A stretch of DNA of 64,000 nt from Vicinamibacteria bacterium (GTDB taxonomy: Bacteria > Acidobacteriota > Vicinamibacteria > Marinacidobacterales > Marinacidobacteraceae): assembly GCA_965199715.1 (NCBI GenBank), contig OZ241322.1, positions 192,001 to 256,000 of the forward strand, given 5' to 3'. This document shows, piece after piece, positions 1-64,000 of this stretch. Numbering within the stretch: the first letter of the stretch is position 1; every line of letters starts with the position of its first letter. The notes under the pieces are model-generated. The model worked only from the letters and a program-made list of their open reading frames with translations, had not been told where the DNA came from and ran no database searches. A program made the translations under genes and the position numbers.

Positions 1-1
1 C

Positions 2-298
2 GAGCGGGCGCGGGAGCTGCTGGTCCGGGTCGGGCTCGGCGAGCGGCTCGACCACCGCCCGGCGGCGCTGTCGGGGGGGGAGCGCCAGCGCGTGGCCGTG
101 GCGCGGGCGCTGATCCGCCGCCCGGCGCTGCTGCTGTGCGACGAGCCCACCGGCAATCTCGACGGCGAGGCCGCCGACGAGGTCGCGGACCTGATTCTCG
201 GCCAGGAGTGCATCATCGTGCTCGTCACTCACGACGAGGCGCTGGCGGGTCGGTTTCCTCGACGGCTGCGGCTTGTCGGCGGACGGCTCGAGGGATGA
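2..298 (+). CDS. ABC transporter ATP-binding protein, LolD/MacB-type (5' partial)
   Basis: Frame from nt 2 reads [37 protein letters not shown]...[12 protein letters not shown]...VTHD: signature, Walker B and H-loop motifs. Confidence 0.93.
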
Positions 299-3200
299 CC
301 CCCCGGAGCCTGCGCTACTACTGGCGCGAGCACCTCGCGACGGCGTTCGCGACTTCGGTCGCGGTCATGGTGCTGACCGGGGCGTTCCTCGTCGGCGACT
401 CGGTCCGGGGGAGCCTGCGCAGCGCGTTCACCGGGCGGCTCGGCGGGGTGGATCACTCGGTTCTGGCGCGGCATCCGTTCCGGCAGGACCTCTCCGATCG
501 GCTCGGGCGCGGCGCGCCGGTCTGGCGGCTCCCGGGGGCGATTCTGGGCGGGCCGCCGGTGACCGTGTTCGGCGTGGACCAGCGGTTCTTCGGGCTGCAC
601 GGGGTCGCCGACGCTGGAATCGGGCGGGGCATGGTCCGGGTCGGCCCCGGGATCGACCTGTCTCCGGGCGATCCGGTCGTGCTCCGGGTGGACGACCCCT
701 CGGCGGTCGCCGCGGCCTCGCTGTTCGGAAACAAGGAAGGCGGGATCACGATCCGCCGTTCCGTCGAGCCGTGGCCCGACCCGGCGCCCGGACCCGCTTC
801 GGGAGATTTTGCGCTGTTTCCGGCGCAGGGAGCGACCCGCGCCGTGTTCGTGGGGCTCGACGACCTCGCCCGGGTCGTCGGCGAGCCCGGACGCGCCAAC
901 GCGCTGCTGATCCGGGGGAGCCCCGAAGGGCTGCCGGACGCGCTGACGCTCGACGACTACGGGCTGTCGCTCGAGCCGTCCGTGACCGGGGAGTTCGTGC
1001 TGGGCTCGCGGGCGGTCGTGCTGGACGATCCGACGGTCGCGGCGGCGCGCCGGGCCGGGGGGGAGCCGGTCCTGACGTACCTCGCGACGCGCATGAACCG
1101 GAACCCGTATTCGCTCGTCGCCGGACTTCCCACGCAATGGCTGCCCGAAGGCGAGTTCTTCCCCGGGCCGTGGCTCGCGGACGACCTCGATCTGGCGCCC
1201 GGCGACCCGGTGCGGATCGAGTTCCTCCGCTGGGAGGCGGGCGGCTACGTCGAGGAGTCGGTCGAGCTGACCGCAGGTCCGGCGGTCTCGGACGGGGTCT
1301 TCGCGGACGGGCTGCTCGCTCCCGAGGTTCCCGGCGTGTCCGACTCGGCGACCATCGGCGACTGGAACCCGCCGTTTCCGGTGGACCTCTCGGCGATCCG
1401 GGAGAAGGACGAGGAGTACTGGGACGAGCATCGGGCGCTTCCCAAGGCGTTCGTGCCGCTGCCCCTCGCCGAGCGTCTCTTCGCGATGCGCGAGGGCCGG
1501 GCGACCTCGGTCCGCTTCGAGGAAGAGCCGGATCTGCTCGCCGAACTGGATCCGGCGCGGTTCGGGCTGGAAGCGATCCCGGTGCGCGAGCAGGGCCTCG
1601 CCGCCTCGGTCGGGGCGACCGACTTCGGGGCCTACTTCCTGTACTTCTCGTGGTTCCTGCTGGTCTCGGCGTTCCTCCTGATCGGGCTGCTCTACCGGCT
1701 CGGGATCGAGCGGCGGCTCCCCGAGATCGGCCTCCTGCTCGCTTCGGGCTGGCCGCCGCGCCGGACGACGGCCCTGCTGCTGCGGGAAGCCGCCGTTCTG
1801 GCGCTCGCGGGAGCGGTCCTCGGCGCGGCGCTCGGCCTCGGCTACGGGCGGCTCATGGTCGCTCTGCTCGGCGGCGTGTTCGAGGGAGCGATCGCGGGGA
1901 CGCTTTCCGGCGGCGGCGTGGACGCGCTGCGGTTCGTGATGTCGTGGCCCAAGTTGGCGGGCTGGGCCTTCGGTGGCGCGCTTCTCGCGTGCGCGGTCGC
2001 GTGGCTCACGGTCCGCCGCGTCGTGCGGCGGGCTCCCCGGGCGCTTCTGGCCGGCGCTCCCGAGGACCGGTCGGATTCGCGGCCGTCGCTTCTGGGCGCG
2101 GTCGCGATCGCGGGAGCGGTCGGCCTGGTGGGCGCGGTGGCGCTGGGCCTCGTCCCCGCGGTCGTCGGTTTCTTCGGGGCGGGGGCGCTGTTCCTGACCG
2201 GCTCCTTGCTCCTCGTGCGCGCCGGAGTCAGCCGCGAACTTCCCGGATCGGGCCTGGCCGGGCTGGGGTTCCGGGGGCTCTCGTTCCGGCCTGGGCGGAG
2301 CCTGACCGCGATGGCGCTCGTCGGCTTCGCCTCGTTCACGCTGGTCGCGGTGGAGTCCTTCCGCAAGCGCGAGGATTCAGGACTTCCGCCGGGGGCGGGC
2401 GGGTTCGTCGCGGTCGCCGAGACCGTCTTCGGAATCCCGTGGGACCCGGCGACGGCCGAGGGCCGGGACGCGCTCGGGATCGAGGAGTCGGACGTTCCGA
2501 TCACGCCGCTGCGCATCGCCGGCGACGAGGACGCGAGCTGCCTGAACCTCTACCAGCCGGATCGCCCGAAGGTTCTCGGCGCGCCGCCGGGCCTCGTCGC
2601 GCGGTTCCCGGTCGCCGCCGGCGATCCGTCGGCGCTCGGGAGCGGCGCGCCGGGGGATCCGATCCCGGTGGTCGGCGACCAGAACTCGATGACGTACGTC
2701 CTGAAGTGGCGGATCGGCGAGGAGCGGAGCTTCCCGATCGGGCCGGGCGGCGCGGAGGTTCCGCTCGTGCTGGTCGGGACCCTGCGGGACTCGATCTTCC
2801 AGAGCGAACTGCTCATGGCCGAGGAGGACTTCCTGCGGGCGCTACCGTCGGGCGACGGCTTCCGGATGTTCCTCGCGACCGGGGGCGAGAGGGCGAAGGC
2901 GTTCCTCGACGACGCGCTCGCCGACCACGGAGCGCGGACGCAGACCTCCCGGGAGCGCCTCGCCGAGTTTCACCGGGTCGAGAACGCGTACCTCTCGACC
3001 TTCCAGGCGCTCGGCGGGCTGGGCCTGCTGCTGGGCGTTCTCGGGCTGATCGCGGTACTGCTGCGCAACGCCCACGAGCGTCGCCGCGAGTGGGCGCTTC
3101 TCGCCGCCGCCGGATTCCGCCGGCGCGACTTCATCGCGATCGGGTTCTGGGAGAACGCCTTCGTGCTCGTCTTCGGGGTCGTCGCGGGGGCTGCGTCCGC

Positions 3201-3366
3201 CGGGGTCGCGATCCTCCCGGTGCTCGAGCGCGAAGGGTTCGGGGGCAGCCTGCCGCTGCTGGCGGGGCTCTTCGCCGGGGTCCTCGGGTTCGGGCTGCTC
3301 GCCGGCTGGTTCGCCGCGCGGAGCGTCGCCTCGCGCCCCATCGTGAAATCGCTGCGGGCCGGTTGA
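295..3366 (+). CDS. ABC transporter permease, FtsX/MacB-like (duplicated)
   Basis: ATG at 295 overlaps the ATPase stop (ATGA). Two FtsX-type TM blocks with ERRLPEIGLLLASGW and ERRREWALLAAAGF motifs. Confidence 0.88.
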   Translation: MTPRSLRYYWREHLATAFATSVAVMVLTGAFLVGDSVRGSLRSAFTGRLGGVDHSVLARHPFRQDLSDRLGRGAPVWRLPGAILGGPPVTVFGVDQRFFGLHGVADAGIGRGMVRVGPGIDLSPGDPVVLRVDDPSAVAAASLFGNKEGGITIRRSVEPWPDPAPGPASGDFALFPAQGATRAVFVGLDDLARVVGEPGRANALLIRGSPEGLPDALTLDDYGLSLEPSVTGEFVLGSRAVVLDDPTVAAARRAGGEPVLTYLATRMNRNPYSLVAGLPTQWLPEGEFFPGPWLADDLDLAPGDPVRIEFLRWEAGGYVEESVELTAGPAVSDGVFADGLLAPEVPGVSDSATIGDWNPPFPVDLSAIREKDEEYWDEHRALPKAFVPLPLAERLFAMREGRATSVRFEEEPDLLAELDPARFGLEAIPVREQGLAASVGATDFGAYFLYFSWFLLVSAFLLIGLLYRLGIERRLPEIGLLLASGWPPRRTTALLLREAAVLALAGAVLGAALGLGYGRLMVALLGGVFEGAIAGTLSGGGVDALRFVMSWPKLAGWAFGGALLACAVAWLTVRRVVRRAPRALLAGAPEDRSDSRPSLLGAVAIAGAVGLVGAVALGLVPAVVGFFGAGALFLTGSLLLVRAGVSRELPGSGLAGLGFRGLSFRPGRSLTAMALVGFASFTLVAVESFRKREDSGLPPGAGGFVAVAETVFGIPWDPATAEGRDALGIEESDVPITPLRIAGDEDASCLNLYQPDRPKVLGAPPGLVARFPVAAGDPSALGSGAPGDPIPVVGDQNSMTYVLKWRIGEERSFPIGPGGAEVPLVLVGTLRDSIFQSELLMAEEDFLRALPSGDGFRMFLATGGERAKAFLDDALADHGARTQTSRERLAEFHRVENAYLSTFQALGGLGLLLGVLGLIAVLLRNAHERRREWALLAAAGFRRRDFIAIGFWENAFVLVFGVVAGAASAGVAILPVLEREGFGGSLPLLAGLFAGVLGFGLLAGWFAARSVASRPIVKSLRAG

Positions 3367-3371
3367 GCGCT

Positions 3372-3377
3372 TAGGAT
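3372..3377 (+). promoter_or_regulatory. Putative -10 box (TAGGAT) 6 nt upstream of the M28 peptidase ATG; probable leaderless transcript
   Basis: TAGGAT-tcgggc-ATG with no Shine-Dalgarno; the same geometry recurs at several genes. Confidence 0.55.
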
Positions 3378-3383
3378 TCGGGC

Positions 3384-5543
3384 ATGACCCGATTCCTTCT
3401 CGCGCTCTCGCTCCTGCCGTCCGCCGCGCTCGCCCAGCCGGCGCGGGGATTCCTCGCCGACCAGTGGGACGAGCAGCGGTCGATCGAGGAGCGCTTCCGG
3501 GCGATCCCCGATCCGGCGCGGCTGCGCGAGTACATGGAGTACATGGCGGGCGAGCCGCACATCGCCGGCTTCGGAAACGGCAGCCGCCGGGTCGCCGACT
3601 ACGCGCTCGAGAAGTTCCAGTCCTTCGGGCTGGACGCCCGGATCGAGGAGACCGAGGCGCTCATGCCGATCCCGACCGACCGGCACGTCGAGGTGCTCGG
3701 CCCCGAGCCGTGGACGCTCCTGCTCGACGAGCCTTCGGTCCCCGAGGATCCGGACACGTTCGACGAGGGGCGGTTGCCCACGTACAACCCGTACGCGGCG
3801 GACGGCGACGTGTCCGGCGAGATCGTGTACGTGAACTACGGCATCCCCGAGGACTATGAGACGCTGGCCGAGCTCGGGATCTCGGTGGAGGGCAAGATCG
3901 TGCTCGCCCGCTACGGGCGGAGCTGGCGCGGGATCAAGGCCAAGCTGGCGGAGACGCACGGGGCGATCGGAGCGCTCATGTACTCGGACCCCGAGGACGA
4001 CGGCTACTACCGGGGCCTCACCTATCCGGAAGGACCCTGGCGGCCCGAGGGGGGCGTGCAGCGCGGCTCGATCCTCGACATGCCGGTCCGCCCCGGCGAT
4101 CCGCTCACGCCCGGATGGGGCGCGACCGAGGATCGCGAGAAGCTGACCCGGGAGACCGCGGGCACGCTGGTCGGAATCCCGGTGCTGCCGATCTCGTGGG
4201 GCGACGCGCTTCCGATCCTGCGGCAGCTTCGGGGAACGCCGGCGCCGAACGACGACTGGAAGGGGGCGCTCCCGATCACGTACCACATCGGCCCCGGTCC
4301 CGCCGAGGTGCGGATGCGGACCGCCTACGACTGGCAAGTGCGCCCGGTGTACAACGTGATCGCGACGATCGAGGGATCGACGTATCCGGACGAATGGATC
4401 GTCCACGGCAACCACCACGACGCCTGGTGCAACGGCGCGACCGACCCGATCAGCGGCGCCGTCCAGCTCATGGAGACCGCCCGCGGGTTCGGGGAACTGC
4501 TGCAAGCGAGAATCCGGCCCCGGCGGACGGTCGTGTTCGCGCTGTGGGACGCGGAGGAGTGGGGGCTTCTCGGGTCCACCGAGTGGGCCGAGACCCATCG
4601 GGAGTCGCTCGGCGAGAAGGGAGTCGTGTATATCAACTCCGACTCGACCGGGAAGGGGTGGCTCGGGTTCGCCGGCAGCCACACGCTCGAGAAGTTCCTG
4701 AACGGCGTGGCGCGGGACGTCGAGGATCCCGAGCGCGGCGTGAGCCTGCACGAGGCCGCGCGGGCGCGGCGGCTCGAGACCGCGAACGATCCCGAGGCGC
4801 GCGACCGCATCGAGCAGAGCGACGACTTGCGGCTCGCGGCGCTCGGCTCCGGGTCCGACTACACCGTGTTCCTCGACCATCTGACGATGGCGTCGCTGAA
4901 CCTCGGGATCGGCGGCGACAGTCCGGGCGGGGTCTATCACTCGAACTACGACACCCTCCACTGGTACCTGAACCACTCCGACGGCGACTTCGTGTTCGGG
5001 CGGGCGCTCTCGCAGCTCATCGGAACCGCGATCTGGCGGCTCGCCAACGCCGCGATCCTTCCGTTCGGGTTCACCTCGCTGGCCGACGCGATGGAGGAGT
5101 ACGTGGACGAGATCCGCGAGACCCACGCGGCCATGGAGAACCCCGAGGATATCGACTTCGCGGCGCTCGAGTCCGCGCTCGCAACGCTGCGGAGCGCTGG
5201 CGAGGACTACGAGACCGCGCTGGCCGACCTCACCGCATCCGGGTCCGCCGACGCCGTGCTGGCGAGCGCGGAAGTGTCCCGGCTGAACCAGCTTCTCTAC
5301 ACCTCCGAGCGGCGGCTCGGCCACGAGGAGGGGCTGCCTGAGCGGGAGTGGTTCCGGCACCAGATCTACGCGCCCGGCCTCTACACCGGCTACGGAGTCA
5401 AGACGATTCCGGGTGTCCGCGAGGGCATCGAGGAGGGACAGTGGGACGCCGCCCGGCTCTACGTGCGGGTGGTGCAGGACGCGCTGTCCGCGCTCACCGC
5501 CCAAGTGCGCGAGGCGGAGGGTATTCTCGGCCAACTTCGCTGA
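3384..5543 (+). CDS. Exported M28 family peptidase (glutamate carboxypeptidase II-like; PA and TfR-dimer domains)
   Basis: Signal peptide; YVNYG, VQRGS, GNHHDAW, WDAEEWG and GSGSDY motifs; C-terminal HQIYAPGLYTGY. Confidence 0.92.
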   Translation: MTRFLLALSLLPSAALAQPARGFLADQWDEQRSIEERFRAIPDPARLREYMEYMAGEPHIAGFGNGSRRVADYALEKFQSFGLDARIEETEALMPIPTDRHVEVLGPEPWTLLLDEPSVPEDPDTFDEGRLPTYNPYAADGDVSGEIVYVNYGIPEDYETLAELGISVEGKIVLARYGRSWRGIKAKLAETHGAIGALMYSDPEDDGYYRGLTYPEGPWRPEGGVQRGSILDMPVRPGDPLTPGWGATEDREKLTRETAGTLVGIPVLPISWGDALPILRQLRGTPAPNDDWKGALPITYHIGPGPAEVRMRTAYDWQVRPVYNVIATIEGSTYPDEWIVHGNHHDAWCNGATDPISGAVQLMETARGFGELLQARIRPRRTVVFALWDAEEWGLLGSTEWAETHRESLGEKGVVYINSDSTGKGWLGFAGSHTLEKFLNGVARDVEDPERGVSLHEAARARRLETANDPEARDRIEQSDDLRLAALGSGSDYTVFLDHLTMASLNLGIGGDSPGGVYHSNYDTLHWYLNHSDGDFVFGRALSQLIGTAIWRLANAAILPFGFTSLADAMEEYVDEIRETHAAMENPEDIDFAALESALATLRSAGEDYETALADLTASGSADAVLASAEVSRLNQLLYTSERRLGHEEGLPEREWFRHQIYAPGLYTGYGVKTIPGVREGIEEGQWDAARLYVRVVQDALSALTAQVREAEGILGQLR

Positions 5544-5556
5544 CCGGAGGCCCCCC

Positions 5557-6027
5557 ATGAAGATCCTGTTCCTCGCCGCCCTGCTCCTGCCCGCTCCGGC
5601 TCCTTCGGATGACGTGGCGGCGCTCCAGGAGACCTTCGAGACCGCGGTCGCCGCGCTCAACTCGGGGAACCTCGACGGGTTCCTCGACAGCGTTCATGAC
5701 GAGGCGCTCTCGTTCTACTCGTGCGGCCCGACCTCGGGCAAGCAGGGCAGGGAGGCGTGCGCCCTCGACTGGCGGCTGTTCTTCGACAACGCCGCCGGCG
5801 CCGAGTTCCGCACGAGCGGCGAGCAGTACCGCATCATCGGCGGAACCGGAATCGCCTACGGCTCCTACGCGCTGTCGGTGCTGTACGACGGCAAGGAGCG
5901 CATGACGGTCCACGAGGGCCGCTACACGATGACCTACATCCGCTCCGGCGACGAGTGGAAGATCATCATGCAGCACAACACTCCCGCCGGCGACGATCCC
6001 CAGCCGGTGACCGGCCTGCGCCGCTAA
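5557..6027 (+). CDS. Exported NTF2-like/DUF4440 family protein
   Basis: GGAGG RBS; signal peptide MKILFLAALLL; C-terminal GRYTMTY...WKIIMQH typical of the SnoaL/NTF2 fold. Confidence 0.75.
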   Translation: MKILFLAALLLPAPAPSDDVAALQETFETAVAALNSGNLDGFLDSVHDEALSFYSCGPTSGKQGREACALDWRLFFDNAAGAEFRTSGEQYRIIGGTGIAYGSYALSVLYDGKERMTVHEGRYTMTYIRSGDEWKIIMQHNTPAGDDPQPVTGLRR

Positions 6028-6030
6028 CGA

Positions 6031-6064
6031 GAAACGGGGCCCCGCCCCGAAGGGCGGGACCCCG
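6031..6064 (-). terminator. Rho-independent terminator hairpin between convergent genes
   Basis: Minus strand CGGGGTCCCGCCC-TTCG-GGGCGGGGCCCCG followed by TTTC: 13-bp stem with a C(UUCG)G tetraloop. Confidence 0.75.
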
Positions 6065-6082
6065 CGACGGGCCGGCGGTCCG

Positions 6083-7258
6083 TCAGGCGGCCATCTTCTG
6101 GGCGTTGTCCAGCACGACCGCCATCTTCTCCGCGCCGCGCTGCATCTCGTCCATCGTGCCGATGGAGATGCGGCAGCGGGTCCACAGCGGCGGGAACGGA
6201 CGTCCGACCCGCACGCCTTCCACGGCGCACGCGGCCTGGAACTCCTCGATGGGCATTCCGGTGTCCGCGAAGATGAAGTTGGTCTGCGACTCGGTCACGT
6301 CCAGTCCGCGGTCGGTGAAGAACTTCGTGATGAAGTCCCGCGCCTCGGCGTTCCGCGCCTTCTCGTTCACGAGGTAGCTCGGGTCCGCCTTGTCTCGCTC
6401 GAGCGCGGCGTTGGCGGCGACCATCGAGATGGTGCTGACCGAGTTGCCCATGTGGAACTCGCCGAGCTCCGCGATGGCGTCCTCGTGCGCGATCGCGTAG
6501 CCGATGCGGAGACCGGCCATGCCGTACGCCTTGGAGAACGTCCGGGCGACGATGAGCCGCGGATCCTGGAGCGCGGCGGGAATCATCGTCTCGTGGCCGG
6601 GAGTGGTCACGTAGTCGATGTACGCCTCGTCCACGAGGATGCGCAGGTCCGGGTTCACCATGAACGCCCGGTCGATGAACTCCCGCCCCTCGGCCGGATC
6701 CACGAGCGTCGCGACCGGGTTGTTCGGGTTGCAGTAGAAGAGCATCCCGCTGCCCTTGACCGCGTGGAGCGTCTGGTCGAGGTCCATCCGGAAGTCGGAG
6801 GTGAGCGGCACCGCCTTGGTCCGGTAGCCCATGAGCGCCGCGTAGCCGAAGCACTCCTCGTAGGTGGGCAGGGAACCGACCAACGCCTTCTCGCGGCTCG
6901 CGTACTGGTGCGTCGCGTCCACGAGAATCTGCGTGGAGCCGGCGCCGACGAGCACGTTCTGCGGCTTGACGCCCCACTTCTCGGCGATGGCCTCCTGGAG
7001 CGGCCCGGAGTAGGCGAACGGGTAGCGGCCCATGAGCGTCCCCTCGGGGCCGATCAGCGAGTCCACCGCGTCCATGACCACGTCTCCGGGGCCGAGCGAG
7101 TTCTCGTTGTTGGCGAGGTTGATCGCCTCGTCGGCGGCCATCCCCTGCGCGGCGGCGAACGCGACCTGCTCGCGCAGCCGCGAGCGGACCAGCGTGGCCG
7201 CGTAGAAACCCGCGGCGCCGGACGCGGCGTGGTTCAGAAAATTGCGACGAGAGAGCAT
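6083..7258 (-). CDS. Tat-exported PLP-dependent aminotransferase class I/II (HisC-like)
   Basis: MLSRRNFL twin-arginine motif; NENSLG, CNPNNP, VDEAY and RTFSKAYGMAGLRIGY (PLP lysine). Confidence 0.9.
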   Translation of the reverse strand: MLSRRNFLNHAASGAAGFYAATLVRSRLREQVAFAAAQGMAADEAINLANNENSLGPGDVVMDAVDSLIGPEGTLMGRYPFAYSGPLQEAIAEKWGVKPQNVLVGAGSTQILVDATHQYASREKALVGSLPTYEECFGYAALMGYRTKAVPLTSDFRMDLDQTLHAVKGSGMLFYCNPNNPVATLVDPAEGREFIDRAFMVNPDLRILVDEAYIDYVTTPGHETMIPAALQDPRLIVARTFSKAYGMAGLRIGYAIAHEDAIAELGEFHMGNSVSTISMVAANAALERDKADPSYLVNEKARNAEARDFITKFFTDRGLDVTESQTNFIFADTGMPIEEFQAACAVEGVRVGRPFPPLWTRCRISIGTMDEMQRGAEKMAVVLDNAQKMAA

Positions 7259-7299
7259 GTTCGGTTTCCTTCGGTTCGAGCGAGCGGTCTGGTACCGGC

Positions 7300-8484
7300 C
7301 TACTGCTGGTTGTCGGTGGTGTTGAGCCCGAGCACGTCCGCGAACACGGCGGTGGCGCGCTGCATCTCCTCCATCGTGCCGATGGAGATGCGGGCGTGGG
7401 TGTCCTCGTAGGGCGGGAAGTCCCGTCCCACCCGGATGCCCTGCTTGGCGCAGGCCTCGCGGAATTCGCGAGCGGACATGCCGAGGTTCACGAAGACGAA
7501 GTTGGTCTGGCTCGGCACCGGATCGAGGCCGTTGCTCGAGAAGAAGTCCAGCGTGTACTGCCGGGCCGCCTCGTTGCGCTGGACCTCGGTCATGATGTAG
7601 TCCGGGTCCTCGAGCGAGCCGTAGGCGGCCGCGATCGAGAGCACCGAAGTCCCGAAGGTCAACTGGAGCGGCGCGATCCGGGCGATCGTGTCCTTCTGGC
7701 CGAACGCGTAGCCGAGCCGGAGTCCGGCCATGCCGTACGCCTTCGAGAAGGTGCGCGCCACGAACACGTCGCGGTAGCGCATCGAGAGCTCGGCGCCGGT
7801 GTCGTAGGCCGGGTCGGTCACGTACTCGAAGTACGCCTCGTCCAGCAGGATCGCGGTGTACGGCGAGTTCTTCTTCACGTAGGTGACGAAGTCGGTGATG
7901 TCGGAGGCCGAGTGGATCGTGCCGGTCGGGTTGTTCGGGTTGCACACGAACACCATGCCCGCGCCCATCGAGGCGCCCGCCATCTTGTCGAGGTCGAGCG
8001 CGAGACCGCCGGTGAGCGGAACCTCGGCGACCGGGTGCCCGAGGTAGCGGGCGGTGCGGGTCGGGCTCTCGTAGGAGCACTCCGCGGTCACGAGCGGGCG
8101 ACCCTCGCCGGTGAAGACGCGCACGGCGCTCCGCAGGATCTCGCCCGAGCCCGCCGCCAGCACCACGTTGCGGCCGTCGCCGCCGTGTTTCTGGCCGAGC
8201 TTGTCGCGCAGGTCCTGGTCGCTGATCCCGGCGTTCATCGGGTAGCGCATGATCGAGCCGTACTCGCCGCGCAGCGCCGCGACCGCCGCCGGGCCGGGGC
8301 CGAGCGGGTTCTCGTTGCTGCTGATGCGAACCTCGTCCGCTTCCGGAGCGGGGACGAAGACCGGGGCGCCGCGGAAGCCGTTCTCGGCCTCCCAGGCCTC
8401 GCGGCCCCGGGCGCTGATCGCGTGGAGGGTCGCGGCGCTCGGAGCGCCGGCCAGATTCAGAAATCCGCGACGGGTCGCATTCAT
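7300..8484 (-). CDS. Second Tat-exported PLP-dependent aminotransferase class I/II (HisC-like)
   Basis: MNATRRGFL motif; SSNENPLG, CNPNNPTG, LDEAY and RTFSKAYGMAGLRLGY. Confidence 0.9.
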   Translation of the reverse strand: MNATRRGFLNLAGAPSAATLHAISARGREAWEAENGFRGAPVFVPAPEADEVRISSNENPLGPGPAAVAALRGEYGSIMRYPMNAGISDQDLRDKLGQKHGGDGRNVVLAAGSGEILRSAVRVFTGEGRPLVTAECSYESPTRTARYLGHPVAEVPLTGGLALDLDKMAGASMGAGMVFVCNPNNPTGTIHSASDITDFVTYVKKNSPYTAILLDEAYFEYVTDPAYDTGAELSMRYRDVFVARTFSKAYGMAGLRLGYAFGQKDTIARIAPLQLTFGTSVLSIAAAYGSLEDPDYIMTEVQRNEAARQYTLDFFSSNGLDPVPSQTNFVFVNLGMSAREFREACAKQGIRVGRDFPPYEDTHARISIGTMEEMQRATAVFADVLGLNTTDNQQ

Positions 8485-8569
8485 GGGGAGTCTCCCTTTT
8501 CGCTGGAGTCGGGGTTCATCGCTCCCCGGAAAGTACCGAACCCGCAGGCCTGGGGCAAGATCAGTCCGG

Positions 8570-9316
8570 TCAGTGGACCATGAGGTCGGCGACGAGCGCG
8601 GTCGTCCCCCACTGCATGGTCATCTGGCCGTTCATGCCGTCGGCCATGAGGGAAATCGTGAACATCTCCTCGGAGCTGTCGCGGGTCTCGACCTTCATCG
8701 GCATGCTGAGGACGTCGTGGCCGGGGTCATGGGCGTTGCCCATCTGGCCGGTTTCCTTGTTGACCACGAGGTCCCAGCCGGCGTCCGTCTTCTTCGCGAA
8801 GAGCGTGTAGGCCCCGGCGGGCAGCATCTCCGAGCCGAACATGAGCGAACCCTCGCTCGTGATCGTGGTCGCGCCCTCCGAGCCGAGGCGCCAGATCATC
8901 CCCGGCGTCGCCATGCCGAGCATGTCGCGGCCGTTGAGGCTCGGGCGGCCGTAGTCCACCGACACGGCCTTGCCGCTGAAGCTGGCCTTCGCCTCGCCCC
9001 TCGGGTTGTGGGCGAGCGCGAGGCCCGCGCCGAGCGAAAGCGCGAGCGCGACGCCCATCACGACGTTCGCCGCCCGGGTGAGCCGCGACTTGGCGCGGGC
9101 CGCGGCGTTTCTATGCAGGACGCCGCGCCCGGCCATGCGGTCGAGCAGCGCGGCCGTGACCGGCAGCGCGGCGCGGGTCGCGTCCGCGTCGCCCGCCGCG
9201 ATGGCCTGGCGGAGGCCCTTCGCCTGGGTGCGCAGCCGGCTGCGGTGGCTGCGGTTGCGGAGGCGACGTTCATGATTCTGACGAACGCGTTTCTTCGCGG
9301 ATTTGGAATGAGCCAT
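8570..9316 (-). CDS. rpsT: 30S ribosomal protein bS20 fused to a signal-peptide-like segment and a DUF2911-like domain
   Basis: Residues 1-84 are S20 (MAHSKSAKKRVRQ...RNRSHRSRLRT...LDRMAGRGVLHRNAAARAKSRL). There is no stop. Residues 85-102 are hydrophobic, and 103-248 contain VDYGRPSL-GR, WRLGS--AT and LPAGAYTLF, resembling DUF2911. Confidence 0.9.
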   Translation of the reverse strand: MAHSKSAKKRVRQNHERRLRNRSHRSRLRTQAKGLRQAIAAGDADATRAALPVTAALLDRMAGRGVLHRNAAARAKSRLTRAANVVMGVALALSLGAGLALAHNPRGEAKASFSGKAVSVDYGRPSLNGRDMLGMATPGMIWRLGSEGATTITSEGSLMFGSEMLPAGAYTLFAKKTDAGWDLVVNKETGQMGNAHDPGHDVLSMPMKVETRDSSEEMFTISLMADGMNGQMTMQWGTTALVADLMVH

Positions 9317-9322
9317 GCGGCG

Positions 9323-9328
9323 AGTCTA
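9323..9328 (-). promoter_or_regulatory. Putative -10 box (TAGACT) 6 nt upstream of the rpsT ATG, overlapping the stop codon of the upstream gene
   Basis: Minus strand gaTAGACTcgccgcATG; no Shine-Dalgarno. Confidence 0.55.
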
Positions 9329-10249
9329 TCGCGCCGTGCGCTGCGAAGGACCGCCGCCGGCGAGCAGCCGGATCGGGCTGCTGAAGGTGGATACGGTGAC
9401 TTCGGGGCCGCTGTCGCCGTGACGGCCGGCGAGCGTCAGCGGAGTGCTCGGCGTGGGCTCCATGGGAAAGTCCGAGACGATCTCGCCGCGGAACGTGGAC
9501 GCGTCCAGCAGGAAGCCGGGGACCGCCCCGAATCCGAGATCCACCTCGCCCGAGTGGGTGCGGACCTCGTACCAGCCGTCCTCGCGCAAGGCGCCGGCGA
9601 GCCGGATGTTCGCGGTGAGGGTCTCGGCGGTGCAGCGCCGGGCGGCGACGTCCTCGAGGCGCATCTCGCCGCTCACCGTCTCGGCGACCACGTGGTCGGC
9701 GACGAGGCCGTTCACCTCGAGCGGCCCGCTGATGCTCCGCAGCAGGAAGCGCCCGCCCGGCGAGGCCACGTCCTCGAGCGAGATCGCCGCGGTGAACGAA
9801 CGGACCGTGAGCGAAAGCCCCTCGGGCAGCCAGAGCTCGAGATCGACGAGCACCGGCGGGATGCGCCGGGGCGCGCGCACCTCGGTGAGCGGGATCTCGC
9901 GGGTGCGCCCGTCCGCGCCCCGAGGCGGCTGCGGACCGATCCGCACGTGGCCCTCGGTCTGGTGGAGGTCGAGATTCACCCGGCGGAAATGCCGCTCGCT
10001 CTCCTCGGGCGGGACCCCCGGCTGCAGGCGCTTGACCGCGACGAACCGAAGCAGGCGATCCTCCGTCGCGGCGCTGCGCACCGCGACCTGCCCGGCGAAG
10101 TTCATGACCGAAACGGCCGTGCCCGCCTCGACTTCGATGGTCCGCTCGACGCGCATCGTCTCCTGCACGGCCGCTGCTGGGGCGGCGGCGCCCAGGCACA
10201 GGGCGGCGGCCCACAGCGGGGCGCGTCTCGGGTCGGGTTTCATCTGCAT
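9326..10249 (-). CDS. Exported DUF4097 (adhesin-like beta-strand repeat) protein
   Basis: Signal-like WAAALCLGAAAPAAA; repeated xTxSGx(I/L/V)xL units (SISGPL, TVSGEM, THSGEV, TFRGEI, TFSSPI). Confidence 0.75.
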   Translation of the reverse strand: MQMKPDPRRAPLWAAALCLGAAAPAAAVQETMRVERTIEVEAGTAVSVMNFAGQVAVRSAATEDRLLRFVAVKRLQPGVPPEESERHFRRVNLDLHQTEGHVRIGPQPPRGADGRTREIPLTEVRAPRRIPPVLVDLELWLPEGLSLTVRSFTAAISLEDVASPGGRFLLRSISGPLEVNGLVADHVVAETVSGEMRLEDVAARRCTAETLTANIRLAGALREDGWYEVRTHSGEVDLGFGAVPGFLLDASTFRGEIVSDFPMEPTPSTPLTLAGRHGDSGPEVTVSTFSSPIRLLAGGGPSQRTAR

Positions 10250-10263
10250 GTCGTTCGTTCTCC

Positions 10264-10683
10264 CTATCCGGTGGACGGGGGTTCCGGTCCGGAAAAATCC
10301 TCGATGCGGTCGCGGGCGGCTTCGCCGTCCCCGCGTTCCAGATCTCGCATCAGCATCAGGGTGTTGTGCAGCAGCTCCAGCTTCCGGGAGAGGCTCTCGA
10401 GGAGCGACTGCTGCGCCTGCTCGTCCTCGGGCGCGGCCTCGGCGGCGAGGCGCCCCTCGGCGATGGCCTCGTCGATCGCGGCGAGCTCCGGGGAAATGGC
10501 CCGGTGGGCCTCGCCCCGGTCGGCGAACGCGCTCTCCACGTCGCTGATCGCCCGCTCGTAGAGCACCGCCGCGTCGCCGACCGGATTCGGGTCGGGCGCG
10601 GGGGCCGGATCGCCGGGGACGAGGAAGCTGAGCAGCAGGCCGGCGGCGGCGAGGAGCGGCAGAAGCCACAGAACGCGGCGCAT
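10264..10683 (-). CDS. Membrane-anchored helical protein resembling the extracytoplasmic half of an anti-sigma factor
   Basis: N-terminal TM followed by YERAI..L, LAAIDEAIAE.R.A....PED and KLELL; directly upstream of the DUF4097 gene. Confidence 0.55.
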   Translation of the reverse strand: MRRVLWLLPLLAAAGLLLSFLVPGDPAPAPDPNPVGDAAVLYERAISDVESAFADRGEAHRAISPELAAIDEAIAEGRLAAEAAPEDEQAQQSLLESLSRKLELLHNTLMLMRDLERGDGEAARDRIEDFSGPEPPSTG

Positions 10684-10695
10684 CCCGCCGAAACG

Positions 10696-12351
10696 CTAGC
10701 GCAGCGAGGCGAGTCCGAGGCCAGCGGCCGCCGCGGCGGCGAGGAGCAGCGTCCAGCCGATGGCGTGGCGGAACGGGCGGGGCTCGCCGGCGATCCGCCG
10801 GGCGCCCTCGTGGAGCCGCCCGACGAGCCGCTCCCGGAGGTGCACGACGACGGGGGAGACGTTGCCGAGAACCGCGACCGTCGCGGCGCCGGCGGATCGC
10901 AACGGCTTGCGGTAGAGCCAGTCGGCGTCGAGGGTGACCTTCGGGGTCGGGGCGAGTTGCGGGAGCTTCCGGAAGAACAGGATCGCCGTCCCGACGAGGA
11001 TTCCGAGTCCGCCGACGACGTGATCCACGGTCCACGGCGCGTAGGTCGCGGGGAAGGGGAGGAGGCGGTAGAGAAGGCCCGGGAAGACGCCGTAGAGGAG
11101 GCAGAGCCCGGCGAGGATTCCCATGGCGGCGAGCATGTTCGTCGGCAGCGGGCGGGTCTTCACGCCCCGGTCGGGGCCGAAGAACGCGAACCAGGGGAGC
11201 TTCAGCCCCACCGAGAGGAAGGTGCCCACCGCTGCGAGGGTGAGCAGCAGCTCGGGCCAGAAGAGGTGCTCCTCGGCCGCCGCGCTCACGATCATGGACT
11301 TGCTGATGAAGCCGTTGAAGAGCGGAGCGCCGGAAATGGACAGCGCGCCGACGAGGTAGAGCGCGACCCCCCAGCGCATCCGCGACGCGGTCCCGCCGAG
11401 ATCGGTCAGCTTGTGGAGGCCGGTGGCCTCGATCGCGGCGCCCGCGCCCATGAAGAGCAGGGCCTTGTAGAGGATGTGCGAGTAGGCGTGGGCGACCGTC
11501 CCGTTCAGCGCGAGCGCGGTTCCGATTCCGACGCCGGCCACCATGTAGCCCACCTGGCTGACGATGTGGTAGCTCAGCAACCGGCGGAGGTCGTTCTCCA
11601 TGAGCGCGAAGATCGCCCCCCACAGCGACATCGCCACCCCGAGCGGGACGAGGACGCCCGTCTCGGGGAAGAAGCGGACGAGCGCGTACACCGCGGTCTT
11701 CGTGGTGCACGCCGAGAGGAAGACCGCGCCGGAGGTCGAGGCCTCGGGATAGGCGTCGGTGAGCCAGGCGTGGAGCGGGGGGACCGCGGCGTTGACCGCG
11801 ACCGCGGCGAGGATGAGCCAGAAGGCGGGGCCGTCCTGCGGGGGGCCGAACCCGGCGCCGCGCTGGAGGACGATCCCGAAGAACAGCAGCGCCCCGCCCG
11901 CCGCATGCACGAGGAAGTAGCGCATGCCCGCGGCGCGGGCGCCCGGGCCGCCGCGCCAGATGAGCGTCATCGACGTGATCGCCATGGCCTCCCAGAACAC
12001 GAAGAAGGTGATCCAGTCGCCCGCGAGCACGGTCGCCAGGGTGGCCCCGGCGTAGGCCATCGCGGCCGCGGTCTCGTGGCGCTGGAGCCGGTGCGCCCCG
12101 TAGAGGAGCCCGGCGACCGCGACGATCCCGAAGACCAGCGCGAAGACGCGGGAGAGTTCGTCCGCGTGGAGCCAGACGAGGTCGAAGCCGGCGACGCGCG
12201 TCTCGAGCGACATGGGAGCCAGTCGGACGACGGCGAGAAGGCTGGCGGCTGCGAAGGCGAGCCCGATCCGGGCGGGACCGAACCGGTTCCCGAACAGCAG
12301 CGCGGCGGCCGCCCCGGCGAACAGCCAGACGGACGGGTGCGAGAGGATCAC
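10696..12351 (-). CDS. Mrp Na+/H+ antiporter subunit D/A-like (proton-conducting membrane transporter)
   Basis: GTG overlaps the upstream stop; FWEAM, PPLHAWLTDAYPEA, TKTAVY, RRLLSYHIVSQVGYM and HILYKALLFM. Confidence 0.88.
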   Translation of the reverse strand: MILSHPSVWLFAGAAAALLFGNRFGPARIGLAFAAASLLAVVRLAPMSLETRVAGFDLVWLHADELSRVFALVFGIVAVAGLLYGAHRLQRHETAAAMAYAGATLATVLAGDWITFFVFWEAMAITSMTLIWRGGPGARAAGMRYFLVHAAGGALLFFGIVLQRGAGFGPPQDGPAFWLILAAVAVNAAVPPLHAWLTDAYPEASTSGAVFLSACTTKTAVYALVRFFPETGVLVPLGVAMSLWGAIFALMENDLRRLLSYHIVSQVGYMVAGVGIGTALALNGTVAHAYSHILYKALLFMGAGAAIEATGLHKLTDLGGTASRMRWGVALYLVGALSISGAPLFNGFISKSMIVSAAAEEHLFWPELLLTLAAVGTFLSVGLKLPWFAFFGPDRGVKTRPLPTNMLAAMGILAGLCLLYGVFPGLLYRLLPFPATYAPWTVDHVVGGLGILVGTAILFFRKLPQLAPTPKVTLDADWLYRKPLRSAGAATVAVLGNVSPVVVHLRERLVGRLHEGARRIAGEPRPFRHAIGWTLLLAAAAAAGLGLASLR

Positions 12352-12557
12352 CGGTAGTAGTCCTCGGACCGCGCCAGAAGTCGCTTCAGGAAGCGGGGGC
12401 CGACGAGGACGAGAAGCGCCGCGCCGGCGACCCCGACGATCGCGTCCGAAAGCGGAATCGAGTTCCACCACGCGCCGTGCGGGTGGTAGCCGCCGAAGAG
12501 GTTCCATGCGTCGGCGGCGCCGAGCAGGAGGACCGCGACGACCGCGAGGCGCTTCAT
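12348..12557 (-). CDS. Small 2-TM protein embedded in the mrp operon
   Basis: 69 aa, coupled by overlapping start/stop codons on both sides; ends R-EDYY. Confidence 0.7.
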   Translation of the reverse strand: MKRLAVVAVLLLGAADAWNLFGGYHPHGAWWNSIPLSDAIVGVAGAALLVLVGPRFLKRLLARSEDYYR

Positions 12558-14050
12558 CGCGCGCCTCCCGCGAGCGTCGCCGGGACCGACTCGACGACGG
12601 ACGCCGCGGCTTCGGCGGCGAGGGACCAGAAGCCGACCCCGAAGTCGGGGAACAGCCCGAGCGCCACCGCGACGGCGGCGGTGGCCGCGGGCGGTCCCGC
12701 GAGCAGCCACGAGGCCTTGCGGAACTGCGTCCGCGATGGTTCGTCGAACCATGCGGCGCGCAGGATCGGGATGTAGTACGCGAAGTTCAGGAGGCCGCTG
12801 AGCAGCAGCACAGCCACGACCCACCACTGGCCTTCGGCGAGTCCGCCGAGCGCGAGGTTCCACTTGGAGAGGAATCCGGGCAGGAGCGGCGCTCCGCCCA
12901 TGCCGATCGCGCCGACGGAGAACGCGGCGAAGGTGACCGGCATGGCCGGGCCGAGGCCCCGGAGATCGCGGATCCGCTCGATGCCGTTCGCCGCGTAGAT
13001 GGAGCCGGCGCAGAAGAACAGGGTGATCTTCATGAAGCCGTGGGCGGCCACGTGAAAGATCGCGCCGGCGAGCGCGAGCGGCGAGCCGATGGCCGCGCCG
13101 AGCACGATGTAGCTGAGCTGGCTCACCGTGGACCACGCGAGCCGCCGCTTCAGGTGGTCCTCGCCGAGCGCCCGGAGCGACGCGAAGACGATGGTCAGCG
13201 CGGCGAGCAGCGCGAGCGGCAGCGCGACCCCGAGGTCGCGCATCAGCTCGGGGCCGAAGGTCCAGCCGGTCACGCGGAGCACGCCGAACGCGCCCGCCTT
13301 GACGACCGCGACCGCGTGCAGCAGCGCGCTCACCGGCGTCGGCGCGACCATGGCGCGGGGCAGCCAGGCGTGGAGCGGCAGGATCGCGGCCTTGGCGCCG
13401 ACGCCGACGAGGAAGAGGAGGAACAGGATGCGCAGCGCCGGGTCGCTCGCCGCGCCGGCGAGGAACCCGCCCGGCGTGAAGCTCGCGCCGGGAACGAGCG
13501 AGCCGGTCCAGACCACCGCGGCGAGGAGAAGCTGCCCGGCCAGCAGCGTGTAGAACAGGTAGGAGCGAGCCGAGGAGAGCACGCCCGGGGCGTCGCGCCG
13601 GTGGGTCACGAGCGGCCAGGTGGAGACGGTGAGGATCTCGTAGAAGATCAGGAAGGTCAGCGGGTTGGCGGCGAGCGCGATCCCCGCTGCCGAGGCCACG
13701 GCCACGGCGAACGCGGCGTAGTAGCCGGTCTGGTGGCGCTGCTTCGTGGCGCGGAGGTAGCCCATCGAGTACGGATGGGCGGCCAGCCAGAGCAGCGAGG
13801 CGAGCGTCAGGAAGACGAGCCCGAGCGGATCGGCGCGCAACTGGAGCGGCGCGCCCGGAAGGAGCGGGATCGCCGGGGTGACCAGCGTCCCTTCCTGGGC
13901 GAGCATCCACAGCGCCGTCGCGAGCTGGAGCCCGGCGGCGAGGAAGGACCAGGCCTCCCGGAGGTTCGGGCGGCGGCCGAAGAGCAGGATCGGGACGACC
14001 GCGAGGAGCCCGGGAAGCACCGCGAGGAACGGCGCGAGCGAAACGGTCAC
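12554..14050 (-). CDS. mrpD: Mrp antiporter subunit D family protein
   Basis: FYEILT, KAAILPLHAWLPRAMVAPTPVSALLHAVAVVKAG, KRRLAWSTVSQLSYI. Confidence 0.88.
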   Translation of the reverse strand: MTVSLAPFLAVLPGLLAVVPILLFGRRPNLREAWSFLAAGLQLATALWMLAQEGTLVTPAIPLLPGAPLQLRADPLGLVFLTLASLLWLAAHPYSMGYLRATKQRHQTGYYAAFAVAVASAAGIALAANPLTFLIFYEILTVSTWPLVTHRRDAPGVLSSARSYLFYTLLAGQLLLAAVVWTGSLVPGASFTPGGFLAGAASDPALRILFLLFLVGVGAKAAILPLHAWLPRAMVAPTPVSALLHAVAVVKAGAFGVLRVTGWTFGPELMRDLGVALPLALLAALTIVFASLRALGEDHLKRRLAWSTVSQLSYIVLGAAIGSPLALAGAIFHVAAHGFMKITLFFCAGSIYAANGIERIRDLRGLGPAMPVTFAAFSVGAIGMGGAPLLPGFLSKWNLALGGLAEGQWWVVAVLLLSGLLNFAYYIPILRAAWFDEPSRTQFRKASWLLAGPPAATAAVAVALGLFPDFGVGFWSLAAEAAASVVESVPATLAGGAR

Positions 14051-15462
14051 GGCGGCCAGCTTCCGGCGAAGAATCCGACGGTGAGGGTCAGGACGGCGAG
14101 AAACGTCAGGCCGAAACTTATGGAGAGGGGCAGCGTCGCCGGCGCGTCGGACGCCGGCTTGCGGAACCAGATCGCCTCGAGGAGCCGCAGGAAATAGACG
14201 GCGCTGAGGACGCTGGAGACGAGCAGCGCGGCGAAGGCGAAGGCGTTCGTCTCCCAGGCCGCCGCCAGCAGCAGGTACTTCGAAAAGAACCCGGCGGCGG
14301 GCGGCAGCCCGATCAGCGAGAGCGCGGCGACGCTCAGCGCGACCGCTTCGAGCGGCGCGCGGGCGCCGAACCCCGCCCAGTCGCGGATCGTTCCCAGCCC
14401 GTGCTCGAAGCGGGCGCTTCCGGCCCCGAAGAAGAGCGCCCCCTTGGCGAGGGCGTGGGCGATCATGTGCGCGGTCGCGCCGGCGATCGCGAGCTCGGAG
14501 CCGATCGCGATCCCCAGCAGGATCGTTCCCATCGCCCCGACGCTGGACCAGGCCAGCATCCGGACCACGTCGGTCTGGGCGACGGCGAGCGCCCCGCCGA
14601 CGAGCGCGCCGGCGATTCCGAGCCAGAGCGCCACGTCGAGCGCCAGCGCCGCGGCCTCGGTCTCCGCCGCGACTTCGCCGACGACCCGCAGGATCGCGAA
14701 GGCGCTCACCTTGGCCATGACCGCGGCGATGAATCCGGCGGCTGCGGGAGGCATGTGCGCGTAGGTGTCCGGGAGCCAGCCGTGAAGCGGGAAGAGCGCC
14801 GCCTTGAGCGCCAGTCCGGTCGCGATCAGCGCGACGCCGACGGCGACCGCGGGGCCGCTTTCGGCGGGGAGCGCGCCGAGCCGCCCGGTGAGGTCGTCCA
14901 TGTTCAGCGTGCCGGTGACCGCGTAGAGGAATCCGATACCGAGGAGGTAGAGCGAGCCCCCGGCGGTGCCGACGAGGAGATAGCGGAACGAGGCGATCGC
15001 CGCCCGCCGGCCGCCGCCGGCGATGAGCGCGTAGGCGGCGAGCGACGAGATCTCGAGAAAGACGAACAGGTTGAAGAGGTCCCGCGTCGCGACGATGCCG
15101 ACGAGTCCGGAAAGCAGGAGCATCACCGCGGCGTAGAGGAGGCCCTCGCGGGTGCGCGAGGTCTTGCCGACCTCGAGCGGGCTGGCGGCGGCGGCGCGGG
15201 TCGCCATGAACGAGATGAGCAGGATCAGCAGGACGCTCAGCGGGTCGAGTTGGATCTCGATCCCCCACGGGCCGGGCCAGCCGCCCATCGCGTAGCGGAT
15301 CGGCCCCTCGCGGAGGACGTGGAGCAACAACCGGAGCGCGATCAACGTGTGGGCCGCGACGAGGCCGAGCGTGACCGGGCGGGCGGCGCGGCCGAGGAGC
15401 GGAACGAGCGCCGCGGCGCCGAGCGGCAGCGCGATGAGGGCGCCGCTCAGGACTTCGGTCAC
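14047..15462 (-). CDS. mrpD: Mrp antiporter subunit D
   Basis: DLFNLFVFLEI, GTLNM, KAALFPLHGWLPDTY, GLPPAAGFFSK. Confidence 0.9.
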   Translation of the reverse strand: MTEVLSGALIALPLGAAALVPLLGRAARPVTLGLVAAHTLIALRLLLHVLREGPIRYAMGGWPGPWGIEIQLDPLSVLLILLISFMATRAAAASPLEVGKTSRTREGLLYAAVMLLLSGLVGIVATRDLFNLFVFLEISSLAAYALIAGGGRRAAIASFRYLLVGTAGGSLYLLGIGFLYAVTGTLNMDDLTGRLGALPAESGPAVAVGVALIATGLALKAALFPLHGWLPDTYAHMPPAAAGFIAAVMAKVSAFAILRVVGEVAAETEAAALALDVALWLGIAGALVGGALAVAQTDVVRMLAWSSVGAMGTILLGIAIGSELAIAGATAHMIAHALAKGALFFGAGSARFEHGLGTIRDWAGFGARAPLEAVALSVAALSLIGLPPAAGFFSKYLLLAAAWETNAFAFAALLVSSVLSAVYFLRLLEAIWFRKPASDAPATLPLSISFGLTFLAVLTLTVGFFAGSWPP

Positions 15463-15788
15463 AGGAGTTCTTCCTCGTCGAGCGAGCCCTCGGAGCCGCG
15501 GATGCGGATGAGCAGCGCGAGCGCGAGGCCGGTCGTGGCCACCGAGACCACGATCGCGGTGAGCATGAGCGTGTGCGGCAGCGGGTTCATGAAGGCCGCC
15601 GCCGCGACGGCGCCCTCCTCCGCCCCGACGATGGGAACCCGCGCGCTCTCCTTCCAGCCGAGCGCCACGTAGAACGCCATCACCGCCACTTGCATCACGT
15701 TCATCGCGAGGAGCTTGCGTAGCAGGTTCGGGACGAGCGCCATCCCGGCGAGGCCGACGACAAAGAGAGTCACCGCGAGCGCGTACAC
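15459..15788 (-). CDS. mrpC: Mrp antiporter subunit C
   Basis: NLLRKLLAMN and NPLPHTLMLTAIVVSVATTGLALAL. Confidence 0.88.
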   Translation of the reverse strand: MYALAVTLFVVGLAGMALVPNLLRKLLAMNVMQVAVMAFYVALGWKESARVPIVGAEEGAVAAAAFMNPLPHTLMLTAIVVSVATTGLALALLIRIRGSEGSLDEEELL

Positions 15789-15793
15789 CGGCG

Positions 15794-16516
15794 CTACTCC
15801 CGGACTCCGGCGCTGATCGTGTGGAAGAGCGCGACGACCGTGCCGGCGACGGCGACGAAGACGGCCGTCTCGATCAGCAGCGTGGCCAGCTCGCGGATCG
15901 CCGCCGGCTCCGAGCCGAACGGCAGGACGCCGTAGTCGAGGAACGCCCCGCCGAACGCGATGCAGGCGACGCCGATCCCGACGTACCCGGCGAGCCCGAG
16001 GCACGCCATGGCGAAGGAGGTCTTGAGGCCCGGCCCGAAGCCGCCGCCTCGAACGAGCCGCATCGCGATCAGCCCCGACCCGAACAGCACGCCCCCCTGA
16101 AAGCCCCCGCCGGGGCTCACGTGGCCGTGGATGAGGACGTATGTTGCGAACAGCAGAATCCACGGAACGAGCGCGCGGGTCGCGGCGTCGAGCACGTCGC
16201 TGCCGAACGGGTGGGCGAGGGCCGGGCCGTCGCGCTCGCCGTTCCCGCCGAACGCGCCGAGGACGAGGAGGCAGCCGAGCCCCGCCGCGAAGATGACCGC
16301 GGTTTCGCCCAGCGTGTCGTAGCTGCGGTAGTCGGCGAGAACCGCGGTGACCATGTTCAGGGCGCCGGTCTCCGCCCGGGCGTCCTCGATGAAGCGCGGC
16401 GATACATGGGTCGCGGCCGGGGACTCCGGGTCGCCGAACTCGGGCAGGGCGCCGGCCCCGGCGAGCAGGCCGACGAGCAGGCCGCCCGACGCGAGCCCGA
16501 CGAGGAGCCGGCGCAT
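15794..16516 (-). CDS. mrpB: Mrp antiporter subunit B (MbhE + MnhB domains)
   Basis: NMVTAVLADYRSYDTLGETAV and HGHVSPGGGFQGG. Confidence 0.88.
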   Translation of the reverse strand: MRRLLVGLASGGLLVGLLAGAGALPEFGDPESPAATHVSPRFIEDARAETGALNMVTAVLADYRSYDTLGETAVIFAAGLGCLLVLGAFGGNGERDGPALAHPFGSDVLDAATRALVPWILLFATYVLIHGHVSPGGGFQGGVLFGSGLIAMRLVRGGGFGPGLKTSFAMACLGLAGYVGIGVACIAFGGAFLDYGVLPFGSEPAAIRELATLLIETAVFVAVAGTVVALFHTISAGVRE

Positions 16517-16517
16517 C

Positions 16518-16760
16518 TCAGTCGAACCACCGCGACGTGCGGAACGCCACCGAGACCAGCAGGATGGCGCTGAGCGCGCCGCCGACCGACGCCTCGGTGA
16601 AGGCCACGTCCACGGCCCCCAGCAGCGCGAACCACGTCGCCGCGGCGAAGCTGAACACGCCGAAGAGCGCGGCGGCGGCGAGCACGTCCTTGACCAGCAG
16701 CGACGCGATCGCGACGAGGATCATCACCGCGAGCAGGCCCGTGGCGACCAGCGCGGTCAT
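16518..16760 (-). CDS. DUF4040/MbhD-type Mrp small subunit
   Basis: LGAVDVAFTEASVG motif; three TM segments. Confidence 0.82.
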   Translation of the reverse strand: MTALVATGLLAVMILVAIASLLVKDVLAAAALFGVFSFAAATWFALLGAVDVAFTEASVGGALSAILLVSVAFRTSRWFD

Positions 16761-17062
16761 TCGGGCCGCTCGTCGCCGCTGCGCAGCCGGGCGCGCCCGA
16801 GCGCGTGGGTGGCGGTCGGGGTGGCGATGGCCACGAAGACCGCGATGAGCGCGTAGCGGGCGGCGATCGCCCAGTCCTCCGAGAGGATCGCGAGGCCGAT
16901 CAGCGTGAACCCGAGCCCGACCGTCTCGCACTTGGAGATCGCGTGCAGGCGGGTGAAGAAGTCGGGGAGGCGCAGCACGCCCACCACGGTGGCGAGGATG
17001 AAGACCAGTCCGGCCGCCATCATGGCGGCGGCGACGAGTTCGCGGGGACCGAGATCGCTCAT
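16757..17062 (-). CDS. mrpG: Mrp antiporter subunit G
   Basis: GVLRLPDFFTRLHAISK and PTATHALGRA. Confidence 0.88.
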   Translation of the reverse strand: MSDLGPRELVAAAMMAAGLVFILATVVGVLRLPDFFTRLHAISKCETVGLGFTLIGLAILSEDWAIAARYALIAVFVAIATPTATHALGRARLRSGDERPE

Positions 17063-17319
17063 GCGGCGCGGTCGAAGTACTTCGCGAAGATCAGCGTCCC
17101 GAGGAACCCGATCAGGGCGTAGGCGAGCGCGATGTCCACGAACATCTCCGGGGTTCCGGAGAGCTCGCCGGCGACGAGCAGCAGGATGAGCGTCTTGGCG
17201 GCGATCGGGGCGAGGCCGGTGAGCCGGTCCCACAGCGTCGGCCCGCGCAGCACGCGTACGAGCGCTCCCAGGATCGCGAGGAACACGCACCCGGCGAAGA
17301 GCGCGAGGATGACGTCCAT
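17059..17319 (-). CDS. mrpF: Mrp antiporter subunit F
   Basis: RVLRGPTLWDR and DIALAYALIGFLGTLIFAKY. Confidence 0.88.
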   Translation of the reverse strand: MDVILALFAGCVFLAILGALVRVLRGPTLWDRLTGLAPIAAKTLILLLVAGELSGTPEMFVDIALAYALIGFLGTLIFAKYFDRAA

Positions 17320-17321
17320 CT

Positions 17322-17768
17322 TCAGCGGTAGAGGCGGGCCATTCGGGATCGCAGCGCCTGGCTGGGCTCGTCGCCCTCGAGCGCGTGGACGGCCAGCTCG
17401 CCGTCCTCCGAGTCGAGCGTGACGGTGCCCGGCGTGAGCGTGATCGAGTGGGCCAGCACCGCGCGGGCGGGCGCGTGGGGGAGCCCGTCCCGGAAGCGGC
17501 GGATCGCGGGGGAGATGCGCAGCGTCGGGGAGAGCACGATCCGCGCCACCCGCGCCGCCGAGAGGAGGATCGCGAAGACGAGCCACGCGAGGAAGGGAAT
17601 CCACCGGGGGCCGACGCCGAGCCCGGGCCGGTCGCGGAAGACCGCGCGGGTTCCGATGGCGATTCCGATCGCCGCCGCCGCCCCGGCGCCCAGATGGAAG
17701 CCGTCGGTCAGGCCCGACAGCAGGAACCAGAAACCGAAGAGGCCGGCTGCGAGGACGCCGCTCCGCAT
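17322..17768 (-). CDS. mrpE: Mrp antiporter subunit E
   Basis: LAHSITLTPGTVT and LAVHAL motifs. Confidence 0.88.
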   Translation of the reverse strand: MRSGVLAAGLFGFWFLLSGLTDGFHLGAGAAAAIGIAIGTRAVFRDRPGLGVGPRWIPFLAWLVFAILLSAARVARIVLSPTLRISPAIRRFRDGLPHAPARAVLAHSITLTPGTVTLDSEDGELAVHALEGDEPSQALRSRMARLYR

Positions 17769-17776
17769 GCCCCGGG

Positions 17777-18457
17777 TCAGCGGTAGAAGTTGACGCCGAC
17801 CAGGAACTGCTGGGTCCGGAAGCCGAAGTCGCTGCCCGACCAGATCCGGTACTCGGCCCGCGCCGAAAGGTAGGAGAGCACGTACACCTCGAACCCGGCG
17901 CCCACATGCGCGGTGAGCTTGTGGGAGGTCTCGTCGAGCCCGATCTCCACCCCGATGGGAATCCGGACTCCGGTCGGGGCTTCCGGATCGGCGTCGGGAT
18001 CGGGCTCCTCGTACATGTAGTCCTCGCGGACCTCGTCGCGGCGCACCACGCCGGCGCCGGCGAGGACATACAACTGGAACGGCTGGCGGCGGCCCAAGTG
18101 GTACACGACCGACCCGTCGAGGTGGTACCGGTTCGTCCGGTACTGGTACGCGGGAACCGCCAACACGTCCTCCACCGGCTCGTCTTTCTCGGTGTAGCGG
18201 CGGTTCGACCGCCCGAAGTGCAGCCCGGCCTCGAGGCTGAAGTTGTCGTTGAAGCGGAACGCGGCGCCCCCGCCGAGCCCGAAGCCGCGGCTCAGGTTGA
18301 GATTCTCGTGCGCCATCAACTGCGCCCCGGCTCCGGCGGCGAGGCGGAAGAGGTGCCCCTGCGCGCCGGCCGGCGCGGCCGCGAGCGCGGCGAGGAACGC
18401 TCCCAGAATCCCGGCCCGGAGAAGGGCGCGGGCGCGGGGATCGGGTTCCGGCGGCAC
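17777..18457 (-). CDS. Outer-membrane beta-barrel protein (OmpA/porin-like 8-strand)
   Basis: Signal peptide, alternating amphipathic strands (HVGAGFEVY, SARAEYR) and an aromatic C-terminus (VGVNFYR). Start codon uncertain. Confidence 0.7.
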   Translation of the reverse strand: MPPEPDPRARALLRAGILGAFLAALAAAPAGAQGHLFRLAAGAGAQLMAHENLNLSRGFGLGGGAAFRFNDNFSLEAGLHFGRSNRRYTEKDEPVEDVLAVPAYQYRTNRYHLDGSVVYHLGRRQPFQLYVLAGAGVVRRDEVREDYMYEEPDPDADPEAPTGVRIPIGVEIGLDETSHKLTAHVGAGFEVYVLSYLSARAEYRIWSGSDFGFRTQQFLVGVNFYR

Positions 18458-18493
18458 GTCGGGGGCATCCTACTTCACTACCATGCGGCCCCG

Positions 18494-20149
18494 ATGAGCG
18501 GGAACGGGTCTCCGGGGGAGATGGACCGGGCCCTCGTGCGCCGCGCCGGAGCGTCCACGCTGGGGGTCGTCGTCTCGCGGTTCACCGGCCTTTTCCGGGA
18601 GCAGGTTCTGGCCTCGCTCTTCCCGACGCGGGTCCTCGACGCCTTCGTCGCGGCGTTCCGGCTGCCGAACGCGCTGCGCGAGATGCTCGCCGAGGGCGCG
18701 CTCTCGAAGGCGTTCCTGACGGTCTTCGCGCAATTGGAGGAGCGCGGCGGGCGGAAGGAGGCCGACCGGCTCCTCGCGCTCACGCTGCGGACGCTCGTCC
18801 CGGTCGTGACGCTCGTCGTCGCCCTGGGAATCGTCTTCGCGCCGCAGCTCGTCGCGCTCGTCTTCCGGGGAGGCGCGATGTCGGCGCCGCCGCCGGGACC
18901 GTTCGCCGGGGGCTTCGCCACGATGGGCGATCTCGCCGTCTGGCTGACGCGGATGATGTTCCCGTTCCTGTTCTTCATCTCGCTCGCCGCGCTGTACACC
19001 GGCGGGCTGCAGGCGCGGCGCCGGTTCTTCCTTCCCGCCGTGGCGTCGGCGTTCTTCAACCTCGCGACGATCGCCGGGGCGCTTCTCGGCGCGTATCTCG
19101 GGCCGCATCTGGGCCTGCATCCCATGGCGGGGCTGGCGCTTGGGATTCCGCTCGGCGGACTCGTCCAGTTGGGGGCGCAGTGGCGGACGTACCGGCGTTC
19201 GGCGGTCCGCGTCCGGCTTTCGGGGATCCGGGAGTTCGACGATCCGGGCCTCAAGAAGGTGGGGAGGCTCTTCCTGCCGGTGGCGCTGTCTTCGGGCAGC
19301 CTCCAGATCCACGTGCTCATCTCCAGCTACTTCCAGTCGATGGGAACCTCGTGGCTCACCTGGACCTACCAGGGCTACCGGATCGCGCAGTTCCCGTCGG
19401 CGCTCGTCGGGGTGGCGCTCTCGCACGCCGGCCTGCCCGAGCTCAGCCGCGCGGCGGCGCGGGGCGACCGGGACCGGTTCCTCGCGATCCTGGTCCGCTC
19501 GGGACGGCTGCTCATGATCCTGGGTCTCGCGAGCGCCGCCGGGCTCGCCGCGATCGCCGAGCCGCTCGTCGCCGCGATCTACGAGCACGGCGTCTTCCGC
19601 ACGGAGGACACCCAGGCGGTGGCCACGGTCATCCGGGTCTATGCGCTGGGGCTGCCGGCGTTCGGCGCGGTCAAGATCCTCACCGACGGCTTCTTCGCGC
19701 TGGGGACGACCCGCCCGCCGCTCATGGTCACGCTGGGCGGGATCGGCGTCCTGTGGCTCGTGACCGACTTCGCGGTGGAGGGGCTGGGCTACGCCGGGAT
19801 TCCGCTGGGGACCGCGGCAGTCGCCTGGGCCTCGGCGGGGGCGCTCTTCGGGCTGCTCGCCGGGCGGCTCGGCCGGGACGGCGCGAACCGGCCCCGCTCC
19901 CGCGCGCTCGCGTCCGCCGTCGCCGACGCGGCGCTGCGGGGCCTCGTCACGGCCGGGCTCGCCGGGGTCCCGGCGTGGCTCGTCGCGTCGAACGTGGAGA
20001 CGGGCGGCGCGCTCCTCGCCGAGGTCGCAGTCACCGGAGTCGCGACGCTCGCCGGGTTGGCCGGGTTCGCGCTCGGGGCGCGGCGGCTCGTTCCGGTCGA
20101 GTACGCGCTGCTTCGGGACGCGCTCGGGCGCTTCGTCCGGCGGCGATGA
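18494..20149 (+). CDS. murJ: Lipid II flippase MurJ (MviN)
   Basis: SRFTGLFRE, DAFVAAFRLPNALREMLAEGALSKAF; multiple TM segments. Confidence 0.93.
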   Translation: MSGNGSPGEMDRALVRRAGASTLGVVVSRFTGLFREQVLASLFPTRVLDAFVAAFRLPNALREMLAEGALSKAFLTVFAQLEERGGRKEADRLLALTLRTLVPVVTLVVALGIVFAPQLVALVFRGGAMSAPPPGPFAGGFATMGDLAVWLTRMMFPFLFFISLAALYTGGLQARRRFFLPAVASAFFNLATIAGALLGAYLGPHLGLHPMAGLALGIPLGGLVQLGAQWRTYRRSAVRVRLSGIREFDDPGLKKVGRLFLPVALSSGSLQIHVLISSYFQSMGTSWLTWTYQGYRIAQFPSALVGVALSHAGLPELSRAAARGDRDRFLAILVRSGRLLMILGLASAAGLAAIAEPLVAAIYEHGVFRTEDTQAVATVIRVYALGLPAFGAVKILTDGFFALGTTRPPLMVTLGGIGVLWLVTDFAVEGLGYAGIPLGTAAVAWASAGALFGLLAGRLGRDGANRPRSRALASAVADAALRGLVTAGLAGVPAWLVASNVETGGALLAEVAVTGVATLAGLAGFALGARRLVPVEYALLRDALGRFVRRR

Positions 20150-21051
20150 CGGCGGACGATCCGGTCGCTCGCTACCTCGCCTGGCTGGAGGCGGAGCGGG
20201 GGCTCGCCGCCAACACGATCGCGGCGTACCGGCGCGATCTCGCGGCGCTCGCCGAATACGCCGGGGGGCGGGACCTCGCCGGGCTCGACCCGCGCGACGT
20301 GGACGCCTTCGTCACCGGGCTGCGGCGGCGGAGCCTTTCGTTCCGCTCGATCCAGCGGGTCATGGCGGCGGTGCGCGGCTTCTACCGGTTTCTCGTCGCG
20401 GAAGGCGAGATCGCGAAGAACCCGGCGGAGAAGCTCGTGCGCATCCGGGCGGTGCGGCCGCTGCCCCGGCTGCTCGGGGCCGCCGAGGTCGAAAGCCTGC
20501 TCGCGGCGCCCGACGGCTCGCCCAGAGGCCTGCGCAACGGGGCGATGCTGGAGACGCTGTACGCGACCGGGATCCGCATCTCGGAGCTGCTGCGGATCCG
20601 CATCGCCGACGTGGTCGCCCGAAGCACCGACATGCCGGCCTACGTCACGGTCGTGGGGAAGGGGGACCGAGAGCGCATCGTCCCGGTGGGGGAGGTCGCC
20701 GAGGACCGGATCGCGACGTGGCTCGCCGACGGCCGTCCGGCGCTGATGGGCGACCGGCCCGAGACCGGATGGCTCTTCACGGGACGGGCCGGGCGCCCGC
20801 TCACCCGCCAGGCGTTCTGGCGCATCCTTCGGGAACTCGGCGCCGGGGCCGGGATCGCGCGTCCGCTCTCGCCGCACATGCTGCGGCACTCGTTCGCGAC
20901 GCACCTGCTCGAGCGCGGCGCCGACCTGCGCAGCTTGCAGCAGCTTCTCGGGCACGCCTCGATCAGCACCACCCAGATCTACACCCACGTGAGCGAGGAG
21001 CGCTTGCGCCTGGTGTACGACGAGCACCACCCCAGGGCCCGAAGAAAGTGA
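20146..21051 (+). CDS. xerD: Site-specific tyrosine recombinase XerD
   Basis: ERGLAANTIAAYRRDL, LYATGIRISEL, GKGDRER, SPHMLRHSFATHLL, LGHASISTTQIYTHV. Confidence 0.9.
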   Translation: MTADDPVARYLAWLEAERGLAANTIAAYRRDLAALAEYAGGRDLAGLDPRDVDAFVTGLRRRSLSFRSIQRVMAAVRGFYRFLVAEGEIAKNPAEKLVRIRAVRPLPRLLGAAEVESLLAAPDGSPRGLRNGAMLETLYATGIRISELLRIRIADVVARSTDMPAYVTVVGKGDRERIVPVGEVAEDRIATWLADGRPALMGDRPETGWLFTGRAGRPLTRQAFWRILRELGAGAGIARPLSPHMLRHSFATHLLERGADLRSLQQLLGHASISTTQIYTHVSEERLRLVYDEHHPRARRK

Positions 21052-21578
21052 CTCCGGCCGAGATCGCGGCCCTGCTTCGCCGGGGCGGGATCGCGATCTA
21101 CCCCACCGAGACCTTCTACGCGCTCGGGGCCGACCCGCGCTCGCCCGAGGGCGTCGCCGCCGTCTTCCGGGCGAAGGGCCGCCCGCCCGACCGGGCGCTT
21201 CCGTGGATCGCGGCGGACCGGGAGCAGGTCGCTTCGGTCGCGGTGCTGACCCCCGTCGCCGAGAAGCTCGCGCGGCGGTGGCCCGGGCCGCTCACGTTGG
21301 TGCTCGACCGTCGCGACGGCGCGGGCACGGTCGCGATCCGGGTGAGCGCCCATCCCCTCGCCCGCGCCGTCGCGCGCGAGCTCGGCCATCCGGTGATCTC
21401 GACCAGCGCGAACCGCAGCGGCGCGCCCCCCGCCGTCACCGCCGCCGCCGCGGCGCTTCCCGGAGTGCCGGCGCTCGACGGAGGGACGACCCCCGGCGGC
21501 GCGCCGTCGGCGATCGTGGACGCGACCGGGCCGGTCCCGGTGGCGCTGCGCGGACGGATTCCCGACTCAGGCGGGTAG
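21048..21578 (+). CDS. tsaC: L-threonylcarbamoyladenylate synthase (TsaC/YrdC)
   Basis: YPTETFYAL, KGR, WPGPLT, STSANRSG. Confidence 0.92.
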   Translation: MTPAEIAALLRRGGIAIYPTETFYALGADPRSPEGVAAVFRAKGRPPDRALPWIAADREQVASVAVLTPVAEKLARRWPGPLTLVLDRRDGAGTVAIRVSAHPLARAVARELGHPVISTSANRSGAPPAVTAAAAALPGVPALDGGTTPGGAPSAIVDATGPVPVALRGRIPDSGG

Positions 21579-24032
21579 CTGGTCGGGCGGCGGCGCTTCG
21601 GGAACCGGCGGCGGCAGCCGCAGATCCGGGAAGATCACGTCGAGCGCCTCCTCCAGCGTCGAGACGAAGTGGATCCGCAGCGCTTCCCGGATCTCGTCGG
21701 GCATGTCCTCGATCACGCTCGGCTCGTTCAGCCGGGGGAGGATGACCTCCCGGATGCCGTAGCGGTGGGCGGCGAGGAGCTTCTCCTTGATCCCCCCGAC
21801 CGGGAGCACGTGGCCGGTGAGGGTGATCTCGCCGGTCATGGCGAGGTCGGAGGGGCACACGGTTGCGGTCAGCGTCGAGATGAGCGCCGCCGTCAGCGTG
21901 ATGCCCGCGGACGGGCCGTCCTTGCGGGTCGCCCCCTCGGGGACGTGGAAGTGGAAGTCGGTCCGCCGGTGGAAGTCGCTCGGGATGCCGTAGGACTCGG
22001 CGTTGCGCCGCACCCAACTGAACGCGGTCGTGGCCGACTCCTTCATCACGTCGCCGAGCTTCCCGGTCAGGGTGAGGCGGTTGTTGCCGCGCATCTGCGA
22101 GGCCTCGGCGAAGAGGATGTCCCCGCCGACGGGAGTCCAGGCGAGCCCGATCGCGACGCCCGGCACACTGACGCGCTCGGCGAGCTCGCGCGAGAGCGAG
22201 GACGGGGCCCCGAGGAGCTCGCGGACCGCCTCGGGCGTGAGCGCGAGCGGCTGCTCCTCGCCCTCGGCCAGCTTGCGGACCGCCTTGCGGCAGATCTTGG
22301 CGATGGCGCGTTCGAGGTTGCGGAGGCCGGCTTCCCGGGTGTAGTCGCGGATGATGAACGCGAGGGAGTCCCGGTCGAACACGGGGGCCACCTTCTCGTC
22401 CTCGACGCCGTGGTTCTCGAGCTGCTTCGGGAGGATGTGCCGGATCGCGATCTGGACCTTCTCCTCCTCGGTGTACCCCTCGAGCCGCAGGATCTCCATG
22501 CGGTCCTTGAGCGCCGCCGGGATCGGGTCGGACATGTTGGCGGTCCCGATGAACAGCACTTCCGACAGGTCGAACGGCAGGTCGAGGTAGTGGTCGCGGA
22601 AGGAGTCGTTCTGCTCGGGGTCGAGCACCTCCAGCAGCGCCGAGCTCGGGTCGCCCCGGAAGTCCATGCCGAGCTTGTCCACCTCGTCCAGCATGAAGAC
22701 CGGGTTCCTCGAACCCACCCGGGCGAGGCTCTGGAGGATCTGCCCGGGGAGCGCGCCGATGTAGGTGCGCCGGTGGCCCCGGATCTCGGCCTCGTCGCGG
22801 ATGCCGCCGAGGCTGAGCCGGACGAACTTGCGCCCGACCGCCTTGGCGATCGACTTGCCGAGACTGGTCTTGCCGACGCCGGGAGGCCCGACAAAGCACA
22901 GGATCGGGCCCTTCTGGTCGGGCTTGCGCTCGCGCACCGCGAGGAACTCGAGGATCCGGTCCTTGATCTTCTCGAGGTCGTAGTGATCCGCCTCGAGGAT
23001 TTCGCGGGCGCGGGGGACGTCGTACTTGTCCTCGGTGCGCTCCTTCCACGGCATCCGGACGAGCCAGTCGAGGTAGGTGCGCCCGACGGTGTACTCGGCG
23101 GAAGCGGGCGGGATGCGGCCCAGCCGGCGGAACTCCCGAAGCGCCTCCTTCTCGGCCTCTTCGGGCATCCCCGCCTTGGTGATCTTCTCGCGGAGCTCGT
23201 CCAGTTCCTTCGTGGAGTCGTCGCCCTCGCCGAGCTCCTTCTGGATCGCCTTCAACTGCTCGCGCAGGAAGAACTCGCGCTGGGTGCGCCCGACCTCGGT
23301 CTTGACCTTGGACTCGATGCTGCGGCCCAGCTCGCGCACCTGCTTCTCGCGCAGGATGGCGGCGTAGGCGAGGTCGAGCCGCTCCTTGATGGCGAGCGTC
23401 TCGAGGACTTCCTGGCGCTTTTCGGTCCCGAGGCTGGGAAGCTGCTCGGCCACGAAGTCGGCGAGCTGGCCCGCGGCCCCGATCCGGGCCAACTGGCGCT
23501 TCATCACGTCGCCGGGGCGGGTGAAGAGCTCGCTCTTGATCATCTCCTGCAGCTCGGAACGGATCTGGCGCGTGAGCGCCTCGAACTCGACCGTCTGCTC
23601 GGCGCCGGCGGCGCCGTCCAGCTCGCGGATGTCGGCGCGGACGTAGGGCTCGACCTGGACGATCCGCTCCACCCGGAAGCGGAAGCTGCCCCGGATGACG
23701 ATCCGGATGGTGCCGTCGCGCATCCGCATCTGCTTCTCGAGGCGGGCGGCGGTCCCGACGCCGTAGAGGTCGTCCTTGCCGGGGTCGTCGACGGCGGCGT
23801 CGCGCTGGGTGAGCACGGCCAGCATCACCTGCGAGCCGGCGCGGTTCGGGGCGTCGGCCTCCTGGGTGGCGTCGGCGAGAAGCTGCTTGGTGCTCTTGCG
23901 GCCTACCGACAGCGGCAGGAACGAATGGGGGAAGACGACGATGTCCCGCAGCGGGAGCACTGGGACGCCGCGGAAGAGCCGGCCCTCGACGTCGGGATCG
24001 ACGAGTCGGGGAGGTTGGGGAGAGTCAGTCAT
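21567..24032 (-). CDS. lon: ATP-dependent Lon protease
   Basis: LPLRDIVVFP, GPPGVGKT, RGHRRTYIGA, KDGPSAG (catalytic Ser), VGGIKEK (catalytic Lys). Confidence 0.97.
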   Translation of the reverse strand: MTDSPQPPRLVDPDVEGRLFRGVPVLPLRDIVVFPHSFLPLSVGRKSTKQLLADATQEADAPNRAGSQVMLAVLTQRDAAVDDPGKDDLYGVGTAARLEKQMRMRDGTIRIVIRGSFRFRVERIVQVEPYVRADIRELDGAAGAEQTVEFEALTRQIRSELQEMIKSELFTRPGDVMKRQLARIGAAGQLADFVAEQLPSLGTEKRQEVLETLAIKERLDLAYAAILREKQVRELGRSIESKVKTEVGRTQREFFLREQLKAIQKELGEGDDSTKELDELREKITKAGMPEEAEKEALREFRRLGRIPPASAEYTVGRTYLDWLVRMPWKERTEDKYDVPRAREILEADHYDLEKIKDRILEFLAVRERKPDQKGPILCFVGPPGVGKTSLGKSIAKAVGRKFVRLSLGGIRDEAEIRGHRRTYIGALPGQILQSLARVGSRNPVFMLDEVDKLGMDFRGDPSSALLEVLDPEQNDSFRDHYLDLPFDLSEVLFIGTANMSDPIPAALKDRMEILRLEGYTEEEKVQIAIRHILPKQLENHGVEDEKVAPVFDRDSLAFIIRDYTREAGLRNLERAIAKICRKAVRKLAEGEEQPLALTPEAVRELLGAPSSLSRELAERVSVPGVAIGLAWTPVGGDILFAEASQMRGNNRLTLTGKLGDVMKESATTAFSWVRRNAESYGIPSDFHRRTDFHFHVPEGATRKDGPSAGITLTAALISTLTATVCPSDLAMTGEITLTGHVLPVGGIKEKLLAAHRYGIREVILPRLNEPSVIEDMPDEIREALRIHFVSTLEEALDVIFPDLRLPPPVPEAPPPDQLPA

Positions 24033-24108
24033 GGGACAGGGGGAAGACCATCGATCAGCACTCTAGCACCGGAAAACGGGGCGCCGGGAGAACCTGAGCC
24101 GGGCCGAC

Positions 24109-24561
24109 TCAACCGAAGCTGACCTCGTCCGGGAGCTCGTTCACGTCGTCCGCCTGGATCGGGAAATGCTCGGCCAGGAATTCGCCAATCCGGCGCACGC
24201 CGTACTCGAGACCCTTGCCCACTCCCGACTCGTGGATCTCGTCGGTGATGCCCTTCGCGATCTCGTTCCACGCGCCGGCGCCGATCTTCTCGTCCACGAT
24301 CGGGTCGGCCACGATCTCGAACCGCCGGGAGCGCACCGCTAGGAACAGCAGCACGCCGGCGCCGTCCTCGGTGTGCTGCATGCCGAGAGCGTCGAAGTCG
24401 CGCAGCGCGCGCTTGCGGGCGTTCTCGAAGGGCAGGAGCCGGCGGATCACGTGGACCCGCAGCTCGCGCGACGTGGCCCTTTCGGCTTCGCCGATCGCGG
24501 CCGCGATCCGGTCCAGGTCGCCCTCGGAGAGATCGCGCCGTAGCGACCGGGGAACGCGCAT
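24109..24561 (-). CDS. TPM domain protein (DUF477, short type)
   Basis: AIGEAERATSRELRV, GVLLFL, D-NELPDEV. Confidence 0.85.
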   Translation of the reverse strand: MRVPRSLRRDLSEGDLDRIAAAIGEAERATSRELRVHVIRRLLPFENARKRALRDFDALGMQHTEDGAGVLLFLAVRSRRFEIVADPIVDEKIGAGAWNEIAKGITDEIHESGVGKGLEYGVRRIGEFLAEHFPIQADDVNELPDEVSFG

Positions 24562-25415
24562 CACCAGCTCCCGCTCGCGCCGCCGCCGCCGAAGCCGCCG
24601 CCCCCGCCGCCGAATCCGCCGCCGAAGCCGCTCCCGAATCCGCTGCGGCCCATCATCACCGGCCCGCCGTAGCCCCACGAGGATCCGGTCCGGGACGCGG
24701 CCGCGCGGGTCATTCCGGTCGCGGCGAGCCCGGCGAGGAAGCCCACCGGCACGAAGAAGAGCAGCGCGAGCGGTCCGGCGAGGAGGAGGCCGAGGAGCAG
24801 CGCCGCCCCGCCGCCCGCGGCTCCGGCCACCCACGGGCGGGCCGCGTTGCCGATCCAGCCGAGCACCTGCGCCCCGACCAGCAGGAGGAGCATCCAAAGC
24901 CCGCCGACGCCGCGCCGGCGGCGCTCGGGGCGGGGCGCGGGAGCTTCGAACTCGCCGATGGCGGTCGCGGCGATCCGCAGCGCGGTCCGCTCGAAGCCGA
25001 GCGCGTACTCCCCGGCCTGGAACGCGGGGGAGAGCTCGTCGCGCAGGATCCGTCCAGCGACTCCGTCGGGGAGCATGGGCTCGAGGCCGTAGCCGACCTC
25101 GAGCCGACTCCGCCGATCCTCGATCGAGACCACGACGAGCGCGCCATTGTCGGTCTCGGCCCGGCCGATCCCCCACGCCTCGGCGACCCGGATCGAGAAG
25201 TCCTCGATCGGGGTCTCGAGCCGCGGGACGGTCAGCACCGCGATCTGGACCGAGGTCTCGGCCTCGATCCGCGCCAGCGCCGAGTCCAGCCGCGCCGTCT
25301 CCTCGGGAGTCAGGATTCCAGCCTGATCGACGACCCGCCCGGTGAGCGGCGGAACCTCCTGCGCGAACGCGCCGCCGACTACGAGCAGCGCGACGAGCGC
25401 CGCGCGGAGGCGCAT
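24561..25415 (-). CDS. TPM domain membrane protein (YgcG-like) with Gly-rich tail
   Basis: VVDQAGIL, DNGAL, RLEVGYGLE and C-terminal GGGFGGGGASGSW. Confidence 0.9.
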   Translation of the reverse strand: MRLRAALVALLVVGGAFAQEVPPLTGRVVDQAGILTPEETARLDSALARIEAETSVQIAVLTVPRLETPIEDFSIRVAEAWGIGRAETDNGALVVVSIEDRRSRLEVGYGLEPMLPDGVAGRILRDELSPAFQAGEYALGFERTALRIAATAIGEFEAPAPRPERRRRGVGGLWMLLLLVGAQVLGWIGNAARPWVAGAAGGGAALLLGLLLAGPLALLFFVPVGFLAGLAATGMTRAAASRTGSSWGYGGPVMMGRSGFGSGFGGGFGGGGGGFGGGGASGSW

Positions 25416-25416
25416 G

Positions 25417-26043
25417 TCAGGCGGACGGGTCGCTGAAGTCCACGGTCGGAGCGGTCTCCGCCCCTTCGTCCGCCTCGAAGTAGGCGGCCTCGCCGAAGTC
25501 GTAGAAGCCCGCCACGATGCGGGTGAAGAAGCCGCGTCGCAGCACGTTGTACGCCTGCGCCGCTTCGTTGAATCGGCGCCGCTCGACAGCGATCCGGTTC
25601 TCGGTGCCGGCGAGCTCGTCCTGGAGGCTCAGGAAGTTCTGGTTCGCCTGGATCGTGGGATACCGCTCCACGGTGACCATGAGCCGGGAGAGCGCCCCCG
25701 AGAGCGCGCCCTGCGCGGCCTGGAAGCGGGCGAGCGCCTGCGGGTCGCCGAGGTCGTCCGCCGAGACCTGGATTCCGGTGGCGCGGGAGCGGGCGTCGAT
25801 GACCGCCTCGAGGGTCTCCCGCTCGAAGTCGGCGGCCCCCTCGACGGTGGCGACGAGGTTGGGTACGAGGTCGGAGCGCCGCTGATAGACGTTTTCGACC
25901 TGCGACCACCCGGCCTTGACCCCCTCGTCGGCGACGACGAGGCCGTTGTAGGTCGAGGTGAAGGCGAAGAACAGGACGAGGCCGAAGACGGCGGCGGCCG
26001 CGAGCGCGGCGCCGCAGCCGACGAGGATGAGTTTGCGCTTCAT
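25417..26043 (-). CDS. lemA: LemA family protein
   Basis: WSQVENVYQRRSDLVPNLV, ERYP, ENRIAVERRRFN. Confidence 0.93.
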   Translation of the reverse strand: MKRKLILVGCGAALAAAAVFGLVLFFAFTSTYNGLVVADEGVKAGWSQVENVYQRRSDLVPNLVATVEGAADFERETLEAVIDARSRATGIQVSADDLGDPQALARFQAAQGALSGALSRLMVTVERYPTIQANQNFLSLQDELAGTENRIAVERRRFNEAAQAYNVLRRGFFTRIVAGFYDFGEAAYFEADEGAETAPTVDFSDPSA

Positions 26044-26044
26044 G

Positions 26045-28303
26045 TCAGTGGTCGTTGTTTCCGGTGGGTTCGGTTCCGGGGAGGAACGCCTCCACGATCG
26101 TGTTCGGGCCGTCGGCGGCCGGGCGGCCGGTGTCGAAGTCCACCCGCACCAGGGGGAGTCCCGGCGGGGCGCGGAAAGCCTCCCACTGGACTGCGCCGGT
26201 TTCGGCCTCGGTCATGAATTGACGCCAGGCCGGAAGCGCCACCGAGGCGCCGCTCTGCGAGCGCCCGAGCGTCTCGTTCTGGTCGTTGCCCACCCAGACG
26301 CCGGCGGCGACACGGGTGTCGAAGCCGATGAACCAGGCGTCGGTGAAGTCGTTCGTGGTGCCGGTCTTGCCGGCGATGGGGCGGCCCACCGAGCGGGCGG
26401 AACGGGCGGTCCCCCGCGCCACCACGCCCTGGAGCAGGTGGGTGACCACGTAGGCCACGTCGGGGCTGACGACCGAAGCCGTCTCCGGGTGGAAGCGCTC
26501 CAGCTCGCGCCCGTCCCGGTCGGTGACCCGGGTGATGAAGTGCGGCTCCATGCGCACGCCCTGGTTCGGGAAGGTGCTGTAGGCGGAGACCATCTCCAGC
26601 AGCGTGACGTCGGCGGACCCGAGCGTGATCGACAGCACCGGGAGCATGTCGCTCTGGACGCCGAGCCGCCGGGCGAAGTTCACGACGTTCTCGGGGCCGA
26701 GGTCGTGCACCATGCGCACCGCGGGGATGTTGCGCGAGCCCTCGAACGCCTGGCGCAGCGTGATCCAGCCGCGGTGCTCCTCGTCGTAGTTGTTCGGCTC
26801 GTAGGGGATTCCGGTGATCGGGTCGGTCCACGAGAACGGCGCGTCCAGCAGCAGCGAGGTCGGCGCGAAGCGGCCCGACTCGAGCGCGGCCCCATAGGCG
26901 AAGGGCTTGAACGAGGAGCCGGCCTGCCGCCGGGCCTGGGTGACCCGGTTGAACTCGCTCTCGTCGAAGTCGAAGCCGCCGACCATGGCCCGCATCGCGC
27001 CGGTCTGGACGTCGAGCGCGACGAAGGCCCCTTCGGTGCGGGGCCGCTGCTCCAGCCCGACCACGAGTTCGTTCCCGTCGTCGGACAGGACGCGGAAGCG
27101 CCCCACGTCGCCGCGCCGGAAGAGCCGGTCGGCGGTCCGGCGCGTCCACGCGAGCGAATCGGGGTCCACGCGGGCGGTCCTCGGGCCGATCCGGATCCGG
27201 GGGTCGCCGCCGGCCTCGACCACGATTCCGCCAAGGATCTCGCCGATCTCGGGCTCGCCGCTCCACGAGGAGTCGCGGTACTCGTCGAAGTCGGTCCCGT
27301 CGTCGGCGAGGTTCCGCTCGAACCCGCGGAACCCGCGGCGCTTGTCGTGCGCCCGCAGCGCCGAGTCCACGCTGCGGTTCGCGACTTCCTGCATGGGGGA
27401 GTCGAGCGTGGTGTGCACCCGGAGCCCGCCCTCGTAGGTCTGCTGGCTACCGTACTGGCTCGCGAGGTGGCGGCGGACCATCTCGAGGAAGTGCGGCGCG
27501 AGCGGGTTCGTGTCGCGGGGGCGGAGCCGGACCGGCTCGACCCGGGCCGCCGCGGCCTCGTCGTCCGTGATGTGGCCCTCGGCGAGCATCCGGGTCACCA
27601 CGATGTCGCGGCGGGCGACCGCGGCCTCGATGCTTCGGTAGGGGGAGAAGCGCGAGGGGTTCGGGGCGAGGCCGACCAGCATCGCCGCCTCGCCGATGGT
27701 GAGATCGGGAGTCGTCTTGTCGAAGTAGTAGTCCGCCGCCGCCGCGACGCCGTGGTTGCCGTGCCCGAGGAAGACCTGGTTCGCGTAGAAGGTGAGGATC
27801 TCCTCCTTGCGGTAGGCGCGCTCGATCCGGATGGCGGTGAGCGCCTCCTTGATCTTGCGCTCGAGCGTCTCGTCCCGGTTCAGGAACAACTGGCGGGCGA
27901 CCTGCTGGGTGATCGTGCTGGCGCCGGACACGATGCGCCGGGCGCGGGCGTTGTCCCACGCGGCGCGGGCGATGCCGGCCACGTCGAACCCGAAGTGGGT
28001 CCAGAAGCGCTGGTCCTCCGCCGCGACGAAGGCGTCCCGCAGATGCTGGGGCAGGGTGTCGAACTCCACCTCGATCCGCCGCTCGACCGCGAACTGGCCG
28101 ATCTCGACCCCGTGGCGGTCGTAGATGATGCTGGTGGCGCTGGACTCGTGGGCCTCGAGCTGCTCGATGAGCGGGATGTCGCTCTGGTAGGCGAACAGCA
28201 GCCCGACGACGGCGCCGGCGATCCCCGCTCCGAGGAACAGGAAGGCGACGATGATGCGCCCGGCCGCCTGTCGGCGCCGGAGCGCGGCGGTCCTCCGTTT
28301 CAC
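26045..28303 (-). CDS. Class A penicillin-binding protein (PBP1A family)
   Basis: GT51 motifs EDQRF, GASTITQQ and RKIKE; transpeptidase SxxK (GSSFK), SxN (SRN) and KTG. Confidence 0.93.
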   Translation of the reverse strand: MKRRTAALRRRQAAGRIIVAFLFLGAGIAGAVVGLLFAYQSDIPLIEQLEAHESSATSIIYDRHGVEIGQFAVERRIEVEFDTLPQHLRDAFVAAEDQRFWTHFGFDVAGIARAAWDNARARRIVSGASTITQQVARQLFLNRDETLERKIKEALTAIRIERAYRKEEILTFYANQVFLGHGNHGVAAAADYYFDKTTPDLTIGEAAMLVGLAPNPSRFSPYRSIEAAVARRDIVVTRMLAEGHITDDEAAAARVEPVRLRPRDTNPLAPHFLEMVRRHLASQYGSQQTYEGGLRVHTTLDSPMQEVANRSVDSALRAHDKRRGFRGFERNLADDGTDFDEYRDSSWSGEPEIGEILGGIVVEAGGDPRIRIGPRTARVDPDSLAWTRRTADRLFRRGDVGRFRVLSDDGNELVVGLEQRPRTEGAFVALDVQTGAMRAMVGGFDFDESEFNRVTQARRQAGSSFKPFAYGAALESGRFAPTSLLLDAPFSWTDPITGIPYEPNNYDEEHRGWITLRQAFEGSRNIPAVRMVHDLGPENVVNFARRLGVQSDMLPVLSITLGSADVTLLEMVSAYSTFPNQGVRMEPHFITRVTDRDGRELERFHPETASVVSPDVAYVVTHLLQGVVARGTARSARSVGRPIAGKTGTTNDFTDAWFIGFDTRVAAGVWVGNDQNETLGRSQSGASVALPAWRQFMTEAETGAVQWEAFRAPPGLPLVRVDFDTGRPAADGPNTIVEAFLPGTEPTGNNDH

Positions 28304-29211
28304 CGCAGCAGTTGCGTGAGCGCGGGTTCCAGATCCGGGTGGGCGAACCGGAAGCCGTGGCGGAGCAAATTGCGCGGGATCACCCGGGCGCCGTTCAGGA
28401 GCAGCGCCTCGGCCATCTCGCCGAACATGAGCTTCATCGCGAAGCCGGGAGCAGGGAGGAACGCGGGCCGCCCGAGCGCGCGGCCCAGCGCGCGGGTGAA
28501 GTCGGCGTTCGTCGCTGGATTCGGCGCGGTCAGGTTGTACGTCGGCTCCAGCGCGGCGGCGTCCATGCCGATGAAGTGGCGGATCGCGCCGATGATGTCG
28601 TCGAGGTGGATCCATGGCATCCACTGTCGGCCCGAGCCGAGCGGGCCGCCGAGGCCGAGGCGGAACGGCGGCAGCATCGAGGCGAGCGCGCCGCCGTCCG
28701 GCGAGAGCGCTATCCCGATGCGGATCGCCGTTCCCGGCACGCTCGAGGCGCGGATCTCGTCCTCCCACGCGGCGCAGACCTCGGGGAGGAAGCCCTCGCC
28801 GGGCGCCGAGTCCTCGTCGATCTCCTCGTCCCCGCGCGATCCGTAGAAGCCGATGGCCGAAGCGGCGATGAGGCGCTTCGGCGGCTTCCTGCAACGGGCG
28901 ATCGCCTGGACCAGGGCGCGCGTCCCTTCGATCCGGCTCGCGCGGATGGCCCGCTTGCGCGTGGCGGACCAGCGGCGGCCCACCGGCTCGCCGGCGAGGT
29001 GGACGACGGCGTCGAGGCCCTCGAGCGCCGCCGCGATCCGCGCCGGTTCGTCCGGGCGCCATGTCTTGGGGATGACCCGCGGCTGGTGCGCGGCGCTCCC
29101 CGAACGGCTGAACGCGACCACGTCGTGGCCGTAGTTCGTGAGCGTCCGGGTGAGCGCCCGCCCGATCAGGCCGGTCGCGCCCGTGACGCCGACCGTGAGC
29201 GTCGGGGGCAT
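28300..29211 (-). CDS. TIGR01777 family NAD-dependent epimerase/oxidoreductase
   Basis: VTGATGLIG, HLAGEPV..RW, ASAIGFYG, GSGRQWMPWIH. Confidence 0.9.
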   Translation of the reverse strand: MPPTLTVGVTGATGLIGRALTRTLTNYGHDVVAFSRSGSAAHQPRVIPKTWRPDEPARIAAALEGLDAVVHLAGEPVGRRWSATRKRAIRASRIEGTRALVQAIARCRKPPKRLIAASAIGFYGSRGDEEIDEDSAPGEGFLPEVCAAWEDEIRASSVPGTAIRIGIALSPDGGALASMLPPFRLGLGGPLGSGRQWMPWIHLDDIIGAIRHFIGMDAAALEPTYNLTAPNPATNADFTRALGRALGRPAFLPAPGFAMKLMFGEMAEALLLNGARVIPRNLLRHGFRFAHPDLEPALTQLLR

Positions 29212-29282
29212 CGGTCTAGCGTAGCAGCGCAGTTGCGGCGGATCGGGCCGTCCGTGAGAATTCAGGCACCGGGAGGTTCCCC

Positions 29283-31334
29283 ATGCTCCGCCGCGCTCTC
29301 ATCACCGTCCTCGCCGCGCTTCTGGCGCTGCCCGCTCTCGCCCAGGAGAAGCGGGCGATGACCATCGTGGACCTTATCGACATGCCGAGGCTCGGCAGTC
29401 CCCGGGTCTCGCCCGACGGGTCGCAGGTCCTGTTCACCCGCTCGGACACCGACTGGAAGGAGAACGGGCGGACGACCCACATCTACCGGATCGACGCCGA
29501 CGGAACCGGCGAGGTCCGGCTCACGAACGGCGAGAACGGCGAGTCGAGTCCGCGGTGGTCGCCCGACGGGAGCATGGTCGCGTTCCTGGCCCGCCGCGGC
29601 GAGGACGATTTCACCCAGATCTACCTGATGCGCAACCGGGGCGGCGAGGCCTCGCCGCTGACCAGTCATGACAGTTCGGTCCAGTCCTTCCAGTTCGCTC
29701 CCGACGGCGCGTCCATCGTCTTCGTCGCGCCCGAGGCCAAGTCCGAGGAGGAGAAGAAGAAGGACGACATGATGGACGACGTGTTCGCGTTCGACGAGGA
29801 CTACAAGCAGCGGCACCTCTGGCGGGTCATGGTCGGCGGGGACGACGAGGGGAGCGAGGAGCGCATCACCGAGGGCGACTTCTCGGTGATCGGGTTCAAC
29901 CTGTCGCACGACGGCGCGCGGATCGCGCATTCCCGCAGCGTCAGCCCGCTGGTGGACAACCGGGACGAGGGCGAGGTCTGGATCATGAAGGCCGACGGCT
30001 CCGGCGCGATGCAGCTCACCGACAACACGGTCAGCGAGTCCGGCGCCCAGCTCTCGCCCGACGGCTCGACCGTCATGTTCACGTCGGACTCCAGCGCCGA
30101 CTTCGAGACCTACTTCAACGACAACATCTTCCTTGTGCCGGCGGGCGGCGGGCCGCACCGGATGCTCTTCGAGGACATGCCGCACGAGGTCAACGGCGCC
30201 CGCTGGGCCGGGGACGGGTCGATCTACTTCACGGCGAACACCGGAGTCCGCACCGAGCTCTTCCACGCCCGGATCGATGACGCCGAGCCGACCCAGCTCA
30301 CGGCGGGCGACCACGCGCTCCAAGGCTGGAACTTCTCGGCGGCGGCCGACATGCACGTCTTCGGGATCAGCTCCCCGACGAACGCCGGCGACTTGCACCT
30401 GCTTCCGGCGGCGGGCGGCGACCCGACGAAGGTCACGTCGGTCTTCGACCATCTCGACCGGGAGTTCCGGCTGCCCCGGCAGGAGGCGGTCCGCTGGGAC
30501 GGCGCCGACGGAGTCGAGGTCGAGGGGCTGCTCTACTACCCGCTCGACTTCGAGGAGGGGACCCGCTACCCGCTCGTGGTCCAAACCCACGGCGGCCCCG
30601 CCGCATCCGACAAGTTCGGATTCGTGTCGTGGAGCAGCTACGTCCAGGTGCTCGCGGCGCGCGGCTACATGGTGTTCAAGCCCAACTACCGGGGCAGCAC
30701 CGGCTACGGCGACGACGTCCTGCGCGACATGGTCGGCCACTACTTCCGCCAGGCCCACCTCGACGTGATGACCGGCGTGGATTACCTGATCGAGCGCGGC
30801 CTCGTGGACGGCGACCGCATGGCCAAGATGGGCTGGAGCGGGGGCGGCCACATGACCAACAAGATCATCACCCACACCGACCGGTTCAAGGCGGCCTCCT
30901 CCGGCGCGGGGGCCGTCAACTGGATCTCCATGTACGGCAACAGCGACGTGCGCATCTACCGCACGCCGTGGTTCGGCGGCACCCCGTGGCAGGAGGACGC
31001 TCCCATCGACGCGTACTGGAACCACTCCCCGCTGAAGGACATCTACCGGGTCACGACCCCGACGATCGTGCTCGTCGGCGAGAACGACGTCAGAGTGCCG
31101 CCCGAGCAGTCCGTCGAGCTCTACCGGGCCCTACGCACGAACGGCGTGGACACGCACCTCTACATCGCGCCCAGGGAGCCGCACGGCTGGAGGGAGCTCC
31201 GGCACCAGTTGTTCAAGGTGAACGTGGAGATCGACTGGTTCGAGCGACACGTGCGCGGGATCGAGTACGAGTGGGAGACCGGTCCTGCGGACATGGGGGA
31301 AGGGGAGGAGGCCACCGACGGCATGGAGCAGTAG
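29283..31334 (+). CDS. Exported S9 family peptidase (acylaminoacyl/dipeptidyl peptidase)
   Basis: Signal peptide; SPDG propeller repeats; HGGP, NYRGSTGYG, GWSGGG nucleophile, GENDVRV, EPHG. Confidence 0.93.
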   Translation: MLRRALITVLAALLALPALAQEKRAMTIVDLIDMPRLGSPRVSPDGSQVLFTRSDTDWKENGRTTHIYRIDADGTGEVRLTNGENGESSPRWSPDGSMVAFLARRGEDDFTQIYLMRNRGGEASPLTSHDSSVQSFQFAPDGASIVFVAPEAKSEEEKKKDDMMDDVFAFDEDYKQRHLWRVMVGGDDEGSEERITEGDFSVIGFNLSHDGARIAHSRSVSPLVDNRDEGEVWIMKADGSGAMQLTDNTVSESGAQLSPDGSTVMFTSDSSADFETYFNDNIFLVPAGGGPHRMLFEDMPHEVNGARWAGDGSIYFTANTGVRTELFHARIDDAEPTQLTAGDHALQGWNFSAAADMHVFGISSPTNAGDLHLLPAAGGDPTKVTSVFDHLDREFRLPRQEAVRWDGADGVEVEGLLYYPLDFEEGTRYPLVVQTHGGPAASDKFGFVSWSSYVQVLAARGYMVFKPNYRGSTGYGDDVLRDMVGHYFRQAHLDVMTGVDYLIERGLVDGDRMAKMGWSGGGHMTNKIITHTDRFKAASSGAGAVNWISMYGNSDVRIYRTPWFGGTPWQEDAPIDAYWNHSPLKDIYRVTTPTIVLVGENDVRVPPEQSVELYRALRTNGVDTHLYIAPREPHGWRELRHQLFKVNVEIDWFERHVRGIEYEWETGPADMGEGEEATDGMEQ

Positions 31335-31562
31335 GCGGCGCGGGTGCCGAAGGCGCCCGGATTCGACGTATCGCATCCGTATCTCCGCGCGGGTGAGGCG
31401 AGACGGGACTTCCGGCGCGCGAAGGAACCTTGAAGGTCTGGCGCATCCAAATGGATGACCCGCCGGAAGACTTCTTCCTTCGCTGACGAACCCACCCGCG
31501 GATCGCAACCGAACCGTCCGGCTTCAAATGGCCAAACCAGTTCTCACTCTAGGAGCAAGACA

Positions 31563-31745
31563 GTGTCCGAAGAGACAACATCCGGCGGTGGACGCCAACC
31601 CGTGGTCTGGCGCATGCACATCAAGACCGCCCCTGAAGCAGGGAACACCCGGCAGGACGTGTTTGATCCTTGTGTGCGGCAGCGCATCCTGGGGGTCGGG
31701 TGGAGAGTGTTGGACAGAGGCGACCACGATGGTTTCGTTCGCTGA
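31563..31745 (+). pseudogene. Truncated remnant of a foreign gene (N-terminus VWRMHIKT...ILGVGW) in a lower-GC spacer
   Basis: AGGAG RBS then GTG; 60-aa ORF ends early; surrounding DNA is visibly more A/T-rich than its flanks. Confidence 0.4.
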
Positions 31746-31910
31746 CCAGACGGTCGTACAGGGGTCGCATGGTGCGATGCGCGCACGTTCACTGCGTATG
31801 CCGGTTCGTCAGTGCCCGATTCCACGCGCTTCAGGTGGGCGAGGGAGGTATCCCGTCGGAATGCGGGGTCTCCGCCGGCGTGGGCCGAGGCCAGGGACGG
31901 CGCGAAAGGG

Positions 31911-32309
31911 TCAGACGTCAAGGAACGCGGTCCACGAGTACTCGATATCCCCAGCCAGGCTGTGCATCACGCTGCAGTACTTCTCGAACGACAGGTCCAC
32001 CGCCCGACGCAGCCGCTCCTCTGACACGCCGGGTCCGGCGCCCGTGAACGCGAGCGTGACGCGCACGAAGCGGCGCGGATGGTCGTCCGCCCGCTCGCCG
32101 GAGACCGTCCCCGTGAGCTTCGTCGGCTCGGCGCGCATCTTCTTCAGGATGTGGATCACGTCGATCGCCATGCATCCGGCGAGCGCGGCGAGGAGCGTCT
32201 CCATCGGCGACGCGCCCTTGCCGTTGTCCGAGTCGAGCGCCAGGCGCTCGCCGGTGGGGGTCGTTGCGGGATAGCCGGTCGCGCCGTCCCATTCGAGTTC
32301 GATCCGCAC
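31911..32309 (-). CDS. OsmC/YhfA family protein
   Basis: SPMETLLAALAGCMAIDV and SFEKYCSV Cys pair. Confidence 0.9.
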   Translation of the reverse strand: MRIELEWDGATGYPATTPTGERLALDSDNGKGASPMETLLAALAGCMAIDVIHILKKMRAEPTKLTGTVSGERADDHPRRFVRVTLAFTGAGPGVSEERLRRAVDLSFEKYCSVMHSLAGDIEYSWTAFLDV

Positions 32310-32323
32310 GTCGTTCCTCCGGT

Positions 32324-33574
32324 TCAGCGCTCGCGGCGAAGCGCGATCGAGACGTTGGTTCCGCCGAAGCCGAACGAGTTGGACAGCGCCCACTTCGCGT
32401 CCGTGCTCGTCGGGGCGACGACCGGCGGGTAGTCCTCGAGCGCCGGGTCGAGCGGCTCGGCGTTCACGCTCGGGGCCAGCCAGCCCTCGTCCAGCATCAT
32501 CGCGGTGAATGCCGCCTCGAGCGCTCCGGCGGCCCCGACGGTGTGCGCGGTGTACCCCTTGGTCGAGCTGTAGGGCACCGTCGGCGAAGGGAACAACCGC
32601 CGGATCGCCCGCACTTCGGACACGTCGCCGAGCGGAGTCGAAGTGCCGTGGGTGTTCACGTACCCGATCGCTTCCGCCGGCAGGCTCGCGTGGCCGAGCG
32701 CCCGGCGCATCGCGAGCTCCGCGCCGCGGTCGTCGGGGGCCACCATCCGTCCCGAGCCGTCGGAGGACATTCCATAGCCGTGGATCGCGCCGAGGACGCG
32801 GGCTCCCCGGCGCTCGGCGGACTCGCGCGACTCGAGCGTCACGAGGCCCGCGCCTTCGCCGAAGATGAACCCCGCCCGGTCCGCCGCGTAGGGCCGCGAA
32901 GCCTTCTCGGGGCGGTGGTTGTCCGAGCGCGTGTAGGCCCGCATCGAGTCGAAGCCGAGATGGAAGTGGACGTCCGCCGACTCCACGCCGCCGGCGAGCG
33001 CGCGGTCGATGAGGCCCTCGCGGATCCACGAGGCCGCGATCACGAGGTTGTACGCGCCGCCCGCGCAGGCGGCGGTCGCCGACACCGACGGGCCGTTCGT
33101 GCGGAACAGCGTCGCGAGGTTCGCCGAGACGGTGGACCCCATGATGAGCGGCACCGTCGCCGGCGAGACGCGCACCCGGCCCGGCCCCCGGCTCTTCGCC
33201 GCGACTTCCCGGTGGGTCTCGGTCTCGCCGCCCTTGCCGCTTCCGACGACGACCGCCATGTCTTCCGTGGGCATCCCGGACTGCTCCAGCGCGAGCCGCG
33301 CCGCCCGCACCGCAAGGCGCGACAGGCGGCCCATGAAGCGCGCCTCCGACCGCCCGATCCCGAGGTCGGCGGGGTCGATCGATCCGGCGTAGTGGCCGAA
33401 GAGCTCGTTGCCGGTCTGCGCCTGGATGCCCGGCTCGAAGGGCGAGCATGCGACCGGACGGCCCGGCTTGAGGAAGGCCCGGTGCTCGTCGGCGCCAGTG
33501 CCCACCTGCGACAGCATCCCGATTCCGGTGATCACCGCGTCCCTGGGACGCGGCGCCGGAAGGTCGGTTGGCAT
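32324..33574 (-). CDS. Beta-ketoacyl-ACP synthase (FabB/FabF-like)
   Basis: Cys-His-His triad (AACAGG, NTHGTST, KGYTAH); GFIFGEGAG; SNSFGFGGTN. Confidence 0.9.
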   Translation of the reverse strand: MPTDLPAPRPRDAVITGIGMLSQVGTGADEHRAFLKPGRPVACSPFEPGIQAQTGNELFGHYAGSIDPADLGIGRSEARFMGRLSRLAVRAARLALEQSGMPTEDMAVVVGSGKGGETETHREVAAKSRGPGRVRVSPATVPLIMGSTVSANLATLFRTNGPSVSATAACAGGAYNLVIAASWIREGLIDRALAGGVESADVHFHLGFDSMRAYTRSDNHRPEKASRPYAADRAGFIFGEGAGLVTLESRESAERRGARVLGAIHGYGMSSDGSGRMVAPDDRGAELAMRRALGHASLPAEAIGYVNTHGTSTPLGDVSEVRAIRRLFPSPTVPYSSTKGYTAHTVGAAGALEAAFTAMMLDEGWLAPSVNAEPLDPALEDYPPVVAPTSTDAKWALSNSFGFGGTNVSIALRRER

Positions 33575-33609
33575 GAATTTGGCTACGATACTTCACGTTG
33601 ACGCACACC

Positions 33610-34581
33610 ATGCCGCGATGCTTCCTGTCGCTCGCGCTGCTCGCGATTCCGGTCGCGGCGGCGGCGCAGCCGCGGCTCGAGCCGGATCGCTACCGGACGC
33701 TCGTCGAGGAGACGAGCGGCGGGCTCTTCATCACCGCCGGACGCGAGCTCGCGTCGTACCGCGCGGATTCGGTGGAAGCGGTCGTCGGCGAGTTCATCGC
33801 CTCGAATCCCGGCGCGCTGCGGCTCAAGGCGGCGGCGTTCCTCCACAGCGAGGCCGCCCTCAGCGCCGGGTCGGTCGGGCATCTCGACTTCGCGCGAGCG
33901 CTTCTTTCGGCGCTTCCCGAACCGGATCGGGAGGAGTGGCTGCGGCGCTGGCGCCTCGCCGTCGGCTACTCGTACCACCTCGCGCTCAACTCGGCGGCGG
34001 CCATCGCCCACTTCGAGAAGGCCGTGGAAGCCGCGCCCGACGACCCCGAGATGCGGTTCGCGCTGGCGCGGGTCGCCCAGATGGCGGGCCGCCAGCGAGA
34101 GGAGCAGCCCGTTTCGCGGCGCGCGGTCGAGCTCCTCACCCAGCTCGCCCGCGAGGATCCGGACACGGTCGAATACGCGGTGCGGCTGGCGGGGGCGCTC
34201 TTCGACACCGGCCAGCGCGAGGCGGCCACGACCCTGCTGGACCGGCTGGAGGGGATGCGGATGCCTCCGTACCCGCGCCTCGCGTACCTCCTGATCCGCG
34301 GCGAGGTCGCGCTCGACGCGGGCGACTACGCAGCCGCGGAAACCGCGTTCGCCGAGGCGGCGGCGCGGGCGCGGCGGTCGCCGGGCGCGATCTCGGGTCT
34401 GGTCGCCGCCCGGCTCGCGCAGGGGAAGAACGCCGAGGCGTTCGAGGCGGCTTCGGGCCTCCTCTCGCGTCCGCCGGCCGGCTGGGAGCCCGAGTGGCAG
34501 TTCTGGCTCGGCCCCGCCATCGACATCCAGGAGCTGTTCGGCGCGATGCGCACCGAGATCATGGAAGGGTTCGCGCAGTGA
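33610..34581 (+). CDS. Exported TPR-containing protein
   Basis: Signal peptide; TPR-like repeats (AAIAHFEKAVEAAPDD, GDYAAAETAFAEA). Confidence 0.75.
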   Translation: MPRCFLSLALLAIPVAAAAQPRLEPDRYRTLVEETSGGLFITAGRELASYRADSVEAVVGEFIASNPGALRLKAAAFLHSEAALSAGSVGHLDFARALLSALPEPDREEWLRRWRLAVGYSYHLALNSAAAIAHFEKAVEAAPDDPEMRFALARVAQMAGRQREEQPVSRRAVELLTQLAREDPDTVEYAVRLAGALFDTGQREAATTLLDRLEGMRMPPYPRLAYLLIRGEVALDAGDYAAAETAFAEAAARARRSPGAISGLVAARLAQGKNAEAFEAASGLLSRPPAGWEPEWQFWLGPAIDIQELFGAMRTEIMEGFAQ

Positions 34582-35513
34582 TCCGGCTGCTCCTGCTCGC
34601 CCTCGTCGCGGTTCCGGCGGCCGCCCAGCCGGTGCGGGTCGAGGCGCTGCTGCACGAGGAGGGCGAGTTCTCCCGGTTCGCGAACCCCGCTGCGGTGGAA
34701 GTCCTCGTCGATGACGCCGCGCACTCGTTCGAAGTCGAGGAGCCCGGCCCGCTCGCGGTCGCGGCGGTGGTCGACCTGAGCGCGAGCGTGCGCGGCCCGA
34801 TGCTCGAGGCCGTCCAATCCGGCCTCGGGTCCTTCTTCTCCGGCCTCGGCGACGCGGATCGCTGCGCGGTGGTCTCGTTCCGCCGCTCGGTGGAGCTCCA
34901 CGCCGGCTGGGAGGACTCGTGCGCCCACGCCGCGGCCGCGGTCGCGGAACTCAAGAGCGGCGGCCCGTCCGCGCTGAACAACGCGATCATGCTCGCGATG
35001 GGCCTGCTCGCCGAGGCGCCCGGCCGTCCGGTGCTCGCGATCTTCACCGACGGGGTGGACGGAGCGAGCTGGAGCCGCGACCTCTGGCCGATGGTCGCGA
35101 TCGCGGGCGCGAGCCCCATGGTGCTGTCCGTCACCGCTCCGGCGATTCTCGCCCGGGGAGGCCGGGTCGGCGGGCTGTACGGCGCCGTGAGCGCCGAGGA
35201 CTTCGCGCAGCAGATCGAGTTCGAGGGCCGCAACCTCCGAAGCGGCAGCGTGGACCTGAAGGGGCTGCGCAACGTGGATCCGTACTGGGTGCTCGAGGAG
35301 CTGGCGCGCCGCAGCGGGGGCGTCCTCGTCCGCACCTCGGGCGAGCCGTCCGACATCCGGGACGCGCTCGCCGGCCTCTCCGGCGAGATCGGGATGCGGA
35401 CGCCGCTCGTCCTCACCCCCGATCCGGCGCTCGGGGCGGGATTCCACGAGATCGCGGTCCGCAGCCCGGAAGGAGAAGTCCGGCACCGGACCGGGTTCGT
35501 CCGCCCGCCGTAG
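34578..35513 (+). CDS. Exported VWA domain protein
   Basis: GTG overlaps the upstream stop; MIDAS DLSAS, FTDGVD; C-terminal FHEIAVR...VRHRTGF. Confidence 0.8.
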   Translation: MIRLLLLALVAVPAAAQPVRVEALLHEEGEFSRFANPAAVEVLVDDAAHSFEVEEPGPLAVAAVVDLSASVRGPMLEAVQSGLGSFFSGLGDADRCAVVSFRRSVELHAGWEDSCAHAAAAVAELKSGGPSALNNAIMLAMGLLAEAPGRPVLAIFTDGVDGASWSRDLWPMVAIAGASPMVLSVTAPAILARGGRVGGLYGAVSAEDFAQQIEFEGRNLRSGSVDLKGLRNVDPYWVLEELARRSGGVLVRTSGEPSDIRDALAGLSGEIGMRTPLVLTPDPALGAGFHEIAVRSPEGEVRHRTGFVRPP

Positions 35514-35516
35514 CCG

Positions 35517-36578
35517 GTGGCCGCTCGTTCGGGACGCGGCGCCGTCTCGAATCCCGCCGGGCGCTTCGAGCGATACCGGGAGGAGGCCTTCGACGACGGC
35601 TGGGGCGAGCCCGAGGCCGATCCGCCGCCGGAGACCGAGCTCATCCCCGATCGCTCGAAGACCGTCATCGCCCGCAACGACTCCCCGGATGTCCCGTTCG
35701 ACCGCTCGGTGAACCCCTACCGGGGCTGCGAGCACGGCTGCATCTACTGCTTCGCCCGACCCACCCACGCCTACCTCGGCTACTCGCCGGGGCTCGACTT
35801 CGAGACGCGGATCGTGTTCAAGCCCGAGGCGGCGCGCCTCCTGCGCGAGGAGATCGGCAAGCGGAGCTACGACCCGGCGCCGCTCGCGCTCGGCTCCAAC
35901 ACCGACCCGTACCAGCCGGCGGAGGCCGAGCTGCGGATCACCCGGGCGATCCTCGAAGTCCTGCGCGACGCGCGGCACCCGGTCGCGATCGTGACCAAAT
36001 CGGCGATGATCCTGCGCGATCTCGACGTTCTCGCGCCGATGGCGGAGGAGGGACTGGCCAGCGCGATGGTCTCCATCACGACGCTCGACGGCGGCCTCGC
36101 CCGCTCGATGGAGCCCCGCGCCGCCGCTCCCGCCCGAAGGCTCGCCGCGGTCCGGGCGCTCGCCGCCGAGGGGGTCCCGGTCGGCGTCCTCGCCTCGCCC
36201 ATGATCCCCGGACTCAACGACCCGGAACTCGAAACGATCCTCGAGGCGGCGCGGGACGCCGGCGCCCGGTTCGCCGGCACGATCCTGCTGCGGCTGCCGC
36301 ACGAGCTGAAGGATCTGTTCACCGAGTGGATCGAGAAGCGCTATCCGACCAAGGCGCCGCGCGTGCTCGCCCTGATCCGGCAGACGCGGGGCGGGGAGCT
36401 CAACTCCGCCGACTTCGGGGAGCGGATGCGCGGGACCGGACCGTGGGCGGAGCTCCTCGGCAAGCGCTTCCGCGTCGCGAAGGCGCGCCTCGGGTTCGGG
36501 GAGCCGCCGCCGTTTCGGACCGATCTCTTCCAGCGCCCCGGCGCGCCGCGTCCGCTCTTCCCCGGGAGGCCCTCATGA
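35517..36578 (+). CDS. PA0069/Rv2578c family radical SAM protein
   Basis: NPYRGCEHGCIYCFARPTH, NTDPYQP, PMIPGLND, ERMRGTG. Confidence 0.92.
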   Translation: MAARSGRGAVSNPAGRFERYREEAFDDGWGEPEADPPPETELIPDRSKTVIARNDSPDVPFDRSVNPYRGCEHGCIYCFARPTHAYLGYSPGLDFETRIVFKPEAARLLREEIGKRSYDPAPLALGSNTDPYQPAEAELRITRAILEVLRDARHPVAIVTKSAMILRDLDVLAPMAEEGLASAMVSITTLDGGLARSMEPRAAAPARRLAAVRALAAEGVPVGVLASPMIPGLNDPELETILEAARDAGARFAGTILLRLPHELKDLFTEWIEKRYPTKAPRVLALIRQTRGGELNSADFGERMRGTGPWAELLGKRFRVAKARLGFGEPPPFRTDLFQRPGAPRPLFPGRPS

Positions 36579-37711
36579 CCCGCATCCTTCTCGTCCTGCT
36601 TCTGGCTGCGCCGGCGAGCGCTCAGCGCGCCCGCGACCTCGGCGTTCCCTTCGAGGGGACGCCGGGGCCGCTGAACGCGATCACCGACCTCGCCGGGGTG
36701 GAGGTCGGCCACGAGACGATCATCGAGGGCGAGGGCGCGCTGGTCGCGGGGCAGGGGCCGGTGCGCACCGGGGTGACCGCGGTGCTGCCCCGGGGGCGGG
36801 CCAGCCGCAGCCGGGTCTTCGCCGCGTGGTTCACCCTGAACGGCAACGGCGAGATGACGGGGACCACGTGGCTGCGCGACCGGGGGATTCTGGAGGGGGC
36901 CGTGATGATCACGAACACCCACAGCGTGGGCGCGGTCCACGAGGCCACGATCGCGTGGTCGCAGCGGAACCTCGACGCGCCCGACTGGAGCCTGCCGCTG
37001 GTGGCCGAGACGTGGGACGGGTTCCTGAACGACATCAACGGCTTCCACGTCCGGGAGGAACACGTCTTCGCCGCGCTCGACTCCGCCGCCGGCGGGCCGG
37101 TGGCCGAGGGATCGGTCGGCGGCGGAGCCGGGATGAACACTTTCGGGTTCAAGGCCGGGATCGGAACGTCGTCGCGGGTCGTGAACGCGGCGGGCCGGGA
37201 CTGGACGGTGGGCGTGCTGGTCCAGTCCAACTTCGGGCGGCGCCATCAACTACGGATCGCCGGGGTCCCGGTGGGACGGGAGATCACGGACCTCATGCCC
37301 GAGCGCGGCGGTCCGGCTCCGCGGGGCGGCCGCGACGGCTCGATCATCATCGTCGCGGCCACCGACGCGCCGCTCCTGCCGCACCAGTTGGACCGGTTCG
37401 TCCGGCGGACGACGCTCGCGCTCGGGCGGCTCGGCAGCATCTCGATGAACGGCTCGGGCGACATCTTCGTCGCGTTCTCGACCGCGAACGAGGCGGCGGC
37501 GCACAGCGAGGAGGGCGTGGCGGCGCTGGAGGTCCTCGCCAACTCCGAGATCAACCCCTTCTTCGAGGGCGTGGTCCAGGCGACCGAGGAGGCGATCGTG
37601 AACGCGCTCGTGGCCGGGCGGGACATGACCGGCGCGAACGGCAACCGGATGTACGGGCTGCCGCACGACCGCCTGCGCGAGATCCTCCGCCGATACAACC
37701 GGCTGGAGTGA
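36575..37711 (+). CDS. P1/S58 family (DmpA-like) aminopeptidase, exported
   Basis: RARDLG, NAITD, RTGVTA, NGNGEMTG, VAETWDG, DGSII autoprocessing site, GSGD. Confidence 0.92.
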   Translation: MTRILLVLLLAAPASAQRARDLGVPFEGTPGPLNAITDLAGVEVGHETIIEGEGALVAGQGPVRTGVTAVLPRGRASRSRVFAAWFTLNGNGEMTGTTWLRDRGILEGAVMITNTHSVGAVHEATIAWSQRNLDAPDWSLPLVAETWDGFLNDINGFHVREEHVFAALDSAAGGPVAEGSVGGGAGMNTFGFKAGIGTSSRVVNAAGRDWTVGVLVQSNFGRRHQLRIAGVPVGREITDLMPERGGPAPRGGRDGSIIIVAATDAPLLPHQLDRFVRRTTLALGRLGSISMNGSGDIFVAFSTANEAAAHSEEGVAALEVLANSEINPFFEGVVQATEEAIVNALVAGRDMTGANGNRMYGLPHDRLREILRRYNRLE

Positions 37712-37730
37712 CCTGCGAGCCGAGCTCTCG

Positions 37731-38826
37731 TCAGCTCGAGCCGATTCCCTCGAGAAGGCGGGACCACTCCTTAGGGTCTTCCGGCGGGGCGACGCGCTCG
37801 TCCAACTCGCGTCCTATCGCAGTGAGGAAGTCGCGCCGGCTTCGCCCCTCGAGGAGCATGAACAGGGCGCGCGCGAATGGCCCGATCTCCGTCACGTAGA
37901 CCTCCAGGCCGAAGGCGAACTCGCGCGCCGCGAGTTCCTGAACCGGAGTTTCGTCAGCCTTGAGGACGCCGGGCGCGAAGAACACGAGCCGGGGCGCTTC
38001 CGATGCCCGCGCCTTGGCGACCGAGGCCTGGGCTTCGACCAGACGGACGGGCCCCGATTTCGCCTCCGCCACGAGGCGAAGTTCCTCTGCGTCTCCCTTT
38101 GCCTGAAAGCACATGATGTCCCCGGGCGCACCCGTGGCGCGGTCGGACTCGTTCACGCCCTGGGCCTCGACGCGCGAGTACGCGCCGAGAGCCTCGCCGA
38201 CGACGCGCATCAGCGCCGTGCCCACGACTTGCGGGCGCAGGCCGCCACTGGCCGTCTTCATGAAACGGTCGAGGAGGTCGCACAAGTGATCCACGCTGAC
38301 GCGGTTCGGGACCGGATAGTGGAATCGGCTTCGCTTGAGCCGAACCACGACCTGACCCAGGACGCCGATGAACGCCTCGCGAACGGCGTCGGGATCGCCG
38401 GAACGCTCCAGCTCTCCGAGATGCTCGACAAGGGACTCCCAGGTCGGCCGATCGCCCTTCTTGACATCGGCCAAGTCCTCGTCCAACCGAGGACGCCGCA
38501 GCGGTTTGCTGACGTAAGGGTCGTCGCCGCCGCCGAGCACGGATTCGTTGTCTCGATTCCACGGCACGACCACGCTCGTGCAGAACGAGCGCGGGTTCCA
38601 GCGGGCTTCAACGGCCGTCGCCGTGTCCTTGGTTTTCTGGAGGCGCGGGAGATGGCGGGAGGGCTCCGCGATCTTCCCGAGCAAACCGCGTGACGATCGC
38701 GAACCGAACGCTCGTGCGCTTCGAGTTGACGAAGTCCGCGACCGGACTCTCATCGGGGTCGGCGTCGGCTTCCAGCGCCTCTGCCCAACGCTCCCGCAGC
38801 CACTCCCCGATCCGTTTGTCGTCCAT
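37731..38826 (-). pseudogene. SacI-like restriction endonuclease, frameshifted near 38686
   Basis: MDDKRIGEWL...RFAIVT in one frame continues LLGKIA...WNPRSFC..VVVPW...DPYVSKPLRRPR...GDI...EAK in another; an extra T sits at the junction. Confidence 0.65.
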
Positions 38827-39661
38827 CGCGCGAAGTTCAGCCACAGCGACTCCTGCCGCGCGGTGCGGACGGAGTGGCAGGTCTTCGCCTCGGCGTCGAC
38901 TCGGCGCCATTTCGCGTAGAGCTCGTCATAGAGCGCAGTCCGGTATCCGGACAGGACCGCCCGCCCGCGTATCGAGCGCCGCGCGGAGGCGAGCCGCTCG
39001 CGGTCTTGGTCGCTCATCTCGAAGGCGTACGCCGATCGATCGCCACGCGAGGAATGCACGTACGGCGGGTCCAGATAGAAGACGGTGGATTCGGTGTCGT
39101 AGCGCTGGATCACTTCTTCGGCGGGAGCGTTCTCGATCTGCACGCGCATCAGGCGCTGGGCGATCTCCGGAAGGCCTTTGACGGATCCCAACCAGCGGGA
39201 GACCGCGCCCGCCATTCCGGCGCGCGACGTCAGCACCCAGTGCGCCCCTCGCTGCTCGTCTGCGCAAGGCCCGTCCGGATCTGGCGGGCGCGGACGAAGA
39301 ACCGGCGCGCTCGCTCACGTCGGTCAGGTCCGTTCTCCGGATCGCACGCCCGGGCGAGGTCAGCGCGCGGGAACGGCGTCAGCCCGATCGCCCGGATCAG
39401 CGCCTCGCCGTCGTCGCGCAACACCTCGAAGAAGTTCGCGAGTTCCGAGTCGAGATCGTTGTACGTCTCGACGGGGGAAGGCGGGCGATTCAGGAGCACC
39501 GCGGCCGACCCGCCGAACACGTCGCAGAAGTGCCCGGCGTCGCTCGGAATGTGCGGAAGGAGGAAGTCGAGGTGGCTGAACTTGCCGCCATACCAGCCGA
39601 CGGCGATTTTCCGGCGGCGGCGCGCCGCGATTCGACGACCGGCGCCCGTGGCGTTGGCCAT
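38826..39661 (-). pseudogene. D12-class (Dam-like) N6-adenine DNA methyltransferase, frameshifted near 39240, with no stop at its natural end
   Basis: WYGGK, DVFGGSAAV and YNDLD in frame A, ending ...SEGRTGC*. Frame B has VQIEN, FYLDPPY, LSGY and ESLWLNF. Confidence 0.85.
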
Positions 39662-39818
39662 GGGAAAGAGCGGCGGAGCCGCGCTCGGCGACGGCTCGGG
39701 CCCCCTTCGTCGAGGGCGGCGTGGCGGGTGCGCACTAACGGGCATGGACTGGTTCCGCCCAAGCATGACCGGAAACTCCGCCGGGGATCGATCCGTCAGG
39801 ATGAGGAAGTCGTCGAGG

Positions 39819-40022
39819 TCAGGGGTTCCCGCCAGACTTGTTGTCGCTCGGGTCCACGAGATCGTAGGCGTCGCCGCGTTCGGTGGTCGGCGGACGAGGG
39901 ACTCCCTTCTTGACCGTAACTTGCCGACCGCGGACATCACCACCGCGTGGGCCGCGCTCTTCGTATTGGCCGGAGTACGGGGCCTTGTTGCCCGGATGCA
40001 TTCGTTTCGGCACGTCGGACAC
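39819..40022 (-). CDS. YjzC-like small protein
   Basis: PGNKAPYSGQYEERGPRGG...VTVKKGVPRPPT matches the YjzC pattern. Confidence 0.7.
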   Translation of the reverse strand: MSDVPKRMHPGNKAPYSGQYEERGPRGGDVRGRQVTVKKGVPRPPTTERGDAYDLVDPSDNKSGGNP

Positions 40023-40259
40023 CCCCTTGTGAGTGGTCGCAACTTCCTCAAGGGAACTGGAGACCCGGTATCGGATCCCATCCCCTGCTCAACCCGTCAG
40101 GGCAACACATTGCGACTCTGCTCGCAGAAGCGACGAGACCCCCGACGCTCACCCGGTCCAGGCACATCGGAACGCACGGCGACCCATTCTCGAACGCGCG
40201 CGGGCCGGAGCGACGGCGGCGATCGCGTTACCGCCTTCGCTTTCCCTGGCTGGAGTGAC

Positions 40260-41798
40260 CTAGCGCCGGTGGTCGGGGGTTCCGAAGGGGAAGAGCTGGT
40301 CGAGGTCGGCGTGCTCGTAGGGGAGCGCGTCGAGGAAGGTCGTGCCCACGAAGGGCTCCGGGGCCTCGACCACTACGATCGTCTTCGCGTAGCCGGTCTC
40401 GTCGAACCCGCGGCGGAAGTGGACGCGCGAGTTCACGACGAACACGTCGAACTCGTCCGGATCGATGGGGCCGATGCGGAAGCGCTCGGGGTAGAGCACC
40501 TGCGAGTAGGCCGGCGTGATGAAGACCACGTTCCCGTCGCCGAACGACACCGCCGCGATCCGGTCGTAGCCGAGCCCCTCGTCGAAGTACTCGAGCGTGC
40601 CGACGATCCGTCGGGGCGAGCCGCCCGATGGGGTGAACCCGCCGATCTCGTGGTCGAACGGATCCCCCGGCTGGACGTCGGTGGCCGCGAGCGTCTCGAG
40701 CGTGTGCGGCGAGCTGACCGCGCCGTAGAGCGTCTTCCCGATCCCCCGGGCGAGGAAGGCGTTCAGGATGTGCGTTGCGTCGCCCGGGCGGTCGCTGTGG
40801 TCTCCGACGGCGACCGGGGTCTCGCCGGCCGCGACCGCGTCGGCGACGATCCGCGCGGCCTCGTCGGGCATCGGGTACGAGCCCCGGGCGAACTCCTCCC
40901 GGACCCGCCAGATGAAGTCGTCCATGTCGTCGGCGATGCGGTCGGCGAGCTCCTGGTCGCCGTTCGTCATCACGTGGACGGTCGCCCCCACGTCGGGCAC
41001 GTCGGACCACGGATAGCCGTAGAAGACGCTCACGTAGGCGTCGTGCTCGCGGCTCTCCCAGCGCCGGGCGCGCTCCATGATGTCCATGGACGGGGACTGG
41101 CCAGTCCACTGGAGCACCGTGGCGGTGATGACGCCCGGCTTGCGCGTCGCGGTGGTCGAGTCGTACTCGCCCCGGGCGGCGAGGCGCAGGGCGCGGGCGG
41201 CGCGCTCGCCCTGGATGTACGCGTCGTAGTGGGGGTAGCGCTTGGTCACGAACGCGAAGTTCGCGTGCTCGAGGAACTCGCCGTCCTCGTTCCCGTGGAG
41301 GTCGAAGGTGCCGGCGATGGGCACGTCCGGGCCGACCGCCTCGCGGAAGCGGCGGGCCAGTTCGGCCTCGGGCCGGGGGATGTCGCGCACCGCCATCGCG
41401 CCGTGGAGCGCGAGGTACACCGCGTCCACCGGGAGCTCGGCGGCGAGCTCGGCGATCATCGCGTCGGCGAAGTGGTCGAAGGTCTCCTTGGTGTTCCAGC
41501 TTCGCGACGAGCCGCCGAAGACCCCGAGCGGGGAGGTGAGCGGCACGAGCTGGACGTCGCCGAACTCGCGGGCCCGCTTCACGAATCCCTCGACGTAGTT
41601 CCCCGACGCGAGGAGCTCCTCGCCGGTGACCGGCTCGCTGCGCTGGAGCCAGTCCTCGACCTCGGTGTCGCCGCCGGGACAGAAGGTGCAGGTCTCGTGC
41701 TGGAAGGCCGCGACTGCGATCCGCAGGGGCGGCTCCTCGGGCGGCGGCGCGCCGCACGCGGCGAGGCTGAGCAGGAGGAGGGAGAGGACGAGGCGCAT
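40260..41798 (-). CDS. M81 family metallopeptidase (MlrC-like), lipoprotein
   Basis: Lipobox LAAC; HETCTF, LALHGAM, DLHGN, YPHYD; TGgTACCAT box 6 nt upstream of the ATG. Confidence 0.88.
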   Translation of the reverse strand: MRLVLSLLLLSLAACGAPPPEEPPLRIAVAAFQHETCTFCPGGDTEVEDWLQRSEPVTGEELLASGNYVEGFVKRAREFGDVQLVPLTSPLGVFGGSSRSWNTKETFDHFADAMIAELAAELPVDAVYLALHGAMAVRDIPRPEAELARRFREAVGPDVPIAGTFDLHGNEDGEFLEHANFAFVTKRYPHYDAYIQGERAARALRLAARGEYDSTTATRKPGVITATVLQWTGQSPSMDIMERARRWESREHDAYVSVFYGYPWSDVPDVGATVHVMTNGDQELADRIADDMDDFIWRVREEFARGSYPMPDEAARIVADAVAAGETPVAVGDHSDRPGDATHILNAFLARGIGKTLYGAVSSPHTLETLAATDVQPGDPFDHEIGGFTPSGGSPRRIVGTLEYFDEGLGYDRIAAVSFGDGNVVFITPAYSQVLYPERFRIGPIDPDEFDVFVVNSRVHFRRGFDETGYAKTIVVVEAPEPFVGTTFLDALPYEHADLDQLFPFGTPDHRR

Positions 41799-41935
41799 CC
41801 GCCCATGGTACCAACCTGTGGCGAGCGCGTCGACGCAGCCGTCACCCGTCGTGATTTCGCTTGCGGTTCTAGACGATTCCGGCACGCTACACTCCAAACC
41901 GGAACCGGGGGCTGGACGCCCTCAAGGGAGTGCGC

Positions 41936-42589
41936 ATGACGGAGCGGGACGAGGACGTCCAGGGAAACGAATCGGACTTCGAGGCCGAGAACCGGAGCCG
42001 CACCATGGACTCCAGCATCCAGCTCGGCGAGCTGTTCGCCGACATGTTCATGACGAGCATGACCCAAGCGTCCGACAGCGGCGCGTCCGAGCCGGGCTCG
42101 CTCGAACCCGCCAAGTGGATCGCCATGATGTGCAAGATGCTGGCGCTCGGCATGTCGGACGTGCTCGACGAGGAGTCCGCGGTGCGGCTGGCGCGGACCA
42201 TGATGGCGGAAGTGGACGCGGAGTTCCTGCCGGGAGAGAAGGAGGAAGTCATGGACGCGGAGGTCGAGTCGGCCGAGCGCGACGCGCTGCTCGCGTTCAA
42301 CCGGCTGTGCTCGCGGGTGATGCTGTACGCGGCGCTGCGGCGGATGTACTTCCACAAGCTCACCTACAGCGGGATGACGAAGGAGGAAAAGGGCAAGGAG
42401 GCGAGCGAGGAGGTCATGGAGAAGTTCGGGCGGGCGTTCCATCCCGCGCTCCACGAGAAGCTCGGCCGGCGGTTCTTCAAGGATCATGGCGAGGCGCTGG
42501 AGCTGATGGCGAAGGCGTTCGCCGCGAAGCAGGAGGCGGAGGCCGAGTTCGACGAGGATCAGCTCACGCAGGCCGAAGGAGAGGCGTGA
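41936..42589 (+). CDS. Hypothetical acidic, Met-rich helical protein
   Basis: AGGGAG RBS; GC-rich third positions; stop overlaps the MT-A70 start (GTGA). Confidence 0.75.
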   Translation: MTERDEDVQGNESDFEAENRSRTMDSSIQLGELFADMFMTSMTQASDSGASEPGSLEPAKWIAMMCKMLALGMSDVLDEESAVRLARTMMAEVDAEFLPGEKEEVMDAEVESAERDALLAFNRLCSRVMLYAALRRMYFHKLTYSGMTKEEKGKEASEEVMEKFGRAFHPALHEKLGRRFFKDHGEALELMAKAFAAKQEAEAEFDEDQLTQAEGEA

Positions 42590-43125
42590 GCGAGGCCTTC
42601 GCGCCGCTGCCGGACCGCAGGTACGGGGTCCTCTACGTGGACCCGCCCTGGGACTACAAGGGGCAACTCCAGCACGCCGGACCCGGAAGCGGCGACTCCG
42701 GCGGCGCCGTCCGCCACTACCCGACGATGACGCTCGCCGAACTGAAGCGGCTCCCGGTCGAGACGATCGCGGCCGATGGGGCGCGTTTGTTCCTCTGGGC
42801 CACGAACCCGCACCTCGACCAGGGGATCGAGCTCGGGAAGGCGTGGGGGTTCGCGTGGTCGTCGGTCGCCTTCGTGTGGGACAAGCTGCGCGTGAATCCC
42901 GGCTTCTACACGATGAGCCAGTGCGAGCTGTGCCTGCTGTTCCACCGGGGCGACGCCCCGCCGCCCGAAGCCCCCGAAATCGTGCGGGAGAAGCGCCGGG
43001 AGCACTCCCGCAAGCCCGACGGAGTCCGCCGGCGCATCGAGCGGCGCTTCCCGGACGCGCGCCGGATCGAGCTGTTCGCCCGGGGAGCGGCTGACGGCTG
43101 GGACGGCTGGGGGCTTCAGGCCTGA
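42586..43125 (+). CDS. MT-A70 family N6-adenine methyltransferase
   Basis: YVDPPW, HYPTM, LFLWAT, WGF, FVWDK, EHSRKP, IELFAR, GWDGWG. Confidence 0.9.
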   Translation: MSEAFAPLPDRRYGVLYVDPPWDYKGQLQHAGPGSGDSGGAVRHYPTMTLAELKRLPVETIAADGARLFLWATNPHLDQGIELGKAWGFAWSSVAFVWDKLRVNPGFYTMSQCELCLLFHRGDAPPPEAPEIVREKRREHSRKPDGVRRRIERRFPDARRIELFARGAADGWDGWGLQA

Positions 43126-44066
43126 CGGAAGCCGTCGGAGCCGACCCGGCACAGCAGCGAATACAGGACCGGCGCGACGGCGTCAGCGCCGTCGCGCCGA
43201 GCAGGCCGAAGATGATGGCGATGGCCATCGGCTCCCACATCGGGCCGCCGCCGAACCACAGCGGCAGGAGGCCGGCGACGGTCGTCACGGTGCTCAGCAG
43301 GATCGGGCGGAAGCGCCCCTGCGCCGCATCGAGGATCGCCTCGGGGGGATCGAGGCCGCGCTCGTCGATCTCGATGCGGATGCGGTCGAGGAGCACGATG
43401 GCGTTGTTGATGATTCCGGACAGCGCGAGGATCCCCGGCAGGGTCATGAACCAGAAGTACGACTGCGCGACGAGCAGGCCGCCGCCGACGCCGATCAGTC
43501 CGAGCGGGATCGTCAGCAGGGCGATCGCGATCCGCCGGATCGAGTTGACCTGCGCCACGAGCAGGAGCAGGATGATGAGGCCGCCGATCGGCGCCTTCTC
43601 GGTGACGGACCGGTTCGCCCCCGAGGAGGTCTCCGCCGCGCCGCCGAACTCGTAGCGGTAGCCGACCGGCCACGCGGTTCGCTCGGCCTCGATCCACGGC
43701 CGCAGCCGCGCGACCACGTCGGCCGGGTTCGCGCCCGGCTGGAGGCAGCTCGAGACGGTGACCGTGGGCGCCTGGTTGCGGCGGCGGATCGTGGCCGACT
43801 GCCACTCGACCGAGGCGTCGGCGACCTGGAGCAGCGGCGCCGCGGCGCCCGACTGGGCGTACACGTTGAGGCTCTCCAGTCGGGCCACGTCGGTGCGGTC
43901 CGCGACCGACCAACGCAGCGTGACCGGGATCGAGGAGTCGCCCTCGCGGAACCGCGCGGTCTCGAGGCCGCTGAGCGCTGTCTGCAGCGAAATCGTCACG
44001 TCCTGGCTCGAGACCCCGGCGCGCCGGGGGCGGGGCTGATCGACCTCGACCACCAGCTTCTCGCCA
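43116..44066 (-). pseudogene. C-terminal fragment of an AcrB/CzcA-type RND efflux permease
   Basis: IPLGLIGV, GIINNAIVLLDRI, RFRPILLSTVTTVAGLLPL, WEPMAIAIIFGL. The N-terminal two-thirds are absent and there is a frameshift near 43185. Confidence 0.85.
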
Positions 44067-44788
44067 GAGGCTCGCGAGCAGCCCCCGGTCCATCTCGCTG
44101 CGGCCGAGCGCCGAGAACGCGGGCATGCGCCGCTCGACGAACCCGTCCGCCAGCCGGGCGAACTCGCCCGACGAGAGCTGCGGCAGGGGGACACGTAGGC
44201 GGCGTCCGCGTCGGGGGGCAGGGCCGCGAGCGCGGCGTCGGCCGACGCGCACGACGTCGCCCTCGACGCGCAGGTTCCCCGCGAGGGCCTCGGGCGCGAG
44301 GAAGGTGAGCCGCTCGAACGGGGCCACCTCGCGCAGCCGGCGCACTTCCTCGGCCGGGCTCCCGCTCACCGAGAGGTAGGAGAAGTTCTCCCGCCCGCTG
44401 ACGCGTTCGCCGGCGGCGTTCGTCTCGACCGGGAAGCCCTGCGCGTCGGCGTCGAGCACCGGCCCGGCCACGACCGGCTTCGGCAAGCCGGTGGAATCGT
44501 TCGCGCGCGCCGCGGCCAGCGGCCGAGCGCGATCACGACGTGGACGTCGGGGTCGGCGAGCAGCGCGTCCATCGCGTCCCGGACCCCGGCCGGCGTCCAG
44601 TCCGCCGTGCGCCGGGCGAACGCGACCGTGAACCGGGGAGCGGCGAGCGCGGCCGTTTCCGCCTCGACCGCGGCGCCGAGCGCGGCCGCGGCCTCCGAAG
44701 GGCCGTCGAGAACCACGCCGACGACGCACGGCTCGCACGGCGGCTGCGTCGCCACGACGCCGACCGCGAGCAGGAGGGCGAGCGTCAC
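44066..44788 (-). pseudogene. Frameshifted N-terminal (substrate-binding-like) part of an exported protein, probably of the TolC-fusion type
   Basis: GTG coupled to the upstream stop; signal peptide; VGVVLDGP, ALLADPDVHVVIALG, LPKPVVA, SGRENFSY and PAFSALG spread over three frames. Confidence 0.55.
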
Positions 44789-45750
44789 GCCCGGTCGCGT
44801 TTCTTCAGCACCAGGTCGCTCAGCTTCGCCCCGGCGCCCGGCTCCGACCACGGGCAGACCTCGATGCAGATCGCGCAGCCGAACGTCTTCGTGAAGTACG
44901 GGATGCACTTGTCGAAGTCCACGTACCAGCGCTTCTCGCCGCGCACCCACTGCTTCTTCTCGTGGATCGCATCGGGCGGACAGTCGGTGGTGCAGCGCCG
45001 GCACATCAGGCAGACGTCGTCCACGCCGATGTCCTCCGGCGCGTCGAGCGCGAGCGGCATGTCGGTGAGGACCGTGGCGAGGCGGAAGTTGGAGCCGTGC
45101 TCCTTGCTGATGACCGAGCCGTGCTTGCCGAGCTGGCCGAGGCCGGCGCGGACTGCGAGCGGGATGTGGAGGATGTCGCTCGCGTTCGGATCCCCGTAGG
45201 CGCGGGCGGGGAAGCCGCGCTTGCGGATCGTCCGGCCGAGGCTCACGGCCATCAGCCCGATCTTGCGGTACGCCCGCATGACCTCGCGCGCGCCCCGGAC
45301 GTGGGCGGCGTGGCGCATCTCGTCGCGCTCCATGGAGAGGCCGATCACGACGGCGGTGCGGTAGGGGACGCCGCGGCCCTCGAAGACGTCCGTGTCCTCG
45401 ACCCGGGCGATCCCGACGAGCGACGCGCCCGCCTCCCGCGCCGCGTCCTTCACGAAGGCGGCGTTGCCCTCGGGCCCCTCGTCGATCCGCCGCCGCGCCG
45501 AAGGACCCCGCTCGCCCCGAAGCTGGATCTTGTTGACGAGCCGCTCGCGCACCACCTCCCACGGGTTCAGGCACATGAAGAAGTCGTCGAGCCCCTGCCA
45601 GGCGATCGGGCGATCGGGGTCGGCGTTGTGGAACACCTTGGTCGCCCGGCGCGGCTCGCGCTCGCCGAGTCCGTTGATCCGGTTTCCCGAGACCGGCGGG
45701 TTCCGGTAGCCAAAGGCGTAGTCGGGCGGCGGCCCGTCGCGGAACTTCAT
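44785..45750 (-). CDS. 4Fe-4S dicluster protein of the reductive dehalogenase/QueG superfamily
   Basis: GASLVGI, AVRAGLGQLGKHG, G..FRLATVLTDMPL, CLMCRRCTTDCP, C...GCAICIEVCP. Confidence 0.82.
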   Translation of the reverse strand: MKFRDGPPPDYAFGYRNPPVSGNRINGLGEREPRRATKVFHNADPDRPIAWQGLDDFFMCLNPWEVVRERLVNKIQLRGERGPSARRRIDEGPEGNAAFVKDAAREAGASLVGIARVEDTDVFEGRGVPYRTAVVIGLSMERDEMRHAAHVRGAREVMRAYRKIGLMAVSLGRTIRKRGFPARAYGDPNASDILHIPLAVRAGLGQLGKHGSVISKEHGSNFRLATVLTDMPLALDAPEDIGVDDVCLMCRRCTTDCPPDAIHEKKQWVRGEKRWYVDFDKCIPYFTKTFGCAICIEVCPWSEPGAGAKLSDLVLKKRDRA

Positions 45751-45950
45751 GCGAAGGGGCCCTCGTCGAGCCAGATCGTTCCGCCGGTGCGCTGCGCCTC
45801 GGCGTGGCGCTGCCGTACCCGGCGCGCGACGGTGAAGTAGAAGACGACGAAGCGGAGGACGTCGGAGACGACGATCAGCGTCCGAATCCGGCGGGCGAGA
45901 AACCCGAGCGGGCCGGGGTCGGCCTCGGCCCGGCGCACGAATCCACGCAC
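45747..45950 (-). CDS. Small hypothetical membrane protein
   Basis: Stop overlaps the next ATG (ATGA); TACAAT lies 8 nt upstream of the GTG; one hydrophobic stretch. Confidence 0.45.
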   Translation of the reverse strand: MRGFVRRAEADPGPLGFLARRIRTLIVVSDVLRFVVFYFTVARRVRQRHAEAQRTGGTIWLDEGPFA

Positions 45951-45991
45951 GATCGGCAATTGTAGTGAAGGAAACCGGTCTGTCCGGCGTA

Positions 45992-46546
45992 ATGCACCGA
46001 CAGAACCCCGAAATGCGGATCGACCCCGAGGAGCAGCAGTGGATCCGGCGGTGCCGCGCCGGCAGCCGCCGGGCCTACGAACCCCTCGTGCGGCGGTACG
46101 CGGCGTGGGCGCAGGCGGTCGCCCGCCGCAAGGTCGGCGATCCGGAGGAGGCGCGGGACCTCGCGCAGGAGGCGTTCGTGCGGGCGTTCCACGCCATGCC
46201 GCGCTTCCAGCCGGGCCGGCCCTTCCTGCCGTGGTTCTCGGTCGTCCTCGACCGCGTCTGCGCCAGCTACCTGCGCGGCCGCCGCATGGCGATCCCGTTC
46301 GCGGAGGAGCCTGCGACCGACGGCGGCATGGCCGGGATCGGCCAGCGGGTGGACCTCGAACGGGGACTCGACGGCCTGCCGCCGGCGCAGCGCGAGGTGC
46401 TCGTGATGAAGCACGTGCACGGGTTCGCCCATCACGAAATTGCCGAGCGGCTCGGCATCCCCGAGGGGACGGCGATGTCGCGGCTGTCCGCCGCCCGGAA
46501 ACGGCTCGCCGGCCTGCTCGGTCGGAGGCGAGGAGAATCACCATGA
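45992..46546 (+). CDS. ECF RNA polymerase sigma factor
   Basis: Region 2 ARDLAQEAFVRAF...F.PW; region 4 LPPAQREVL...EIAERLGIPEGTAMSRLSAAR. Start is 45992 or 46013. Confidence 0.9.
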   Translation: MHRQNPEMRIDPEEQQWIRRCRAGSRRAYEPLVRRYAAWAQAVARRKVGDPEEARDLAQEAFVRAFHAMPRFQPGRPFLPWFSVVLDRVCASYLRGRRMAIPFAEEPATDGGMAGIGQRVDLERGLDGLPPAQREVLVMKHVHGFAHHEIAERLGIPEGTAMSRLSAARKRLAGLLGRRRGESP

Positions 46547-46899
46547 ACGAAGGCAACGGCGCTTCCGGTCGCATTCCGCGCGACGCGCCGGGCGGCGCGG
46601 AGAACGCTCCCCGTCCCGGCGACTGGGACGACAAGGCGCTCGACCGGTTCTGGCTCGGCGTGTACTCGCGGCTCGAGCGGGGCGTCGCGTGGACGGTGCT
46701 CTCGATCTCGGCGGCGCTGCTGGCGGGCTTCTTCGGCTGGGAGTTCGCGATGGTCTTCCTCGCGGACTCCGGGGTTCCGCTCGTGGTGCGGGTCGGAACC
46801 GCGGGGCTTGTCGTCGGGAGCTTGCTGCTGCTGCTCGGCATGGTCCGGGAGCGCATTCGCGGCTGGCGTCGGGATCCGTTCCGGAGAGTCCGGCGATGA
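46543..46899 (+). CDS. Putative 2-TM anti-sigma factor without a Zn-finger domain
   Basis: Coupled to the sigma gene; W..VYSRLERGVAW, two TM helices, ends DPFRRVRR. Confidence 0.7.
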   Translation: MNEGNGASGRIPRDAPGGAENAPRPGDWDDKALDRFWLGVYSRLERGVAWTVLSISAALLAGFFGWEFAMVFLADSGVPLVVRVGTAGLVVGSLLLLLGMVRERIRGWRRDPFRRVRR

Positions 46900-47096
46900 C
46901 CGTGCTCGAGGCGCGTCTTGCCTTCCTCGAGGCGCTCGGCCGCGCCGCGTCCTCCTTCCTCGCCGATCCCGGGACGCCGCTCGTCGCCCGGGTCGGCTTC
47001 GCCGGGCTCGCGCTCGGTGCGCCGCTTTTCCTGCTGGCGACGCTCCGGGACCGGATGCGCGCCGGCGCTCATGACCTGAGGAGGTCCTGTCCATGA
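46896..47096 (+). CDS. Small membrane protein paralogous to the C-terminal half of the preceding gene
   Basis: FLADPGTPLVARVGFAGLALG.....L..LRDRMR aligns with FLADSGVPLVVRVGTAGLVVG.....G.VRERIR; ATGA coupling on both sides. Confidence 0.6.
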   Translation: MTVLEARLAFLEALGRAASSFLADPGTPLVARVGFAGLALGAPLFLLATLRDRMRAGAHDLRRSCP

Positions 47097-47410
47097 TCGT
47101 GGTCACCACGCCCACCATTCCCGGCGTCGAAATCGCCGAATCCGTCGGAATCGCCCGCGGCGCGACCATCCGCTCCCGTCACCTCGGGCGCGACATCATG
47201 GCCGGCCTCAAGGGGATCGTCGGCGGCGAGATCGAGTCGTACACGAAGCTGCTGGCCGAGAGCCGGGAGCAGGCGCTCGCGCGGATGATCGAGCACGCCG
47301 AGGCGCTCGGGGCCGACGCGGTCGTGTCGGTGCGCATCATGACCTCGATGGTCATGCAGACCGCCGCCGAGATCCTGATCTACGGGACGGCGGTGAAGAT
47401 CAAGCGGTGA
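47093..47410 (+). CDS. YbjQ/UPF0145 family protein
   Basis: GRDIMAGLKGIVGGE, REQALARM, GADAVV, YGTAV. Confidence 0.92.
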   Translation: MIVVTTPTIPGVEIAESVGIARGATIRSRHLGRDIMAGLKGIVGGEIESYTKLLAESREQALARMIEHAEALGADAVVSVRIMTSMVMQTAAEILIYGTAVKIKR

Positions 47411-47880
47411 GCGGAGTCGAGACCGACCGCGGCCGGTTCCTCGAGGATTTCCGCGTCGGCCAGCGGATCGCGCACCCGTTCGGGCGCACCGTGCTCGCCG
47501 CCGACAACATGTGGTTCTCGCTCCTCACCCAGAACCAGAACCCGATCCACGTGGACCGGGCGCACAGCGAGGAGACCCCGTTCGGACGGCCGCTCGTGAA
47601 CTCCTGCCTGACGCTCGCGCTCGCGACCGGCCAGTCGGTCGCCGACCTCACCCGCAACGTCGTCGCGAATCTGGGCTGGGAGGAGGTCCGGCTGCCGGCG
47701 CCGGTCTTCGAGGGAGACACGATCCGCTCGGAGAGCGAGGTGCTCGCGGTCCGCGAATCGCGCTCGCGCCCCGAGGCCGGCGTGGTGACGGTGCGCACCG
47801 TGGGCCGCAACCAGGACGGGACGGTGGTGATCGAGTTCCGGCGCGTCTTCCTCGTCTGGAAGCGCGCCCATGCGCCCTAG
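47407..47880 (+). CDS. MaoC family dehydratase
   Basis: GRFLEDF, NPIHVD, PVFEGDTI, RESRSRP, NQDG. Confidence 0.88.
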   Translation: MSGVETDRGRFLEDFRVGQRIAHPFGRTVLAADNMWFSLLTQNQNPIHVDRAHSEETPFGRPLVNSCLTLALATGQSVADLTRNVVANLGWEEVRLPAPVFEGDTIRSESEVLAVRESRSRPEAGVVTVRTVGRNQDGTVVIEFRRVFLVWKRAHAP

Positions 47881-49553
47881 CGGGTTCCGCGCAGCTCCCT
47901 GAGCATGCGCTCGATCTCCGGCGGCGGGTCGCCCGAGCGGCTGACGATCCAGGTGACCGCGAAGTTGAGCAGCATCCCGATCGTTCCGATCCCCTCGGGG
48001 CTGATCCCGAACCACCACGACTCGGGGCCGGACCACTCGAACACCTTGAACCAGCCGATGTAGGCCGCGGTGAAACCGGTCCCGGCGATCATGCCGGCGA
48101 CCGCGCCCCGGGCGGTCACCCACGAGGTGAACACCCCGAGCACCAGCACCGGGAAGAAGCTGGCGGCCGCGAGCCCGAACGCGAAGGCGACCACCGCCGC
48201 CACGTAGTCGGGCGGCCAGATCCCCACCAGGATGGCGACCACCACCGCGCCTGCCGCCGCGACCCGCGCCCAGCCGAGCTCCTCGCGGTCGGTCATGTTC
48301 GGCCGCAGGAAGCCCTTGAGGAGGTCGTGCGAGACCGAGGCCGAGATGACGAGCAGCAGGCCCGCCGCGGTGGAGAGCGCCGCCGCGAGCCCGCCCGCGG
48401 CGACGAGGCCGACGACCCACGCCGGGAGTTCGGCGATCTCGGGGTTGGCGAGCACCATGATGTCGCGGTCGATGAAGAGCTCCGCGTCCGGGCCCTCGCC
48501 GTACTGGATGATCCCGTCGCCGTTGCGGTCGGTGAACGCGATCAGCCCGGTCGCCTCCCAGTTCTTGAACCACGAGGGCGCGTCCGCGTACGCCGTCTGG
48601 TGGAGCGTCTGGATCATGTTCACCCGGGCGAAAGCGGCGACGGCCGGGGCGGTGGTGTAGAGGATGGCTATGAAGAGCAGCGCCCACATGACGCTCCAGC
48701 GGGCGAGCCGGGCGGTCTTGACCGTGTAGAAGCGGATCAGGACGTGCGGGAGGCCGGCGGTGCCGGTCATGAGCGCGAGCGTGATAGCGAAGACGTCGAG
48801 GAGCGACTTCTTGCCGGCGAGGAAGGCCCCCGTGTATTCGGGAAGGCCGAGGTCGGCGTGGATGCCGTCGATGGCGCGCAGCAGATGGACGCCGGCGCGT
48901 TCGCCATCGATCAGCGGGGAGCCGAAGCCGACCTGGGGGATGACGGTGCCGGTCATCATCCACGAGATCGCGCCCGCTGGGATCAGGAAGGCGACGATGA
49001 GGACGCAGTACTGGGCGACCTGGGTGTAGGTGATCCCGCGCATGCCGCCGAGCGTCGCGTAGATGAGGACGATGACCCCGCCGAGGATGACCCCGTACTC
49101 GACGGGCACGGTCAGGAAGCGCGAGAAGACCACGCCCACGCCGCGCATCTGGCCGGCGACGTAGGTGATCGAGATGAAGACCGCGCAGGCCACGGCGACG
49201 AGCCGCGCCGCGCCCGAGGCGTAGCGGTCGCCGACGAACTCGGGGATCGTGAACCGTCCGTAGCGGCGCAGGTACGGCGCTACGAGGAGCGCGAGGAGGA
49301 CGTACCCGCCGGTCCATCCCATGAGGTAGATCGCGCCGTCGTAGCCCATGAACGAGATGAGCCCGGCCATCGAGATGAACGAGGCGGCGCTCATCCAGTC
49401 GGCCCCGGTGGCCATGCCGTTCGCGACCGCCGAGACCCCGCGCCCGGCGACGTAGAAGCCCGAGGTCGTTCGGACCCGGCTCGCGATGGCGATGGCGGTG
49501 TAGAGCGCGAAGCTCCCCACCACGAAGGCGAGGGTCCAGCTTGCGATGCTCAC
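47877..49553 (-). CDS. Sodium:solute symporter, ActP-like (cation/acetate)
   Basis: NGMATGADWMSAASFISMAG, GTAGLPHVLIRFYTV, GGLAAALSTAAGLLL. Confidence 0.92.
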   Translation of the reverse strand: MSIASWTLAFVVGSFALYTAIAIASRVRTTSGFYVAGRGVSAVANGMATGADWMSAASFISMAGLISFMGYDGAIYLMGWTGGYVLLALLVAPYLRRYGRFTIPEFVGDRYASGAARLVAVACAVFISITYVAGQMRGVGVVFSRFLTVPVEYGVILGGVIVLIYATLGGMRGITYTQVAQYCVLIVAFLIPAGAISWMMTGTVIPQVGFGSPLIDGERAGVHLLRAIDGIHADLGLPEYTGAFLAGKKSLLDVFAITLALMTGTAGLPHVLIRFYTVKTARLARWSVMWALLFIAILYTTAPAVAAFARVNMIQTLHQTAYADAPSWFKNWEATGLIAFTDRNGDGIIQYGEGPDAELFIDRDIMVLANPEIAELPAWVVGLVAAGGLAAALSTAAGLLLVISASVSHDLLKGFLRPNMTDREELGWARVAAAGAVVVAILVGIWPPDYVAAVVAFAFGLAAASFFPVLVLGVFTSWVTARGAVAGMIAGTGFTAAYIGWFKVFEWSGPESWWFGISPEGIGTIGMLLNFAVTWIVSRSGDPPPEIERMLRELRGTR

Positions 49554-49783
49554 TCGTCGTCCCCCTCGATCCGGTCCATCGCGACCGCGTTCACGACGAG
49601 GAGCGCGAGGAAGATGAGGATGGACCCCTGCTGGGCGAACCAGAAGCCGAGCGGGAACCCGGCGATCCAGATCTCGTTCAGTGGACCGGCGAGGAGGACC
49701 CCGAGGCCGAGCGACGCGACGAACCAGACGGTCAGCAGTCCGGCGATGAGGCGAAGGCTGCGCTTCCAGCGGGAGTCGGCCAT
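49550..49783 (-). CDS. DUF4212 small subunit of the solute:sodium symporter
   Basis: GFPLGFWFAQQGS motif, coupled to the symporter. Confidence 0.9.
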   Translation of the reverse strand: MADSRWKRSLRLIAGLLTVWFVASLGLGVLLAGPLNEIWIAGFPLGFWFAQQGSILIFLALLVVNAVAMDRIEGDDE

Positions 49784-50022
49784 GCGGGGCGGAATGGTGC
49801 GGCAGCCGCCCCTCGGGGCGCAAGCGCCCTGGGGATCCGTCTCCGGGCGGCGGGGTGGGCGTGTACCCGGCGGCCTTTAGTCGCGCTTCCGCGTCGGCGT
49901 CGCGCGTCGGTGTGGAGCGGCCGCCCTGCCACCTCAGGAAGAAGTCCACGAGGAGGAGCGACGTGCGCGCCGACCCCGCCGAGGAAGAAGCAGGGCAGGA
50001 GCTCGGACGGTTCGTGACGCAC

Positions 50023-50049
50023 TTGACGGCGGCGGGGCGCTGGTATGCT
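50023..50049 (+). promoter_or_regulatory. Putative sigma70 promoter of coxMSL
   Basis: TTGACG-N15-TATGCT with extended -10 (TGgTATGCT); GGAGG at 50061 before the GTG at 50071. Confidence 0.55.
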
Positions 50050-50070
50050 CGCTTTTCGACGGAGGCCAGC

Positions 50071-50940
50071 GTGATTCCAGCCCCATTCGACTACCACTCT
50101 CCGGGAAGCGTGGACGAGGCCACGAAGCTGCTCCTCGCCAATCCCGACGCGAAGCTGCTCGCGGGCGGGCACAGCCTGATCCCGATGATGCGCTTCCGGC
50201 TGGCCCAGCCGAGCGCGCTGATCGACCTCAGCGGCGTCCCCGGCCTCTCCGGCGTCCGGCTCGACGGCGACGCGCTCGTGATCGGCGCGATGACCCGCCA
50301 GGCCGAGGTCGAGTCCTCGGACCTCGTCAAGGCGCACGCGCCGCTGCTGGCCGACGCCGCGAGCGTGGTCGGCGATCCGCTGGTGCGGAACCTGGGCACC
50401 ATCGGCGGCAACGTCGCCCACGCCGATCCCGGCAACGACCATCCGGCCGCGATGCTGGCGCTGCGGGCCTCGCTCGTCTCGAGCGGTCCGGCCGGGACGC
50501 GGACCGCCGCGGCGGACGACTTCTTCCGGGGGCCGTTCGAAACGAGCCTCGGGGAGGGCGAGATCCTGACCGAGGTCCGGGTTCCCGTCGGCGGCGCCGG
50601 CTCGGGCGGCGCCTACCGGAAGTTCGAGCGGAAGGTCGGCGACTACGCGGTGGCCGCGGTCGCGGCGCAGGTGCGGGTTTCCGGCGGATCGGTCGCCGAG
50701 GCCGGAATCGCGCTCACCAACGTGGGGCTGACGGCGATCCGCGCTTCCGCCGCCGAGGCGGCGCTCGTCGGAACGGCCGGCGCGGCGGACGACCTCGACC
50801 GGGCGGCTCAGGCCGCGGCCGACGCGGCCGAACCCCAGGACGACCACCGGGGGACGGCGGACTACAAGCGGGCGCTCGTGCGCACGCTCACCTTCCGGGC
50901 GCTTTCCGACGCGCTCGCCCGAGCGGGAGAGACGGCATGA
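50071..50940 (+). CDS. coxM: Aerobic CO dehydrogenase FAD subunit
   Basis: [27 protein letters not shown]. Confidence 0.9.
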
Positions 50941-51422
50941 GCTCGCATTCGATCCGCCTCGCCATCAACGGCGAGGAGGTGGAGCGGGAGGTCGAGTCGC
51001 GCCTCCTGCTGGTCCACCTCATCCGGGAGGAGCTGAACCTCACCGGGACCCACATCGGCTGCGACACGACCTCGTGCGGCGCCTGCACGGTGCTGCTCGA
51101 CGGGACTCCGGTGAAGAGTTGCACCGTGTTCGCGGCGGCCGCGTCGGGCAAGTCCATCACGACCGTGGAGGGCCTCGGCGACGCCGCCGAGCTGGATCCG
51201 GTCCAGCAGGGGTTCACCGAGAAGCACGGCCTCCAGTGCGGGTTCTGCACTCCGGGGATGATGCTGACCTCGAAGGCGCTCCTCGAGCGCAACCCGGATC
51301 CCTCCGAGCAGGAGATCCGCTGGGGCGTCTCGGGCAACCTCTGCCGGTGCACCGGCTACGTGAACATCGTGAAGGCGGTGGAGCGGGCGGCCGAACTCAT
51401 GAAGGAGAAGAGCGATGGCTGA
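50937..51422 (+). CDS. coxS: Aerobic CO dehydrogenase 2Fe-2S subunit
   Basis: [27 protein letters not shown]. Confidence 0.92.
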
Positions 51423-53760
51423 GTGCAGGGGACTCGGACACTCCGTCCAGCGGAAAGAGGACGCCCGGTTCATCCGGGGGAAGGGCCAGTACGTCGATGA
51501 CGTGAAGCTGCCGGGGATGCTCTACCTCGACATCGCGCGCAGTCCGTACGCCCACGCGAAGATCGCGAAGATCCACGAGGACGCCGCGATGGCCGTCGAA
51601 GGCGTCGCCGCGGTCATCACCGGCAAGACGCTCGAGGGCTTCAAGCTGGCGTGGATGCCCACGCTGATGAGCGACCAGCAGATGGTGCTGCCGGTGGACA
51701 CGGTGAAGTACCAGGCGCAGGAGGTCGCGGCCGTGGTCGCCACCTCGCGCTACGCGGCGGCCGACGGCGTGGCGGCGCTGGAGGTGGACTACGACCCGCT
51801 TCCGGTCGTGGTCGATCCGCACGAGGCGCTCAAGCCGGACTCCCCGAAGGTGCGGGACGACAAGGACAGCAACCACATCTTCCACTGGGAGAGCGGGGAC
51901 GGCGAGGCGACGGACAAGGCGCTCGCCGGCTGCGACACGGTGGTCGAGCAGAAGATGCACATCCCGCGGATCCACGTGGCGTCCATCGAGACCTGCGGCT
52001 GCGTCGCGAAGTGGGATCCGGTCGAGGGCCACCTGACCCTGTGGCTGACGACGCAGGCGCCGCACGCGATCCGCACCGTGGTCGCGCTGGTGACCGCGCA
52101 CCTCGGCCTCGCCGAGCACAAGATCCGGGTCATCTCGCCGGACATCGGCGGCGGGTTCGGGGGCAAGGTGCCGGTCTATCCCGGCTACGTGCTCGCGACC
52201 GCCGCGTCGGTCGTCACCGGGAAGCCGGTGAAGTGGGTGGAGGACCGCTCGGAGAACCTCCAGGCGGACTCGTTCGCCCGCGACTACCACATCGCCGCCA
52301 CGCTCGGGTCGAAGGACGGCAAGGTGACCGCGCTGAAGCTGGACACCGTCGCGGACCACGGCTACTCGGACGCCGCCGCGAACCCGTCCAAGTTCCCGGC
52401 GGGGCTTTACCACATCGCCACCGGCTCCTACGACATGGAAAGCGCCCACATCACCGTCGATGGCGCCTACACGAACAAACCGCCGGGCGGGATCGCCTAC
52501 CGTTGCTCGTTCCGGGTGACCGAGGCGGTGCACGCGATCGAGCGGATGGTGGATCTCCTGGCCCGCGAGAACGGCGAGGACCCGGCCGACTTCCGGATGC
52601 GGAACTTCATCCGTCCGGAGCAGTTCCCGTACACTTCGGCGCTCGGCTGGGAGTACGACAGCGGGGACTACGGGGCGGCGCTGCGCAAGGCCATGGACAT
52701 GATCGGCTACGAGGACCTCCGCGCCGAGCAGGCCGAAAAGCGCGCGAAGGGCGAGCTCATGGGGATCGGCATCTCGTCGTTCACCGAGATCGTCGGCGCC
52801 GGGCCGTCCAAGACCTTCGACATCCTCGGGATCAAGATGTTCGACTCGAGCGAGATCCGGATCCATCCCACCGGGAAGGCCATCGCCCGCTTCGGCACCA
52901 AGTCCCAGGGGCAGGGACACGAGACCACCTACGCGCAGATCATCGCGGAGGAGCTCGGCATCCCGCCCGAGGACATCCAGGTCGAGGAGGGCGACACCGA
53001 CACCGCTCCCTACGGACTCGGGACCTACGCGAGCCGCTCGACCCCGACCGCCGGGGCCGCCGCGTCCATCGCGGCGCGGAAGATCCGGGACAAGGCGAAG
53101 AAGATCGCCGCGCACCTGCTCGAGGCGGATGAGGCCGATCTCGAATGGGAGCGGGGGAAGTTCTTCGTGAAGGGGTCGCCCGACCGGGCCAAGACCATCC
53201 AGGACGTCGCCTTCGCCGCGTACACGAACCACCCGCCGGGCATGGAGGCCGGCCTCGAGGCGATCTCCTACTACGACCCGCCGAACCTGACCTACCCGTT
53301 CGGCTCGTACATCTGCTGCGTGGACATCGACCGGGGCACCGGGCAGGTGCGGATCCGGCGGTTCGTCGCGGTCGATGACTGCGGCGTGCGGATCAACCCG
53401 ATGATCGTGGACGGCCAGATCCACGGCGGCCTCACGATGGGCATGGCGCCGGCGCTGCTGGAGGAGATCTCCTACGACTCCGAAGGCAACATCACCGGCG
53501 GCAACTTCGTCGAGTACCTCGTGCCCACCGCGATGGAGACGCCGAGCTGGGAGCTGGGCGAGACGGTGACCCCGTCGCCGCACCACCCGATCGGGGCCAA
53601 GGGCGTGGGCGAGTCGGCCACGGTCGGCGCGCCGCCCGCCATCGTGAACGCGGTGGTGGACGCGCTGTGGCACCTCGGCGTGCGCCACGTGGAGATTCCG
53701 ATGACGCCGTCGCGCATCTGGGGCGTCCTCAACGAGAAGGGAGCGGCGCTCGGGCGCTGA
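51415..53760 (+). CDS. coxL: Form I aerobic CO dehydrogenase large (Mo-Cu) subunit
   Basis: Form I active-site motif AYRCSFR; GGGFGGK, QGQGHET, GAKGVGE; coxM-S-L gene order. Confidence 0.95.
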
Positions 53761-53768
53761 CGGAGACG

Positions 53769-54656
53769 GTGACCGGCGGTCCCCCGGACGTCCTCGCCGC
53801 CGCCGTGCAGCTTCAGCGCGACGGGACCCCTTTCGTCCTCGCGACCGTCGTCCGGGCCGAACGCCCGACCTCGGCGCGCCCCGGCGCGAAGGCGATCGTG
53901 CTTTCGGACGGGAGCGCGAGCGGGTTCGTGGGCGGGTCGTGCGTGCGTCCGGCGGTGCGGCGGGAGTCGCTGCTGGCGCTCGCCGACGGTCGGCCCCGCC
54001 TGCTGCGGATTTCTCCGGACGCCTCGAACCATGGTCCCCAGGAGGGCGTTAGAGAGGAGCGCATGGCTTGCCTGAGCGGGGGCGCGATCGACATCCATCT
54101 CGAGCCGTACCTGCCGTCGCGTCGGCTCGTGGTCTCGGGCGTCTCGCCGGTCGTGGAGGCGCTCAGGGCGCTCGGCGGCGCGCTCGGGATGAAGGTCGAT
54201 GGGGACGGGGAGGTCGAAAGAGAGGTCGAGGGGGCCTTCGTGGTCGTCGCCGGGCACGGCGAGGGCGAGGAGGAAATCCTCGAGGCGGCGCTTTCGGACG
54301 AACGCGCCGCGTGGGTCGGGCTCGTCGCGAGCCCCCGCCGGGCGGCGGGCGTGCGCGAGGCGCTGCGGGCGCGGGGCCTTTCCGAGGCGGAGGTCGAGCG
54401 GCTGCGGTCGCCGGCCGGCCTCGACATCGGGGCCGAGACTCCCGGCGAGATCGCTCTCAGCATCCTCGCCCAGATCGTCGAAGACCGGGAGCGCCCGGCT
54501 CCGCCGGTCTCCGACGACGCCGTCGATCCCGTGTGCGGGATGACGGTCTCGCGGGACTCCCCGCACTGCGCCGAGCGCGACGGGGAGACTTTCTGGTTCT
54601 GTTGCCACGGCTGCGCCGCCGCGTTCGAGGCGCGGGAGGCCGAAACCACGACCTAG
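53769..54656 (+). CDS. XdhC/CoxF family Moco-insertion protein with C-terminal YHS domain
   Basis: GFVGGSC, CLSGG, SPAGLDIGAETPGEIALSILA; DPVCGM...WFCCHGC. Confidence 0.88.
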   Translation: MTGGPPDVLAAAVQLQRDGTPFVLATVVRAERPTSARPGAKAIVLSDGSASGFVGGSCVRPAVRRESLLALADGRPRLLRISPDASNHGPQEGVREERMACLSGGAIDIHLEPYLPSRRLVVSGVSPVVEALRALGGALGMKVDGDGEVEREVEGAFVVVAGHGEGEEEILEAALSDERAAWVGLVASPRRAAGVREALRARGLSEAEVERLRSPAGLDIGAETPGEIALSILAQIVEDRERPAPPVSDDAVDPVCGMTVSRDSPHCAERDGETFWFCCHGCAAAFEAREAETTT

Positions 54657-54682
54657 ACGCCGGCTCCTCCAAGAAGTGCTTC

Positions 54683-55409
54683 ATGTTCTTGCGATTCCTC
54701 ACCCGGCGGCCGTTCGCGCCGCTGGCGCTCATGACGGGGGCGCTGCTCGCCGCTCCCGGGACTGAAGCCGAGTTCGCCCGCTCCAGTCTGGCCGGCTCCG
54801 TGAACGACGGCGCCGGGCTGGCGCTTCCGCGGGTGACCGTCACCGTCACCAACGCCGATCCGGCGGCGAGTTCCCGGCTGGCGGAGGGGCAGGAGGCGCT
54901 GCGCGACGGGGACTGGGCGGCGGCGGTCGCAGCGTTCCGCGCCGAGGCCGCAGAGCGTCCTCAGAGCTCGGAGACGCACCGGCTGCTCGGCTCGGCGCTG
55001 CGCCTCGGCGGCGGGACCGACGAGGCCCGGGAGCCGCTGGAGCGGGCCGTCGCGCTGGATCCCGAGAACGCGCTGGCCTGGACGGCGCTCGGCGACCTCG
55101 AGGCCGAGCTCGGGAACTGGGAGGCTGCGGCGACCGCGCTCGAGACTGCGCTCGGCTTGGCGCCGGGCGACCGCGACCTGCGGTTCCGGCAGGGGGCGCG
55201 CTCATGAACGCCGGGGAGATGCACCGGGCCGCAAGAGCCCTCGCCGAGCTCCCGGACGACCCCGGGCGCAGCACCAGTTGGGCATGATCGCGCTGAACCG
55301 GGGGCGCAACGAGGACGCGATCGCGCATCTGGAGCGGGTGCTGGAGCTGGATCCCGAGGGGCCCAACGCGGAGCGGGCGCGGGGGATGCTCGCGGCGCTC
55401 CGCCGATAG
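54683..55409 (+). pseudogene. Exported TPR protein (with a carboxypeptidase-regulatory-like stub), frameshifted
   Basis: TPR repeats continue across frame changes near 55190 and 55265 (…DLRFR / MNAGE… / LGMIALNRGRNEDAIAHLERVLELDP). Confidence 0.7.
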
Positions 55410-55421
55410 AATCGGCCGCCT

Positions 55422-55862
55422 ATGGAATTCAGCGGAACCGAGATCGTTGCGGCGCCCAGGGAGCGGGTCTGGGAGTTCGTCTCGGACGCCGAGTCCGTGG
55501 CGTCCTGCCTCCAGGGAGTCGAGTCCTTCCGGGTGGTCGAGCCCGGTCGGCGCTTCGAGGTCGTCGGCGGGGTCCGGCTCGGCACGGTCGCGCTCCGGTC
55601 CAAGAACATGCTCGAGTGGACCGAGCGGATCGACGGAGATCTCGCGAAGCTGAAGATTCGGGGGCGCGGACCCGGCACCAGCATCGACGGCGTCGCCGAG
55701 ATGCGCCTGCGGGAGGTTCCCGAGGGCACCGCGCTCGACTGGAAGGGGACCGTGCAGGTCCGGGGAACCGTCGCGGCGCTGGCGTCGCGGCTGATGCGCC
55801 CGGTGAGCGAACGCATCCTGCGCGACATGTTCGCCAAGATGAAGAACAACATCGAGGACTGA
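55422..55862 (+). CDS. coxG: CoxG (SRPBCC) family protein
   Basis: MEFSG...APRERVW..VSD...VASCLQG, GTVAALASRLM; adjacent to the cox cluster. Confidence 0.82.
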   Translation: MEFSGTEIVAAPRERVWEFVSDAESVASCLQGVESFRVVEPGRRFEVVGGVRLGTVALRSKNMLEWTERIDGDLAKLKIRGRGPGTSIDGVAEMRLREVPEGTALDWKGTVQVRGTVAALASRLMRPVSERILRDMFAKMKNNIED

Positions 55863-55863
55863 C

Positions 55864-57030
55864 ATGAGATTTCTGGCGCTCGTCCTTCTCCTCCTGTCCG
55901 GTGGCCTCGCCGCAGCGCAGGAGCCGTACTTTCCCGAGCGGCACGAGTGGCTGACGCGGAGCCCCGCCGAGGCCGGCATGGACGACGCGACGCTCCAGTC
56001 CGCCGTCGCGATGGCGGTGGCGGCGGAATCGGACGCGCCCCGCGATCTCGCGCTGGCCCACGAGCTCACGTTCGGACGCGAGCCGCACGGCAGCCGGGTG
56101 GGCCCGACCACGGTCCGCGGCGACCTGAGCGGCCTCGTGATCAGGGACGGGTACATCGTGGCCGAGTGGGGGCCGACGACGAAGGTGGACATGACCTTCA
56201 GCGTCTCGAAGACCTTTCTCTCGACTACGGTGGGCCTGCTCTGGGACGCGGGGTTGATCGACTCGGTCGAGGACCGCGTCGGGCCGTACATGCCGGACGA
56301 CGAGCTGTTCGGCGGCGCGCACAACGGGTCCATCACCTGGGATCACTTGCTGCGGCAGACGAGCGACTGGTCGGGAACGCTGTGGGGGAAACCGGACTGG
56401 GCGGATCGCCCGGTCGGCGACCACCCGTTCGAGTATCCGGACCGGCAGATGCACGAGCCGGGGACGTTCTACAAGTACAACGACGTGCGGGTGAACCTGC
56501 TCGCGCTGGCGGCGCTACACGTCGCGCGCGATCCACTGCCGGTGATGCTGCGGAAGGCGGTCATGGAGCCCATCGGGGCGTCGAGCACGTGGCGGTGGCA
56601 CGGCTACGAGAACTCGTGGGTGATGATCGACGGGCGCGACGTCCAGTCGGTGAGCGGCGGCGGCCACTGGGGCGGGGGCATGCACATCAGCGCCCGCGAC
56701 CTCGCTCGCTTCGGCTACCTCTTCCTGCGGATGGGGAACTGGAAGGGCGAGCAGCTCATCTCCGAGGAGTGGATCGCGATGGCGCGGACTCCGGGCGACG
56801 TGAACCCGAGCTACGGCTACATGAACTGGTTCCTGAACGGGCCGGTCGAGCGCGACGGCGAGATGGTCAAGTCGATCCCCGCCGCGCCGGACACCGCGGT
56901 CACGTTCCGGGGGGCCGGCAGCAACATCGTGTACGTGGACTGGGAACACGACCTCGTCGTCGTCGTGCGCTGGATCCAGGGGGGCGGCCTGAACCCGTTC
57001 CTCGCCGAGGTGCTGGCGTCGCTCGACTGA
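55864..57030 (+). CDS. Exported serine hydrolase (class C beta-lactamase-like)
   Basis: Signal peptide; SxxK (SVSK), HLL.QTS, PGTFYKYND, ISARDLARFG. Confidence 0.88.
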   Translation: MRFLALVLLLLSGGLAAAQEPYFPERHEWLTRSPAEAGMDDATLQSAVAMAVAAESDAPRDLALAHELTFGREPHGSRVGPTTVRGDLSGLVIRDGYIVAEWGPTTKVDMTFSVSKTFLSTTVGLLWDAGLIDSVEDRVGPYMPDDELFGGAHNGSITWDHLLRQTSDWSGTLWGKPDWADRPVGDHPFEYPDRQMHEPGTFYKYNDVRVNLLALAALHVARDPLPVMLRKAVMEPIGASSTWRWHGYENSWVMIDGRDVQSVSGGGHWGGGMHISARDLARFGYLFLRMGNWKGEQLISEEWIAMARTPGDVNPSYGYMNWFLNGPVERDGEMVKSIPAAPDTAVTFRGAGSNIVYVDWEHDLVVVVRWIQGGGLNPFLAEVLASLD

Positions 57031-57570
57031 GAACCCGGGACCGCTCGACCGCGGTCGTCTTCCGTCGGACCCGGGACCGCTTCGGCGGCCTTTCGAACAT
57101 GGCGGCGAGTTCTCGCTGCGCGTCGGCGGCGTGGGCGTGCGCACCGCGGAGGCGCGGCGCCAGGGCGGCCGGTTCCCCGACCATCCGGAGATTCAGCGGC
57201 TCATCGTCGAGCAGCGAAGCCCGATGGCGGCGAAGCGGGTCGTCGAGCCGCATCGGGAGAAGACCCGAGCCGACTGGAGCCGGGTGCGGGTCGCGATCAT
57301 GCGCTGGCGCCTGCGGGTGAAGCTGGCGCAGCGCCGGGACCGTTCGGGGCGCTGCTGCGGGCGACGGGGGATCGCCCCATCGTGGAGGAGTCGCGCCGGG
57401 ACGCCTTCTGGGGAGCGCGGCCGTCCGGCGCCGGAACGCTCGTGGGCGAAAACGTCCTCGGCCGCCTCCTGATGGAGCTGCGGGAAGCGCCGGAGGCGGG
57501 GGACGTCCCGCCGCCCGCCGTCGAGCGATTCCTGCTTTCCGGACGGCCCGTCGGGAGCGCGCCCGCCGTC
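57027..57570 (+). pseudogene. NADAR (YbiA/DUF1768) family protein with two frameshifts
   Basis: FGGLSNMA / TAEA..Q..RFP..SPMAAK..RADW..M.W.LRVKLAQ / LL.ATGDRPIVEES..DAFWG...GENVLGRLLMELR over three frames; the start appears as CTG. Confidence 0.82.
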
Positions 57571-58564
57571 AGTCGATCCCGAGGACCGCCTTTGGCATAT
57601 GCATGCTCACCAGCATGTTCGGAACGTCCACGGTCTCCGAGATCTTGAGGTCGCCGGCGAGCGAGCAGAGCACGTAGGCCTCCTCCGGCGTGAGGCCGTG
57701 CTCGGCCGTGAGGTACGCGATCATGTGGCGCGTGGCCTTCTTCGCGGCCTCGTCGATCGTGGGCGCGAAGCCGGTGACCGCGTAGTACTCGTCGGTCTCG
57801 TACTCGGCCTCGCGGACACCGCGCGGGTTGGGCAGGACCTCGAACTCGAGCACGAGCCGCATGGGGGCCTCGACGGCGCTGCCGGACACCTCGCCGTCGC
57901 CCTGCACCGCGTGCGTGTCGCCCACCGAGAAGTTCGCGCCCGGCACCTGGACCGGCAGATAGACCGTCGCTCCGGGCCGCATGTACCGGTTGTCGAGGTT
58001 GCCGCCGTTCTCGCGGGGCGGAATGGTCACGAGCATCTCGTCGGTGGCCGGGGCCACGCCGAGCACGCCGGGAAACGGGTCGAGCGGGATGACGATCTCG
58101 TCGTTGAAACGGACGCTCGTCGCTCCCGGCGCCATGTCGAAGCTGCGGAACCACGGCTCGGTGAACTCGTCGGCGAGGAATCCGAAGCCGGGGAAGATGC
58201 CGGCCCAGCCGGGCCCCAGGACCTCGGCCTCGTGGATCGTGACCGCGAGCAAGTCGCCCGGCTCGGCGCCCTCCACCGCGATCGGCCCGGTAAGCGCATG
58301 GATCAGGCCGAAGTCCACGCTCGCGAGGTCGGCCGCCGTGGTCGCCGGCGTGATCTGGCCGTCGGACGCTTCCTTCGTGAACACCTCGACGACCGCGCCC
58401 GACGGGACGGCGAGCACCGGTGGGATCGTCGCGCTCCAGCGGTTGTGGGTGTTCTCGGCCGCGAGCGTGAACCCGGGGACCGGCCCGGCCGGTTCGGGCT
58501 CCGGGGGAGGCGGCGGAGCGCCGCAGGCGAGAGCGAGAAGGGCGAGGGGGAGGAGCGAGCGCAT
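57569..58564 (-). CDS. Acetamidase/formamidase family lipoprotein
   Basis: Lipobox LALAC; HNRW, LTGPI.VEGAEPGD, NGGNLD, GDTHAVQGDGE. Confidence 0.9.
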   Translation of the reverse strand: MRSLLPLALLALACGAPPPPPEPEPAGPVPGFTLAAENTHNRWSATIPPVLAVPSGAVVEVFTKEASDGQITPATTAADLASVDFGLIHALTGPIAVEGAEPGDLLAVTIHEAEVLGPGWAGIFPGFGFLADEFTEPWFRSFDMAPGATSVRFNDEIVIPLDPFPGVLGVAPATDEMLVTIPPRENGGNLDNRYMRPGATVYLPVQVPGANFSVGDTHAVQGDGEVSGSAVEAPMRLVLEFEVLPNPRGVREAEYETDEYYAVTGFAPTIDEAAKKATRHMIAYLTAEHGLTPEEAYVLCSLAGDLKISETVDVPNMLVSMHMPKAVLGID

Positions 58565-58572
58565 CCCCCGGA

Positions 58573-59523
58573 TTATTCGGGATCGCTCGACGCGGGTGCG
58601 GCGTAGTAGCCCTTGCGGGTGCGCGCCGTCAGGTCGTCGCGTCCCGGAATCCGCACCTCGATGGAGCGCCAGCCGCCCTCCTCCCGGTCGCGCGACGGCA
58701 GGTAGGCGATCTGGTACTGGCGGTGGAGCTCGTGCTGGATCTGCCGGAAGTAGCGGGAGAGATCCTCGATCTCCTCCGGGTAGAACGAGCGCCCGCCGCT
58801 CTGGTCGGCGACCGAGTCGAGGAAGCCCCGGTTGAGCTTGCCGCCGCCGTCCGGGCTCCATCCGGTGTAGCCGACGGCGTAGATCGCGCCCTCGGAGAGC
58901 CGCGCTCCCTCGAGCGCCTGCTCCATCGTGCTCACGCTGCCCTCGGCGGCTTGGCCCGAGTCCTCGCCGTCGGAGACGAGGATGAGCGCCTTTCGGGTCT
59001 CGACCCGGCTGAGCTCCTGGAGCCCGGTGAGGATCGCGTCGTAGAGCGCCGTCTTGCCGAACGGGCGCATCGCCCGGATCATGGCCACCTGGTTCCAGAC
59101 CTCGGAGTCGTAGGGCGGGCCGAACCGCACGCCCTCGGCGAAGGTCGCGACCCGGCCCCGGTCGCCGGTCGCCATGTTGCGCAGGAAGATGTAGGCGGCG
59201 GTCTGGATCGCCGAAAGGCTCGAGCGCACCGAGGCCGAGGTGTCCAGCAGGAGCAGGCTGGTCACCGGCGTGAGCTCGGCGGTGAAGTAGCTGATCTCCT
59301 GCGGCGCGCCGTCCTCGAGAATCTCGAAGTCGGCGGCGTCGAGCCCGGTGACGAAGCGCCCGCGCTCGTCCTCGACCACGATGTCGAGCGTGACGCTCGG
59401 GACCCGCACGACGAAGCTGAAGCGATCGCCGATCCCGGTCTCGAACTCCCGGGGCGGGGGCTGCTGCGCGGCCCCGAGCGAAGCGAGCCCCGTGAGGACC
59501 GACGCGAGAACCAGGGGGCGCAC
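58573..59523 (-). CDS. Exported VWA domain protein (acidobacterial VWFA-related type)
   Basis: [10 protein letters not shown]...DF.ILEDG..QEI, DTSAS, TALYDAI, SDGED, SGGR, QYQIAY, RTRKGYY. Confidence 0.88.
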
Positions 59524-59570
59524 GCCGCCAGTTTAGGGCGTACACTCCGAACGTCGCGGAGGTTCCGGTC

Positions 59571-60035
59571 ATGAACGTGCGCATCACTGTCAACGGCGAG
59601 GTTCGGGAGCGGGAGGTGGAGCCGCGCCTCCTGCTCTGCCATCTGCTGCGGGACGAGCTCGGTCTCACCGGGACCAACATCGGCTGCGACACGACCCAGT
59701 GCGGGTCATGCACCGTCCTCATGAACGGCGAGGCGGTGAAGTCGTGCACCGTGCTCGCGGCGCAGGCGGACGAGGCCGAGGTCACGACCATCGAGGGCCT
59801 CGCGCCCGAAGGCGGCCTCCACCCGGTCCAGCAGGCGTTTTGGGACCACCACGGCCTGCAGTGCGGCTTCTGCACGCCGGGGATGATCCTGACCGCGGTC
59901 GAAATCCTGAAGCGGAAGCCGAACGCTTCCGACGGCGAGATCCGCCACGGACTCGAAGGCAACATCTGCCGCTGCACCGGCTACGAGAACATCGTCAAGG
60001 CGATCGTGGCCGCGGGCGCCCGCAACGGGAGCTGA
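59571..60035 (+). CDS. coxS: 2Fe-2S subunit, form II CODH-like molybdoenzyme
   Basis: [27 protein letters not shown]. Confidence 0.88.
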
Positions 60036-60045
60036 GGGACAGGTC

Positions 60046-62385
60046 ATGGGTCGCTACATCGGCAAGTCGGTCAAGCGGGTCGAGGATCCGCGCTTCATCC
60101 AGGGGAAGGGCCGCTACGTGGCCAACCTCGAGCTTCCCGGCTGCGCGCACGTCGCGGTCAAGCGGAGTCCGTACGCCCACGCGAGGGTGCTCGGAATCGA
60201 CGCCTCGAAGGCGCTCGCCATGCCCGGCGTGATCCGGGTGTTCACCGGACGGGACTTCGCGGACGGCGGCTGCGGCGAGCTTCCCTGCGGCTGGGTGGTC
60301 CCGGACACGCAGGTTCCGCCGAGGCCCATCGTGGTCACCGACCGGGTCCGCCACGTCGGGGACTCGGTGGCCGTCGTGGTCGCCGAGGATCCATACGTCG
60401 CCGCCGACGCGCTCGAGGCCGTCGAGGTCGAGTACGAGGCGCTCCCTGCGACCGTGGACGCGCGGGCGACGACCGAGCCGGGCGCGCCGCGAGTCCACGA
60501 CGGGATCGAGGACAACGTCTCCTACCGCTGGGAGCTCGGCGACCGGGACGGCTGCGACGCCGCGCTCGACGGGGCCGACCACGTGATCGAGCTGGAGCTC
60601 GTGAACCAGCGGCTCGTTCCGACCGCGATGGAGCCGCGCGCCTGCGCTGCCCGCTGGGACGCGGCGTCGGAGGAGATGACGGTCTGGACGACGAGCCAGA
60701 ACCCGCATCCGATCCGTCTCCTGCTGTCGGCGTTCACGCTCGGGATCCCCGAGAGCCGGCTGCGGGTGATCTCGCCCGACGTGGGCGGGGGCTTCGGGAG
60801 CAAGATCTTCCACTACCCCGAAGAAGTCATCGTCCCGTGGGTCTCCCGCGAGATCGGGCGCCCGGCCAAGTGGGTCGCGACGCGCACCGAGAGCCAGATG
60901 ACGGACTCGCACGGGCGCGACCACGTGACTTCGGCGCGGCTCGCCATGACCGCCGAGGGCGACTTCACCGCGCTCAAGGTCCACACCTGGGCGAACCAGG
61001 GCGCGTACCTCTCGACCTTCGCGCCGCTCATCCCGACGGCGCTGTACATCACGCTGCTTTCCGGCAACTACCGGATCCCCGCCGTGTTCGGCTCGATGGA
61101 GGGAACTCTCACGAACACGACCCCGGTGGACGCCTACCGCGGGGCCGGGCGGCCCGAGGCCTCGTACCTCGTGGAGCGCCTCGTGGACATGGCGGCGGCC
61201 CGGATCGGAGTGGATCCGCTCGAGATCCGCCGTCGGAACGTGATCCCGAAGGACGCCTTCCCCTACCAGACGCCGGTCGCGTTCCAGTACGACAGCGGCG
61301 ATTACCAGCGCCTGCTGGACAAGGCGGTCGAGTCGGCGGACTACGCGCGGATGCGGCGCGACCAGGCCGAGGCGAGGTCCGAGGGCCGGATTCGGGGCGT
61401 CGGGCTCGCGCTTTGCATCGAGGCCAGCGGCCCGGCGCCGTCGGCCGTCGCCGGTTCGCTCGGGTCGGCCGTCGGGTTCTGGGAGAGCGGCGAGGTTCGG
61501 GTGCACCCGACCGGCCAGGTCTCGGTGTACACCGGTTCGCACGCCCACGGGCAGGGCCACGAGACCACGTTCGCGCAGGTCGTGGCCGACGAGCTCGGGA
61601 TTCCGCTCGACAGCGTCGAGGTCGTCCACGGCGACACCGGGCGGGTCAGCTTCGGCATGGGCACCTACGGCAGCCGCAGCGCCTGCGTCGGCGGCTCGGC
61701 GCTCGCGCGCAGCGCCCGGAAGGTGCGCGGCAAGGTGACGCGGATCGCCGCGCACCTGCTGGAGGCCGCCGAGGAGGACATGGAGTACGACCGGGAGACC
61801 GGCCGCATCCACGTCAAGGGGTCGCCCGAGCGCGGCAAGGACTTCGGCGAGCTCGCGTTCGCCGCCTACACCGCGCACAGCCTTCCCGAGGGCATGGAGC
61901 CGGGGCTCGATTTCACGAGCTTCTACGACCCGGCCAACTTCACCTTCCCGGCGAGCGCCCACATCTGCGAGGTGGAGGTCCGCCGCGAGACCGGCGAGGT
62001 CCGCATCCTCCGCTACGTGGCCGTGGACGACGTGGGCAAGGTCATCAACCCGATGATCGTCGAGGGCCAGATCCAGGGCGGGATCGTCCAGGGGATCGGG
62101 CAGGCGCTCACCGAGCACGGGGCCTACGACGCGGACGGGAACTTCGTCACCGGCAGCCTCATGGAGTACGCGGTCCCCCGCGCCGACGTTCTCCCGGGCA
62201 TCGAGGTGGACCGGATCGAGACCCCCTCGCCGCACAACCCCCTCGGCGTGAAGGGGGCCGGCGAGATGGGGACGATCGCCGGGACGGCGACCGTGGCGAA
62301 CGCGGTGGCCGACGCGCTCGGGGCGCGCGGACACATCGACATGCCCTTGACCCCCGAGAAGATCTGGCGCGCGCTCCAGTCCTGA
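60046..62385 (+). CDS. Form II CoxL-like molybdopterin-binding subunit
   Basis: AYRGAGR motif; GGGFGSK, HGQGHET, GVKGAGE; S-L-M gene order. Confidence 0.9.
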   Translation: MGRYIGKSVKRVEDPRFIQGKGRYVANLELPGCAHVAVKRSPYAHARVLGIDASKALAMPGVIRVFTGRDFADGGCGELPCGWVVPDTQVPPRPIVVTDRVRHVGDSVAVVVAEDPYVAADALEAVEVEYEALPATVDARATTEPGAPRVHDGIEDNVSYRWELGDRDGCDAALDGADHVIELELVNQRLVPTAMEPRACAARWDAASEEMTVWTTSQNPHPIRLLLSAFTLGIPESRLRVISPDVGGGFGSKIFHYPEEVIVPWVSREIGRPAKWVATRTESQMTDSHGRDHVTSARLAMTAEGDFTALKVHTWANQGAYLSTFAPLIPTALYITLLSGNYRIPAVFGSMEGTLTNTTPVDAYRGAGRPEASYLVERLVDMAAARIGVDPLEIRRRNVIPKDAFPYQTPVAFQYDSGDYQRLLDKAVESADYARMRRDQAEARSEGRIRGVGLALCIEASGPAPSAVAGSLGSAVGFWESGEVRVHPTGQVSVYTGSHAHGQGHETTFAQVVADELGIPLDSVEVVHGDTGRVSFGMGTYGSRSACVGGSALARSARKVRGKVTRIAAHLLEAAEEDMEYDRETGRIHVKGSPERGKDFGELAFAAYTAHSLPEGMEPGLDFTSFYDPANFTFPASAHICEVEVRRETGEVRILRYVAVDDVGKVINPMIVEGQIQGGIVQGIGQALTEHGAYDADGNFVTGSLMEYAVPRADVLPGIEVDRIETPSPHNPLGVKGAGEMGTIAGTATVANAVADALGARGHIDMPLTPEKIWRALQS

Positions 62386-62397
62386 GAGGAGACTCCC

Positions 62398-63258
62398 ATG
62401 TACCCAGCCCCATTCGAGTACCGCCGCGCCGGGACCGTCGCCGAGGCGGTGGAACTGCTGCGCTCGAACCCCGACGCGAAGCTGCTGGCCGGCGGGCACA
62501 GCCTCCTTCCCGCGATGAAGCTGCGGGTCGCCCAACCGGCGACGCTCGTGGATGTCGGGCGGATCGAAGGACTCTCCGGCATCCGGGAGGAAGGCGGCGC
62601 GTTCCGGATCGGGGCGCTGACCTGCCATCGCGACGTCGCGGACTCCGCCGCGCTGCAGGCCGCGTGCCCGATGCTCGCCGAGACCGCGGCCGCAATCGGC
62701 GACGTCCAGGTCCGCAACCGGGGCACGATCGGCGGCAGCCTCGCCCACGCGGACCCGAGCGCGGACTACCCGGCGGCGATGCTCGCGCTCGGCGCCCGGA
62801 TCACCACGTGCGGCCCCGACGGGAGGCGCACCCTCGACGCGGGCGACTTCTTCGTGGATCTCTTCACGACGGCGCTCGGCGAGCACGAGATCCTGACCGG
62901 GGTCGAGGTTCCGCGCGCCGCGGGAGGGGCCTACCTGAAGCATCGGCACCCGGCGTCCAGCTACGCGGTCGTCGGGATCGCGGCTCGGGTCGCGCTGGAT
63001 TCGGACGGCGATGTGGCCGAAGCCGCGATCGGCGTCACCGGGGCGACCGCGAAGCCGACGCTCGCCGCCTCGGCCGCCGCTTCGCTCGTCGGCGGCGCGC
63101 CCGACGAGGCGCGCGTAGCGGCGGCGGCCGCGCTCGTCCCGGAGGCTCTCGGCGAGCCGCTCGGGGACCACTACGCGTCCGGCGGGTTCCGGCTCCACCT
63201 CGCGGAGGTGCACGCCCGCGCCGCGCTGGGGATCGCTGCGGCCCGCGCCGCCGCTTGA
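62398..63258 (+). CDS. coxM: FAD subunit, form II CODH-like molybdoenzyme
   Basis: LAGGHSLLPAMKLR, VRNRGTIGGSLAHADP. Confidence 0.88.
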   Translation: MYPAPFEYRRAGTVAEAVELLRSNPDAKLLAGGHSLLPAMKLRVAQPATLVDVGRIEGLSGIREEGGAFRIGALTCHRDVADSAALQAACPMLAETAAAIGDVQVRNRGTIGGSLAHADPSADYPAAMLALGARITTCGPDGRRTLDAGDFFVDLFTTALGEHEILTGVEVPRAAGGAYLKHRHPASSYAVVGIAARVALDSDGDVAEAAIGVTGATAKPTLAASAAASLVGGAPDEARVAAAAALVPEALGEPLGDHYASGGFRLHLAEVHARAALGIAAARAAA

Positions 63259-64000
63259 GCGCCCGCTTCGGGTCGGTCGAGGAGCTCCGCGAGGCGCTCG
63301 CCCGCCGCCGCTACGTCGCCGGCGTCGAGCTCGCCACTGCGCTGTTCCTGAGCCTACGGTTGGGGCGGCCGCTCTTCCTCGAAGGCGAGGCCGGGGTAGG
63401 GAAGACCGAGCTCGCCAAGGTGACGGCGGAGGTTCTGGGCGCGCCGCTGATCCGGCTCCAGTGCTACGAGGGGCTCGACGTGGCGCAGGCGGCCTACGAG
63501 TGGAACTACACCCGGCAGCTCGTGGGCATCCGCCTGGCCGAGAGCCGGAACGAGGCGGCGCGCGAAGCGGACCTCTTCTCCCGCGAATTCCTGCTCCGGC
63601 GGCCGCTGCTCGAGGCGCTCGAGGGCGAGCCGGGCCGGCCTCCGGTGCTCCTCATCGACGAGGTGGACCGCAGCGACGAGGAGTTCGAGGCGTACCTGCT
63701 GGAAGTGCTCTCGGACTTCCAGATCACGATTCCGGAGATCGGGACGATCCGCGCCGCCGAGCCTCCGGTCGTGGTGCTCACCTCGAATCGCACCCGCGAG
63801 GTGCACGACGCGCTCAAGCGCCGCTGCTTGTACCAGTGGATCCCGTATCCGGACTACGAGCGCGAGCTGGCGATCGTGCGCGAGCGGGTGCCCGAGGCGG
63901 CGGAGACGCTCGCGGCGAGCGCGACCCGATTCGCCCAGGAGCTTCGGGCGCTCGAACTCTTCAAGCGGCCCGGCGTGGCCGAGACGCTCGACTGGATCAC
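63255..64000 (+). CDS. coxD: MoxR/CoxD family AAA+ ATPase (3' partial)
   Basis: TTG coupled to the coxM stop; LEGEAGVGKT, RLQCYEGLD, LLIDEVDR, TSNRTREVHDALKRRC. Confidence 0.88.
   Translation, partial: MSARFGSVEELREALARRRYVAGVELATALFLSLRLGRPLFLEGEAGVGKTELAKVTAEVLGAPLIRLQCYEGLDVAQAAYEWNYTRQLVGIRLAESRNEAAREADLFSREFLLRRPLLEALEGEPGRPPVLLIDEVDRSDEEFEAYLLEVLSDFQITIPEIGTIRAAEPPVVVLTSNRTREVHDALKRRCLYQWIPYPDYERELAIVRERVPEAAETLAASATRFAQELRALELFKRPGVAETLDWI

What the first reader, a model, noticed from the sequence alone, without database searches (positions are those of the whole stretch)
8570..9316. Ribosomal protein bS20 fused through a signal-peptide-like linker to an exported DUF2911-like domain
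Seen in sequence: one 248-codon ORF. Residues 1-84 (9316-9065) are a complete, conserved S20. It runs without a stop into VVMGVALALSLGAGLALA (9064-9011), an 18-aa hydrophobic segment ending in an A-x-A signal peptidase I motif. From H103 the sequence resembles a mature DUF2911 domain. The only basic n-region for this signal is the Arg/Lys-rich S20 C-terminus (KSRLTR). The gene has its own -10 box 6 nt upstream. Established: bS20 is normally a free ~87-aa 16S rRNA-binding protein, and DUF2911 proteins are normally separate secreted proteins. Inference: this is a dual-compartment polyprotein. Cleavage at ALA/H would release DUF2911 to the periplasm and leave S20 with a membrane anchor. That could tether 30S subunits to the membrane, or require an RseP/SppA-type protease to free S20, loosely like eukaryotic ubiquitin-ribosomal protein fusions. 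It would also tie output of an envelope protein to ribosome biogenesis. I know of no described example.
Basis: partly seen in the sequence, partly recalled or inferred. Interest (0 to 1): 0.9.

Follow-up and report, generated by a model that had tools for sequence, protein, structure and literature searches.

The report
Ribosomal S20 fused to secreted protein
In one sponge-associated acidobacterium a small deletion has welded its only ribosomal protein S20 gene in frame to the neighbouring gene for a secreted protein of unknown function, a real but lineage-private accident whose consequences for the ribosome are untested.

Summary
Window 8570-9316 (-) is one 248-codon ORF with a full bS20 domain (residues 2-84), an 18-residue hydrophobic segment ending A-L-A, and a full DUF2911 domain (105-241). 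It is the only S20 match in a 2.66-Mb, 2-contig genome.

It is not an assembler artefact. An identical 25.8-kb DNA contig from a second study and a 4.1-kb contig from an RNA library both cross the junction.

It is not a conserved architecture. All three same-genus genomes keep two adjacent genes, with an S20 stop, a spacer and a DUF2911 start with a basic n-region. G000 lacks 59-103 nt there. In other genera of the family the two genes lie at least 171 kb apart. No other S20+DUF2911 protein turned up in four database searches.

Neither half shows relaxed selection.

Most likely the retained signal-peptide core still sends the DUF2911 half through Sec. Signal peptidase I would then cut at ALA|H, leaving S20 with a hydrophobic tail that an RseP-type protease may remove. 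That step is inferred, not shown.

This is a curiosity in one lineage. Interest is moderate.

The parts
8570..9316 (-). Single 248-codon ORF: bS20, hydrophobic linker and DUF2911, with the stop codon at 8570-8572
9065..9316 (-). bS20 domain, residues 1-84. This is the only S20 match in the genome.
   Evidence: Pfam PF01649 E 1.5e-24; TIGR00029 86.7 bits; 1 match in G000; 78-79% identical to congeners' S20
9011..9064 (-). 18-residue hydrophobic segment VVMGVALALSLGAGLALA (residues 85-102). It combines the last S20-tail residues with the h- and c-regions of the former DUF2911 signal peptide. The basic residues K76, R78 and R81 of S20 lie just upstream.
9050..9058 (-). Approximate deletion junction. 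Homology to the congeners' S20 tail runs through ...GTGATGGG (M87 = 9058-9056). Homology to their signal-peptide h-region begins right after. The junction position is uncertain by several nt.
   Evidence: MAFFT alignment of 4 congeneric loci; distance from S20 start to mature DUF2911 start is 306 nt against 365, 377 and 409 nt
9008..9016 (-). Predicted signal peptidase I site L101-A102 | H103. A100, at the -3 position, lies just outside this span at 9019-9017.
   Evidence: Aligns with A-x-A|HNPRG in 11 of 11 recovered orthologues. The -3/-1 rule is recalled knowledge. No signal-peptide predictor was available.
8573..9010 (-). Mature DUF2911 domain, residues 103-248 (146 aa), all-beta
   Evidence: Pfam PF11138 E 3.6e-30; AlphaFold2 mean pLDDT 95.5; no indels against 11 orthologues
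9323..9328 (-). TAGACT, a -10-like hexamer 6 nt before the ATG that overlaps the upstream gene's TAG stop (9326-9328). The spacer to rpsT is only 9 nt.
   Evidence: spacer 9 nt against 34 (G002) and 91 (G003) computed, and 46 (G001) counted by eye from the printout; no full promoter found

Best explanation
Shown: this is a genuine, lineage-private in-frame fusion of two formerly separate, adjacent genes. In the ancestor of this genus (sponge-associated Acidobacteriota, class Vicinamibacteria) the DUF2911 gene came to lie directly downstream of rpsT. In the G000 lineage a deletion of roughly 60-100 nt then removed the S20 tail and stop codon, the spacer with its ribosome-binding site, and the DUF2911 start codon and basic n-region. 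The two reading frames were left joined. I put the odds that this origin is correct at about 0.9.

Inferred, with odds of about 0.45: the retained h- and c-regions still act as a Sec targeting sequence. The Arg/Lys-rich end of S20 would serve as the positive-inside n-region, so the S20 half stays in the cytoplasm and the DUF2911 half crosses the membrane. Signal peptidase I would cut at ALA|H103 and release normal mature DUF2911. S20 would be left with an 18-residue hydrophobic C-terminal tail. That tail would be clipped by the RseP-type (M50) or SppA-type protease, as for remnant signal peptides and for RseA and FecR, or it would leave the membrane unaided. S20 would then join 30S subunits.

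I read the fusion as a tolerated accident in a compact symbiont genome, not an adaptation.
For: Origin:
- 3 of 3 same-genus genomes (G001-G003) have rpsT with its own stop, a spacer (AGGAG upstream of the start in 2 of 3), and a DUF2911 gene starting MKNRL, MKRRP or VKHRS.
- The distance from the S20 start to the mature DUF2911 start is 306 nt in G000 against 365, 377 and 409 nt.
- In 11 genomes of other genera in the family where both genes lie on one contig, they are at least 171 kb apart (positions).

Reality of the sequence:
- Word share is 1.00 in runs of two studies.
- X3 record 1 (25,852 nt, depth 147) covers 8300-9900 with 0 differences and 0 gaps.
- The RNA-library contig X6 record 7 (4,133 nt) covers 8300-9720 with 0 differences.
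- X8 record 13 (a third study) covers 9024-9177 with 0 differences.

Both halves still look constrained:
- The S20 half averages 25.0 differences to 8 outgroups against 23.9-27.9 for congeners. Its NG86 dN/dS is 0.13-0.17 against 0.10-0.26.
- The DUF2911 half averages 38.4 differences against 38.0-46.1, with dN/dS 0.11-0.18 against 0.14-0.22.

Mechanism:
- The cleavage motif is conserved in 11 of 11 orthologues and the hydropathy is in range.
- The genome encodes signal peptidase I (158.8 bits), an M50/RseP-like protease (217.3 bits) and an S49/SppA-like protease (141.7 bits).
- RseP removes remnant signal peptides after leader-peptidase cleavage. It also frees roughly 85-residue cytoplasmic domains such as FecR 1-85 (PMC8144685, passages read).
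- S20 shortage is costly in Salmonella (PMC7069363, passages). A lineage seen in several studies therefore probably still makes usable S20.
- S20 tails in congeners vary from 89 to 101 aa, so the C-terminus tolerates extensions.
Against: - No experiment or read-level data show export, cleavage or release.
- The selection tests cannot detect a recent event. All sampled copies are identical, so the age of the fusion is unknown.
- Sending every S20 molecule through the Sec machinery would force equimolar DUF2911 output and load the translocon.
- An 84-residue, highly basic, RNA-binding n-region could hinder targeting.
- A hydrophobic tail on S20 could block 30S assembly.
- The contigs laid cannot reveal minority unfused alleles.
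- X3 may itself be the source of the window, as the tool warns.
- X8 record 13 has about 29 nt on the DUF2911 side, 2 short of the tool's 31-nt bridging rule.
- The RNA-library contig may derive from contaminating DNA.
Confidence: 0.6

Rival explanations
1. The fusion is real but damaging. One half is crippled: S20 is trapped in the membrane or degraded, or DUF2911 is poorly exported. The lesion became fixed by drift in a host-restricted symbiont with a small population. The lineage lives with little or no S20, or without this DUF2911 protein.
For: The fusion is private to one lineage. G000 has the smallest genome of the 25 family members listed: 2.66 Mb against 2.9-4.9 Mb, with the other sizes possibly rounded. 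Its rpsT upstream spacer is also shortened, at 9 nt against 34-91 nt, which suggests a bias towards deletions. A DUF2911 paralogue exists elsewhere in G000 (C1:929161-929487). From memory, with no paper seen here, rpsT deletions are viable in E. coli and Salmonella.
Against: No excess of amino-acid change appears on the G000 branch in either half, although a recent event would leave none. S20 shortage is strongly deleterious in Salmonella (PMC7069363 passages). The identical genotype is found in runs of at least three studies.
Confidence: 0.25
2. The 248-aa protein is not exported. It stays whole in the cytoplasm, and S20 enters the 30S subunit with the DUF2911 domain hanging from its C-terminus.
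For: Variable C-terminal tails in congeners suggest the S20 C-terminus is solvent-exposed. An internal hydrophobic segment placed after a long basic domain may escape SRP and SecA.
Against: The 18-residue segment has signal-peptide-like hydropathy and a conserved cleavage motif. A normally periplasmic all-beta domain and an exposed hydrophobic helix on every ribosome would probably aggregate. That last point is inference.
Confidence: 0.08
3. This is the first reader's reading: an evolved, adaptive dual-compartment polyprotein that tethers 30S subunits to the membrane or ties envelope-protein output to ribosome biogenesis.
For: The topology is compatible with it, the gene is the only rpsT, and both halves are intact.
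Against: The architecture was found in one lineage only. 3 of 3 congeners are unfused. Among 273 pooled homologues, 0 other than the query carry both domains. No fused form appeared in 29 genome loci or 16 metagenome loci. The sequence shows no adaptation at the junction. It is simply what a deletion leaves behind.
Confidence: 0.04
4. The fused form is an assembly or consensus artefact, or a minority allele, and most cells carry two separate genes.
For: All laid runs are contigs, which drop rare variants. The best DNA holders may be the window's own source.
Against: Separately assembled contigs from runs of two studies (P1 and P2) cross the junction, each with 0 differences and 0 gaps, and a third study (P3) supports it with a near-bridging piece. 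No alternative joint or loose end was reported at the junction for the high-depth contig (tables 4, 5, 8). The loose ends at 9025 and 9060 belong to short 36-nt GC-rich matches of other contigs that carry 3 mismatches.
Confidence: 0.05

Closest known systems
Stand-alone bacterial ribosomal protein bS20 (rpsT; PF01649, TIGR00029)
   Same: The profile is matched over its full length, well above both curated cut-offs. The N-terminus MAHSKSAKKR is identical to that of relatives, and identity to congeners is 78-79%.
   Different: There is no stop codon after the domain, and 162 further residues follow. Relatives are 85-101 aa.
Secreted DUF2911 proteins (PF11138), orthologues in the same family of Vicinamibacteria
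   Same: The 146-aa mature domain has no indels and is 75-80% identical to congeners. The A-x-A|HNPRG boundary is the same. A DUF2911 protein was listed in a metasecretome table (PMC4666044, one passage).
   Different: It has no start codon or basic n-region of its own. S20 occupies that place.
RseA and FecR type II membrane proteins processed by site-1 cleavage and then RseP (S2P), and remnant signal peptides removed by RseP
   Same: The predicted layout is the same: a cytoplasmic N-domain of about 85 residues, one hydrophobic segment and a periplasmic domain. A periplasmic-side cut followed by intramembrane cleavage would free the cytoplasmic part (PMC8144685 passages). An M50 protease gene is present.
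   Different: There is no homology. Processing is purely inferred here. The first cut would be made by signal peptidase I rather than a regulated site-1 protease.
Eukaryotic ubiquitin-ribosomal protein fusions (recalled; no paper read here)
   Same: A ribosomal protein is made as part of a precursor that must be cut before or during assembly.
   Different: Those fusions are ancient, conserved and cytosolic, and the ribosomal protein sits at the C-terminus. This one is private to one lineage, the ribosomal protein sits at the N-terminus, and the partner is an exported domain.

Membership tests
bS20 (PF01649 / TIGR00029) | Profile match above the curated cut-off over the whole model | tested here: met
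   86.9 bits against 29.5, profile 1-83 of 83; 86.7 bits against 33
bS20 (PF01649 / TIGR00029) | Free small protein of about 85-100 aa ending with its own stop codon | tested here: not met
   The ORF runs on for 248 codons. The 11 relatives' S20 proteins recovered are 85-101 aa.
bS20 (PF01649 / TIGR00029) | Binds 16S rRNA and is incorporated into the 30S subunit | not testable with these tools
   The only indirect evidence is the absence of excess substitutions.
DUF2911 (PF11138) | Profile match above the curated cut-off | tested here: met
   105.1 bits against 27, profile 2-141 of 145
DUF2911 (PF11138), secreted orthologue group | Own N-terminal Sec signal peptide with a basic n-region, an h-region and A-x-A | tested here: not met
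   The h-region and A-L-A are present, but the start codon and n-region are missing. 11 of 11 recovered orthologues have them. 8 of the 19 related loci were not parsed by my script.
Type II signal-anchor or S2P-substrate-like topology (works like, not a member of) | Basic cytoplasmic N-domain, one hydrophobic segment of signal-peptide strength, and an extracytoplasmic C-domain | tested here: inconclusive
   Only hydropathy (2.01, in range) and charge distribution were checked. No SignalP or TMHMM-type predictor was available.
Type II signal-anchor or S2P-substrate-like topology (works like, not a member of) | The processing enzymes are present in the genome | tested here: met
   SPase I 158.8 bits, M50 217.3 bits, S49 141.7 bits. 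These enzymes are near-universal, so the support is weak.
Conserved ribosomal-protein fusion precursors (for example ubiquitin fusions) | The fusion is conserved across related taxa | tested here: not met
   0 of 3 congeners and 0 of 40 relatives are fused. No other protein with both domains was found.

The most novel reading that the evidence does not exclude
In a sponge symbiont seen in runs of several studies, every molecule of the sole ribosomal protein S20 is synthesised as the 'signal peptide' of a secreted protein. It is targeted to the Sec translocon, cut off by signal peptidase I, and freed from the membrane by an intramembrane protease or spontaneously before it enters the 30S subunit. 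That would be a natural case of ribosomal-protein biogenesis routed through the membrane, with forced 1:1 output of an envelope protein and possibly transient membrane-tethered 30S precursors.
Probability: 0.35. Interest if true: 0.7.

Novelty: new variant of a known kind. Interest (0 to 1): 0.45.

Why it matters
If the sequence is expressed as read, this organism has no way to make S20 except as the N-terminal part of a secretory precursor. That makes it a natural experiment on three questions. How much C-terminal baggage does a primary 16S-binding protein tolerate? Can a long, basic, RNA-binding domain serve as the n-region of a Sec signal? Can leader peptidase and S2P-type proteases rescue a cytoplasmic protein from such a fusion? 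It also shows how deletions in compact symbiont genomes create chimeric genes. It does not reveal a new conserved system, because it is one lineage's accident. Its value depends on simple follow-up experiments.

Tried and rejected
- **Frameshift or hidden stop.** A TGA lies in the +1 frame overlapping the M87 ATG (GTGATG). That would give a classic stop/start overlap if S20 were read in that frame. I rejected this because nucleotide and protein homology to the congeners' S20 tail continues in frame 0 through ...ATGGG.
- **Second rpsT.** None was found: 1 match among 4 candidates. The genome is 93% complete, so a copy in missing sequence cannot be excluded.
- **Other fusions.**
  - of the 120 listed homologues (306 hits, lengths 136-434 aa), only the query carries both Pfam domains.
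  - (S20 part, longer proteins only): 5 hits. The 4 others look like frame errors or mis-called starts. The tool says that finding none is weak evidence.
  - the best 150 of 6,901 hits are all DUF2911-only. The 12 of the 13 two-stretch proteins that showed two or more DUF2911 matches are tandem DUF2911. The thirteenth, P0191, showed one DUF2911 match and only a 9.2-bit, E 0.028 S20-like stretch.
  - The query itself sits in a cluster whose representative is unfused, so fused members could hide inside other clusters.
  - Searches found no fused locus among 29 and 16 loci.
- **Promoter and terminator scan**: nothing found.
- **PDB searches for the DUF2911 half.** The sequence search gave 0 hits at E up to 1. 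The fold search gave 0 of 734 matches at E <= 0.001, with best TMq 0.29. No functional lead came from either.
- **Read evidence.** X9 (study P4) has no piece over the junction and says nothing either way. X8 falls 2 nt short of the bridging rule.
- **Literature.** Searches for S20 + fusion + signal peptide (27 papers, 15 listed, none relevant by title or abstract), for DUF2911 (1 paper) and for Marinacidobacterium (0 papers) found no description of such a fusion. Supplements were closed and were not consulted. PMC334733 (S20 C-terminal deletions) is not held.
- In one search my script mis-set the upstream-gene end for G001 and gave unreliable distances from DUF2911 to the next gene for G001 and G002. 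I do not use those numbers. The 46-nt G001 spacer was counted by eye from the printed sequence.
- **Steps not taken.** I did not model the full-length fusion and ran no complex prediction.

Full report
**What is there.** Window 8570-9316 on the minus strand is one ATG-initiated ORF of 248 codons.
- Pfam places a complete Ribosomal_S20p domain on residues 2-84 (E 1.5e-24) and a nearly complete DUF2911 domain on residues 105-241 (E 3.6e-30). Both score far above their curated cut-offs.
- NCBIfam's S20 equivalog model also passes.
- Between the domains lie residues 85-102, VVMGVALALSLGAGLALA, followed by HNPRG.
- The S20 profile finds exactly one place in the window's own genome, which is 2.66 Mb in 2 contigs and 93% complete.

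**Where it comes from.** Titles of the nearest public genomes name uncultured Acidobacteriota of class Vicinamibacteria, including 'Candidatus Marinacidobacterium'. The runs that hold the stretch are sponge metagenomes or coded host organisms.
- A six-frame search of 40 relatives showed that the three same-genus genomes G001-G003 have S20 and the DUF2911 orthologue next to each other on the same strand, as two separate matches.
- The ORF list of G003 and a four-way nucleotide alignment show the detail. Each congener's S20 has a short variable tail and its own stop. A spacer follows, with AGGAG upstream of the start in 2 of 3. Then comes a DUF2911 start codon with a basic n-region (MKNRL, MKRRP, VKHRS), an h-region, and ...ALA|HNPRG.
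- G000 lacks all of this between ...GTGATGGG and the h-region. The distance from the S20 start to the first codon of mature DUF2911 is 306 nt in G000 against 365, 377 and 409 nt.
- In the 11 genomes of other genera of the family where both genes sit on one contig, they are at least 171 kb apart (positions).
- The history therefore has two steps. A rearrangement made the genes neighbours in the genus ancestor. A private deletion of about 60-100 nt then fused them in the G000 lineage.

**Is it real sequence?** The 1.6-kb stretch around the gene is held at a word share of 1.00 by runs of two studies. Two RNA-library runs hold it at 0.97 and 0.93, and runs of two more studies at 0.65 and 0.30. Laying contigs gave these results.
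- A 25,852-nt contig at depth 147 (X3) covers 8300-9900 with no difference or gap.
- A 4,133-nt contig from a metatranscriptome library (X6) covers 8300-9720 identically.
- A low-depth third study (X8) has a 154-nt piece, 9024-9177, that runs identically from S20 into the h-region. It has about 29 nt on the short side, just under the tool's 31-nt bridging rule.
- X9 has no piece over the junction.

There are caveats. One of the first two studies is probably the window's own source. Contigs hide minority alleles. An RNA library can contain DNA. Even so, separate assemblies from runs of at least two studies reproduce the junction. I treat an assembler artefact as unlikely, at about 0.05.

**Is the architecture found elsewhere?** No, within the limits of the searches.
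- Of the 120 listed homologues of 136-434 aa, only the query carries both Pfam domains.
- Searching the S20 part against longer proteins gave 4 other hits. They look like frame errors or mis-called starts.
- The exhaustive HMMER scan of 1.84 billion representatives listed 150 best hits, all DUF2911-only. Twelve of its 13 two-stretch proteins are tandem DUF2911. The thirteenth has one DUF2911 match and no significant S20 match.
- Scans of 185,579 species genomes and of JGI metagenome contigs gave 29 and 16 related loci, none of them fused.
- One limit applies. The query itself is represented by an unfused protein in the 50% clustering, so fused members could be hidden in other clusters.
- Literature searches found no description.

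**State of the two halves.**
- Over the first 84 residues, G000's S20 differs from 8 outgroup S20s at a mean of 25.0 positions, against 23.9-27.9 for its three congeners. Pairwise NG86 dN/dS involving G000 is 0.13-0.17, against 0.10-0.26 among the others.
- For the 146-residue mature DUF2911 domain the means are 38.4 against 38.0-46.1. The dN/dS values are 0.11-0.18 against 0.14-0.22.
- Neither half shows relaxation. dS to the congeners is about 0.8-1.2, and all sampled copies are identical. The test therefore cannot tell an old, maintained fusion from a recent one.
- One private change, L82A at a site that is Leu in all 11 other sequences, sits next to the junction.

**How it most likely works (inference).** The hydrophobic segment is the h- and c-region of a bona fide cleavable Sec signal.
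- Eleven of 11 orthologues recovered by my script end A-x-A|HNPRG. Eight of the 19 related loci were not parsed.
- G000's hydropathy of 2.01 lies within their range of 1.81-2.61.
- K76, R78 and R81 of S20 supply positive charge just upstream. The positive-inside rule (recalled) therefore predicts S20 inside the cell and DUF2911 outside it.
- Signal peptidase I, an M50/RseP-like protease and an S49/SppA-like protease are all encoded.
- RseP is reported to remove remnant signal peptides once leader peptidase has cut. It also liberates cytoplasmic domains of similar size, such as FecR 1-85 and the RseA cytoplasmic domain (PMC8144685, passages).
- S20 shortage causes 30S assembly and initiation defects and a fitness cost in Salmonella (PMC7069363, passages; PMC4868123, abstract only). 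This argues that a lineage found in several studies still obtains working S20.
- The variable tails of congeners' S20, 89-101 aa in total, suggest the C-terminus can carry extra residues.

I put this export-and-cleavage route at about 0.45. A damaging, merely tolerated fusion gets about 0.25, an uncleaved cytoplasmic fusion on the ribosome about 0.08, and an adaptive, evolved polyprotein about 0.04. Internal initiation at GTG-86 or ATG-87 could add some separate DUF2911. It cannot give S20 a stop codon, and no AGGAG-like site precedes it.

**Context of genome compaction.** G000 is the smallest of the 25 family genomes listed. The spacer between the upstream gene and rpsT is 9 nt, against 34, 46 and 91 nt in congeners (the 46 was counted by eye). 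This fits a bias towards deletions, of which the fusion would be one product.

**The DUF2911 half.** AlphaFold2 with a 72-sequence alignment gives a confident all-beta model with mean pLDDT 95.5 and pTM 0.89. No PDB chain matches by sequence or by fold: 0 of 734 matches at E <= 0.001, best TMq 0.29. Its function stays unknown. One paper lists a DUF2911 protein in a metasecretome table (PMC4666044).

**Verdict.** This is therefore a lineage-specific accident rather than a new conserved system. It is still unusual, because the only rpsT of a naturally persisting bacterium has no stop codon of its own and reads into a secretory protein. The proposed processing route is plausible and easy to test.

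Noticed in passing
window 9317-9328 (-); L003-L005 upstream of rpsT: The rpsT ATG lies 9 nt after the upstream gene's TAG, and TAGACT ends 6 nt before the ATG. Congeners carry TGnTAnnnT motifs (TGCTAGAGT, TGCTACGAT, TGGTAGAGT) at about 13-70 nt before their ATG (sequences printed, distances counted by eye). If these motifs are the rpsT -10 element, G000's mRNA would be leaderless or nearly so. There is no -35 match.
   Followed up: partly
window 8573-9010 (-): The DUF2911 domain gives a very confident all-beta AlphaFold2 model (pLDDT 95.5) with no PDB neighbour by sequence or Foldseek. Y20, P23, W40, R41, G43, G66, L81 and W134 are invariant in 72 sequences.
   Followed up: partly
window 9056-9060 (-): GTGATG places a TGA in the +1 frame overlapping the M87 ATG, which looks like a stop/start overlap. 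I judged it chance, because S20 homology stays in frame 0.
   Followed up: yes
window 6083-8484 (-): Two tandem ORFs lie downstream (7300-8484, and one within 6083-8080). By my reading of their sequences they look like histidinol-phosphate-type aminotransferases. No family scan was run, so that label is recalled. Both begin with twin-arginine-like N-termini (MNATRRGFLN..., MLSRRNFLN...). Tat-type signals on such enzymes would be unusual.
   Followed up: no
P0121 (715 aa, ENA contig of 6,168 nt): An S20 that is 74% identical to the query over about 77 residues runs on into roughly 630 residues of Arg/Pro/Ala-rich sequence with no DUF2911. This is most likely a frameshift or a lost stop in a high-GC contig.
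   Followed up: partly
P0125-P0128, P0130, P0138 and others: Proteins with two tandem DUF2911 domains (272-716 aa) are common among the distant homologues.
   Followed up: no
runs X3, X8, X9 and X1/X2: All pieces of this 1.6-kb stretch that were laid from runs of four studies, labelled with different host organisms, are 100% identical. This suggests one near-clonal symbiont population across hosts.
   Followed up: no
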